A stretch of DNA of 63,727 nucleotides, filler included, from Cercozoa sp. M6MM (lineage: Eukaryota > Protista > Endomyxa: Ascetosporea), in NCBI GenBank assembly GCA_040357565.1. It is 10 parts of 10 records of this genome, joined end to end, with 100 filler letters (N's around TTAATTAATTAA, not from the genome) between each part and the next. Parts side by side here need not be neighbours in the genome. Positions count along the whole stretch, not along the records: positions 1 to 17,195 come from JBDODJ010000268.1; 9 more parts are not named here. One strand, written 5' to 3'. Below the pieces are notes generated by a model. That model ran no database searches. It was given only the letters and a program-made list of their open reading frames with translations, and was not told the DNA's origin. Both the position numbers and the translations under genes were made by a program. Below are positions 1-63,727 of the stretch, piece after piece. The stretch's first letter is position 1. Each line of letters begins with the position of its first letter.

Positions 1-70
1 GTGTGTGTGTGTGTGCGTGTCTGTCTGGTTGTTGTGTCGGATGTGATTGTTTAATTTCAAATGTTTACAG

Positions 71-156
71 CAATTGAGGTTGTTGATCGATTACTGCAAA
101 AGCTCGACGCGCTAGAAGAAGGCACACACCACTTCAACGAGGAAGTAGTTTTACGC

Positions 157-221
<65 letters not shown>

Positions 222-1833
222 GCGGGCGCGCACACACGTGCTCAAACGGTATGCTGACTTGATTCTGTAGCCGCTCCGACCGTGGTACCGACACTTCCGG
301 GGCGAGGTACTTTTTGCCTCAACACACTTTGAGAAAGTGCGTGATGTGTTCTATGTTGCATGTTTCAGTTCGTGCCGAAGGGCAAAGACTCCTACATGCT
401 TGGAAGGTACCTTTATGCGCGGATTTTGGAACATGGAATTAATCTCGGGATGTATAGAATACAAAAAGAAGGCAAAGACAAGATTGTTGTCTCTGAGCTG
501 CCCATCGGTACGCATTGCATTGTGTAGTTCGATTTGGATCGTACCGCTGCTTTGTGTGCGATAGGTGTTAAAACAGACAATTTTCGTGAGCGCCTGAATA
601 AGCAGGTACATTTCATGAGCTTGATTTGTGTTGTTATGTTTAGTTGCATTAGTTGCTTTCCTCGGAAGGAGAGCTCAAATTGACTCGTTTTACGGAGCAG
701 CACACGTAACCAAGCCTTTATTGCGCTTTAAGTTTTCTATGTTTGTACCGTATTTCGACGGCTGCGTAGCGATCGTCACGTACACTTTGAGTTACGAGTG
801 CCAGAAGAGGAGGTTGATAACTGGGTCAAGCCTGTACGCTCAACTTTCACCCAAGTTTAACGGCTGTCGTTGCATATGGTTGTTTTTTATCATGCTCAGG
901 AGATTCTTGTCGACTTGGGTCTGAGGAAGCTGTGCAGTAGCAAAAACATGCATCTGTTTAATTCTTACGGCGCCATCAAGCGATACCAGACGGCAGAAGA
1001 TATCCTTGATGAGGTCTCTTCACATGCCGTATCTCGGGACCTTTGAAGGCACGCATTTCTATGCAGTTTTTCGAGCATCGATTGGCGCTCTACACGAAGC
1101 GAAAGGCACACCAGCTGCACAAAATAGCCGCCAAGGTATTTAGATTTAATGAACGCGAGTATGGTACATGTGCGCGCTGTTTTAATGTAGAAACGTGTGG
1201 CAGAAAACAAAGCTCGCTTCATTGAGTCAGTGGTGCCGCTCTTGAACCTAAAAGTGATGGGCATCTGTATGTCTGATGTTGTGTCGATTTAAACAGGTCC
1301 AAGGCCAGTTAGCGTTGGCTGGTCGATCGAAGAGCGAGATCATATCAGATGTTGTTGCTGCTGGAGTACGTTAAGCTGCACACGTTAATACATTTCGACA
1401 TTGATACCTTGTGTTGCGCAGTTTGATGCCAACGCGGAGAGATTTTTGGAGGAAGTTGATGTCGAGGACGTATTGGCAAACCACGACCTTAGCGTCGAAG
1501 TATACTACATTTGGGAAAGCTGCTCTTGCTCAGATTTTCTTTTGTCGTTGTTACACAGACAAACAAGGATCAGTTTGATTATTTGTTGCGCATGCCGCTG
1601 ACCACTCTCTCCGCGGTATTGTCTCTTGCGAGGAGTTTGTTCATTTTACTTTGGATGGATGCAGGAGCAAGTCAAGTCGCTCCGTGCGCGAGTTGAGGAG
1701 CTGGAAAAGGAAGAGAACAGTCTTAAACGCTCCACTGAAAGCGAGGTGTATCGTCGTGAGCTGCTCGAGCTGCGAACCTACCTCGTTGCAATGGAAGTTG
1801 ATTGATGGATATGACTTCGAAGCGGGATCGTAG
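71..1833 (+). CDS. 3' part of a multi-exon hypothetical protein gene (5' end outside the window)
   Basis: Protein-like segments are bounded by GT..AG introns, e.g. IEVVDRLLQKLDALEEGTHHFNEE, FDANAERFLEEVDVEDVLANHDLSVE, FDYLLRMPLTTLSA. The last exon ends ...DGYDFEAGS* at 1833. No family recognised. Confidence 0.45.
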
Positions 1834-2192
1834 TCGTTGCAGTCGACACGGACGAGACTCACCTCAGGTTTTGTTTAGTCACCCTGATACGGGTATGCCT
1901 GGACGCTTGCCGCTTGGGCACTCATCTGACGGCTCGCGCACTCGGGGAAGGCTTCGCACAGTTTTTGATTAGGATGGTCCGGTCTTAATGGGACTTCAAG
2001 CTGCCAGTTCTAGCGATATTGGACACTACAGTAGGCAATGATGATCCAAATTCGACGTAGATATCTTCAGTTCGCTGGCTGTCACGAACTAACGGAAAAA
2101 ACTTACTGAGTAACGCGATACGATACTGACACCGCGACGGATGCACATACATGATGATTTGTTTGAATTCGTTTTTGTAGAGTATGAACCGA

Positions 2193-4424
2193 TTACTCAA
2201 GTGTCGAGTAGATGTCTGAGTCGTCTGAGTCTTCAGAGACGTTTAATTCGCTCTCTGGGTCACTGTTTTGTGCGTTCTCAGTGATATGACGCTGCCAGTC
2301 TAGGTGACTGCGGGGGGCACGTAGCAGTTCAAAATCGTCTCCAATTCGAACAATCCCGTCTTTCCCCGCTTTAAACCTTCCATTCCGACGTGCCACAGGG
2401 TAGCCTCGTTCATGCGCCTCTTTCACCTATAGATAAACCATACCACAAGTGAAGCACCAAACGACGCGTTTGGTTCGGGGAATTTACCTGAAGGAATGCG
2501 TACTCGCGCCTCTCGTTCACCCACCGCAACAGATCGAGCCATTCTTGCGCGGAGCCGTCGTTGTCGAGCGACAGCGATGAAAATCTATGTTCAAATTCAA
2601 TGACATCTTCGAGTAGAAGATACACCCGTTCATCATCGCCCGTGCGCATTGACTGCTAAAGGAAAAAGCATTTTTGCCTGCTTTGAGTGGCTGCTTATCG
2701 TACCAAGTGCAGGGCGAAGTCGTCCACTCGTTCTCTCACGACCTCGCGCGTGGCGGTGTTTACAGCGTGTCTTCGTTGCGTAAACTCTAGTTGTTGAACC
2801 GGTCGAGCTGAACCCAGCTCTTTTCTACTTCGCTTCTCTATTTCTACAAACACGCAGACAACCCATCTAGCATCGCATGGATTCGCGTTTTCTTTAATAC
2901 CATCTATCCGAGAAAGCATGCGCTGCGATCGCTCTTCAAGCAAGTCCAGCTCATACCGCTGACGAACAAGGCGGTTCATTTCTTCTGGGGCAGTGAACGA
3001 TACGACATCTTCTGTATCGTCATCTTCAAACTTCATATCAAAAAATGACGATGCGTGATCATCCATGTCATCATTCGTCCAATGGTCTGAAATCCTCAAA
3101 TGGCTGAGGTGAGTGAAGGAAAAGGGTATAGGGACCCGCACCACCGAACGAATACTCGCTTGGTGCGTCAAACACTTCATGGAAGGTGCCATAGCTGTGC
3201 GCTGGAACGAAATGAAGATGTGCCTGCCAGTCGCAGAGTTACCACACATGATAAACTCAACTCAGACGCTGCAATCCCAAACTACCTTTGCGCGGCGTGC
3301 TCTTTCTTCGTGCAATCTTGATTGATGTTTGAAGTGAAGATGGTCGTGCAAGTCTGTCAGAATAACAATAATAGATGAGACAGATGCATCACGGCTCCGT
3401 GATACCGGTCGAATCACGGCGCCATTGTGAGGGGTGGTGCGGCAGCATAGAAGAAAATTGTATCTCGCTGGCTGCATGTCTATCAAAATCATGCAACAAC
3501 CGATGTGAGTGCCAGTTATGTTCGCGCATGTCTGCTTCCGTATCCAAAGGAACGTTTGGGTAGTCGTCTTCGCTTTACTTAAACCGTTGCAAGGGGCAAA
3601 TGTATGGACACCAACAGGAAATTGCGTTTGTACAAGAGTCGTAGATCGTATGATCTTCGTCGGTGTGCGCGTCGTTTTCCAGCAATTTCTCAGGACTTTT
3701 GGTCTCGTTGTATGTCGGAAGTACAAACCACTTTCTTCTGCCCGCGTATCCCAGTTCACCGGGACGGCCTCTCACCAATACCTTCGTCCAATATCTTACT
3801 TGTGTCTGTTCTTACTTCCAAATGTAAATGTAAACAAGTACCGAAGCTTGATCGTTTCGCAACAGAGTTCGACCCTTAAGAGACGGTTCGACGTCGACCG
3901 ATTCTTCTGACTCTAAAATGCTCAGTATTTTGTTCTGCTCCACGAAGTATGTTCACTGTAATGTCAAGAATTTACCAGTGTCTTCATCTTGGACAGAATC
4001 GATAACAAGTACGTCGTCGCTTTTCATGGAAGCGTTCGGCGGCAAGTTGCTCGCGAACTTAAGCTCGTGCAAGATACGGGAAATTTCTTGGTTGGAATTG
4101 TGCACATAACCCCACTCCGCGTCGTTCGCAACTGCTTCTTCATCAACACTGCTTTTGCTTGATAGATTTAGTGGCTTGCATGACCCTATCCGTTCCATAA
4201 TCAACATTAGGTCTAAAACACTCGTTGTATCACGTTTTGCGGAGGATTGTACCTATATGACCTTCTCGCGCAGTCTGATAGTAGCCTGTGGGACAACGAT
4301 CATGAACAACAAAGCGCGCATCGTCCACGTCGTGCCAGTGATCCCCTGGTAAGCCAACACGCCTCCATTGAGGAGAAATCAAGACACCGCGCACGCGTAA
4401 AGGCACGCGCTTTTTGTTGCTCAT
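2193..4424 (-). CDS. multi-exon hypothetical protein
   Basis: In-phase splicing can be followed: DLHDHLHFKHQSRLHEERARRAK|AHLHFVPAHSYGTFHEVFDAPSEYSFGGA|DHWTNDDMD..., ...FALHL|QSMRTGDDERVY...AFLQ|VKEAHERGY...STLE*. Putative ATG at 4424 (MSNKKRVPLR). Confidence 0.55.
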
Positions 4425-4579
4425 GACGACAGTTTCTTCCGTGCTGGAAAAGACAAGTTTGTTGAGAGAGTGTCTCTTAATATTTCTGAAAAGAAACATG
4501 TACCTTTGCTGAAGCGCCAAGACGCGATGCAGTTGCAACTGGTTGTCAAGTTCGGTCGACGAAAATTGTATATTAACTG

Positions 4580-6547
4580 TCATGTAGTTTGTGCCTCGCT
4601 TTGCGATATCGACGGCGAGGGTGAGAGGCGAAAGAACAACGTGTCTGCTGCTCGTTCTTTGCCCTGCTTGTATTCGTTAAACTCAGACCACAATGACGAT
4701 AGATAGCGTGGACATAAATGGAGGTTACCAGTATCATGTGCACGTACCCATCGAAGCATCAGGCGGCCAAAGGGCTCAGAGGGATTGCTCACCCCGAGAA
4801 TGTTTGACAATGCAAGAGTTAAACTGTGCGTTTGACCAAACAAGCACCAATGTCGGCCAGAAGAGACACCGTCGATCAACCTGTTTTTAATATAATATAA
4901 TCTATGAAACGATTCACTGCAAGAAAACACAAGCCAAAAAGCAGCACGGGCATACCTTGAAAAAAGCCCACTGTGAACCAACCTCACACCGAAGCACTGA
5001 GGCAGAGTGCGATCATACTGAAACTACAAAAAAGGGGATCGCAAACAAAAATACTGACAGGAAATAGAAAGATTGACGCTACTTTTCCCGTCTCAAAGTA
5101 AGGAGGCACGCAATTCAAACCCGTGTTGTCGTTTAAGTCAACGCCGGTGAGATTATGATCTTCTTTTAAGAGGTCAAACGTATATGCCACAGAAACGCGA
5201 AGATGGAAAGAGCGCAAATACGAAAAAGCGACAAAAGGTCCCATGTGATTGCTTGAGTCAGCCTGTTGTGTGCGAGGGACACAGTTTTCAATGAAGGAAG
5301 GTAGTTTAGCCCTTCAATATTCCGCAGCTCATTGGAGGACAGGTCCAACGACTCGAGATGGTGTGGGAAAAAATCTGCACATGACCAGAGAGATAGATCG
5401 GAGTGACAAGCACCTTCCCTCCCACATAAGCATTTTTGACAGCTTATTCAGGTACCTTTGTGAGCAAAGACCGCCAAAGTGGAAAAATCCGTCAAGTCGC
5501 AGTGCTGAATCGACAATTCTCGCAGGCTTGAAGCCTGTAAGAGCACGCTCTTGTGTGCTTAAAAGTACGCAGCTAACCGCACCTTTTTAAGCAGTCCGTG
5601 GGACAAATGGCCGATATGCAAACCTGCCAAGTGCAGATTCTGTAGCTGGGGCAAATCAAACAGCCCATCCGGCAAACGCACAAATGCCTACATGAAATGC
5701 ACAGCAGGAAGGAAATACGTTCTCAAAAGCAAACAGTACCGCTGAGCGATGATGACGCCTCACATGCCCGCTTATCAGACCGACCCGCACCTCAAGTGAT
5801 ACGAGGTTGTGGAGGTGCGCAAACAGTCTTGGCACTGCAACCCACGAGCCATCACATTTGTCACAGAGCTGAGCAGCACAGATACCTAATCATCAATCGA
5901 CAGCATGGGTGACATCGATAATTTACCAATCTTAAATGACGCAACTGAGAAGTTTGTTGAAACAATAGAGCAGGCAAAGGTGAGGCGAAAGACGCGTCGT
6001 CATCAAAGTGTATTGCGAGTTCAAAAAAACGCAACTCACGTGCCTGGTGCAGTAACGTTTCAGACAGCTGAAAGATAGAACTTGCACCTTGCACCACTCG
6101 AAAGTGCAAAGTCAACGAGCGGAGTGTTGATGGCAAGTACAAACATTCCTTTTCACCTCCTAACAATAACACCAGTGAGACAGCACAACTAGCAAGAATA
6201 AAGCAACAGCGATACGTTATATCTACCAAGCTCACCTAAGCGGCAGTGCTGTGGCATTTTCAAGGCCATGCTCTGGGATACACGCAATCGAAGGTCTGCT
6301 TCATGAAGGTCAATGAGAGGGCGTAAGAAGTCCAGGGGAACTTCGTTCTCCGCACAGCTGCGGGTATTCCCTCGCATAGCCAAGGAGACATACTGAAGCT
6401 GACTCAATGGCGCGAAAATTCCTGCTTTATTCTCAATAAGATACTCGGGTGCGAGCGAGCGTGCGCGTATATATACCTATATATATATATATATCTAGAC
6501 ATACTTATATATATATATACCTATACTACATACTTCTGCATATCTAA

Positions 6548-6595
<48 letters not shown>

Positions 6596-7244
6596 ATATG
6601 TATATCTACATATGTGTGTATGTCTATATACATATGTGTGTATGTATATACACATATGTGTATGTGAGAGCGTGTGTGTGTGTGTGTGTTACCTGGGGGT
6701 AATCCACATTGTGTCGACAAACGTAATTCCGTCAGCCGCGCCCAATTGCTTCGACCGAACATATTTGTGGGCAAAACTGCTCAAATGAATGCAAAATTGA
6801 TGCACACCCTCTGTGAATTACTGTCGCGAAGCATACTCGATGCACGCAGGTCGAGTGTTAGTGCTCTCGCAGTCCTCTCCCAGTCCCCGAACAGCCCCGC
6901 TGGAATGGCCGCTGCGTCATTGTCCAGCCGCACCGTTAAGCTCTGTAGTGACTTGTTGCTAGGCAGAATGACATTTTTCTGGGCTTGAAAAACTATAATG
7001 CACCTCTCGCTGAGATGATGTGGCTCGAGAGAAAGGCACAAGAGCAAGGGATTTGGTCCACACACGCAAAGTGACCGTTGTTCGTCTGCACGACCAAGCA
7101 CACCTTGCTCCTGAAATACATCCAAACGTTTGCAAGCCTGATAATACTGTTTCAGGTCACGATACCTTCCTCACAAACCCGATCAAGGTCACCGCAAAAT
7201 GCAACAGCAGCCGAGCACAATGCGGCCAGCAAAGTGATGAGCAT
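4580..7244 (-). CDS. secreted or surface leucine-rich repeat protein (multi-exon)
   Basis: LRR motifs [29 protein letters not shown] (5166-5348), LTELRLS and LQSLTVRL. Putative signal peptide [17 protein letters not shown] from ATG 7244. The 3' boundary is approximate. Confidence 0.6.
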
Positions 7245-7315
7245 CTGTTCGATTCCTAATGGTTCGGTTTTGACATGTTTAAAACTGTCCTGCATTTGCC
7301 TGAATCGCAGATGCT

Positions 7316-7458
7316 AAAACCAAAAAAAGGCAAAAACCCAAAAAAAAAAAAACACAAAAACCAAAAAAGGCAAAAACAAAAAAAAGGCAAAAACCAAAAA
7401 AGGCAAAAACCCAAAAAAAAAACACAAAAACCAAAAAAGGCTAAAACAAAAAAAAAAC
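7316..7458. repeat. A-rich imperfect tandem repeat (CAAAAAAAGGCAAAAAC-like)
   Basis: Visible directly in the sequence, upstream of the LRR gene start. Confidence 0.9.
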
Positions 7459-7578
7459 GCAGAATGCTATCCACTACAGTACAAACAAGAACTAAAGTCT
7501 CCAACAAAGAGTGCTAAGGCGTGTCAGCGTTCTAAACGTGTGATCTCGTACCTTGGGCAGCCATTTGCAGCCGCTGTG

Positions 7579-10500
7579 ATGCGCCGGCTGCTGGCACATT
7601 TGCATCTCTTGGCGAAGAGCATGCGATCGGTCGATGAGGAGTGAGTTTATCGCAGTCTTTTGACTAATATAAGTGACTTGTGCTGTGGCGGTACAGTGTG
7701 GTGCAGATGCTGGGCGAGGCTCCGCTTTTCACCTTGCGTTTGCCGAGCGTACACCCTCCGAGTTCCCTGTCCGGCTTGTGGTCCAAAGTGTTTGTGCAGG
7801 AGATGCTTATTATTACCGCTTCATCGCGAATCGCACTTTTGCAAGCGAATCGTGTTGCCCCATTGGCCGATGTGTCAGGTATACTCTAAGATACAAGACG
7901 CGCTTAAAATGTGTGGTGAATCTTTGTTTCTAACTAACCCGCATTTGCAGTGGAGGTGCATGGTGAGGTCATTTCGTACAAATGGCCTGGTCAACAACGG
8001 TATAAATATACATGGTGGTACGAGTGCGTGGTGCACATTATATAATTTAGGGAGCAGTTCACCGTCTTGACAGAGAGTGCGAATTTACTGCGCTTTTGCT
8101 TATCCTTGTACGTCATACACTAAATTTCGTATGTGCGTGCGAGTGTTTGTTTGTCTGTGTGTATTTGTTTTGTTATTTGAACCGAAGAGCACGTGGGACG
8201 TGTGAGAGCTTGAAGAACGCTGACACATTTGTCAGTATTGCGACTGTCATACAGGTTCAGAATCCCGACACTTTTGTGTTTTCAGGTGTCATGTACGCTG
8301 TAGCTTCTCCTTGACAACTGCAATGTTCAAGACATCGAGGATGTGGACGATGTGTCTGCTCTGTCGCCGCAGCAGATGGCGCAACTTCGCGCCATATCTG
8401 CTGGTGATAGCTTTCGTTTCGTGTACCCATGTTTCCGTTGTATTCGGTTGTTCAGAGGGCTACGGGCAGTTGCTACGCGAGTCATTGCGTCGCTTAGTTC
8501 TGTCCAGTTTCGATAAAAGCATGGGCTCAACGATGTCGCGTGTACATGTTGACGCTACTGTTGGTACCTTTTTATGCTTTTTATTGATTTGGGGGGTTGC
8601 ACTGTCTGTTTCCAGAGTTGCCGCCGTTAAACGACGGACAGGCCCAAATGTTGGCGGATTTCTTGCTCGAGCACGCCAACTCATTGGGTTTCCTTCTTGG
8701 GGTCTTTTTTAATTCTTTTACAATTATCAAACATCTTATGTAGACGAAGTTCCTCAATGGCACAGTCATTTGACGCAGTCACTCGACGAAGTTAGCTGCT
8801 TTGTTTTGTGCTCTGTGGTGGAAGATGTTCTGTGTGTCAGTAGGCACGCACTCAAGCTCAACAACAAGAACGAAATGCGGTTTTTCTTGTTCTCAACAGA
8901 CAGAAAATTCAGCAGGAACATCAGACGGGTTACGAAGGCTGCACTGCTGCGGCCTTGGAACAACTGGTTTTCCTTTTGTTCAGTGAGACTGTTCCAAAAC
9001 GAATCTTGTTCTGCAAATGCACAGCACGAGTCGATTACGCGACAAAGTGGCAAAATGGTGTCGGCAAAAACGGCGCTGGTGGGTTTATTGAGTTTTTTCG
9101 TCGGCTGTCTCATAAGCATCTTGATTGTTTTTTTTTAAAGCTCGGACTCTCCTCGCGTGATGCCGCCCGACATGCGCGAAAACAAAATATGATAGCTCTT
9201 CGAAGCGCGTTGATGGCTCAGCTTGCGCGTGGTGACGTTGATTCTAACACTGTGGTACGATTCGGTCTTAGTTTCTTAGGTTTATGCAGTGGCGAGTATT
9301 GCTGGTACATAGGTGACATTGCAAAAAGCTGCAAATGGGGTTTCAACCGCTGCTACTGCGCTAAGACTGGCCGAGGTATCGACATGAGATGGGGTTTTGT
9401 GTGCTTCAATTCCGTATGCATTTTTTTGACTCTTTTTTTGTTAGGCCATCAAGGTTGTGATAAAACGACACCGTTCGCTTGGCTTGGAAGATTCTACCGT
9501 GAGCATCATCATATCATCGAGCATCGTCCTGTCAGAATTTTTTTTTTTTTTGCTGAGTAGCAACCCTCGTTGCCCGCTGAAGCAAAAAAAGATTTGCGCA
9601 ACCAATACCAGCGGCTGGTGGTACCGTTTTAATTTGTGTCCTGCTTTTCGTGGGATTTTTGGATAGGTATCTGCCGCCACCGACGTAGTCGAGACAGTGC
9701 GTGCCCGCTTGGCTAATTCTGCATCAATGGGTACCGATTTCTTTCCACGCTAAAATGCAGATACCGCACTTCTTGTAGCCGGCCCTTCGATGGGCCAAAC
9801 CTGGTCTCGGATTGATGAAGAGTACTGGCAAGGACACTCGCTTCGCTTGCATTGTGAAGCTGCGGTGCTTGTACGTTTTATCACTTGATTTAGAGGTGAA
9901 TGAGTCGTTTGTTTTTATTTGACCGACTCTGTCCTCTGATTGCCTTTATTTTTCAAACAGGATATCATGGATGATACGACGCGAGCGATGTTGGAGCAAT
10001 TGCGACCATCGTGGCCTGCTGCGCTTCACTCGGAAATCACTAAGGTTTCGCCTGTGCTGCAGGCGTTTCTTGGATCCGGTAAAATCATGTTTCAATGTAG
10101 CTAAGCAAAAATCGCAATACTCGTAGTATATTGTAGAAACGGATGGCGTACTGACCGAAATGCGACGTTTACATCACGAATACATGGTGTTTTAGTGTAT
10201 CTATCCTCTGATCGCTCGCATTTTTCTGTTCATGTAGGAGCATGTCACAGCCTTTTACGATAGAAGCATTACCCAGCGAAAGGAAGGTACCCTTTTCTTT
10301 ATTTTTCGCTGGTGTCGAGCGGCTTGTGGCTGTAGCGCTGCGAAAGGCAGCGAAGCACTGGGTGGCAAAATCAGTGCACCGCCAATCTCTAACTCACGCC
10401 CCACTTTTCAACTTGGGTGCAACATCGGCTCCACAGAACTCACCTGGTACAGACATTTTTGGGATGCGGATTTCGCGCCATTTGTCAGCATCAAAATCGA

Positions 10501-12489
10501 CATTATCCGTCTTGTTTACGTTTGATTTTATCAATTTTTGCTCTGTAGAGGCATTTGATAAGGATCACTTGCCGCCTGCCAGCTCTGCTGCAATACTTCT
10601 TTTAGATTCGTTGCGTATGTGTGTCTGCGAAGCTGCGTGCTTGCGCCTATTTGAAGGTGTGCATCAAACAGCTGATTGGCTTTTTAAATTGTAGCTACCT
10701 GTTTTTCTCAGGCTCGGCAGAAAGTCTGTCCATGGTCCTGGAACCCTTGACGGACCAGTGCTCTGCGTTGTTTAAAGAGTGTAGCGGTATGGGTGATCGC
10801 GACGCCGTTTCGTTATTGGCTCATATGCACCACCTGCAAAGTCTTCTTGAAGAGCATTGTTCCACTGAGGAGACAAACTGGGCACTGTTCCTTTTTGAGC
10901 GCTGCAGGTACTCGCCATTATCGCAGGTCTGGTCTTTGAGCAGCGTTCTGTCTTTTGCTGCTATCAGCAATGCCGCGTCTTCTGCGTGGAAAGCTCGACT
11001 TGAGACACATCTGAACGTAATTCGAAACTACCGTCTCTGCAGTACTCGCCCGCGTGTCGGTTTGACCGCTATCAGTGAGCTTGTGAGGCGAATTCCGTCT
11101 TTTCTCGCGCACTTGTGCCCTGTGTACTTTCTGTTCTGCCTGCTGTCGTGAATATCTAATCAACATAAAATATCTACATTGTGTTTCTTGCAGGTCTGCA
11201 AGCCCTGCTGCTCCGCTGATTAAAGCGACGTTGCAGTGGATCCAACGAGCTGCGTTGGCAGATGACGTCAAATATGCTCACTTGTTCACGTTGCAGCAGT
11301 TGCGCTTCTTGGCCTTGTCACTTCTGTCACTGCACCAGCTCGACTTTGACCAAATTGCTCTCGATGTGTACGTTACGCAGTTTAGTCTGACTGATTGTAT
11401 GTGTCTGTCTCTGCGTCTCTGTGGCGCTGTGGAAGTATTTTCATCTTTAGGTATGCGAGATATCGACGACACTTACTTTGTTACGTCGACTGGCATATTG
11501 CTTACGCGTTGGATGGGATGGAATCCAACGGAACTGTCTCTCGTGTGCGTTTCAACTTTTTCGTGCTTTCATGGACATTTTCATCCCTTTTTTGACAGAA
11601 GCTCAGGTGGATGAAGCGAAGTGACAAGAAAAGCAGTGTTGTTGATGAAGGGTATCGGCCGAATGCTCTGTCAATCAGAGGTACATGTGTACCAACAGAC
11701 ACGGTTTTGCGTTTTTTTGGTAGGGATGACAGCGAGGAGCAGTCTTTAGAAGAAGATTTGCAAAAAAGTGAATTGCTGGCTGCGGATACCGCATTCAACA
11801 TCGACCTCCTCCGTTTATCGTTTGCCTCGATCGAGAAGGCCTCAAATCCTCCTTCTAGCACCAACGAGGACAGTCTCACATATCCATCGCACCGCATTGT
11901 CCTCCGAGGCGGCGTTGATCTGCAGTCTGTGGATACCGAGCTTTCCATGGCGTTGGCATGCATGCGCACCACCGATACGTCACCACCGGTACTGTCTATG
12001 TGTCTGTGGTTCTGTGTTTGTGTATGTGTGTGTGTGTGTGTGTCTGTGAATTTGTGTAGCACGTGCTTCCGCTGCGTGGGCCTGGAGCACTTGAGTTGCA
12101 TGGCGAGCTCGATTTGAAGAAAAAGCTTCCTTGCGCGTGGACAGTATGTTCGGTGCTGCGACGCGAGGTGTCTCGTCTCCTCGATTCGGACACCTTCACA
12201 ATAGGGGAACCCTTGTCTCCACGATTGTGTCAACGTGTTCAACTCCATCCGCTGCTGTCACTGGCGTCTGTGCATCACACAGCTAGCAGCTTGAGTGAGA
12301 CTTCTCAGCGCAAATTGGTGAGCTTTGATCGAGGATGCATGCTGACTCGAAACCTGGTGGTGTTGTGCAGATTCAAATCGTAGCGAGGCGTATATGCAAG
12401 CACTTTCCTTTTCCGAGTCATGCGTCTGGACAGGTAAAACTGTTGTATTGCATCTTGATCGAGGCTTTTAACAACACTTTGTTTTTTGC

Positions 12490-12554
<65 letters not shown>

Positions 12555-12881
12555 ATCGTCAGGATGTTGAATATGCTACTCGCATGCGTGACTTGGTGTG
12601 GGCGTGTGTGAGAGCTCGCTACTGCGACGAAGTTCACATTTTGTACAGTTCCTTTGGTGTTGTCATTTGTTCGTATTGTGCTTGTGCGCGTGTGTGTGCG
12701 TGTGTGTGTGTGCGCGTGTGTGTGGTGTGTGTGTGTGGTGTGTGTGTGTAGATGTTTGTTTATGGGTAGTGCCAGATTGGCGATTCAGGTGTACAGAGAG
12801 CACGAAGATCTTGTTTTGGCTTTACGACTACTGACCAACAGTGAAAGATTCTGGCCTCCTTCGGTTGGGTTGGCATGTTGA
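7579..12881 (+). CDS. large multi-exon hypothetical (largely helical) protein
   Basis: Many + strand protein-like exons between GT-AG introns, e.g. LEPLTDQCSALFKECSGMGDRDAVSLLAHMHHL..., LQWIQRAALADDVKYAHLFTLQQLRFLAL... The last exon ends ...DLVLALRLLTNSERFWPPSVGLAC* at 12881. The start is uncertain and this could be more than one gene. Confidence 0.45.
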
Positions 12882-12918
12882 AGTTAGTCGAGTTAGCTGA
12901 GTCTTATATGAACCAACG

Positions 12919-15900
12919 GGTATGGCGGGGTTTTTCGAGGCAAAATCGGATAATACCGCACTCAAATTGCTTTTATTGGATATTGTCGGATCTGTTTCCT
13001 GCACAGATTGACCGTTTAGTGTGTCTAACATGTTGCCTGTTAAGAATTTAACTCATTCTAGTACTTTTAAGACGGGCTCAGAATGTAGGCCTGAGCATTT
13101 TTCTGTTTTATCTTGCGATTTTTCAGTTTTTTTGCCTGAGAAAGTACCCTTTTTTGTCATGTCTACGCGTTGTTTACAGCAGTTGGACGACTTTTTCGAC
13201 CGTTTTACGTTCGACAGAGCCTTTCCGAACGATGGGTCGTTATTTCCTTTCGTGTTAGAGCGTTTTTTCGGTCCAAATGCAGGACGGTGGCCCACCTGCT
13301 GCCGCGGTCACTCGAAAAACAACATGCGAGTGCGAGTGAAGCTGTTGAATGGTAATTGACAAACGCGTGTATGGGTGTTGGTGTGTATTGTTCTTGCTTG
13401 TGCTTGGGGCTGTGTGTTTAGCTTACTCGCGTATTTAAAATGTGCTCTTTGATGCTTGTTTAGAGAGTGCAGGGAGAGCACATGCTCATCACAGCGCGAG
13501 TTCTTCCAGTACCAAGCTCGGAACACGCTGGTTCCATCCGTCACTGCAAGACTTTGTGGCGCTTGGAAAACTCACGACGTTCAAGAAGTTTTTGAAGAAA
13601 AAGCAACAATTTGCTGAGTCGATGTCGACAGTGTTGCTGCCCCAAAGTGCTGTCTTTCGTGTTGCTTTTGTTTGTGACAAGTGCAAACGGTATTTAATGC
13701 ATTTGCCTTGACATTGTCGTCGAATAGTATGCATGTCTGCGATAGAGAAAAGCAGCTGCGTGATTGTGGCATTCCGAACTTCTTCGCTCCCCACCGCAAG
13801 CAACTCCACGAAGTACTCCGAGTTGTCCAGTGCGTCTGCCGAAAGCGCCGTGTGAGTGAAATTCAAGACGAAACTGGGCTCGGCAAAGACTTCATTCGCA
13901 GCGTCAAGAAGCACGTGTTTCAAGTGATGTACATGGCAGAAGTGGCACGCGAGAAGCAAAAGAAAATGAGTGGTCTCACCGAGGTATAGGATACCACACT
14001 TTAGCTTTCATTCAGTACTTACATGCGTAACCAGGTATTACTTTACATTTAGGTTGATGAGATGGGTGTGGGGCAGCCAAAGTTTCACATCGGTCACCGT
14101 GGTCGCCTGGCTGGAACAATGTGGGTACTCACTTTCGCGGAAGTGTCGGAGGTACGCACATGGCCCAGTCTTTTCCGCGTTTGCATATACGCGATGTCAT
14201 GTTGTTGCACAGACGACGCGCGACAACGGGACGAAAAAACGCGAGGTCGAAGAAGTTCGCTGGACGCTTGTGCCAAAGCGCGACAGTGACACGATTGGAC
14301 GGCATGTGCGCCAGCACATTGAACCCAAAACCATCATACAGGTATCGATTAAACACCGATTTGTGTTGTAAGTTGTAGTTTGTTTGCTAGACCGACAAAT
14401 GGCGAGCCTACTCCGAGTCGACGTCTCTTGTTGGCATGCAGCATTACCAGTGCAACCACTCCTCAATCAGGTACAGCATATTCTACTAGGTCAACAACAT
14501 CTTGCTGTTGTAAATTTATCTGGGGGTTCGATTTATGGCAGCACATTTTCGCGAACTGCCGCGGATGGCCAACTGGTGCACATCAACAGCGCTGAGGGTA
14601 TGCACAGCGTCGGCAAGCGATACTCAAGACGGATGAACGCACTACAGTCCGCCCGCACGCCTTCTGATGTTTGCTTGGCAATCAAGGCACTCCAATGGTA
14701 AGTTTAAGTTACTGTACCATCATGAAATGTAGAGCCTGTTCAAAAAACGTGTTTCCGCTTCTGGTAGGTTCATGAACTGCATCAAAATGGAAGCAAAGCA
14801 GCGCTGGTCTCGCTTGCTGGACGCGATGGTGGAGTATGGAGGTGAAGACATCAATGAGAACTACACCGACAGTGACAAAGAGTGGATGCTGTACTACGAG
14901 GATCGCATTCAACAAGCAAAGCTTGAACGCTCCAGAAACAACAGTGACACTGTAATTTGCTGTATTTCAAGGATACTGTTGTTTCATCTATCGTGCACTG
15001 GTAGGCCGAACCGACGAGCAATCTTCAAGAACAAGTCGAGCGAAGCTTGGCGCGAGCCGTCGAAGGCCCTGAAGATGAAGCAGCTCTGTTGAGTGACGTG
15101 TCACATGAGGACGAGACCAACGAGTTTGGTGATGAAACTTCTTGCACTGACTCGAGTGATGGCGATGAAAGCCCGTGTCTTCATCGACCTTCACGCCAAG
15201 TCGCACGACAGGGGCTGGTGCAGCGTCGCCTAGATGATGCTGCGATGCGCATGGAGGATGACGATTATTTTAACGCACGTGTTAGTGGTTAAATGTGTTC
15301 GCTATATGAGAATTCATACAAAAACTTCGCAAAAAAGAAAAAAAACGATATTTCGAGTCGGAATTTTACTTGATAAATTCCCATGTTGAGAATTATCAAG
15401 TCTGAAAAAACTGGAAAATAAACCTCTCTAACGTCGACGGTGCCGCTTTAAATTGTGTTCAGAGAGTGTCTTGGACTAATGTTGGTGCGTATCTAACAGT
15501 TTTGGCTCGGTTTCTGCAGGAAACAGATCCGCCATTAACCGCTTTTATTAGATGTACCACTGTATGCCCTGTTGTTAAAACAGTATTTTGTCACTACTAG
15601 TAAGCTCGAATCGGCGGTTTAGTGCGTTTTGATTCAGCAATTTCGAAAAAAGTCCGAAAAATTCTGTCATCCAAATGCGCTGTCGATGTTTTACTGTTTT
15701 TGCCCGTTTTACATTCAAATAAGCTCAAAATCCGAGGCTGAGTCGTCATCATCATCACTTTCGCCTATTATGTGCTCCAGAATACGACAGAGTGCATTCC
15801 GCTCTGCGCACATTGTCTTTTGTGCCCGCTGCCGCTTCGGTGGAGGCTGCGTCACCTCAACACGTTTAGGCAGGTCACTTGCTGTACGGCGATCTAAACA

Positions 15901-16017
15901 CAAATCAGAATCTTTGTGAGGCTTAAATACCGCTTAAACAACGATTTTCAGTGAAAATCTAGCGCTGTGCAAATGGCGATTTGATTCTGATCTTGCCTCG
16001 AAAAACCCCGCCATACC
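12919..16017 (+). mobile_element. Merlin / IS1595 (ISXO2-like) superfamily DNA transposon, 3099 bp
   Basis: Perfect 25-bp TIRs: GGTATGGCGGGGTTTTTCGAGGCAA (12919-12943) and its reverse complement (15993-16017), extending to about 32 bp with 2 mismatches. GG-starting TIRs enclose a DDE transposase. Confidence 0.9.
13159..15292 (+). CDS. intron-containing Merlin/IS1595-family DDE transposase
   Basis: Spliced translation: FVCDKCKR|EKQLRDCGIPNFF...SGLTE|VDEMGVG...MWVLTFAEVSE|...LVPKRDSDTIGRHVRQHIEPKTIIQ|TDKWRAY...HYQCNHSS|...VHINSAEGMHSVGKR...LQ|WFMN. This matches the IS1595 motifs E(V)DE, TDxWxxY, HxxVNHS and VHTNxxEG. Introns at 13984-14052, 14152-14212, 14342-14390, 14471-14541, 14698-14767 and 14952-15004. 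N-terminal exons are uncertain. Confidence 0.85.
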
Positions 16018-16739
16018 AACTACAGTAAACAGGGATCTCAGTGCCGATAAAACTTGAGCCAACAAGTAGATTTCATACTGATCAGTATACAAAGATGGCA
16101 CGTTTCACTGACCTCCAATATGTGCTCTATAAAATAAATAAGATTTACACTCGCCGTATGCAGAGCATCATTAGCGATCGGGCGCGTTGAGTGAAAATCG
16201 GGTTTCGTTGGCGGAAAAAAACATGAGTGCTAAGCCAGTGATAAGTCGTCGAGTCAACGTTGAAATTGAAGACGAAATACTCCTACTGGGTCTCGAGGTG
16301 ATCCCACTGGATCCCAACCGAAGGAAGCGTCCTTGGTCGTAATGCGTGAAAGAAAACTCCGCCTGTGAACACACACGACGAAGTGAGTGGAAATGGAACC
16401 AGCCAATGAGCCGACTGACCAGGTTGGAGCCGTCACGGAGCTTTCTGCTTCTCTGCAAGGACTCTGTCCAGGCAAGATCAACAGCTCCAGCAATCCACTG
16501 AGTCAGTAGTTAGGTCTCAGAGCAAGGTACCAACCAAGACACTCATAAACTTCTCTCAATCCTTCTTTCTTGGTTGAGACGTGGTCAAGACCTCCACGCG
16601 GACGGGTCAAGGCAATGCCTACTGTAAGTCTGCAGTAACACCTCACCCCTCCGAAGCTAATTGTCGCAGGGTTTTTCGAGCGCGTCAGCCGAATTGGTTT
16701 AACAGGGAGCGACTGACGTCGATGCTTTTGTCTGCTCGA

Positions 16740-17040
16740 CAGTGGAGGTTCGTTTTCGCACGCGAGAGTAGTCAACGCCAAAGTAAGGTTTCAAGGTGCG
16801 AACGTTGATGCTTCAAGCAGTAGTTCAGTCCCTTGTTCAGTCGCTCCACGACTACCCAAGGTCCTGACCAACGCGGCTGAAACTTCTTTGTGACACGTGG
16901 TTGTCCAACTAGAGGCGGCACTTTGGAGACATTAAACCACACGAGGTCGCCAGCTCCATATGCAACTGGTTGCTGCTCTGAGTTTCATGTTGCGTAAACC
17001 TTTGCTTGTTCTCGTTGATGTATATCCGCGAGTCGGCGTA
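16740..17040 (-). pseudogene. degenerate Ty3/Gypsy- or Ginger-type integrase C-terminal (GPY/F, SH3-like) fragment
   Basis: Reads YGAGDLVWFN...KKFQPRWSGPWVVVERLNKGLNYCL, then frameshifts to NVRTLKPYF. This matches the GDxVW...KLxPRWxGPY..V...HVxxLKPY pattern. Frameshifts are present. Confidence 0.7.
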
Positions 17041-17195
17041 AGGGATGAAGTATACGTCGCACGTTGGTGGAATAAGTTTTTATATCTTTGAGTGCTTTGT
17101 CACGTCAGTTTTCGCAATATAAGTTTACTTCTTTTTAGCGCGTTCTTCTGGTAGGAATGTGAGAATCAACATTCTGCGGTCGGACGAGCGAAACA

Positions 17196-17295
17196 NNNNN
17201 NNNNNNNNNNNNNNNNNNNNNNNNNNNNNNNNNNNNNNNTTAATTAATTAANNNNNNNNNNNNNNNNNNNNNNNNNNNNNNNNNNNNNNNNNNNN
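17196..17295. other. artificial contig spacer (N44-TTAATTAATTAA-N44)
   Basis: Identical six-frame-stop spacers also at 22268-22367, 27186-27285, 35895-35994, 47729-47828, 54345-54444, 57458-57557, 58911-59010 and 62297-62396. Plain scaffold gaps at 27344-27353 and 48341-48440. Confidence 0.98.
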
Positions 17296-17342
<47 letters not shown>

Positions 17343-17399
17343 GCACAAGTCAGGTGAGTACAAGTTTAGCAAAGGACAGCAAATGTACCGACACAAAGC

Positions 17400-19085
17400 A
17401 CAGGCCGTGCACCGCCATAAATCAACGCAAGCTGCGATGCTGTGCAGGCCACCAGAGTTGCCACACGTGCCTGTTCAACAATACATCAGTCATGATTAAA
17501 AGCTATAACTGCAGACAGCTCATACCATGCGACGCGACTTTTTGCGCAACATCTGACGCACAATGGGTGCACCCGCAAACACCTGCATCAACAACTCTTG
17601 CATTAACAGCTGACAAGACAACAGTTGCGTACCTGAAAGGCGAGCAAAATGAAGGCGAACTGAACGAAACAGCAACCTGTAAAGGCTTTGAATACAAGAC
17701 AGAACATGGTCGTACAACAAGCATCGGTGACGATAGACGACTGGCCAGAAGCACACTCGCCAGAATGCCCGCGTTCAACTGCCCAACACGGACACATACC
17801 TTGAGAGAATAAAATGAGACAAGCACAGTGTTGAGGTACGCTCAGAGTGCCGCCAAAGAAGGGTGAAACATGTGGAGGACTGCCTTTCTTCTTCTCTTGT
17901 CTGAAAGCACAGTGTTCCAATAGGTTTAATTTAAAAAAAAGAAAACAATGCACGGAACAGAATCGGTATCATCGGGGAGCGAGTCTTCCAGTGACACGGG
18001 CAGAAGTGCATCGGCACCTGGCACAACTTCTTCCCTGCAACCAAAAACTGAAGTGTTTCAATAAAGGCGACAGAAGAAGTACCCATTCATAGCGACGTTG
18101 TTGTTGTTGCCGCTGTTGTTGCTGTTTTCTTCCGCCGTTAGATTTCGTACCGTTAGATTTCGTACGTTCATGTTTGTTTTCTCCTTGTCTGGACGTCAAA
18201 CACCTGCTTTTATTTTCTTTGTTGCGAAAAAGGAAACACACCTTCCGTCGGTGCTGGGGCCGAGAAGTCATGTCCAAACACGTTGATGCCCAACAGAATC
18301 AGCGTGAGGGCCCAAACCGTGTCGCCACTGCGATTCCATAAACCGGAATACTTTGAACAACGAAAGCAGCAAGTTTGCTACCTGTAAGCAACGGTGAGTG
18401 TCTGCAGCACAGGTGACAAAGCGAGCAGCAGCGCAAGCAACACGACTATCCTTCGGCAGCTGCGAAAGCATATGATGTATGCATCACAAACACATGGACG
18501 TGTGCGAAAAATACATGGCAGCGACGTTTTCGTGGTATGCACATATCCTGTGCACGATCTGTACGAGAAAAATTGCAATCAGTTTCAGCAACAGAAAACA
18601 ATTAAAACCAGATGCACCATTCCCAAGCCAAGCAAGATTGCGTCCAATACAAGCAAGCCTGAGACGTACACGACACTGAAACGGGTTTTAAAGCCGAGTT
18701 AAACGGCAACGGTACCTCTAGAATCAATCCTCCCGCCGTTGACAAGGTCAAAAACAGCCTGCAACTCAAGCGGAAAATACAAGAATCAAAGTCTCCTGGA
18801 AGCAAGTAAGAACAGTTACCAAAAAGGACAGCACCGCACTAGCATGCTGTGCAACTGGCGCCGTTGAGAGAGCCTACAGTTTTCATCAGAAGGTTAGGCA
18901 AACAGGAAATTTAAAGGCGGCGAAACGCCTTATTACTAACGATATACCAGGGTAGTGTAAGCCCGCGGCCGCACATTCGCGTTGCGCACCATGAGTGATA
19001 GGAAGGATGCATCGGTGTAGTTGTCCTCAAAGGGTTGCTGCAGCCACAACACGCGGCGCCAGTGCGCCGATGATCGTGTGCCCAT
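17400..19085 (-). CDS. PIGC: phosphatidylinositol N-acetylglucosaminyltransferase subunit C (GPI anchor biosynthesis), 3' end probably truncated
   Basis: Exons MGTRSSAHWRRVLWLQQPFEDNYTDASFLSLMVRN, LLLALSPVLQTLTVAY, GDTVWALTLILLGINVFGHDF and LNAGILASVLLASRLSS match the conserved PIG-C/Gpi2 motifs WxKVLYxxQPFPDNY, LSPVLxTLT and SLNAxxFASVxLASRL. Confidence 0.88.
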
Positions 19086-19430
19086 GACACAATCCAATAA
19101 ACACTCTGATCTTTCGCGCCTTCAATCTTTCGCGGCTCACCACTACACTCTATGAACACAGCAACAGCACGCACGCGTGCGGGCACACCTGCTGCCTGTT
19201 TCTGCTGAGGATTGGCTTTTTTGTATTTTTCTTAATATTTTCTATGCGAAGTTTCGTACCTCTTCGATCTAACCTGCAGCTGCGCAGACGTGTGTTGGAA
19301 TAAAGTCAAGTTGTTTGAGCTCATCGAATTAGCAATCGGCCCTGTTTTTGCAGCCCGCAAAGCAGGTCCGACCCGAGAACGAAAGCACGTGATTCTTCTT
19401 CCCCAGTTCAGTTTTGAGAGGTGAACAATA

Positions 19431-20486
19431 ATGTTTCGCGCTTTGATGAGCGCCTATGTGACGCGATTGCGTCAGAAGCCATACACGTACGTTAGTCTGT
19501 TTTGTTGGAAGCGACAAAAAGGTAATGCGAGGATCTGAGCAGAACCAACATGTGCTCGAGTGCGATCGTGATGTTCTCGGGCGATATTCTCGCGCAGTGT
19601 CTCGCGAAAGGTACTTCTGACATTGTCGGGTACGTTCAGTGCATCTAACCGTACAACTGGTAGATAACGTGACAGCACTGGAGGGCATCAACTGGCATCG
19701 AACGTTTCTTATGACAGCGTGGAGTTCACTCGCCTTCTCGCCGATGTGGACGCGCTATTTTGGCGTGCTGGACCGATTCTTTGGCGTGAAGCCCACCGTA
19801 CTTTGGTTCAATCATTTTTGTTTCTTCCTTTGATTCCTTTTTTTAGGTGAAAGCACTGATCGGCAAAAATCTCTGTACGATCGGTTTCATGGCGCCTTTC
19901 ACGAACTTGTGTTTCATTTCGGCTGTCACTTTCTTTGAGAGTGCTTTGCTCAAATGGTATTGCACCTTAATTCCTTTTTCAACTCTTTATCTGTGCTTTT
20001 TTGTAAAGGGAAAGAAACGAAGTCTTCTGTTTCGATGAGGCACGACAGAGTGCCGAAAAAAACCTGCGCGACAAGTTTTGTAAATCGGCGCTAGTCTGTG
20101 TGAAATGACTTATTACATTTTGTGTTGTACAATGCACAGTGAAGGTTTGGCAATCCTCCGCACAGTTCTGGGTGCCCGTCAATACGTAAGTTACACTTCC
20201 GTATAATCAAAATATAAGAGAAAAACTGAACAATGTTTGCAGAGTGAACTGGCTCTTTATGCCGACCTACGCACGTGTCGTCTTCTCCAGCGTCGCGGCT
20301 TTCTTCTGGAACACCTACCTGTCCTACGTGCAACACCACCCGTCTGACAATGACGATGACTCAAACAGCGGCAACACGAACAGTCAACTCGAACTGCCCG
20401 ATGCAGAGCTGCAGTATCATGTCGGTGCCACCAATGTACTTGACAGACATCCGGACGTTGACAGGTCCTCGCCGTCTGCGGTCTAG
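19431..20486 (+). CDS. Mpv17/PMP22 family membrane protein (Sym1-like)
   Basis: Spliced: MFRALMSAYVTRLRQKPYT|TNMCSSAIVMFSGDILAQ|INWHRTFLM...|...FWVPVN|VNWLFMPTYARVVFSSVAAFFWNTYLSY. Contains the family motifs GDxxAQ, WxRT, FWxP.N and WNxYLS. Confidence 0.9.
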
Positions 20487-20979
20487 TCGAGTGCACCTGT
20501 GTGAAGTTTCTTCTGTACGGTTACGTACGAGACATGTCCCCGAGAACCCAGTGCCAGTAATTACCCGGTAATTTCCGTGACAAAATCGGTCAAACGTCGT
20601 CTAATAGCCCTTTAAGTAGCATTTTCGGGGGTTTTAATATAATTCACAGTGCCCGGGACCTTTAGATTCGTTTACGGAGCAGTGTAGGCGATTTTTGTTG
20701 AAATGCTCAAAAAATATTGGCTGCCTGGATTTTTTCGCCCCGGTTTTGTTTGCATTTTACAGTTTTTTTCGTGTTTTTCTGTTTTCCAGGCGTTAACAGT
20801 CCTTGTTATACCCTGAAGATGCTCAATAATGTTCGCTTTTAAGGGAAACCGCCCATGGGGGCGTTTTCTGCAGAAATTAGAATTTTTTTTTGCAGAAATT
20901 TGATTACTTTGGAAGGAAATTAGATTTATCGTATATAAAAGTGACACCGCATGGAGTAAAGTTTACATGCTTAAATTCA

Positions 20980-22267
20980 GTTAGTAGATGTTATCGCCGT
21001 AGAGGTTGCCGGGCGACCATGTTGTGAAACGTTGCCGGTTGAGCAGCCACACCTGTGTACCTCGCTTAAGTCCGAGATCCAGCAGCGATCGCACGGACGG
21101 AGCACGGCGGTGCATCTTTGGGTGATAGGAGGTGTACCGTGCGCGTGCATTGTCCAAAGTCACGAAACGCGGCATGTCGGTGTCGATAGAACCTGGGACA
21201 GAGCATTTCAAGAGGCCAGTGTAGTTGCACCGTTCGGCGGTGCCACACATCTGCACAATGAAGCCGCGTCGCATCATTGACCTCAACGATGTCTTTCACG
21301 AGAACGAGGGAGTCATCTGCAAGTTCAATGATTGCGCCTGACGTGATGCGCACTCCCTAAGCACAGTGAAACGAGGGTGAATTTTAAGTGCGGCAGCAAG
21401 CGTGGAGAGAACTATAAGCAGCATGTGTACCAATACGACGAGGCGGCTGACCTGCCCAGTGCAAGTCACCTCGAATGTGTTGGCGTTTTCATCCCACACC
21501 GAAATGACGTGAACTTTGTCGTACTCGACCTTGCAACTTCGCGATGCATATCTACGGAACATTTTATTCAGATGAAGGGTACAATGTATTTTCAAGATAG
21601 GGAAGTTCGGAAGGTTGAATTCTTACGTCTGTCGCTTTGTTCATCATGTGGCGGTACTCAGGGTGCAGTGTTTCAGCTGCGTTCGTGAGAGCCATGCGTG
21701 CCATGTACGCCAGCACCACTTCAGCCGATCTGTTGGCATGTCGGAGCGCAAGGACCTTGGCGAACTTAAGTTTAAACATCGCTACCAACAAGCATGGCCG
21801 AGGACTAATCCATGGCGCGACATACTATTTGCAGTCGGAGGAAACCTGTACCTTCGAAATCAAAGTGTTGTCAACGCGCATGCTTGCGTGACTGCGAGTG
21901 TTCCGACTGGAATGCATGTCGTCGTGGTCATTCGAGGAAAGATGTCACCCAGGACCGAGTATTCTCATTTTCGCGCGCTTCGATGCCGCACGAACGTTTT
22001 TCAGTTCCAGTAGGTCGTCTTCAGTATAGAAAAACTAAAACTGCTCGCAAACCATTGCGTACTTCGACATAGCTGCCACCAGCACCAGAGCAAACTTGTC
22101 GTCGCCTTCCTACGCAAAGTCCTCAAACAGCTTTGACTCTAAACGCCAGTACGAAATGAGAGCTGGTATTCCCCCTAACACCTTGTGGCGATCCACAATT
22201 CGTAACTTACGCATACCTTGCGTCACATTGTCACGCAAATTGGCCAGCGTGTGCTGCGGTATGCAGT
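20980..22267 (-). pseudogene. probable CACTA/EnSpm(Plavaka)-like transposase C-terminal pseudogene
   Basis: One frame interrupted by TAG, TAG and TGA reads ...YTEDDLLELKNVRAASKRAKMRILG...NDHDDMHSSRNTRSHASMRVDNTLISK, resembling the NxHxxxH...T...E region of CMC transposases. Candidate termini are CCCAGTG at 20548 or CACAGTG at 20645. The family assignment is an inference. Confidence 0.4.
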
Positions 22268-22399
22268 NNNNNNNNNNNNNNNNNNNNNNNNNNNNNNNNN
22301 NNNNNNNNNNNTTAATTAATTAANNNNNNNNNNNNNNNNNNNNNNNNNNNNNNNNNNNNNNNNNNNNAAATGGGGGGAAAGGTGTGGGGGGGGGGGGCT

Positions 22400-23447
22400 A
22401 AAGTACTGGAACACGACGGTATCGTCTGAGCCCTCAAACACCGAGTCGCTACCGCGTTCGAACGCCGCCGAGATCTCCGTGTTCCAGTTGCCATCTGAGG
22501 GGGGTAAAATGGGGGGAGGTAAGCGATGGTAAATGGGAGGGTAAATTGGGTTAAATAGGGGGTAAAATGGGGGTCAAAACGGCCGGTTTAAATGGGGTAA
22601 GAGGTAGGTGAGGGGGGGTAAAACGCACCGCCATTGTCTGGCACGGCAAAGGACGGAATCTCGAAACGGTTCGCGTCGGCGTTGGAGAACTTGACGCGCA
22701 CGACCTCTCTATCAGGGGGGAAGAAGATAAAGAAGAAGAAAGAAGAGAAAGAAGAAGATAAAAGGGGAGAAAGAGGGGTAAAACACAGTCTCACCGGTCG
22801 AGGAAGTCGATAGTGACCTTGACATTCGGCATGTCCTGACCGAACTGCGACAGACCCTTGTGCAGCTCGAGCGACAAATCCAGACCGCGGCCACGACGCT
22901 TCACGTCTGCAGGGGTAAAGGGGGTACAGGAGGGGGGTAAAGGGGGTACAGGAGGGGGGTAAAGAGGGTAAGGGGGTAAGGGGGTAAACACACCAGTGAG
23001 CGTGTACTGCGTCGACGCACTCGCGTGGAAGCACCACGGCGTGTTCGCGTCCTCTGCCGGGGGGGGGGGGGGAAAGGGGGAAAAAGGGTAAAAGTGCTGA
23101 AAGGGGGAAAGAAAATACCCGTCGGCGACCAGCAGCAGTTGCGACGCACGCACTCACCCTGTAGGGGGGGGGGTAAACGGGGGGTAAACGGGGGGTAAAC
23201 GGGCGGTAAAGGGTGCGAGGGCATAAACGTACCTCGTCGATGCCCATGTAACCGCAGTCGATGCGACCGAAGCGTGCCGCGCATTGCTCGCTGTTGGCGC
23301 TCAGGCTGAACAACAACGGCGTAGAAAAACGACAAATGGACGAGTGGAGAAACGCGCACACCTGTTGACAGACTTCACAAGACGATCGTCTTGCCCGTTG
23401 TCGGCCGCCGCAGCGCCCAGCAGGAGCGCCGACAGCAACAATCGCAT
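22400..23447 (-). CDS. 5' part of a GH31 alpha-glucosidase (GAA/MGAM-like) with trefoil domain
   Basis: Signal peptide MRLLLSALLLGAAAAD. Spliced trefoil QCAARFGRIDCGYMGIDE|GECVRRNCCWSPT|EDANTPWCF, followed by the N-terminal domain FGQDMPNVKVTIDFL...VVRVKFSNADANRFEIP. Truncated by the contig end. Confidence 0.85.
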
Positions 23448-23828
23448 CTGAAAACACTACACACGGTTCTGCACACACGCAACAGAACGCAGAGTGACTT
23501 GGTCTGAGGTCCGAGTCGACTTCAGCTGAGTGTTGTGAAACAATCAGTGATCAGATTCGCACTTTCGTGCTTTTGTCACAACAATGCGGTCAACACCCAC
23601 CCTGCTGGGCACCGATTCAGCTTGAAAGATGCGATCACTCCCAAAGATCCGAGTGTACGAGTTGTTGTCGGACTCGGATCGCACTCGCATCATCTTCTGA
23701 CCTCTGACCGAAATTGTACTATTCAGTACTGTTTTGTAGTCGTACGGTAAGTGAACAATTCAGTTGAGATGAACTAAAGTTACTCACATCCATCGCATCA
23801 GCAGGTGCCTGTGGGTTGTCTGGTCAAC

Positions 23829-24684
23829 TTAGTTCTGCGGCTCCTCATGCGACTGGCCGAGTTCCTCCACGCGGAAGAAGGTGGCGTTTTCGCTGTCCTC
23901 GACCATCTCACCTGCGGGGGAAAGTAGGGTAGGGAAGGAACAAGGAGGTAGGGAGGCAGAGTTACCGTTGGCCTCCATGCAGCCAAAGTGGAACTTGTGG
24001 TCGAACTCACAGTTACAGCCTACCAAACATGAGGGGGCATGGGGTAAAAAATAAAGCGGGTAAAGGGGTAATACCAGGGAAGCTGCAGGTGCGGCAGCGC
24101 AGCTCGACCGACGCGTTCTCGTCGTCCATGATGAGCGTGTTCTCGAAGTCGACGCACTTGGCCTTGTACCACTCGCGGTACACCTGCAGGGGGGGGGGTA
24201 GGTAAACGAGGAATGGTCAACCGGTAAAGGGGCAAACGCACCTTGCCGTAGCCGTCGCGCACCTTAAGGTCGAACTTGGTCATCGACACCTGCACGAGGG
24301 GGTAAAAGGGGGTAAAGAGGGGGTAAAGAGGGCGTGAAAAGGCAAAGAGATAAAGCGGACAAAAAGGGATGGGACGCGGTTAAAATATACCTTGGTGTTG
24401 ACGATACGCACAACGGCGCGCTCGCCAGGCTCGCAGCGCTTGCCCCAGACCTGTAGTTGGGGGAAGTAAAGGGTGACAAGGGGCACAGGCGAGTACAGCG
24501 TGCAATACAAGCATCGAGCCGTCGCCAAAGACGCGCGTCGACTTGCAGCCGTGGCACTTGCCTGAGCACCCACCCAATCAGATCAGTCAAGTCAAGTCAG
24601 AAGTCAGACCAGTCTCTTCGAGAACATACAAGCCTCGGCAACAGCAGCGGCCGAAGCCAGAGCGGCGATAACAGCGACTTTCAT
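23829..24684 (-). CDS. small secreted Cys-rich hypothetical protein (about 7 exons)
   Basis: Signal MKVAVIAALASAAAVAEA, then KCHGCKSTRVFGDGSML|VWGKRCEPGERAVVRIVNTK|VSMTKFDLKVRDGYGK|VYREWYKAKCVDFENTL...CRTCSF|LVGCNCEFDHKFHFGCMEAN|GEMVED...QN*. Confidence 0.7.
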
Positions 24685-25061
24685 TTTCGTTCTGCACCAA
24701 CAAAAAAAGAAAGGATGAAAATCAACATCGCAGGAGAGGGACCAAAACGACTCGCACTTTGGACACCAAAAAAGACCCCACTAAACCACGGAAAACTGCC
24801 ACACACCTTGCTCCTACCTATTAGTGTTAATAACGACTCGTGTGCACTAATGCAGCTGGGGAGTACACATCCACAGTCCACGCAAAACAGTTAAGGGTGC
24901 GGTAACTCGCTTCAAAAAAACCGTCCGTTGCTCAGTACTTGTGGGGTTTTTGTGTGTGTGTGCGTTTCCGTTCGGAACATTGAACGACCTTGCATGCTTC
25001 CGTGAGAATCCGTGAATTAGGAATACAGGGTTTCTTGCGTTTCGCCAACATGGTATCCGCT

Positions 25062-25440
25062 CAATGTGTTGTCGCGACACGTTGAATGTGAGCTGCCTCC
25101 ACATTCAATGTGAGCTGGTGTCACATCAAAAAATGGCTGACAGTCCATTAAAAATTGCTCTCAGGTCACATCAATACGACGGATTTTCGCATAAACATAA
25201 ATATGACTGCCTCCACATTGAAACTGTGTAAATGGCACCTTCGATGGCTCTCAGTACATAAAAGTGCTGTCAGTTCACACCGAATGTTACCTCAGCCCAC
25301 TGGTGAGTCCAGTTGACCTCAGTTCACATCGAATGTGAAGCCAGCTCACACTAGGGTGATCTCAGTTCACATTAGAGTTGCAGATAAAAACTCGCATTTC
25401 GTGTGGGCTGGACTCACATCATCATTTTCCATGAACAGGG
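25062..25440. repeat. array of about 10 imperfect palindromes TGTGA-N7-TCACA (possible transposon subterminal region)
   Basis: Units include AATGTGAGCTGGTGTCACATC, GAATGTGAAGCCAGCTCACACT, GGGTGATCTCAGTTCACATT and GTGTGGGCTGGACTCACATC. Confidence 0.75.
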
Positions 25441-25673
25441 CCTCCTCACATGACTGATAGGTGCTTTCATGCTCATTTAGAGTGCTTGTTGTAAGCAGCA
25501 GTGTGACTGTGTTTAATCTAAGCCAAATTGATGTTAGTCAGGCACTTGTGTAGTTCGACCGAATCCCATAATTTCTAGTTTGCGCGGATGTTGTTCCATC
25601 AGTGTCGGTGCTTGTGCCGGCCGAGGAGTTCTTTCAGTGCCACCGACTTCATTAACCATTCGGTGGGAACCTA

Positions 25674-26680
25674 TCAGCGACACCGATTTAATTTCTTATA
25701 GTTGCCATTTCGGTGTGTAAATTTACCATCAGGACCATCGACTGCAAGCCGAAATGTACTCCAATGACCAGGAAAACATGGGGCAGTTGTACAGCCTGTA
25801 AATGATTTTACCTGTGTTCGAGTTAGATTTTTGCCAATCGTTTTCATGAGCTTTCGATGGTAGAGCGCAATCTCTAGAGCAATGACGACGAAAACGATGG
25901 GCAGACTGATAGCAATCGACGCGTTGACCCGATCGCGCGTTTTCCCCGCAGCTTCGAGGCGCAGGTACATTGCAGTCGTCAATGCTGGACCAAGGTGCAG
26001 TTGTTCAAAGTCTCGGAATTCTCGAACCTCGTCATCAAAAAGCGAGCGAATGGCGATTTTCTTTTCGTTGGAAGCAAAGTCAGTGAGATTCAGATCAAGG
26101 CGAGTGGAGTTGGATTTCCCCGTCAGTCGTAACCCAAGCGCGACAAAGTTATCGAGACCCGATCGAACGCCGCGTTTCAGCCACTTGTGGCAATTAGACT
26201 CGTTTCGACACGCACGGTCACTCGACCATGCGTCGATTTCTGCGGGCAACCGCACTCTTGATGTGAGTTGCTAATACAGGTATATATGTAGTTTCGTAGA
26301 TTTACTTACCTTTGCGCCAAGAGGTTGTTCGTCGCCAACTACCCTCAAGTTCGACTCGGTCGTCAATCGCAAGACCTCCTTGGACAAGTGACAGAGCCTG
26401 GTAGTTTTGAATACTGTATAAGCTACTGTACGTTTGTTCCAGAGAGGTTTAATCGGTACCAAACTAGTGGCTTTTTCAAAGATTGCCCGAACCTCGCTGC
26501 AACATCAAAATACAGTTTACACTTTTCTACCTTTCTTTTAGGGGGAAAGTATATTTACGTCGCTGTGACGTTGCCTTGTAGCATCGAATTTTTCAAAAAG
26601 GTGCCGTCTTCCTTCAGTTCTAAACCAGCGGCTTGGTATACCCAATCCTCGAACCTACACCGTAGTATGTGTGCATGAGA
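25674..26680 (-). CDS. multi-exon hypothetical protein
   Basis: A 193-aa open exon (25674-26255) plus upstream protein-like exons (EVRAIFEKATSLVPIKPLWNKRTVAY...PLGAK|GTAAGT). No family recognised and boundaries are approximate. Confidence 0.45.
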
Positions 26681-27126
26681 TTGTACAGTACTCTAAAAAA
26701 GAACTGGTACTTGAAAATTTTGCAATGCAAACACTCCTTCGCGAGCCTGTGGGAGATAAATTATTCAAATCACAAACAAAGCGCTGTCGCAAGATGTGTG
26801 AGTGGTGACAGTGTTCACCTGGGTTCTGATCTGGGCACTAAGCTCAGCCTCTGCAGTTGCTTGACGCAGAATTCGGATTTCAGGTTGCACAAAGAGAGCC
26901 CAAGTGACGGTGTAGATTGAGAACAGGATCTACAAAACATGGATTGAATCGGAATGGAGTTATCTCAGAAAGTGTGCGCGTACAAATGGCGCAGTGAGTT
27001 GAATGGATTTCAAGGCACTATTTTGTTTACGCATGATAAAATCAGTAATTTTACTCCTTTTTTTAAGTATAAAAATCTGGGAAGAACCTACAGATCTGCG
27101 CTGGAGCTTAGCTTCTCTCGCCAACT

Positions 27127-27185
<59 letters not shown>

Positions 27186-27285
27186 NNNNNNNNNNNNNNN
27201 NNNNNNNNNNNNNNNNNNNNNNNNNNNNNTTAATTAATTAANNNNNNNNNNNNNNNNNNNNNNNNNNNNNNNNNNNNNNNNNNNN

Positions 27286-27343
<58 letters not shown>

Positions 27344-27353
27344 NNNNNNNNNN

Positions 27354-27402
<49 letters not shown>

Positions 27403-27523
27403 CGCGCGCCGACAAGGATAGCCATGCTGAGTGAAAACGTACCGGCTGGCGGTTTGTTGGGCCAGTCGCACATTTGGTGCTTTCATGATGCACCATTGGT
27501 CATGCGCTGCCACACACACACAT

Positions 27524-27554
<31 letters not shown>

Positions 27555-28639
27555 CACACATGCACACCACACACATGCACACACACACACACAGACACGC
27601 ACACACACACGTCCACAGGCACAAAAACAAAGAGTCCAGAGCGCGAGCACCCTTCCAGTGGCGCAGCAGTGTCGCTCGACAGCACTCGTCAATCTGTCGG
27701 GGGTCGGCACTCGTGTTGTTGTTGTTATTGTACATACTCTCTCTCGGTGTGTGTCTGTCCAACAATCACGCCAAACAATTCGATCATACAGTTTCATTAA
27801 CACGGTAGAGTTGAGAGGCACCAGTCCACAGGGCAGGGGAGTAAAATTGTAGTTGTTCGGAATCTCCGGCTCTTTTGGCGTGTTCTTGCTCTGCCCAGTC
27901 ACCGCAGAAAACAGTGCACAGGGACCAGACCTCGCACAACACAGCACACAGCACAACACACAACACAGCGCACACAACACGCAACACAGCGCACACAACA
28001 CACAACACACAACACACAACACAACAAAACGAGACCGGAGAAAATTCACACACACCGCTCTTCGCGATGTTGGCGTGCGGCAAGTGTGTTCACGCTCTTA
28101 GCTAGGTCGGTGCGGATGTGTTGCACTCAATTGAAACTAGTCTGGTCAGTGTTTGGTGCGTTTGTGCCGTTCGTTTTGTCTTTAGAATGATCGTAGAACG
28201 GCGGTTTCCGGCACACTGGCACCGCCGATTTCTCGCTGTGCTGGCCACTAGGCCACGAGCCACACACCATTCCGCCTGCAATTTAGTGCACGCTGTCCTC
28301 TGGAACACACGGCACAGCGATCAGAGCAACTCGGAGTGGCCAAAATGCGCGCTATTTTGCCTGGGCGAGCATCAGTGATCGGGCCACAAGCAGACACTCC
28401 GCCGGACACTGGGCGCCGCACTGCTCGCCGCTTGAACTCGCAACACATTCGATACGAGCGAATTTTGGTCTACTCACGGTAATGCCATATACTAGCACTG
28501 CATACGGACGCTGTCAAAGCTCTAAATAGACTCTCTGTCGGCAAGTCACTTCTCGCCAAAATAGCCGCGTCCAGTGCCTCGCGATTTCGGCCTCCTTTAC
28601 TGCACTGTGCACGGCGTGAGCGTGTGCCTGCTGTGTGGT

Positions 28640-30036
28640 GCTGTTAAACAGGTGTCTGCTCTGGCAGGACACTCATTCGGCGATGCGTGGCCGGGTTTAC
28701 ACCTTCTGCCAGTGTAGTGCCATTCTAAACCCCACATGTCGGGTTTGGCCTTATCCCAAGTCACGGTGTCTCTACTACATCACTGTACTGAGACTGTTAC
28801 GCACCGTATCGTTACCAGGTCTGGCCTTCAGTTGACATGAGCGGAAGCGGGAAGTTTGCCTATCATAAACATATTTACGGTACGTTTCATCGTACTTCTA
28901 TACTGTGTGTACTGCAAGCAAGGAAGCGAAGAGCGGACCAGACGTAACGGAAAAATAGTAAACAAACTGAAGAAACGAAACTATGACCAACGTAGGTGGT
29001 CGGCGAGCCCTAGGGACAAGACGAACTTCCGACGGCATAGTGCTTTCGGAGCAGATGAATGGCTAGGTTTAAGCAACATTTTGCAGAGACAGGTAAAGTG
29101 CATCAGAAAAAGATACCGTAGAAAGCAGCCAACACATCGAGAGAACCCGAGACGAGAAACATGTTGATAATCACTGGCTGCGAGTTGACACAGTTCATCA
29201 CAGGGAACGGCGGCATACTGGCCAAGTCGCCCGCTTGCGCGTGATGTCTGTACAGGTGCTGCCACTGAATTTCCTCTTGCTGATGCCGCATTCGGCACAT
29301 GGCGTTCTCCACGTCGAGCGCACTCCTGCTCTCGAAACCCAACTGACTCACACGGGAACAACAACAACAACAATCATTGTAGCATCGAATATTACAGGCA
29401 GTGAACTGCATGCACGCAGCTAAATAACGACGTCAAAAGAACCGCAGCTCGCAACGCTGTCGCCCTTTGTGCGTACAGGTTGCTGCGGCGTGTCGAGTAG
29501 CACTGTGGACGTGCGGCGAACAGAATCAAGTCGACTGCCGTCCACCTACATATGATACAGTCGTCATCTGTACCTATTTTACACACCCAACATGACCGCA
29601 AAGAGCACAAATTACACGGCACTGCCAAGTTGGGCAAACTGCACAAGGTGCAACTGTGTGCGCGTCACAGTGAAGCGACCGCCGATGCCGAGAGCGTCTG
29701 GTTTTGCCGATAGGAACACTCCGAGTGTCACAACCGCCGAGCAAACCGAGACCAAGGCGTAGGTCGCTGGCATCGATTGTAGCGTGAGAATCAATCTACA
29801 GCAGACAGACATAGGCTCAACCTTCCCAAATCAACCTGCCAGCGGTTGAAGTTGAAAGCTACAAACCGGGCAATGCCTGTAATGTCCTCGCCATTCTTCT
29901 TGTCTATCTTTGTGACAGTCACGGTGGTGCCAGCTGTCTGCGAAAGATAACTTGTGGATACCTTGTCCACTCATACATGAACACAGCGAACTAAAATTTT
30001 ACGTACCTCTTTTCGCGTGGACTTTGGTCGCGCCAT
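28640..30036 (-). CDS. multi-exon hypothetical membrane protein (may extend toward 27400)
   Basis: MARPKSTRKE|TAGTTVTVTKIDKKNGEDITGIARFVAFNFNR..|LILTLQSMPATYALVSVCSAVVTLGVFLS (TM-like), followed by further GT-AG-bounded exons. The 3' end is unresolved. Confidence 0.4.
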
Positions 30037-30501
30037 GTTCAGTCTGGGTGGCCAAGCAAAAACTGGTTTGGCAGGTTTCGAGCTCCACACACCGTGCAAG
30101 TGCCAAAAAGCAAAGCCCCTCAAATTGGCATAGGGAAGATTAGTGAGTTTGTTCGTCTCGAGACCTCACAACTTCCACCGCAGATTGCGGGATCACGACG
30201 CCACAGGTTGGCAGAAAGGCGCAAAAAGAAAACCCCTTATCGAGAATCATATGCATCAAAAACGGTTAAACCCACTCTAACCTGCTTAGAAGTCTGCGCT
30301 GATACCTTTAAGCCGTTCTTAATAGCGTTTGAACTGCGTAGGGAACAAATTATCACGTTTGTTGCTGCACAACGTCCGTTCATTGCCGAACATGACCTGA
30401 CCATCAATTGTGATTGGGCCGTGCTGGGTGACTTCTAAATTGAGAAACGGCGCTGCCGATCTTCTCACGCACCACGCCATTTTCAGTTTTAGCTTTAACG
30501 T

Positions 30502-31035
30502 CTATTCAAAAGACTTGGCGGCCTTGTCCATGAAAGTGGCAAGTTCGACATCGTTCTGCGACAGGCCGCCGCAGTCGTGCGTGCTGCAACCAGCCCATTG
30601 ACCTTTGTGTCAATGTGATCGGGAAGAAAAAAGACACACCTCAGCGTGACCTTGATGTGGTTGTACACATTGAACCACTCAGGATGGTGACACATCTACC
30701 ACACGCATCAAGTGCAACACACTAAATCAGCAAGGGCACACGCATCAAGTGCAACGCACCTCTTCAGCCTTCAAAGCCACTCGCGACATGAAACCGAACG
30801 CTTCGTTGAAGTCGGCAAACTGGTAGGTACGCTCGATTGCGTCACGGCCTTCGACAAGCGACCAGCCACTCTGCTCCAGCAATGGCAGCAGCGTCTGCTC
30901 AAAGAGGCGAGGGCGTTGGGGTTCCCCAAGCCTCCGATACATACAGTACAGAAGTACCTGCCGCTCTTCAGCGCTCAGCTGGCTCACACCTCGCGTGCCG
31001 ATTCGAACACTCTGGACAATTCTACGACCCAACAT
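30502..31035 (-). CDS. PCBD: pterin-4-alpha-carbinolamine dehydratase, with putative mitochondrial presequence
   Basis: Four exons: [26 protein letters not shown]|[45 protein letters not shown]|[19 protein letters not shown]|[26 protein letters not shown]. Confidence 0.96.
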
Positions 31036-31300
31036 TGCAAATACACACGTGCACGCACAAAAACACGCGATACAAAACACTGAGCACCGACCGGAGCGCC
31101 GGTAAAAAATTAAATCCCATCATCTTCGTCTCTCCAGGGACGTGACGCCGTGCAAGGGGCTTTACGTCGCACCCAAAGCTAGTTGGTTTAACAGTTTTCT
31201 TGTTTTTCATTAGAACGGTCTTGTTTTGTCATGTCATTTTATTGGCGGTGAGAATTTACTAGATCTTGATGCCAGTTTTGTGTGTCGCAGTGCCGTAAAC

Positions 31301-32560
31301 ATGGGCGACGGTGAGCGCCCGCCAAAGCGACGCAAATTAGCGGTACAGTTTTGCCTAAACATCCATGATATCTACATGCATGTTGGAGCAGCCGGTGGTG
31401 CCTCCTTTCATTTCGCGCGTGCTGCAACTTCCGGCGACGCAGAAGCAGCAGCAGCGCGCTTTGTTTCGCAGCACAGTGATTCCGCTTCTGGTACGTTTGC
31501 ACTGGCCCGTTCTCAACCTTACCTTTGCTGACTAACAAGCTGTGCGCTTTGTCTGTTATCTGTGCGACTTGCAGAGGAATGCTGAGTGGCAAGCAGTTAG
31601 CGAGATTCGCAAAGAAACGACGCACAAGCGAAATGATTTGAGACGCATGCTTTACTTGGTTTGTTGACTGTGTGTCCTTTGACCTGCTGCAGTTGTTGTG
31701 TGAGTGTACCGACGTTGTTTGTGCAGATGCACATCGAAGGTGACGTCGAGTACGACCCGGCCAGTGGTCGCGTACGTCTCAGGCGGCCGGATCAGGATAG
31801 CGACGAAGTCGACACTGCTGCCACGAGTGTCGTTCAGACCGACGACGATCTGGACCGCATCTTTGGTGACGACGACTTCACCGGCATCGATCCCGTCTCG
31901 GACGATGCCGAACTCTTTGGCAGCGACCAGGTCGAGCTCCCGCAGCAACCGACGGTTGAAGAAACGTCTGTCGCGGAACCTTCTCCGACACCGTTTCTCG
32001 CAGAACCGCCTGTTGAAGAACCGCCTGCTGCAGAACCGCCCGTTGCAGAACCGCCTGTTGCAGAACCGCCTGTTGCAGAACCGCCTGTCGAAGAAGCGTT
32101 GGTTGAAGAACCCCCTGTCGAAACAGAGACGAAAAAAGAAAGAGTCGAAACGCCGCAGCAGTTGCCTGAACCGCGAAAGACGAAAGAGGAGAAACGCCGC
32201 GTCCAGTCAGAGCCCAAGTCGACGAAGCAGTTCACGCAGGACATGATGGTCGACATCATTGATCTCTGCAGCGACTCGGAGGACTCTGCCACTACGATCG
32301 AAGGCGACACCGACACGCCGCAGTCCACGAAACTCACGGAACTCGAACTCGACGGGCACACCTCCTTCGACGAGGACGGCGACGAAACCGTCGACGAGCT
32401 GGAAGAGGAAGAGGAAGAGGACGAAGAGGAAGAGCAAGATGGCGACGAAGAGGAGGAAGATGATGAAGAGCAAGAGGAAGACGTGGAGGAAGATGTAGAG
32501 GAAGAAGAGGAAGATGAAGAGGAAGAAGAGGAAGATGAAGAGGAAGAAGAGGAAGATGAA

Positions 32561-32592
<32 letters not shown>

Positions 32593-32686
32593 AGATGAAG
32601 AGAATAAAGAGAAGGAAGACGAAGACGATAGCGACCGCGATCTTGACCTCGGTTGGTCATGCTTCACTTTCTTTGTTTCTTCTTGG

Positions 32687-32739
<53 letters not shown>

Positions 32740-35610
32740 GTTGAAGAGAGAGTTGTTTGTGCAGGTGCCTTTGAGCTGCAAGACGTTCGCAAGAAGCGAA
32801 AGAAGCGGAGGTACCTTTTGCAGCAAACAGACTCAGTTGTCATTACTGTCTCAATGTCGCACTGCAGGAAAAAGAAGCGCAAGACGGACGAGTCGGACGA
32901 AGAAGAAGAAGACGCGATTCTCGCCGAGGAAGAAAAGAACGCGCTGCAGCAAGAGGTGCCGTCTTGTCTCACCCGCTTCCCCCTACCCCCACCATACCCC
33001 TACCCCCACCTTACCCCTACCCCCACCTTACCCCTACCCCACCTTACCCCTACCCCTACCCCTTACCCCTTACCCCTTACCCCTTACCCCTTACCCCTGA
33101 CCCGCGTGTTGTTGACACAGGAAGTGCGACGTCGCGAGGAACTTGAGAAGAAGCGAAGGCGCGCCGTGGCACCTGGCCAGGAGCGAGACGCGCGCGGCCG
33201 CGTCGTGCTTAACACGGACCGCAAGGCGGACGAAACGCCGCTGGTACTGTCCAACTTATCCCTGCCCCCTTACCACTTTACCCTTTACCCTTTACCCTTT
33301 ACCCTTTACCCCCGTGTTGCAGCTGCTGTCGAACACGGTGTCGAAAGTGATAAAGCCGCACCAGCTGCGCGGCCTACGCTTCCTCTACGACAATGTACAA
33401 CTGTCCTCCTTGTCTCTGCTTAGGTGTGACTGTACCACACACACACACGCACGCACACACACACAGGTATTTGAGGGTGGCAAAGCCAACGACGCCATCA
33501 AGGAGCATCGTGACAAGGGTCCTTATACACCCGATGTATGCGTATGTATGTGTGTGTGTATGTATGTATGTATGTGTGTGTATGTATGTATGTGTGAGTT
33601 AATGATGACTGGACTGGTTGCCTGCAGGACTGGGCTGCGTGCTGGCACACCAGATGGGCCTCGGCAAGACGTTGCAGAGCATCACGCTGCTGTCGCTCGC
33701 GTGGCGCTACCGCCTGGCGAGACACATGCTCTGCGTCATGCCGGTCAATGTGCTCTGCAACTGGGACCAAGGTACCCTTTACCCCCTTCACGTTCTAGTT
33801 TTACCCCTACCTTTACCCCCGTTCACCTCTTACCCCACCCTCCTCTTAGAAATACGCAAGTGGTGTCCGAGAGGCAAGTGGCGTCCCACGATTTTTTTGT
33901 GCGATTCGAGTAAGTCGCACCTGGCTTACCGGAAGCATATGGGGATGTATCGATGTGTGTCTGTGTCTGTGTGTGTGTTGTGCCTAAGTAGCACTGCACC
34001 TGAAGAGACGCGTGCACCTGCTGTCGCAGTGGAAGAAGAAGGTAAGTTCTTGCCCCATTTACCCCCCCGCCCCCCGCTGGATATTGTATATAGGGCGGCG
34101 TCCTTCTGATTGGATACGATCAGTTTCGCTTGTTGGTAAAACTATATATATATATATATATATATATATGTCTACATCCATATATTTGTACATCTTGTCT
34201 TTGTATATGTGGTCTTGTCTATGTGTATGTGGTCTTGTCTATGTATATGTGGTCTGTGTATGTATGTATGTATACTTGGGAGCACAGGTACAAGGCAGTG
34301 GCAAGGCACTCAAGCAGTTCAACGACAAGAAGATTGAGTACACCTCATTCATACCCCCCTTACCCCTCCCCCATTACCCCTCGCAGACGGATACACAAGA
34401 CATTGACGCAAGTGCCGGACATTATCGTTCTCGACGAAGGTCACTGCATTAAGAACGACAAGGTAGCCCCTACTCCCTCACCCATCTCCCTTTACCCTGC
34501 CCCCCCCCAGGCACAAATCGCAATCGCGCTGAAGGAGATCCGAACGAAGCGACGCGTCATTCTGACTGGTGAGTCCCCCTGATTTCCCTCTACCTTGCCT
34601 ACCTTCACCCTCCCTTGCCCTACCTTTACCCATACCCCTACCCTACCCCTGCTGTCCTCGCTGCCCCTACCCCTCACCCACCCCCTGAACAGGCACGCCG
34701 CTGCAGAACAACCTGATGGAGTATTACCACATGATCGACTACGTCAGACCGGGCTTCTTTGAGTCGGAGGAGCGGTTCAAGCGACTGTTCGTGCGACCCA
34801 TCGGTAGGCACGCCCTTGTGTCTCTTGTGTCTCTGGGGGGTCTGTACTGGAGGGGGTCTGTGCTGTGCTGACGTCCGCGCGGACGTGCGCAGTGAACGGT
34901 CAGTCGGTGGACTCGACGCCGGCGGAGGTGCGGCGCATGCGGCAGCGCGTGTGGCTCATGTGCGACAAGATCCGCGGCTTTGTGGACCGGCAGGACTGCA
35001 GCGTGCTGGCGCGCAGTCTGCCGGCCAAGAGCGAGTTCGTCGTCTTTGTCTCGCTCAGTCGCACGCAGAAGCTGCTGTACCGGTGCTGCCCCCTGCGCTA
35101 CCCTTTACCTTTACCCCTCTTACCCCCCTCCGCACACACACAGGACCTTTGTAAGACGGTACCCAGGCACGGTAACTGCAACTGTTTTTGAGAGAGAAAG
35201 CTTTTGGCTGGATTTTGGACTGTGTGGTTTGTGGGAGGATGTGCAGAGACTGTTCGCGGCCTACCAGGTGTTGAGCAAGGTGTGGTCGCACCCGGATGCG
35301 CTGCTGCACCACTACCGGTATACGCACGTTTTACCCTTACCCTTACTTTTTACCCCCCCCCCCCCGTAGTGAAGCGGAGGGAGCCAATCAGGACGATAAA
35401 GTATCATCTATCCCTCTTACCCCCCTCTACCCCCTACCATTTCTGTTGTGAAGAAGAAGAAGAAGAAGTCGGCACCGAGTAGTTTACCCCTCCCTTCTCG
35501 GTGCACGTATGTGTACGACTGGAATGTGTATGTATGTGTACGTATGGGACAGCTGCCATTCCGGTGGATTGGTTTACGGACGTTTACTCACTGGCTGCCT
35601 CGCGAGGCGT
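31301..35610 (+). CDS. ATRX/RAD54L2-like SNF2-family chromatin remodelling ATPase (3' truncated)
   Basis: Motifs [50 protein letters not shown]|[27 protein letters not shown] and [21 protein letters not shown]. The N-terminus is acidic with AEPPV repeats and a poly-E/D tract (32400-32620). Confidence 0.92.
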
Positions 35611-35803
35611 CTCTGAGTGTACCCTACCTTACCCTATCCTACTCTATCCTTACTCTACCCTACCCTACCCTACTACACTACCCTACCCTCTACCCTATCC
35701 TATCCTGCCCTACCCTACACGACACTACCCTACCCCACCCACCCTACCCTATCCTCTACCTTATCCTACCCTGCCCTACCTCCTTCACTACCCTACCTAT
35801 ATG

Positions 35804-35894
<91 letters not shown>

Positions 35895-35994
35895 NNNNNN
35901 NNNNNNNNNNNNNNNNNNNNNNNNNNNNNNNNNNNNNNTTAATTAATTAANNNNNNNNNNNNNNNNNNNNNNNNNNNNNNNNNNNNNNNNNNNN

Positions 35995-36039
<45 letters not shown>

Positions 36040-36042
<3 letters not shown>

Positions 36043-37505
36043 TTCAGTGCACCATGTTGGCTACACGGCGGCGTGATTCACTTGCTTCTCAATATGGTGA
36101 GTTGGGCCACCTTGTGGCTGTCTCTGTTTGTGTAGGTCAGTGTGTTGACATTACGTGTGTTGGTATTAGGTCGCTGTGTGGCGCCTGGGTGTTGGTCTGG
36201 AGCGCGCATTCGGCCCTGTCCGTGTCGCCACTGTAGCCTTGCTTTCTTAAGCGTGCTGGTCATCCGACGTCTCTTGATTGTTTTAAAACTGCAGGTCTAC
36301 CTTGCGAGTGGCGTTTCAGGCGTCGTTTTAAGCGCAATCTTTCTGCCTCAGGTCTTCTCGTTTTGTTATCTTTCTTGCCCTCTTTAACTTGTCCTTGCAG
36401 GTGCTGAGTGTGGGTGCCTCGGGTGCTTTGTACGGGCTACTCGGCGCCTTGTTTGGCGACTTTGCACAAAACTATCGCTACATTCCGCAAGAACATCGTC
36501 GAGGGTAGTCTGTCCCCTCCCTTAACCGCTCCGCCTTAACCGCTCCGTTCCTCTGATTGCTTCGTGTTTTGAAGCTATCTAATGTCGCTGGTGATCTCGA
36601 GCGTCATTGGTCTCGGCATTGGCCTGTTCCCACTGCTGGACAACTGTACCCCTCCCCCTCCCCTTTACCAAGTCAATCCGCATGTTTTGATTGGTTAAAT
36701 TTGGGCGTTTGATTTGATTTTGCGTTTGATTGCTGTCTGTACCGGCAGTCAATCACGTGGGCGGCTTCGTGTGCGGAATTTTGCTGGGTGCTGCGCTGTT
36801 CCGACTGCGTGTACCGCACGAAGAAGACGAAGTCACGATTCAAGACATTGAGATCGACAGTCAACACTTTGGTAGGCTGTCTTTAGTGGTCCAATGAGAT
36901 TCAGCTTTGTTTTAAATGCTCCTTATTCCTAGTGGGCGATGTTCGAGTCGAAGAATCTTCCAGGAGCGGCAGCAGAGTACGCTATATTTCTTTCGCTCGC
37001 TAAAAGGTCAAAGGGTGTGAGTGTGTATTTTTGCAGAAATGTGTTACGCTGTCGCTCATGCTTCTAGCCGCCTGGGCAACTGCCTTGGCAGTCAGCCTGT
37101 TCTCGAACATGAACGCACACGAGTGGTGCACCTGGTGTCGTCACATCTCGTGCGTGAACACGCCGGTATTTTCCCTATTTTCAATCATTCTGGTTCTGTC
37201 CTGTTAAGAGCGTTTAAATGTAGTGGTGGGAGTGCCCCGACTACTTTGGGCCAATGTGCACAGTGTACCAACAACGACAGGGTTCGTTTCTCACGTTGAG
37301 CTTCATTGAGTTTTGTGTGGCTCAGTTTTTTCTTTGGCTGCTGGTAGGCTACGTAAGGTATTGGACGGGCCCGTGCTGCCAAGTCAATGGCGTCTCTGCC
37401 GTGTGTCCCGGCGACAAGTGCAAGGTCGTCGATGAGACGCCCGGAGGCACTCGCACGGAGCGAGGGACCGAGTCGTGTCCCGTGCGTTTCTCTTTGCGTT
37501 CCTGA
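36040..37505 (+). CDS. 3' part of an active rhomboid-family intramembrane serine protease
   Basis: LGVGLERAFGPVRVA|VYLASGVSG...FLP|VLSVGASGALYGLLGA (catalytic GxSG)|GLFPLLDN|FNHVGGFVCG (catalytic His), then WCTWCRHISC. Confidence 0.92.
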
Positions 37506-37736
37506 TGCCAAACTGTGTTTCTTGAATTAAATCTGTGACTTAGGATGTCTCGGGCAGCGTCAACAGCAGTCCAGACAGCAACAGGTCGGATGAACCGTTC
37601 TACCCTCTCAATGACACGTGCCGTCGAACGGATCCTATCCTGCGCTCCGATGTGTAAAACTTGAAGTCGCCGTACCGTACCACGCTGACGGAGAATAACC
37701 GAACCGTACTCGTTCGATTAATATTGTAGTAGCAAA

Positions 37737-39113
37737 TTAACGACCGCCAGTTGTGGCGACAAAGTGCCGCTTGCTGCCCTTGGCGGCCAGCACGGCCTGC
37801 ATGGCGGCGCTACTGTCCTTGATGGCCTGGTGCTTCTGCCGACTCTGCTGGACGAGACGACGCACCCGATCAGCGTCGGTGACGGCAGGTGCCTTGGCAG
37901 CGGCCACGGCGGCCTGCACGCGCGCACGCTCCTGCTGCTTCTCGAGTCGGCGCTGCTGCTTGCGTCGTCGCTTGGCCGCACGTTCGTCCGTGTCGTCCTG
38001 TTGCTCGTCTTGCTCCTGGTTCGGATCTGAGTCCTGCTTGGCGAGTTTCTTGAGGGCACGGCGGCGTTTCTTGGCCGCCTTGAGTGCGAGACGGCGCTGC
38101 TCGAGTCGGCGGAACTGCTCGTCGAGCTGCTCGCCCTGCGGGAAGAGTGGGATCACGCGCCACTCGGTATGCACGTCGCTCGGAAAGGCGAGCTGACACA
38201 CGGCGCACGCACGCGCACTTTCGCCTTGCGTCACGGCCGCTTGCTCCTGCTGCCGGTGCGCCGCTTGCGACAGCACGCAGCCGCAGTGCGGGTACGCCAC
38301 GAACGGACGCTGTCCATTGGCCGGCAACAGCAGCAACGGACAACGGAAGGCCGCCTTTCGCTCTTCTTCGCTCGCTGCGGCGTCGCTTTCGATTCGCTCA
38401 AGTTTCACATCGAAAAAATCCGATGTGCCTTTGATGTGCTCTACAAGACACACACACACTTTCATTCATCGAAACAAATCAAAAACAATCGAAGTACTCA
38501 GAGAAGGCGGCAGAATTTTCGTGGGTGTCAACAGGTACTCGAGCAAAGCTTCTTTACGCATCAACCGGCCGAGGTAGTCGCATACAATCGCACCTGTCCA
38601 ACACGTAACATCCAAAGTGTGAAGTTTCATTAGCTTTCAAATTCCAGCATTCAAGCTTCCAAAATTTGAGCTTTCTAATTTTAGAGTGAAAGACGTGAAC
38701 GAGCGTACCATCGAGTGGCTGGGCAGTCAGAAAACACGTGCGAAAAGTGTCTTCGCGCGACAGACCGGCACTCTTTGCGTCTGCTGAGATCTGTACAAAA
38801 GCAAAAAATCGGTCCCGAAAGGCGAAAAACACCAAAGCGAATCTACCCGTTTCTTTTGCGTAAAAGCAAGGTCAGAACGCTTCGGAATCGAACCACCGTC
38901 GCCACCGCCGCCTAGAAGTCGCAGATTCAGACGTAAATGCTCATCAGTCGAAAGGACAGCGCCCGCGCGGACGGGTCTTCCTTGTGATTGGGCCCAAACA
39001 AGCGAGGAAGGCACACCCAAACGAGCACACGCAGCCTGCAAAGCGGTTGAGACGTCCACCTCATCACCAGGCAGGTCAACGCTGACACTTTGGTTGAGAA
39101 ATGTGACCAACAT
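37737..39113 (-). CDS. RTF2: Rtf2 (replication termination factor 2, RING-like) with N-terminal ubiquitin-like domain
   Basis: ...LRLNLRLLGG-GGDGGSIPKRSDL|...TCFLTAQPLD|GAIVCDYLGRLMRKEALLEYLL|KHIKG..., FRCPLL...NGQRPFVAYPHCGCVLS...CAVCQLAF. Three introns splice in phase. Confidence 0.92.
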
Positions 39114-39390
39114 GCTACGCCACAAAAACAGAAAGATAAATCTTCTCTCGACATCAAAAACGACATAAAATACGGCTTATGGAACTGGTTTACGTGTTAA
39201 AAGTATCAGACAACGCGCCAGAACTGTCTAGACGCGCCCAACGAGACACTTACGATTCTCCCTTCCTTTCGGCTCTTGCCTTCGGCTCAGAATTCCAAAA
39301 TGATAGTATCAACATGGCTCAGCGGGTGCAGCGTTGTTAGCATTGACCGTTACTAGTGGTGAGCACTTTCAATTTAATCTCGTTGCCGAG

Positions 39391-41169
39391 ATGAAATTGT
39401 TTGGGACCTTTCTGCTCGCTCTCAATGTTGTGGTACACAGCCTGGCTGCATTCTGTTGACTGATCCTGCTTGAACCATGCGTTGACTGTCTGAAAATCGC
39501 AGGCGCAACAGACCGTAGAGCTGAGCGATGCACTGCAACACGTGGAGCTGCCAGTGGTGCCGGAGCAGGATGTTGTCAGTGTGCACGTGCGACTGGACGG
39601 ACTCTCTGCCGTGCTGGTCAAGATGAGCAGCGACTCTGACGCTTTCCAACGCACGGTGCTTGCGCACGCGTCGCAGGTTCGAATGGAAGGCGACAAAACC
39701 GAATTCGACGCCAAAGCCGGTATTTTTCGAGTTGAGTTGAGTTGCTTTGCTTTGAGTTCAGTTGCTTTGCTTTTGAGTTGAGTTAATTTTGAGTTGAGTT
39801 GAGTTGAGTTGAGTTGAGTTGCTTTGCTTTGAGTTGAGTTGAGTTGAGTTGCGTTGCATTGCTTTGAGTTGCTTTGAGTAGTATTGGGTGAACAGGCGAG
39901 TCGGTGTCGTTTGAAGTGCCCGAAATTCCAGCGACAGGCGACGCAATCGCCACGCAGCACGAGTGGCGCTCGAGTGGTATGGATGCCTACTCGGTGCCGT
40001 CGTTCTGCAACGCCGACTTTCGCGGCGTTTTTCTGGTGCGCGATATGTCGCAACGCAGCTCTCTGATCAGCAACAAGCAGGACCTGGTCAAGAACGGCGG
40101 CGACATTGACTTCGAGCGGCAGGACCTTCTGGTGTTCTGCACCGGCAGTCGGCCTACGTCGGGCTACCTGCCCTCGATCGCGAGTGTGCGCGAGTGCGGC
40201 GACGCCGTCTGCGTTCAGCTGCGCGAAGAAACGCCGAAAGCACCAGCTTTGCAACAGATCACGCATCCTTTCGCTGCTGTCGTCATTTCGAAACTGTAGC
40301 TTTCACTCTCGCGACTCTTTCGCTTACAGCTTTGTCGCAAAGCTATGTCGCAAAGCAACGCTTTTTTGGTGTTGTTGCAGCAAGAAGCCGCTTGTGGCCG
40401 TGTACGAGAAGCCGGACGCGCCTGGCGAAATCGCGTTCGCCGAACTCATGCTTCTGGCCGAGTTGAAGTGGCTTGCAAGTGGTCGGTTTCGCTTTAGCTT
40501 TCGCCACTACGTGAATTGTCGCTTTAATTTCGCTTGGTTTGCTTTTGGTTTCGCTTGTTTCGCTTTAGTTTCGCTTGTTTCGCTTTGTCTCGCTTCAATT
40601 TCGCCCCTTTGTTTCACTTTGATTTCGCCTTGTTTTTTTTTCTACTTTGTTTGACTGTAGTGATTGAGCGATTTAGCATTTCGCTGCCGCGCTTCGTTTC
40701 GTTCCGTCGCTACGCGGGTCTTTTGATCGGTGGTCACGTGGTGACCTTCGTGTCGCTGTATCTGACACTGGCGCTCGCTGTTGCCGTTGCTTTTGGCGTG
40801 TCGCTGCAGGAGAAGCTTTGGAGCAGCGCCGACGTTGAAAGCGTCAACAAGAAGGACGAAACGCCGACTGCAGCGACTGAAGCGAGCGAATCAGAAAGTG
40901 CTGACTCAAGCATTGAGTCTGAAGAACCGCAACGACTCAAGAAACGACGAGCGAAAGCGACGCCAACTCGTAAGACACCGACTCGAACTCGAAAGACACC
41001 GGCGCAAGGCCAAGCCGCTGCTGCTGCAAAGAAAGTCAAGGCGCCGAAACAAAGCCAACACGAAGAAAGCGAAGAAACGCTCGGCGCTCGCTTGCGACGC
41101 CGTCCGTCGCGACGTGCGGCCGTCGAGGCACGCAAACATTTTCAGGACGACCGTGGAGTCACTCGCTAA
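39391..41169 (+). CDS. signal-peptide / PrcB_C-like domain / TM protein with basic cytosolic tail
   Basis: MKLFGTFLLALNVV|AQQTVEL..., then IDFERQDLLVFCTGSRPTSGYLPSIASVRECGDAVCVQLREETPKAPALQQITHPFAAVVIS, which fits the PrcB C-terminal pattern GxRPTxGY...QxITxP. TM segment VVTFVSLYLTLALAVAVAFGVSL. Confidence 0.72.
39728..39880 (+). repeat. intronic (GAGTT)n pentanucleotide repeat
   Basis: Visible directly; fills the intron at about 39720-39895. Confidence 0.9.
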
Positions 41170-41529
41170 AGAACGAGAAGTTAAGCTCAGTTGCTTGGGT
41201 GTAGGGAGTCCATGTCGTCACATTATTTGTCGCATCGCTCAAAGTACCCCGTACAGTATAACGTCCAGTTGAGACGTTGAGACAGTCGAGTGAGATTCGA
41301 TCTGCTTCAGATCGCAGACCTGAGTGGCTACAAGGAGATTTCTTCACGACCTTCTTTTCTTGGCGGGATTTCTTACGACCGTCCAGCATTTGTGTCGGAG
41401 TGTGGTGGGTGACCTGGCCTTTTTTAATCGTTTCACGCGATCGAGTGTGTGTGGAGCCTTAAAGTGTCCTCTCTTCAGCATTTTTTTGTATTTGTGTCAT
41501 TTTTGCCTCAGTGACACGAAGCGGCTGCG

Positions 41530-43514
41530 ATGGAAAGTGACGCGTGGGAGGATCTCGACAGTGACTTTGGCATCCGTGCGGACGATGCTTTGAGTGATGC
41601 CACCGTGACTTCTCTGCGGAGTTGGGTTGTGGCAGCGCGTGGTGCTACGACAGACACTGATCTGCACATTGTGGAGCTCTCATCGGACGAGGATGACGAG
41701 ATCGATCGAGTCGAAAACTCGACAGCGTTGGATTTACAGGACAGCTCTTTCGATCATTTGCCAGAGCTTGGCTTTGGTACCTTTTTTTCTTTGAGTGCCC
41801 CGAGATGTTTAAAACATTGTTTTAACTCTCGCAGATGCGCACGAGTCCGACGGTGCGGATGACGAATTCAGTGACACCGATTGCAAGAGCGAGCAAAGCG
41901 ACAATGAAACTGAGACAAACCAGGCGAAAAACGAAACTGCGGACGATTGGGGTGCCGCAGACGACGATGGCTGGGGCAACGACGATCCCGAGGCCTGGAA
42001 CCTCCCGGTAGAGGTTGAAGTTCCAGAGCAGGAGGAACGAGTCGTGAAGAAACCGGCCAAGCCCGTTGTTAGCGATCGTCACTGGCAGTGCAGCATGTGC
42101 ACCACAATCAATCGCAAGACACGTCTGTTGTGCAAGACGTGTGGCCTCCTGCAGCGCGGTGTCAAGGGTCCTGACTCGATCGCCGAGCGTTACAAGCCAC
42201 TGCTGAAGCACGGCTTTACCGTGCAGCAAGTGCTCAAAGCACAGGAGGTATCTAAACCTATTGTTAAGTTGTTCTCACATTTTTAAATTGAGAAACTGTT
42301 GCGCAGTTCTGCAACACCCCGCAGCAGATGCTTCGCTTCCTGAGCGGCACCGATCGGGACCGACACGAACTCGCCATGCAGAGTCCGAGCTACGCGGCCA
42401 AATACCGGCAACGTGCGGCACGAAAGCTCAAGAAGCAGAAGAAGAATGGCTCGGTGCCGGTATCGATGCCGTCGGGAGCTTTGGGATACCGTGGACACCG
42501 TATCCTTTTTGCTTGAGTCCTTGTATCTTGTGCCTTGTACATCAATGTTCATGTGCAGAGTGGACGCTGCGCACGTTTTTCTCGTACCTGCAGGAGTCGG
42601 AAGAAGTGCCTGTCGAACCGCGAGTTTCTGTCCGTGCTGCGGCTGTCTCAATTGCAGCTACCTCACGTCGGAGCAAGTTCGAGCAGTTGTACCACGAGCA
42701 AGATCGCACGTTGAGTCAGCTGGGTCTGTCGTCCAAGACGACGCGAAAGACTGCGCGAAAGCCGCAGCCGCACGCGCAGGATGACGAAAGCAGTTTGCGC
42801 GAAGTGTCCGAGCTCATTGGCGTCAGTGCCGGCGACGATGGCGTGCTGACGGCGACACTGCACGCGCAGCAGGACTTCCTGCTGTCGCTGGCACCCTCAC
42901 TCGAGTGCGACCTGGCCGACAGTGCGCAAAGCGAACACAGCGCCACGGTGACATTTGGCGTGCCTGCCAAGGTGCACAGTGTCTCCTCCGACGCACTGGG
43001 CGACCGCGTGGCACTCGAACTGCACCTGTCCCGTGCGCGCACACTGGCCGAACAAGTCAAGAGCACCGTGGCCTTCCTGCGTGCTCCTCCATCGCTGTCT
43101 GCTAACCAGGTGAATCTCGCCACTGTACGCACTCGACTTGAGCGGCTCCCGGTGCGAGCGACCTCGCTGGAGGCTCCGTTGGCACATGTGCACTTTTCCC
43201 GCTTCTCGGGCATGCCCGTGCTGATGTTCTACACGTCCGGAATGTCAACGGCAGCCACTTCGCACCGGCAGAAGGTAGGCACATGCACATGCCTCGTTCT
43301 CTCTTCTGCAAATTACTGTGTGCAGGGTGTGCCGATGACGTCGTCGCTGCAGGTGGCACGTATGCATGCCAGCGACGCCGAGGCGCCGATTTACGCGTGT
43401 GCCGTCCTCTTGGGCAGTCACAAGAAGCACCACGTGCGACTCATGGACGGCCTCATGACCATGCTGCTGCAGCCGGCGCGTGTGCTGCCGATCGCTCGCA
43501 TCGACCATATCTAA
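41530..43514 (+). CDS. RanBP2-type zinc finger protein with UBA-like segment and possible degenerate ART/PARP-like C-terminus
   Basis: Acidic N-terminus, then WQCSMCTTINRKTRLLCKTCG (W-x-C-x2-C-x3-N-x6-C-x2-C), then UBA-like LLKHGFTVQQVLKA. Ends ...IYACAVLLG...QPARVLPIARIDHI*. Confidence 0.7.
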
Positions 43515-43539
43515 CTTTACACAGCGTAGACTACCAGTA

Positions 43540-44819
43540 CTAACTGACAAAGGAGGCGATGGCATCGGCCATATCGCGCTCGTGCAGCTGGAGATCACGG
43601 CAGAGCTCAAAGTGCTGCCGGGCCCTCAACAGATTCTGCTGCGGCCGTGTCTTGTGGTAGTACACGTCGCCGCACAGGTAATCACTCAGGAAGCGGAGGC
43701 ACTGCATATAGCTCATGAAGGCCGGCGCCAAATGCAGCGTCGAGCACTCGGCGTGCGTCAGACGGGAGGCCGCGCGAGACAGCCAGGCCTGCGCAAACGC
43801 GCGAAACACGGCGTCGTCGAAGCGTGCCGACTCACGGAACAAGGCGCGAATCGCGTCGCCGAAGTCGCTGTGCGCCAGACCGGGCATCACCGTGTCCAGA
43901 TCGATCACGGTGGCGACACCACTCGTTGCGTCCAGCAGCACACTGCAACCCAGTCAAGTTAGACCTTTCACCGACACAAATACTTCACCCTAGCAAAGAT
44001 ACTTGTCGACATTGGTGTCGTTGTGAGTGACACGACGCGGCATCTTCTGCAACGTGTGCTGCCAGAACGACAGCATCGAAGCTTCATGCCACTTCAGCAG
44101 TTTTAGCAAGCCTCGACACTCGACGACACGGCCGCATACGTCGTTTTCCACGGCACTAACACACAACAATTCAGTCTGGTCAACAGAATCCCACAAAATA
44201 CAATGAGATACCGGTGCAGCTGCTCAACTCGCAGCGACATGTCGTGAAATCTCGGAATAGTTTCGACCAGCGCGTTCGTGTCCATGTCAGCCAACGCGCC
44301 AAAGAAACCGCCGAACGCGTCGCCAACAGCACGCGCCGTAGCCACACGATCCTCTGTCCAAACACAAAACAGAACAAACAGCATTAACTGCACAGTAAAT
44401 TAAGGAAAAATGCTTTCAACCAACCAAAGCAAGTGCGCACGTTCATGACACGACGCTGCAGTCGCCAGACCTCGCCATCGCCGACACGAAGAAACAATCG
44501 GTCAGTGCCAGGTGGCCGCACAAATTCCGGAATGCACGTGCGCTCAGATTGATTGTGCAGGTACTTCTCAATCTGTGCGATGTTCGCGTGCAGCGCTTCC
44601 ACATTCTTGAACACGCCTGTGTTGACTCGTTGCAACACAAACCACTCTAAGAGCACCTGCAAGTAGACTGCATGTTATGCATAGAAAACTAATTATACCA
44701 GAACAAGTGGTGTGCACAAAGTAGGTCCAGTTTATGCTGCCTCCCGACGTCACGGGCTCGTGGGAGGCAAGTTCATAGCCAAAATCACGTAGCACCGCTG
44801 CCAGATGCTCTCGTGTCAT
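43540..44819 (-). CDS. APH-family phosphotransferase, N-acetylhexosamine 1-kinase (NahK)-like
   Basis: Motifs GSINWTY, FVLQRVNTGVF, ETIPRFHD, RVTHNDTNVDN|VLLD, VIDLDTVMPGLAHSDFGDAIR, LRFLSDYLCGDVYY and NLLRARQ. About 4 introns. Confidence 0.88.
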
Positions 44820-45076
44820 ATGGTCCAATCTCTGAAACTCAACGCACACACAAAAAGAAAAACTGAACTTCCCAGTCATAAAATGAAACAAAGAAATCGT
44901 CTTAGATACCTTCTTTTATCTACCAGTACGCCAAGACGGGTTCCATTACAATAAAGCACCGGAAACGCACTTGCGTGCTGTTGAGGGAATTGGGAAAATA
45001 GCCATTTGAACTCAACATTAAAAACAACGAGTCGACGCAGCCAGAAGCCGAAACGCGGCCGCGGCAGGCCAGATAG

Positions 45077-47334
<2,258 letters not shown>

Positions 47335-47585
47335 TTTTTGATTTAGGGGGCCGAGTTCACAGCGTTGATCGTTTTCCTCTGCCTCCGCCACGCGCACACT
47401 CACCTGTGGCACTGGCTCGCACTTATGCGCCTTGGGCCTGTCGTACAGTCTAAAGTATGTGAGAAAATCGATCGAGATTGGGTATCGGCTCGAATGAATA
47501 TCGGCTCAATTCGAGCCAGAAGTTTGTTTTGACTAATGGGGTGTATTGTCAAGTTGTTTAGAGACATAAGCACACGTGGCACAGT

Positions 47586-47695
47586 TCACCAGTCGTCTTC
47601 GTCCTCCTCCTCGGACTCTGGCTCTTCCTCGACAGGTTCGGCCACTTCGCTGGGCGCTGCTGTCGACTGCACTGTCTGCGCCTGTCCGGGGCACG
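47586..47695 (-). CDS. last exon of an upstream gene with acidic tail (...EEEPESEEEDEDDW*)
   Basis: Open frame GQAQTVQSTAAPSEVAEPVEEEPESEEEDEDDW* at the contig end. Confidence 0.5.
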
Positions 47696-47974
47696 GGACG
47701 AAGACGACTGGTGAACTGTGCCACGTGTNNNNNNNNNNNNNNNNNNNNNNNNNNNNNNNNNNNNNNNNNNNNTTAATTAATTAANNNNNNNNNNNNNNNN
47801 NNNNNNNNNNNNNNNNNNNNNNNNNNNNGTTTACCCCTCCCCCTGTTACTCCCCTGTTTACCACCCTGTTTACCTCTTTCTTTACCCCTCGCTAGCACCC
47901 TGTTTACCCCCCTGCTTACCCCCCTGCTTACCCCCCTGCTTACCCCCCTGTTTACCCCCCCCCCCTTGTGGTAG

Positions 47975-48280
47975 AAGCCGACGCGCGACGCGCAGGAGGA
48001 GCGGCTGTTGCGACTGCTGGCGCCGTCGTCGGACTTTCGGAGAACTGCGACGTCGCGCGTGATGTGGCAGCAGGTCTTCGACGCCTCGACGCTGGACGTG
48101 CTGGCCGGCGGCTCGCTGCTGTACCCCCTAGCCTCCCTTACCCCCACCCTTCCCTACCCCTTGCCCTTCGTCCCTACCCCCATCCCCATGGTGTTAGGCG
48201 CGGCAACACATGGTCGCTGCTGACACGTGTCAAGAAGCCTCGCCTCAGGTGTGTCATTGTCTGTATAGATGTGTATATTA

Positions 48281-48340
<60 letters not shown>

Positions 48341-48440
48341 NNNNNNNNNNNNNNNNNNNNNNNNNNNNNNNNNNNNNNNNNNNNNNNNNNNNNNNNNNNN
48401 NNNNNNNNNNNNNNNNNNNNNNNNNNNNNNNNNNNNNNNN

Positions 48441-48484
<44 letters not shown>

Positions 48485-48560
48485 GTGCAGGAGTATTCGT
48501 ACGCTGCTGGACGTGCTGCTCTCGCTGCAGGCACTGTTTCAGCAACAAGCGGCACTGTAA
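47975..48560 (+). CDS. 3' exons of a hypothetical gene
   Basis: GC-rich exons between C-rich and (GT)n introns: KPTRDAQEERLLRLLAP...LAGGSLL|...|SIRTLLDVLLSLQALFQQQAAL*. Confidence 0.5.
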
Positions 48561-48744
48561 TCAGAGGGCTAGTAGTGTCATGTTACCGCAGCCCTCTCAG
48601 ATAGGCATCAGTAGAGAGACTTCAAGTTGTGTGTATGTGTCACTGGTGCATGTCGTGTGTTGCTGTTGGGCGTACCGCGACGCAGCGCGAGTGTGGCTGC
48701 GTGCTCTGCAACGAGAACGCCGACGTGACGGTAGGCCGCCGTGA

Positions 48745-48894
48745 GCTATCGAATACGATATGTTTAAGCCAAACAAAAAGAGAGGGAGTGCACCGACAAA
48801 AAAGGGAAATTTGACATTTATATTCACCCAGAAGTAACACTTCGTGGTGTGGGCGGATACGGGACCCCCAGACACACAGCCACTTCTCTTCTTT
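48745..48894. repeat. dispersed ~150-bp repeat, copy 1
   Basis: Near-identical, same orientation, to 51345-51490 (GCTATCGAATA..TGTTTAAGCCAAACAAAAAGAGAGGGAGTGCACCGAC...GGACCCCCAGAC). Confidence 0.92.
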
Positions 48895-49846
48895 TATTTC
48901 AAAACAACGCCGACAGAAAACAGTATTCTTCTACTTGCAAGTGCACGGCAACACGCCGAGTCGAGCAGTGCGGCAGCTGGACGACGTGCTGCAGGTCGGT
49001 CTACCAGGCCATTCGCTCGTCGAGATGTTCTGGATCTAGTATTGCCTGTACAAGTAGCGCTGCTAACTAACTGACAACTAGCACACAGCCGCACACAGCA
49101 GCAAACAAAGTTATAGTTCGTATAAGTTGTCAGTTTTAGCCAAAAATGCCCTGTTCCGGTGTTCCCGATCTCGCTGAGCGCAATTAGAGGTTTCGGCACG
49201 TCTATTAGACAGAAAATACTAGTGGAGTTTCAGGACTGCCCACAAAAGTGTCACTAGTCACACCGGCGCTGTGGGTGTAGAAACGCGCACCGAGTGACTG
49301 GATTTTGTTTGCAAACTTGATTTTTGTTGCGGCTCGAGAGCACGTCGGGAGGTGTGCAACGGCTTTTGTGCAGTTTTGAGACCCCGCTACACACGTCCCA
49401 CATCTAATCTAAGCACGTTCTTGCTGTGGGCGCGGCTGCTGGGCGTTTCAAGTGGGTGTGTGCAGGGTGATGGGGCGAGTGTAGTGACACTCTGGCACAC
49501 CTTGGAAGGTCGAATGGATTCCGGTGTAGCCATGTGAGTGAGTGCTCGGCACGCGATTTGTACAAAAAATTGGCCCCTTCTTTCACCACGCATTGTGTGA
49601 GTTTGAGACTTGTGATACGAGAAACTACCGAACGCCAGAGTGCACTGTGCACTATAAGAACGCTTTTTTGCGCTTTGTGAAATGGTGAGTTTTCTGTGTG
49701 CCTGCATTTCACTGTGCAACACTGTTGTTTGGTGCGTCGATGCACTGTGGGAGTGGTTTCTGGGCAGTCCGCTTCTCTTTGTCGTTTTGTGTTTTGTTTT
49801 TGTTTTTGGCCCGTCGTTTTCTGTCTTTTGTGTTGTCTTTATACAG

Positions 49847-50356
49847 TCAGGCATTCGAGTGTGCGCGCAGACTTTCCTGCGCAACCTCTTCGGGTGCCTG
49901 CGTGCACCCCGTGACAACGAGACGGCGCCGACGCCTGCAGGCCCTGGGCCGTCGTGCGAGCATGAGAAGCACCTGCTGCTGCTGCTGAACAGCGACGCGG
50001 CCGCTCGCGAGTGCTGGCATCTGCAGCTGCAGCGCCAGCAGGAGCGAGGCGCGTCTTTCCGCGTCTGCTGGAAGCGCCGGCAGCAGCAGCAGCGCCTGCA
50101 ACTGCGCCAACTCGCCGTCGAAGCTGCTGCCGCCGTTCGAGAGCGGCAGCAACGACTCGAGCGCGAGCGTCTGGAGGCACTCGAGCTCGAGCGTGAGGCG
50201 CGAGTGCTGCGCGTCGCCCGCCGTGCGCGCGAGCTGTTGCGCCACTTGCTGGAGCTCCGGCTGCAGCACGCCATCGCCGTGCGCTGCAGCACTGCGCAGC
50301 CTTGCGCACTCGAAGCGCGCTGCGGCTCGCCTCCTCACTTCCGCCGTCGTCGCTGA
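49847..50356 (+). CDS. coiled-coil-rich exon of a hypothetical gene
   Basis: Follows a polypyrimidine tract and AG. Reads ...QQRLQLRQLAVEAAAAVRERQQRLERERLEALELEREAR... with high GC3. Confidence 0.45.
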   Translation, partial: SGIRVCAQTFLRNLFGCLRAPRDNETAPTPAGPGPSCEHEKHLLLLLNSDAAARECWHLQLQRQQERGASFRVCWKRRQQQQRLQLRQLAVEAAAAVRERQQRLERERLEALELEREARVLRVARRARELLRHLLELRLQHAIAVRCSTAQPCALEARCGSPPHFRRRR

Positions 50357-51344
50357 CTGCGACAAGAGGTGACACTGCCGGCTGTGACATGTCGCACCCC
50401 TCCCCCCCCTCTCCCCCCTCCCCTCCCCCCGGTGTATTTTTACACCACCTTTTTGCTTCTTCAACACGACTTTCAACTTTCGAGTTATTATATTAACTGA
50501 ATGAGCTGCCAGTAAACTTATTTCAATTGTACTGTAAGTTGTATGTCATAATGAATGTTAACAACTTAGCACACCAGCATGAGTTTAATCGTGCCACATC
50601 ATGTCAATCACGTGCACGTCAACTTCCGTTCATGACGGAGTTTACATTGAGATGGGCAGGGCAGCACAGCTGCTACTGTAAATTACACAGTACAAGCACC
50701 GCTGCTTGTTGCAGTATAAACTTACGATCCTTAGTCGAGTGAGCGCTAGTCGCAGTGTACAGTCAGTATCCCCATGATCGGATCAGCATAGCGAGTAGTA
50801 ATTTAACTGAATGCACGGTGATTCCTTCAGTCAGCAAAAACCAACGGCAAACGGGAAAATATGGTACTCATAGGTTTCGTTTCCAACGCAAGTCCGGCGT
50901 CTGGGTGTTCCCAATACGCTCGCAGGATGGGTCATTGCGCGTACCCTACCCACAACAGAAACAAGTTAGATCTAGCACACGATGGAAGCTAACTACTGTA
51001 AACTGACGGGAACTCCAGCTAGCTTCGCTTGCTTGCGTTGGTGGCGTTCAAGTTGACCCAAATTACGGCTAACGCAACTGGACTGACGGGATTGATCGAA
51101 CGTGAAGTGTTGAGCTGAAAACGACTAAACGGTCTGGTGAGGCCCCTTGAACTTGCCGCGCGCGTTGACGAGCGACTGGTCTTGCACGAGCTGCCGGATG
51201 GCGGCGTCTGCTCAATACTACAGAAATCACATGACCAAAACGGTTCATTCTCGATAAGTCGAACTGATTCTCGCCTGACTAGTGCTGTAACTACTACGTT
51301 AGTAGACGATATATACGCCCATACGATACACATATATAATTTAC

Positions 51345-51490
51345 GCTATCGAATATGTTTAAGCCAAACAAAAAGAGAGGGAGTGCACCGACAAAAAAGG
51401 GAAATTTGAAATTTATATTCACCAGATGTATCACTTTGTGGTGTGGGCGGATACAGGACCCCCAGACGCAGCCACCTCTTCTCTTCTTTT
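51345..51490. repeat. dispersed ~150-bp repeat, copy 2
   Basis: Direct repeat of 48745-48894. Confidence 0.92.
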
Positions 51491-51589
51491 TCTTGTGTCG
51501 AGCCGCCACCGCAAGAATACAGTATGTGAAATCTGCGTTTGAGCTCAGATCACATGCTCCCTGTTTGTGCTACTAGGTTGATGCGCTAT

Positions 51590-53229
51590 GACTTTTGCCG
51601 CTGTGGTCGCATCATCTTCTCCTTTTCTTTGTCTGCTTGCCCTTCGTTTTGGTTTTCTTGGCCTCGCCGACGCACGTCATGGTTTGCACGAGATTTTTGC
51701 GAAGCGTTACTCGCGTCGGAGCGCCGACGAGGAATCCCTTGCGTGCGACGTTGCCGAGCGTGCCCTCCTGCGACATCTCCTGCAGCAGTGACAGTGGAAT
51801 GCCTGCTCGTACAGTCGGGACACGAATTGGACACAATGCTGTTTAAAGAAAACCTTGGTGGTGCATACCACGTGGCACTTCAAGCACCTCGCTTTCTGAC
51901 ACGAGCGAGTGCGTGTAGGCGCGCAGGGTGGCTGCATTGTGCAGCACGAGACCGAGGAAGGGCACCTGACGCAGGTTGCGCACAAGTGCCTCACTCGCTT
52001 GAACATGTGCGACAGCGGCACGTGCGAGCGGCACCACACAGGCGACACTCACGGTGCGTTGTGTCGTGGCGTGAGCCAACACGTGCGGCACCAGCACGGC
52101 CACGTTGCACAGGTCACGTGCCAGTTCGAGACAGTCGCCGGCGACGTGCATGTCGGTGCACTTGAGTCGCACCTCGAGCGAGTACAACTGCAGAGCCATG
52201 GCCGCACTTGCTTCGTTACACTTCAACAAGGCAGAAGCGAGTTTTGTGAGGATGCGAGCCATGGCGTCGTCGGCTTGCGAGTGCTGCTCGTCGACCCACT
52301 TGGACAAACCCTGCTGGTAGTACGCAGCCTGCACTAAAGGTCCTTCTTGGCACGCATCGCCGGCAATCAGCAGACACAGTGTCTCAAAGGCAGCACGTGC
52401 CGTTGCCGCTTCCTTCACAGCTGTTTCGCTTTCTTCGTCCTCGGCACTTGCGACTTCGGTTTCATCAGCATCCCTTGCGAGTTGCTGCATCGCACAAGCA
52501 GCGTGTAGCACGGCTTGTTCCATTTGTCCTTCGGTCAACTGCTGCAGCGCCGTGGTCGTGTGGTCAAATGCGTCGCGTGAGATGCGGCAACTCTCACGGG
52601 CTGACAGCGTTTGTGGCAGCGCAAGCGGGCTTGAGATCCAGATCATCTTGCTTGCTGCAAGGTGTGGAGTAACGTCGAGTACAGATATACCACTACGCTA
52701 GGTTAATTTGAGATAACCTACCATTCTCTAAATTTTACAGTACAAGTACCTGCATCCTCCCAAAACTCGCTCGACACGGGTAGACTCGCAGAAGGAAACA
52801 ACTCGATTTTGCCCTTGTACAATGCGGTCATTCGCTCTTTTATCTTCAGGATCTTCTGTGCTCTGTCGGGAGCAACTCCGGTTGAAGAAAGCTTCCTGTC
52901 GAGCACTCTCAGTGAGGCGTCGGTGGGAGCTTCCCGCTGGACTTCACTCGCTTCTGCCTTTCACAAATTAAGTGCAGGCAATCGGACAGTATATGCTTGG
53001 TTTAGTTTGCCCATACTGTACCCTTTTCGGTGAGAGGAAAGCAAGACAGGGGCTCTTCCGGTCCCAGTTCGAGTATGCTGCGAGTGAACTTTGCGAAGCG
53101 ACGCACATCGCGTCTCAAGGAAATCTGCTTTGCAAAAGAGGCGCTGTCAGACCCGTTGGAAACGCTTAGCGCGAACAATTCGCGGAGCTCCTCTGGGTCA
53201 AATTCAAGCTGTGGCCCGTCGGTACTCAT
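51590..53229 (-). CDS. hypothetical helical/TPR-like protein (multi-exon)
   Basis: MSTDGPQLEFDPEELRELF...|...|a 267-aa exon with TPR-like ARILTKLASALL...AMALQLYSLEVR and LARDLCNVAVL. The 3' end is uncertain. Confidence 0.55.
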
Positions 53230-53600
53230 TGTTCAAACAGGAACAACCTCCCAGTTCTAGAATCCGCCAGATGGATCGCTACCGTGAAGCGTTTTACGGA
53301 TAAATCCATAAAAGAGCCTACAGAGAAATTGTAGTCGGCAGCCTCCGCGCGGAAGGTTGCTCACTTTTTAATGCCATGACCGCAACTCGGAGTGCATGTG
53401 CGGGACTGGCGTGGGAGTTTTCTCACTTCCGTTCACGTCAGAACGGACTTCGAATTCCGACTGGCGAGTCGGATGGATCGATGGCGCCTCGACTCGACTC
53501 CACGCCAGTGCGGCGAGAGCCCGTCTAACGCAAGACACTGATGATGGACGAAGTAAACTAACGTAAACGCGAAACGAAAGTTCACTCGCCTAACGAAAGT

Positions 53601-54001
53601 TCACTCGCTGCGTGTGCTGACAATAACGCGTGACTTAAGCGACAACACGTGAATGTCGAGAGCATGCGCAATCTCTTGCTGCGAACAACGAATGAAAGAT
53701 AGCTGACATGTGCCATTACAAGTCTCGGAAAAGGTGGCTCTGATACACTGGTGACAACGGCGTAGTGCGCGGCGTGCCAGAACACCCAGGCAGCACTGAA
53801 GCAGGCACACGCGAGGTGCGGATTCGTGTGCTCGGAGTAGGCAACAACCACCTGAATAGAGAGGATGTATTTGCTTAGGCAGGGAAAGAGAGGGTACCAG
53901 CACAGGAAGAGGCCACAGCACGCGGTGCCACTGCCCGAATGACATGTGCGCCGTGTGCGACACGATAAGGCGACTCACCTGTCCTCTCCACCATGTACAT
54001 G

Positions 54002-54052
<51 letters not shown>

Positions 54053-54290
54053 TATATGCAAAAACATTTGTATATACGGATAGGTAGACAGATAGATATA
54101 TAGATAGATAGACAGATAGATCGATAGATATATAAATAGATAAATAGAGGGATAGATAGACAGATAGGTAGGTAGATAGACAGATAGATAGACAGATAGT
54201 AGACAGATAGATAGATACCAGGTGTGCGTGTGGCAGACCCGCGAAGAACAGAGCCAGCGCTGCGTGCGACTGCAGCAGCCCACGTCCCTA
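53601..54290 (-). CDS. C-terminal part of a choline/ethanolamine phosphotransferase (CEPT1/EPT1-like)
   Basis: LALFFAGLPHAHL|VSRLIVSHTAHMSFGQWHRVLWPL|...WHAAHYAVVT|QEIAHALDIHVLSLK resembles the CEPT C-terminal G...RLIVAHM and I..YL.I..F.I patterns. The catalytic motif is not in this contig. Confidence 0.65.
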
Positions 54291-54444
54291 CCAAGGGCGT
54301 CAAACAAGGTTTTGTTTCGAGTACCAGAATGTGGGGGGGGGGGGNNNNNNNNNNNNNNNNNNNNNNNNNNNNNNNNNNNNNNNNNNNNTTAATTAATTAA
54401 NNNNNNNNNNNNNNNNNNNNNNNNNNNNNNNNNNNNNNNNNNNN

Positions 54445-54487
<43 letters not shown>

Positions 54488-54489
54488 TC

Positions 54490-54758
54490 ACCCTGTACGA
54501 AATCACAATCACATGAAAGGTGGCAGTACGGTGCTTCGGGTCAACAGGAAGCGGATGCACCTGCTTGGTGGCATTCATGTATCGTGGGTCGCTCTTCTCC
54601 GTCACAAACTCAACCTGCCAGAAGGATAGGAGAGATGCTGCATCAAATCAGAAAACACAGACGATAATACTTCAAAGTTCGGCACGAATGCAATGTCAAT
54701 GTCGCCAGCATCACGGCCCAGAAACTGCAGCGACGCCTGTCATCATATTCAAACACAT

Positions 54759-54828
<70 letters not shown>

Positions 54829-55789
54829 GCTGGCTGAGTACCTTGGGCCACAGCTGCTTCTGTCGCCAGTCGGCAAAGTCATCCTCCAGGCAGTAGTCGT
54901 CATCGCCTATCGACAAGGTTTGTGTACTCTACACACATACGCCTCCAAAGTAAGCAGGTACCAAGACCCACGTCACAGACGCGCTTGGCACCCAATTCCT
55001 ACAAGAGCAAGGAGAGTGCATATGACCCGCGCTGTGCCTGTCGTAGCCTACCTCAAAACGAGTGTCAAAGAACTTGGCAACGGCGTTGTAGAATTCGTAT
55101 TGCGTGTTGCCTGCAGAAACGCACGTGCGTGGACAAATACCATATAGACATCACCAAAAGGAAAATACCCAGACCAAAGACGGCAAAATTGACATCTTCC
55201 AGATCGTCCGTACGCTCCTGCAACACCCAGCACAAGTGTCAGTGCAAGAAAAGTCACAACGTCTGCTACCTTAATATGCTCGTAAAGTGCGATCGTGGAA
55301 TCAGTTGGCTCACCTTCGCCATGCGTCGCCATAAGCAGCACCTTTGTTCAAGCACAACAAGCATTGCAACAATACGCTCGTGACATTCAATATCAAAAGG
55401 AACCACGAAGGAATGATCGTTCAGGGAATCGGCATCAAATTCAGCTGCGTCCACCACAGTCGTGGCGAAACCTGGGCACAACACATTTCTAGCCAGTGCC
55501 GCGGTACATACAACAAACACAGTGGTACCATAAGCCTTGGCCTCAGCTTCGAGCACGAAAGCGTAGCCCTCGGCCGTGCCGCTCTGCGAACCGTATACAA
55601 TGGTCATTGCCGCCTCGCCGTCAACTACACCCCTCTCGGACGGCGCTTTGCCGGTTTCTGCGGAAAGAAAAGAATACAGAAACCCAAGCAGCCGAAAAGG
55701 AAATACAACTCACTCTTCGCCGACTTGGGCGCGCTGAATAACTTCCATGCCACGAGCGCCACAAGCGCGGTTAGCACCCACAACAGCAT
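54490..55789 (-). CDS. POR: NADPH-cytochrome P450 reductase, 5' part (TM anchor + FMN domain)
   Basis: N-terminal TM MLLWVLTALVALVAW, then TIVYGSQSGTAEGYA, MATHGEGEPTD, FAVFGLG|NTQYEFYN, LGAKRV and GDDDYCLEDDFADW. Confidence 0.93.
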
Positions 55790-56034
55790 CTCTGCCACCG
55801 CAGAACGCAAATTACCGAAGCGCACGGTATAGCCCCTCGCCTGATGCCTCTCAGTGTAGCCATTTAATATTATTAATCAAAAACAAAATTTGCAGTGCAC
55901 TTCAGACCAGCTGGTGTGCGCACGTGCGTGTGTCATGACGGGTTACTCGCCTCCCGAATCGGCGGGTGCAGTTTTGCCCGAGCTGAGCGACAAGTGTATT
56001 TTGCTTCATGCCGAGGGGTGATCCGTGTCTTGCA

Positions 56035-56856
56035 ATGAACTGGGTTTTAGTCCGCATCGATGTGCTGAAGAACGGCGCCATCGCCCAGGAGGTTTGCCGC
56101 TTTATGTGAGGCCATTGGCTCTGTTTTAACCCCTTTTCCGCCAGATTGACCTGGTGGACGTGTTGCGTCGCAAGGCAGGCGTATATCACGTCGTGCTTGG
56201 CCGTGCCACCGATCAAGTCGACGTCCCGGCTTTGCACGGCAGTAGTAATTTACTTGTATGTCTTACTGTCTGCCCAATGCCTTTATGGATGCTGCAACTG
56301 ATCAGTATCGCGTCAACACTGCGTTCTGCAGTTTACTAAGTCTCAGAAAGTGCTGCTCTATGATTTGGGTATACTTTAGTTTCCTGAGTCTTCTGGAGGC
56401 TCTACAGATGTTGCATTTTCCGTAAAGGTGCGGCGCATGGCACCTTTTTGAACGGTAAACGCGTGAAACCAAAGCAGTATTACGAGTTGGCAGGTATGCA
56501 CATTTGCATGTGTACGTGTTCCTCTCAGTTGTCTCTCCCTCTTGCCATAGATGGCTCGGTGCTACGTCTGGGTGCCAGTACGCGTGACTACATTTTCTCT
56601 CTTCCTCACGTAGCTTCATTATAAACTATTGTGCCCTTAAGTGCATTTGCTTTTATACACTGGATTTGCAGAAGGACATGGTGGTACAAGCGCGGCAACA
56701 ACGACAGAACGAGTCGCAGCAGCAAATGCTGTCGCTTACTGACGACGGGAAACGCGCACGCGCACTGCGTACTTTCACTTCATTAAAGAAACTCTGTGTG
56801 TTAAGTTAGGTGCACTTGTGCGCGCGCATGTGCATGTATGCATGTGTGTGTGTGTG

Positions 56857-56913
<57 letters not shown>

Positions 56914-57457
56914 GAAAGATGGCGGAGCTCACTGGCCGCTCCATCGAAGAATTACGAGAAATTGCCGCCTCCGTTGACAAAGGTACTTTCTTCACCCTTG
57001 CGTTAGGCCCTTCTCCAACCTACTCGTCGTCCATTTCTCAGAGAAACAGGAAGAAGAGCCGCAGAAGCTTTCGATGGTTGATGCCGAAAACGCGCTTCGA
57101 CAGCGGTACAATCGTCTGTTGGCCCACATTCCCGTTGTTGTTTGAACCTAAGTCCCCTCACGGATTTGCAGTGACGCGGCGATCAAGGATCCTGCGAAAA
57201 TCGTTCGAACACTGCGTCTGAGGTGACTTGCCTTTTGGCGGTGCTTTGTGTTCACGAAAGATATCTTCTTGTTTGCACAGATGGCGCGCTGATTTGACCG
57301 ATCCAACCCACCCGTACAGGTACAGACAATACGATGAATATAGTGTGCCTCTGCGAGAGCCACTTGCGCATACGTGTAGCTATGAGGACGACTTGCTGTT
57401 TTTGCTGGCGGAAGAAACGGCGCAGTTCTCAAAAATTCGTGACCAGTTTCCGTTTTT
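56035..57457 (+). CDS. FHA-domain protein, kanadaptin (SLC4A1AP)-like, 3' truncated
   Basis: IDVLKNGAI, VLGRATDQVDVPALHGS|ISRQHCVLQF, LYDLG|SAHGTFLNGKRV, LRLGASTR; later IKDPAKIVRTL. Confidence 0.8.
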
Positions 57458-57789
57458 NNNNNNNNNNNNNNNNNNNNNNNNNNNNNNNNNNNNNNNNNNN
57501 NTTAATTAATTAANNNNNNNNNNNNNNNNNNNNNNNNNNNNNNNNNNNNNNNNNNNNGGGGGGGTACTGGAGGGTAAACTGGGAGGGGTGGAAACATGCA
57601 GGCATGCTGCTGCCGGCGCCGGGTACGTCTGAGGCGCAGTCGGATACGGCGACGCTGCGACCGCGACATGCGTTGCCGCAGCGGTATTACTAGGGAGGAG
57701 GGGGTATACTGGGGGAGGAGGGTATACTGGGGGTATAGGGTCGGGGTAGACTGGTGTGTAAGGGGGCAAAAAGGAAAGTGTGCATAGAC

Positions 57790-58834
57790 CGTACGGCACG
57801 CCATCGGCAGAGGAGTCGGCCCTGACGCAGTCTAACGACTCGGTACATTTGGACCGAGAGAGACCGCAGCCTTAATTATAGCCTTAATTATGGCCGTTAA
57901 CAGGGCTGTCCGGTGTGCTCGGAGGAACTACGAACGGCGCCATGCGTACGCATGCGGTATGTGTGTGTGTACACTGACTGGGGACCACGTGGCTGGGTGA
58001 CCACTGAGAGTGACTGGGTGACCACGTGACTGGGTGACCACATTACTGGCGTGACTGGGCAGGTGCGGCCACGTGTACCACCTGCACTGCGCGCGCACAA
58101 AACTCGAGTCGCGGTGGAGCGGCCTGCGTATCACGCTTGGCTTTGGTACGCGCGTGCATTGTCCGGGTCCTGGTCCATGTGGACTGGTCCATGTGAACGT
58201 GTCCGGGTCCGTGTCTGGGTCCATTTCTGGGTCTATGTGTACGTGTGTGTAGCCAACTGCGCGCTGTGTCGACGCGCGCTGGAGCACGCGGCGCTGGAGG
58301 ACCAGACGCGCGAACTGAGCAACCTGGCGCTCTTCTTAAGGTGTGTCACTGATCAATCACACTGATCAATCACACTGATCGATCACTGTGTGGTCACCGA
58401 TCATTGATTGATCACTGTGTGGCCACGTGCGATCACTGTATTTGTGGACAGAGCCGATCTCGGCGAGGAGCGACTGGCTGCTGCTGCCGAGTGTGCGTTG
58501 TCGTTTTACCCCCCCCCCCCCCCCTGCCCTGCTTACCTCCTTCCCCTTCCCCCTTGCCTCTGCTCCCTTGTCTTTGCTACCTTGGCTTTACCCCCTTGTC
58601 TTTACCCCCTTGTCTTTACCCCCTTGTCTTGGCAGCGGACGCGGCGGCCGAAGCGACGCAGCCGACGCGGTTCGAGCCGGCGTACTGGCACGACGTGCAG
58701 CTGCTGGGACCGGCACTGCGGGTAGTCCTCGCCCCCTCCTCCGCCTCTCCCCCCTACCCCCCCCCCCCCCCCTCTGCGCAGGAGTGGGCCTACTACATGT
58801 GCAGTCGCTGCGACACACCCTTCTTCTCCGGCAG
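57790..58834 (+). CDS. MYCBP2/Highwire-like RING-H2 / RCR E3 ligase fragment
   Basis: LTQSNDS|GCPVCSEELRTAPCVRMR|CGHVYHLHCARTKLESRWSGLRITLGF|ANCALCRRALEH...|EWAYYMCSRCDTPFFSG parallels MYCBP2 CSHIFHLQC..VLENRWLGPRITFGF..CPIC and YAYYVCYKCRKAYFGG. Confidence 0.88.
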
Positions 58835-58860
58835 GTATACATAGATAAGATGAGATTGAT

Positions 58861-58910
<50 letters not shown>

Positions 58911-59079
58911 NNNNNNNNNNNNNNNNNNNNNNNNNNNNNNNNNNNNNNNNNNNNTTAATTAATTAANNNNNNNNNNNNNNNNNNNNNNNNNNNNNNNNNN
59001 NNNNNNNNNNAGCCACCGCCAGCCTTGTCGGTGGAACCGTGTCCGCGCGGACCGGCAGAAAACAACGGACACCGCCAGT

Positions 59080-62000
59080 CTTGTTTGACGCCGAGTGTCG
59101 GCAGAAAAAAGTCCTCTGCTCGCAGTGGCCGGTCTGTTGAAGTAGGGTAAAGGAGGTAGGGGTAGAGGGGGTAGGGGTTAAGAGGGTAGGGCTAAAGGAG
59201 GTAGGGGTAGAGGGGGTAGGGGGTAAAGGGGTAGGAGATAAAGGCTTAGGAGAGAGGTAAAGGAGGTAGAGGGAGGAAGAAGGTAAGGGGTTAAGGGGTT
59301 CAGGGGTTAAGGGTGGGGGGAAGAGGGTTAAGGGCGGGTGGGGGAAGAGGGTTAAGAGCGGGTGGGGGAAGGTATAAACTGGGCCAACCCAGATCAGTGG
59401 GCGGCGAGCCTCGCAGTCGCCCGATCAGCGTACTGTAGCATCTGGGGGGGGGGGGGTAAATAGGGGGTTAAACATGGGGGGTAAACGGGAGTAAATAGAG
59501 GAGCAAATAGGGGAGGGGGTAAATAGTGAGGGAGGGGTAAAGAGAGGAATAAACAGGGTGGTCAAAAGAGGGATAAACAGGGAGGTAACAGGGGGGTAAA
59601 CAGAGAGGTAAGCAGAGGGGTAAACAGAAAAGTAAACAGGGGGGTAAACAGGGGGGTAAACAGGGGGGTAAACAGGGGGGTAAACAGGGGGTAAACAGGG
59701 GGTAAACAGGGGGTAAACAGGGGGGTAAACAGGGGGAAATAGGAAAGTAAACAGGGGGGTAAACAGGGGGGTAAACTCGTACAGATTGTGCGCCACAATG
59801 ACACTCGGGTACAAGGAGCGGAAGTCCAGCACAGCCACCGGCGACACCAAGAGTCGAGCCGCCGACTCGAGCACCAAGGGCGCGCACTCCATCGCGTCCT
59901 GCGCGCGCACCTGCTGCGCCGACGCCGACGGCAGCGCCACGCCCAGGCCGCGAGTGGCGCGCAGCAGCAGCGCTTCCACGCGGAACTGCGCTCCGCGCGT
60001 ATGCACTTCCTCCACCTACGGGGTTTTATTCCGCGCGTATGCACTTGGGGCAGGGGCTGAGGGAAACCTTGATGCCGACGATCCGCGCGTATGCGGCACT
60101 GCGCCGAACGACGCCGCCGCGCGCAAGCACGCCGAGGTTCAGCGCGGCTTTGCGCGCCAGGTGCCGCTGCATCTCGGCGTCGTCGCACGCGCGCTCGCAC
60201 ACACTCGCCGTCCGCGCGGATCCCGCGCCGCGCCGCCGTTTCTCGCCTGTCTGCGCACGAGTGCAACAATTTAAAACAACAACAAAACAACAGCAACAAA
60301 CAACAACAACAAACAATAACAACAAACAATAACAACAAACAATAACAACAAAAACAACAACAAACAACAACAAAACAATAACAACAAACAACAACAACAA
60401 ACAACAACAACAAACAACAAACAACTAAAACAACAACGTACGCGACAAGCGCGCCAAACCGCGGCGAATCCGCGCGTAAGGTCGGCGTCGAAAATGCGCG
60501 GAAAACGCTGCTTCAGCACCCACCTGCATCCACACGGGGGGAAGGGTAAGGGTAAGGGTAAGGAGGTATAAGGGGTAAAGGGGTAGAAGTTAAGAGAGGT
60601 GGCTATGGGGGCTAATAGGGGATAAACAGGGGGTAAGAGGGGAGTAGACAGGGGAGTTGGCGAGGTAAGAGGATAAGATAGGGGGGGGGGGTAAGAGGGG
60701 GGGTAAAACCGAGCCAGGGCCTCGCGAGTGTATCGAACGAGTCGCATCTCCATGCGCATGGTGCGCATCCTAAGACGAATACAAGTGGTATTTGGGTCAG
60801 TGCATCCGCGCGGAAAGCACAGTGCACAAGAAACGCACATGGACAGCACGATGCGACCGTCCAGGCGGACAAGGTTGTTTCGATTCAGGTCGAACTCGAC
60901 GACGTCGTGACCGGTGCGTCCCAGCGGCAGGCATGCCAACTGACCGGGAGTAAGGGGGGTAAAGGGTAAAATGGGTAAAGGGGGAGGGGTAGGGAGGGGG
61001 GTAAAGGCGGACAATACCTCCAGTGACACCGACCGTGCATGCAACGCCTCCAGTGTCTCCTTCGTGTCGTAGCTGCACACTACGGGGAGGGTAAATAGAG
61101 AGGGAGTAAATAGGGGGGGGGGTAAATAGAGGGGTAAATAGGGGTAAATTGGGGGGGAGGGTAAACAGGGGGTAAACAGGGGTTAAACAGGGGGGTAAAA
61201 CTACCAATGTCCGGGTCCAAGCAGCGAAACAACACGGCACAAGATTCCAGCATTTTCGCTTCCGCGCGGTCGCTCTGCACGAATTTAAAATACCAAAACA
61301 AAAAACAAAAAAACGAGTCACCTCGGAGTCGTCGACGATGACGTCTAGCAGTCGAATTTTCGCGTTTTTTTCGTCGCGCAGCTGCCGCAACTCGCTCGCC
61401 TTGTCGCTGCCAAAATAGGGGGGGGGTAAAGGGAGAGTAAAGGGGGGTAAAGGGAGGTAAGAGTAGGGATAAACCCACCGTGCCACTGCCAAACAGTGCG
61501 TCGAACTGCGTGCTATGGTACCTGCGACGGGAGGGGCGGGGAGGGGTAGGGGGTAAAGAGATTAAGGGCTAGTAAGGGTTAAGGGAGGTAAACGAGAGGG
61601 GGTAAAGGCACAGATGAGAGTGACGCGCTCGAGACTGCAGCCGTCATTTTCTGTATTTTACTCCTCTCGAAAAATACAAAAACAAAGATACAACAAATGT
61701 GCACCACAGGGCAGCAGCAGGTTCTCGACGACGGCGCAGATTCCAGCCACCTGCCGCTCGTCGCTGCGCAGAGAAATACAACAACAGCGCTCCAAAAACA
61801 ACAACAACGAGGCGTCCGCGCGGACGCAGGAAAACAACGAAGCAAAAATAAAAAGGGCAACCCGACGCGCGCGTGGCACACCTCGACGGAGCACAGTGCG
61901 TACAGAGCGACGGTGTGCGACAGCAGGTGCTTCTCCGCGTCACCGTCACTGGCACGTGCCCCACTGGCACGTGTCCCACTGGCACGTGTCTCACTGGCAC

Positions 62001-62280
62001 GTGTCCCACTGGCACGTGTCCCACTGGCACGTGTCCCACTGGCACCATCAGTGGCACCGTCAGTGAAACCGTCAGTGGCACCGTCAGTGGCACCGTCAGT
62101 GGGACGGTCAGTGGCACCGCCAGTGACACGTGTCTCAGTGACAGTGGCAGACGGTGGCACCGGCGTCTCGATGATCTCGCGACTGACACCGTCGAGACAC
62201 GTGCGATCACTGCAGAAGACTCGCTGCGGCCGCTGCTGCCACGCACTCGCGCCCGTCAGCACGCGCTCCGCCTGCGGCAC
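59080..62280 (-). CDS. REV3: DNA polymerase zeta catalytic subunit (family B), internal fragment
   Basis: LDPDI, LDGRIVL, YARIVGI|EVHTRGAQFRVEALLLR...ECAPLVLES...PVAVLDFRSLYPSVIVAHNL|CYSTLIG. Contains the REV3-specific RGSQFRVE pattern and region II DFxSLYPS. Confidence 0.9.
60275..60437 (-). repeat. intronic (TTG)n repeat in REV3
   Basis: Visible directly. Other intronic microsatellites: (CA/GT)n at 159-207, 12491-12550, 27131-27400, 35807-36040, 54760-54826 and 56843-56910; (TTG)n at 32687-32740; (GATA)n at 54080-54215. Confidence 0.9.
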
Positions 62281-62549
62281 TGCGCGGGGGGGGGGGNNNN
62301 NNNNNNNNNNNNNNNNNNNNNNNNNNNNNNNNNNNNNNNNTTAATTAATTAANNNNNNNNNNNNNNNNNNNNNNNNNNNNNNNNNNNNNNNNNNNNAGGG
62401 CTTTCACTAGGACTTTGCCCTCCCCCCTCTTTACTCCCTCTTTACCCCCTCTTTACTCCCTCTTTACTCCCTCTTTACCCTCTTCTTTACTCCCTCTTTA
62501 CCCCTCTTTACCTCCGCTTTAGCCTTCGCTTTCCCCCCCCCCCCCTGTT

Positions 62550-63727
62550 AGTCTCCCGAGCGGGAATCGTCGCCGCCGTTGTGGGGGTCGTCTTCTTCGT
62601 AGCTTTGGCTTTACCCCCCTGTTTACCCCTCTTTGCCCCCCTCTTTGCCGCCTTTGCCCTTTGCCCTTCTGTTTACCTCCTGTTTAACCCTGATGTATCT
62701 GCGCACAGGGATGGCTGAGTGCCTACACGATCAGGCTGTACCACTCACACACATGTGCGTGTATGCTATGTGTATGTGTGTGTGTGTGTCTGTATGTGTG
62801 TCTGTGTCTGTATATATGTATGTTGTATGTTATGTGTATGTGTGTATGCGTGTATGTATGTATGTGTGTATGTTATGTATGCGTGTATGCGTGTATATGT
62901 GTATGTGTGTATGTGTGTATGTGTGTGTGTGTATGTGGTGGATGTGGTCAGACTGGCGGCGGCAGAGCGGCAGTGGCGCAGTTCGCATCCCAGTCGGTAG
63001 TTATACCCCCTGTTTACCCCCCTGTTTACCCCCCCTGTTTTCCCCCTGTTTACCCGCCTCTTAACCTTCTCCTTACCCGCCTCTGTACCCTCCCCCTGCA
63101 GTCGCAACGAGGAGCTGACGATCGTGTCGCTCGCACAGCGCGTGCTCAGTTCGGCGACTGTGACTGACGGTGTCACTGCTGATATCGACGGTGTCTGTGA
63201 CGGTGTCTGTGACGGTGTGGCCACTGAGTGCGACGGTGACGGCAACAGCATCAACACCGTCGCCATCTGCGACTCCTCCGACGATGGTGTCGTTGCTGCT
63301 TTACCCCCCCCCCCTTTTTACCCCCTGTTTACCCCCTGTTTACCCCCCTGTTTACTCCCTGTTTATCCCCCTGTTTACTCCCTGTTTACCCCCTGTCTAC
63401 CCCCTGTTTACTCCCTCTCTTCTCCCCCAGAGTTGACAGAGGAGTTGCTCCCTGCGTCAGATCGGAGCGACCGCAAAGGCTCCTTCCTGGGAGCGATGGT
63501 CTACCTTGGCGCCGTATGTTACCCCCTCCTTTACCCCTTTACCCCTTTACCCCCTACCCCCTTTATCCCCACCCCTACCCCTTACCCCCTTACCCCCCTC
63601 CCAGGTGGCCACGATCGTGGGCGTGTGCGGCGTCTACGTCGACTTCATCGGCGAGTCGATGACGCGCATCTCCAAGGACATGAGCTTCCTGCCCGACGTG
63701 CCGCAGTGGGCCTGGCACTGTAGTCTT
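62550..63727 (+). CDS. AAAP/SLC36-like amino-acid transporter, internal fragment
   Basis: AGIVAAVVGVVFF|GWLSAYTIRL|LAAAE...|VATIVGVCGVYVDFIGESM fits the TM2/TM3 pattern of the Aa_trans family. Confidence 0.7.

What the first reader, a model, noticed from the sequence alone, without database searches (positions are those of the whole stretch)
12919..16017. Merlin/IS1595-family transposon whose transposase is split by at least six short spliceosomal introns
Seen: perfect 25-bp TIRs, and a DDE transposase that reads through only after removing 49-71-nt GT-AG introns. Two introns fall immediately before catalytic motifs (E|VDE and IQ|TD). Known: Merlin is the eukaryotic branch of bacterial IS1595/IS1016, and described transposases are mostly intron-free or intron-poor. 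Inference: this lineage has acquired host-like intron density while keeping intact TIRs, so it either evolved long-term in an intron-gaining host or uses splicing to regulate transposition. It lies only 37 bp downstream of the predicted stop of the neighbouring gene. The 8-bp flanks (AACCAACG vs AACTACAG) match at only 5/8, so a TSD is not established.
Basis: partly seen in the sequence, partly recalled or inferred. Interest (0 to 1): 0.75.

Follow-up and report, generated by a model that had tools for sequence, protein, structure and literature searches.

The report
Eight-intron Merlin transposon in an amoeba
This is a multi-copy jumping gene of the Merlin type, likely from a marine rhizarian amoeba, whose enzyme gene reads through only after eight short, host-like introns are removed; it likely gained them in this very intron-rich genome and is likely the first clear Merlin element from that protist group.

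Summary
Confirmed and extended. The 3,099-bp element (12919-16017) has perfect 25-bp TIRs with GG ends, and contigs of one DNA run leave it at both ends into differing flanks, so it is multi-copy. Removing eight GT-AG introns (seven of 49-71 nt, one of 112 nt) gives an unbroken 530-aa ORF; no frameshift near 13535 is needed. Four public protein models named 'Cercozoa sp. M6MM' use the junctions of introns 1-6, one of them out of frame, which points to RNA evidence; I saw no reads. Two pass the Pfam DDE_Tnp_IS1595 cut-off; triad D221/D297/E340. Intron size and GC match a host kinase gene. No TSD at this insertion (5/8); the right flank is another repeat. Best reading: a recently mobile Merlin-type element that took on introns in an intron-dense host. 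Splice control of transposition stays open: three of four models stop inside an intron before the last catalytic residue. Intron-bearing transposases are known (P, Ginger1, CACTA); a 2021 Merlin survey mentions no introns and calls Merlin in Rhizaria unclear. This scan noted intron-packed Merlins before, on other DNA (dicyemids).

The parts
12919..16017 (+). Whole element, 3,099 bp
   Evidence: TIR pair; loose ends of 5 contigs before about 12917 and 10 contigs behind 16017, agreement about 0.5
12919..12943 (+). Left TIR, 25 bp, starts GG
15993..16017 (-). Right TIR, perfect match to the left
12978..13003 (+). Subterminal inverted repeat, left arm (88% to 15515-15540); possible second transposase binding site (inferred)
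15515..15540 (-). Subterminal inverted repeat, right arm
13159..13351 (+). Exon 1: ATG and IS1595-like N-terminus with a Cys-Cys-x2-His motif
   Evidence: same in P0004; 3 of 4 listed variants synonymous; aligns to zinc-ribbon N-termini of two bacterial IS1595 proteins; Atlas lead 0.90
13352..13463 (+). Intron 1, 112 nt, phase 1 (alternative acceptor 13472, 121 nt)
   Evidence: P0003 uses 13463, P0004 uses 13472
13464..13689 (+). Exon 2, ends in a Cys-x2-Cys motif; no frameshift
   Evidence: variant 13471 synonymous in this frame
13690..13745 (+). Intron 2, 56 nt, phase 2
   Evidence: spliced in P0002, P0003, P0004, not in P0001; one contig has 3 substitutions and 1 insertion, all inside it
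13746..13983 (+). Exon 3, likely helix-turn-helix region
   Evidence: aligned to IS1595 profile; helical in an otherwise poor model
13984..14052 (+). Intron 3, 69 nt, phase 0, one codon before D221; holds in-frame stops
   Evidence: spliced in P0001, P0002, P0004; P0003 stops in it
14053..14151 (+). Exon 4 with first catalytic D221 (codon 14056-14058)
14152..14212 (+). Intron 4, 61 nt, phase 0
   Evidence: spliced in P0001, P0002, P0004
14213..14341 (+). Exon 5
14342..14390 (+). Intron 5, 49 nt, phase 0, one codon before D297
   Evidence: spliced in P0001, P0004 and, out of frame, in P0002
14391..14470 (+). Exon 6 with second catalytic D297 (codon 14394-14396)
14471..14541 (+). Intron 6, 71 nt, phase 2, lowest pyrimidine share before the acceptor (0.41)
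   Evidence: spliced in P0002; P0001 and P0004 stop in it
14542..14697 (+). Exon 7 with third catalytic E340 (codon 14594-14596)
   Evidence: aligned to the third IS1595 motif; this part is absent from the protein used to pick the seeds
14698..14767 (+). Intron 7, 70 nt, phase 2 (no public model reaches it)
   Evidence: a 5-nt deletion in another copy lies inside it
14768..14951 (+). Exon 8
14952..15004 (+). Intron 8, 53 nt, phase 0 (no public model reaches it)
   Evidence: a 1-nt insertion in another copy lies inside it
15005..15292 (+). Exon 9, acidic tail and stop
12911..12918 (.). Left 8-bp flank, 5 of 8 matches to the right flank
16018..16025 (.). Right 8-bp flank, next to a separate high-depth repeat

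Best explanation
This is a multi-copy, TIR-bounded Merlin/IS1595-type DNA transposon whose 530-aa DDE transposase gene is split by eight GT-AG introns of host-like form, which it likely gained while residing in an intron-dense rhizarian amoeba and which are likely removed as ordinary introns by the host spliceosome. Shown here: the TIRs, the several flanks, the unbroken spliced ORF, the IS1595 domain and the D221/D297/E340 triad. Supported at second hand: splicing of introns 1-6 (public gene models). Inferred: the spliced protein binds the TIRs through its zinc-ribbon-like and helix-turn-helix N-terminus, cuts and pastes the element, and also moves short and deleted derivatives with the same ends; the introns came from the same host process that filled host genes and are tolerated rather than selected, since a DNA transposon has no RNA intermediate that would strip them. 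The missing TSD at this site likely reflects flanks from two different events (rearrangement or assembly join).
For: Spliced model scores 60.2 bits against an IS1595 profile of 34 bacterial-type proteins; the three unspliced frames score 8.3 or less and the best of 200 shuffles 5.5 (101 were reported). P0001 and P0004 pass PF12762 (31.5 and 29.8 bits, cut-off 27); best Atlas hit is a eukaryotic PF12762 cluster at 0.95. All four public proteins are rebuilt from the window by these junctions, with 0, 1, 1 and 7 differences. P0002 needs introns 5 and 6 spliced downstream of a frameshift (228 of 235 residues, against 198 or 173 without), which a coding-based predictor would hardly choose; that annotation used transcriptome reads. 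Host kinase: 11 introns of 53-69 nt, GC 0.38, exon GC 0.53; element: GC 0.40 and 0.52, lengths not different (p 0.30). The named species averages 10-13 introns per gene. Among listed variants, 5 of 7 exon substitutions are synonymous and 3 of 4 indels in the gene fall in introns, which are 25% of it (p 0.053). In the 13335-13775 stretch 82 of 124 contigs are 99% or more alike. No joint at any intron boundary is listed in the DNA run.
Against: No RNA read was seen; introns 7 and 8 rest on sequence and two indels alone. None of the four public models encodes the full protein, and three stop inside an intron. Gain in this host is not shown: no close relative outside this species was found, so intron positions could not be compared. 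No TSD at this site. Density is about half to 60% of the host's. Variant tables were cut (40 of 85 substitution rows and 12 of 24 indel rows). The profile seeds were first picked by likeness to P0001, so the score is partly circular up to intron 6. P0003 is letter-identical to this copy and may describe this very locus.
Confidence: 0.72

Rival explanations
1. Splicing controls transposition, as in the P element: intron 3 or 6 is usually kept, giving a protein that still binds the TIRs but lacks the catalytic core or the last catalytic residue and so represses the element.
For: Three of four public models stop inside intron 3 (P0003, 165 aa, N-terminal part only) or intron 6 (P0001, P0004, no E340). 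Intron 6 has the lowest pyrimidine share of the eight acceptors (0.41; host kinase 0.53-0.82). Precedent: the P element 66-kDa repressor from a retained third intron (PMC5443660, passages). Two introns lie one codon before catalytic aspartates (p 0.008-0.08).
Against: Such models also arise from fragmentary or unspliced transcripts, from reads shared among copies, or from a copy with a damaged splice site. P0002 has introns 2-6 all spliced. All 8 donors are GTA, not weak. The adjacency test was chosen after the fact.
Confidence: 0.2
2. The introns are kept by selection because this host expresses intron-less messages poorly; any long-resident transposon must carry regularly spaced introns.
For: No intron-less copy is listed among the contigs laid; the longest exon is 288 nt; the named species has 13 introns per gene. 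Intron-dependent expression in some algae is recalled, not checked.
Against: Long uninterrupted ORFs occur in the window. A DNA transposon has no easy way to lose introns, so their presence in all copies needs no selection. Nothing here measures expression.
Confidence: 0.15
3. The introns were inherited from an older intron-bearing Merlin lineage or came in by transfer from another intron-rich eukaryote.
For: The protein is far from everything searched except this species, so its history is unknown. Unchecked scan notes report intron-packed Merlins in other hosts.
Against: Size and GC match this host's introns; those in the dicyemid notes are 22-34 nt, again host-sized. The 2021 Merlin survey has no occurrence of 'intron' in text or in 11 supplement files.
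Confidence: 0.15
4. The family is no longer mobile; this copy is an intact-looking relic or a consensus made by the assembler.
For: No TSD, no empty site in the run, no full-length public model, and defective copies exist (a 1-nt deletion at 13567; the P0002 frameshift; internally deleted contigs).
Against: Perfect TIRs, intact ORF and triad; another locus differs by 1 of 324 residues; a 314-nt contig of this copy's 3' region has no difference and the depth of unique flank, so that part is not a consensus.
Confidence: 0.2

Closest known systems
Merlin superfamily of eukaryotic DNA transposons (Feschotte 2004, not seen; as described in Lopes et al. 2021, PMC8101967)
   Same: [quoted passage not shown]
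   Different: Eight introns (the survey never uses the word); 530 aa against 181-445 aa for the protist proteins whose lengths I read there; zinc-ribbon-like N-terminus, which the survey found in only a few Merlins; TSD not seen at this site; likely host group (Rhizaria) listed there as unclear.
Bacterial IS1595 family, including IS1016 (PF12762, PF12760, NF033547)
   Same: Same catalytic domain; 27-29% identity over part of the protein to annotated IS1595 transposases on plasmids; similar N-terminal layout.
   Different: Spliceosomal introns, nuclear setting among eukaryotic genes, long acidic tail; below the NF033547 cut-off (54.8 against 75, on truncated proteins).
Intron-bearing transposases: P element (3 introns, PMC5443660), Ginger1 (1-4, PMC2836005), CACTA (1-6 exons, PMC4158355), Salpingoeca rosetta (4 of 7 genes, PMC6875170)
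   Same: Cut-and-paste transposase genes interrupted by GT-AG introns.
   Different: Other superfamilies; fewer introns where numbers were seen; regulation by retention is shown for P, not here.
Introners (intron-generating transposons)
   Same: Link between transposons and intron gain.
   Different: Here the transposon carries the introns. The eight are not copies of each other (1 of 28 pairs at p 0.02) and their boundary repeats (3-5 nt) are no longer than the host's.

Membership tests
Merlin superfamily | TIRs of 24-462 bp | tested here: met
   25 bp perfect, 32 bp at 94%; definition from PMC8101967
Merlin superfamily | Terminal 5'-GG | tested here: met
   both ends; ends confirmed by loose ends of other copies
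Merlin superfamily | DDE_Tnp_IS1595 domain | tested here: met
   PF12762 31.5 and 29.8 bits, cut-off 27, on public proteins 99% identical to this copy; own profile on the spliced model 60.2 bits
Merlin superfamily | Intact DDE triad | tested here: met
   D221, D297, E340 align to the three motifs
Merlin superfamily | 8- or 9-bp target site duplication | tested here: inconclusive
   Not present at this one insertion (5 of 8, 2 of 9), whose right flank is another repeat; both flanks of other copies could not be read. Membership is therefore likely, not complete.
Merlin superfamily | Eukaryotic, not bacterial contamination | tested here: met
   Contiguous with intron-rich eukaryotic genes; needs splicing
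Merlin superfamily | Groups with eukaryotic Merlins in a tree | not tested
   No eukaryotic Merlin sequences from other species were obtained; Atlas top rows are mixed (0.95 eukaryotic, 0.94 bacterial)
Bacterial IS1595 family | NF033547 curated cut-off (75 bits) | tested here: not met
   54.8 and 52.8 bits, E about 1e-14, on C-terminally truncated proteins
Bacterial IS1595 family | Single uninterrupted ORF | tested here: not met
   Longest ORF pieces 133 aa or less on the coding strand, no Pfam hit unspliced
Bacterial IS1595 family | N-terminal Zn_ribbon_IS1595 domain | tested here: inconclusive
   No PF12760 hit; Atlas feature score 0.90, TM 0.40; visible likeness in alignment
P-element-type splice-regulated transposon | Regulated intron retention giving a repressor | not testable with these tools
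   No RNA run could be laid; only truncated public models
Introners | Introns form a repeat family with TIR and TSD | tested here: not met
   No likeness among the eight or elsewhere in the window beyond 13-14-nt words; only the window was searched

The most novel reading that the evidence does not exclude
A still-mobile transposase gene of bacterial IS1595 descent gained eight spliceosomal introns de novo in a 13-intron-per-gene amoeba whose intron source is unexplained, and uses retention of introns 3 and 6 to make TIR-binding, catalytically dead repressors: an independent origin of P-element-style splice control in a Merlin, and a dated record of intron gain.
Probability: 0.15. Interest if true: 0.78.

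Novelty: new variant of a known kind. Interest (0 to 1): 0.5.

Why it matters
First, the 2021 survey left Merlin in Rhizaria unclear because all hits could be bacterial contamination (PMC8101967); an element that needs eight introns removed and sits among host genes cannot be that. Second, the IS1595 ancestor had no spliceosomal introns, so all eight are gains. The genome paper of the likely host found no Introner signal and left the source of its introns open (PMC13746701), so its transposons are a test set for intron gain. Third, the unspliced DNA gives no Pfam hit. That paper left ten TIR families unclassified; this may be one of them (inferred), which suggests that transposases are missed in intron-dense protists. 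It is not a new kind of system.

Tried and rejected
No whole genome was held, so copy number and TSDs could not be counted directly. No RNA holder listed. Runs X2 and X3 held next to nothing. Pfam on raw ORF pieces, single exons and stop read-throughs gave no IS1595 hit (one read-through was in the wrong frame and was redone). Word-based homolog searches found nothing or only the same species. TIR and protein scans of metagenome contigs found nothing, nor did phages. PF12762 searches of four unrelated records gave no seeds. The single-sequence AlphaFold model was unusable (pLDDT 34), so no fold search was run. One of five seeds (L009) was the wrong frame and was dropped. Rejected: frameshift near 13535. 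Rejected: the Cys-containing alternative frame at 13453-13617, which only a G-AG acceptor reaches, in which variant 13471 is missense, and which public models do not use. Not favoured: a 9-nt microexon at 13422-13430, which needs a 33- or 42-nt intron. Not favoured: TAA/TAG reassignment, since the modelled kinase and transposase exons hold no internal TAA/TAG. Rejected: introns as copies of each other. Scan look-ups by place and sequence were blank, as was the first word look-up.

Full report
Observation. The element runs from 12919 to 16017 with a perfect 25-bp inverted repeat beginning GG, 94% over 32 bp, plus a 26-bp subterminal inverted pair at 12978-13003 and 15515-15540. No other TIR copy lies in the window. 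The 8-bp flanks match at 5 of 8, and no length from 2 to 12 is a perfect repeat. The predicted stop of the left neighbour lies 37 bp away.

It is a repeat family. One DNA run (X1) holds the stretch; it may be the window's own source, and no RNA holder was listed. Of its contigs 1,414 lie on 12760-17150. Five leave the sequence just before the left TIR and ten just behind the right TIR, with consensus agreement near 0.5, so the flanks differ. One contig joins 12944 to 15980 over 29 other bases, a 93-bp element with both ends; a 1,816-nt contig carries several internal deletions. No listed joint coincides with an intron, and none restores an empty site. A variant-free contig at 13568-13663 has depth 4,044 against about 480-585 for contigs that look single-copy. 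That suggests some ten copies, though the tool warns that depth is no copy number.

Gene model. Removing eight GT-AG introns joins nine exons into a 530-aa ORF from 13159 to 15292, and keeping any one truncates it. Seven introns are 49-71 nt; the first is 112 nt. A full HMMER search with the in-frame exon 3-4 stretch found 2 proteins among 1.84 billion. With their cluster members these are four NCBI models from three loci named 'Cercozoa sp. M6MM'. All four are rebuilt from the window using my junctions: P0003 exactly (introns 1, 2), P0004 with one difference (intron 1 with acceptor 13472, introns 2-5), P0001 with one (introns 3-5), P0002 with seven and a 1-nt deletion in exon 5 (introns 2-6). 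In P0002 introns 5 and 6 are spliced although the frame is already lost (228 of 235 residues against 198 or 173). That annotation used transcriptome reads and funannotate's update step (PMC11069148 section 15). From recall, this step adds RNA-based models and isoforms and numbers new genes last, which fits locus numbers 9662-9670 of 9,694 models. This is second-hand support for introns 1-6; I saw no reads. Introns 7 and 8 rest on the ORF and on one indel each in other copies. Among listed variants, 5 of 7 exon substitutions are synonymous and 3 of 4 indels in the gene are intronic (one search showed 40 of 85 and 12 of 24 rows). The suspected frameshift near 13535 is not needed.

Protein. P0001 and P0004 pass the PF12762 cut-off and hit NF033547 at about 1e-14 but below its cut-off. 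The Atlas lists PF12762 clusters first, the best eukaryotic at 0.95. A profile of 4 annotated plasmid IS1595 proteins and 30 of 120 homologs scores the spliced model 60.2 bits, unspliced frames 8.3 or less, shuffles 5.5 at most, and places D221, D297 and E340 on the three motifs. The seeds were picked by likeness to P0001, but the E340 motif lies beyond P0001's end. The N-terminus resembles the IS1595 zinc ribbon, but only as a lead (no Pfam hit), with about 75 extra residues between the two metal-binding pairs.

Host. A kinase gene at 46990-45080 has 11 introns of 53-69 nt in the 1,122 nt modelled (9.8 per kb; GC 0.38 against 0.53 in exons). The element has 5.0 per kb (GC 0.40 against 0.52), and lengths do not differ (p 0.30). 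The named species, now Lemnamoeba sinaloensis (Rhizaria, Apofilosa), has 10-13 introns per gene, mean 82 bp, and abundant AC:GT repeats, as the window does. The host is therefore likely this species or a close relative.

Missing TSD. The left flank has single-copy depth. The right flank is another high-depth repeat with a weak Tf2-type integrase SH3 hit at 16775-16984 (E 2.7e-4, under cut-off) and a purine run followed by TGT at 16640 on the minus strand, likely the 3' part of a Ty3/gypsy-type element. The two flanks likely come from different events, by adjacent deletion, recombination between copies or an assembly join. I could not tell these apart.

Mechanism. Most likely an ordinary Merlin-type cut-and-paste element whose message is spliced like a host gene, the introns having accumulated in this lineage and been tolerated (0.72). 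Splice control (0.2) has one real hint: three of four models stop inside intron 3 or 6 and so lack E340 or the whole core, as the P element repressor arises from a retained intron (PMC5443660, passages). Fragmentary transcripts explain this as well. Two introns beside catalytic aspartates is a weak, after-the-fact signal. The introns are not copies of each other.

What is known. PMC8101967 (abstract, passages, first part of section 11, word search of 11 held supplements; two alignment files unreadable) defines Merlin, never uses 'intron', and calls Merlin in Rhizaria unclear. PMC11069148 (abstract, passages, section 15) has no 'Merlin' in its main text; its supplements were not searched. PMC13746701 (passages, section 7, word search of 4 supplements) names no Merlin or IS1595 and leaves ten TIR families unclassified; its repeat library was not visible and may hold this family. 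Intron-bearing transposases: PMC6875170 (passages), PMC2836005 (passages), PMC4158355 (abstract). Nine library searches listed no paper on an intron-rich or rhizarian Merlin. Feschotte 2004 and Repbase were not seen and could describe Merlins with some introns. Unchecked scan notes report 5-6 tiny introns in dicyemid Merlins, so the pattern is not unique to this host.

Verdict. Real; a new variant of a known kind. It works like a Merlin and meets every tested criterion except the TSD, which is absent at this one site and untested for the family. Interest 0.5.

Noticed in passing
window 12919-12944 joined to 15980-16017 (run X1): A 93-bp derivative with both ends and 29 unrelated bases between, MITE-like; a second contig joins 12947 to 15980.
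   Followed up: partly
run X1, 1,816-nt contig on 13236-15092: A diverged copy with at least four internal gaps of 129-526 nt, not at intron boundaries.
   Followed up: no
window 16018-17195: High-depth repeat with a weak Tf2-type SH3 hit (16775-16984, minus) and a purine run plus TGT at 16640; likely the 3' end of an LTR retrotransposon, cut by the assembly gap at 17196.
   Followed up: partly
window 13352-13463: Intron 1 holds a good-looking unused acceptor at 13421 (70 nt, the usual size), after which all three frames stop within 45 nt; public models use 13463 and 13472. A small exon may have been lost here.
   Followed up: partly
window 46990-45080, minus: AGC-type protein kinase with 11 modelled introns of 53-69 nt; a twelfth, before a hydrophobic-motif-like exon near 45170, was seen by eye.
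   Followed up: partly
window 33609-34106, 37740-38465, 39892-40296, 43543-43953, 55269-55709, 59428-60015: Host gene pieces with Pfam hits: SNF2, Rtf2, PrcB_C, APH phosphotransferase, flavodoxin, DNA polymerase B. PrcB_C and APH look bacterial in type; transfer was not tested.
   Followed up: no
window 17196-17295 and similar gaps: Assembly gaps of 44 N, a 12-base AT linker and 44 N, often beside AC:GT microsatellites; an artefact that makes false palindromes.
   Followed up: no
window 12882-12918: The element sits 37 bp after the predicted stop of a multi-intron host gene without Pfam hit, probably within its 3' UTR; read-through could feed transposon transcripts.
   Followed up: no
window 15293-15992: A 700-nt 3' region; its distal part (15648-15961) differs among copies and holds a 98-codon ORF (15623-15919) without a meaningful Pfam hit.
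   Followed up: partly
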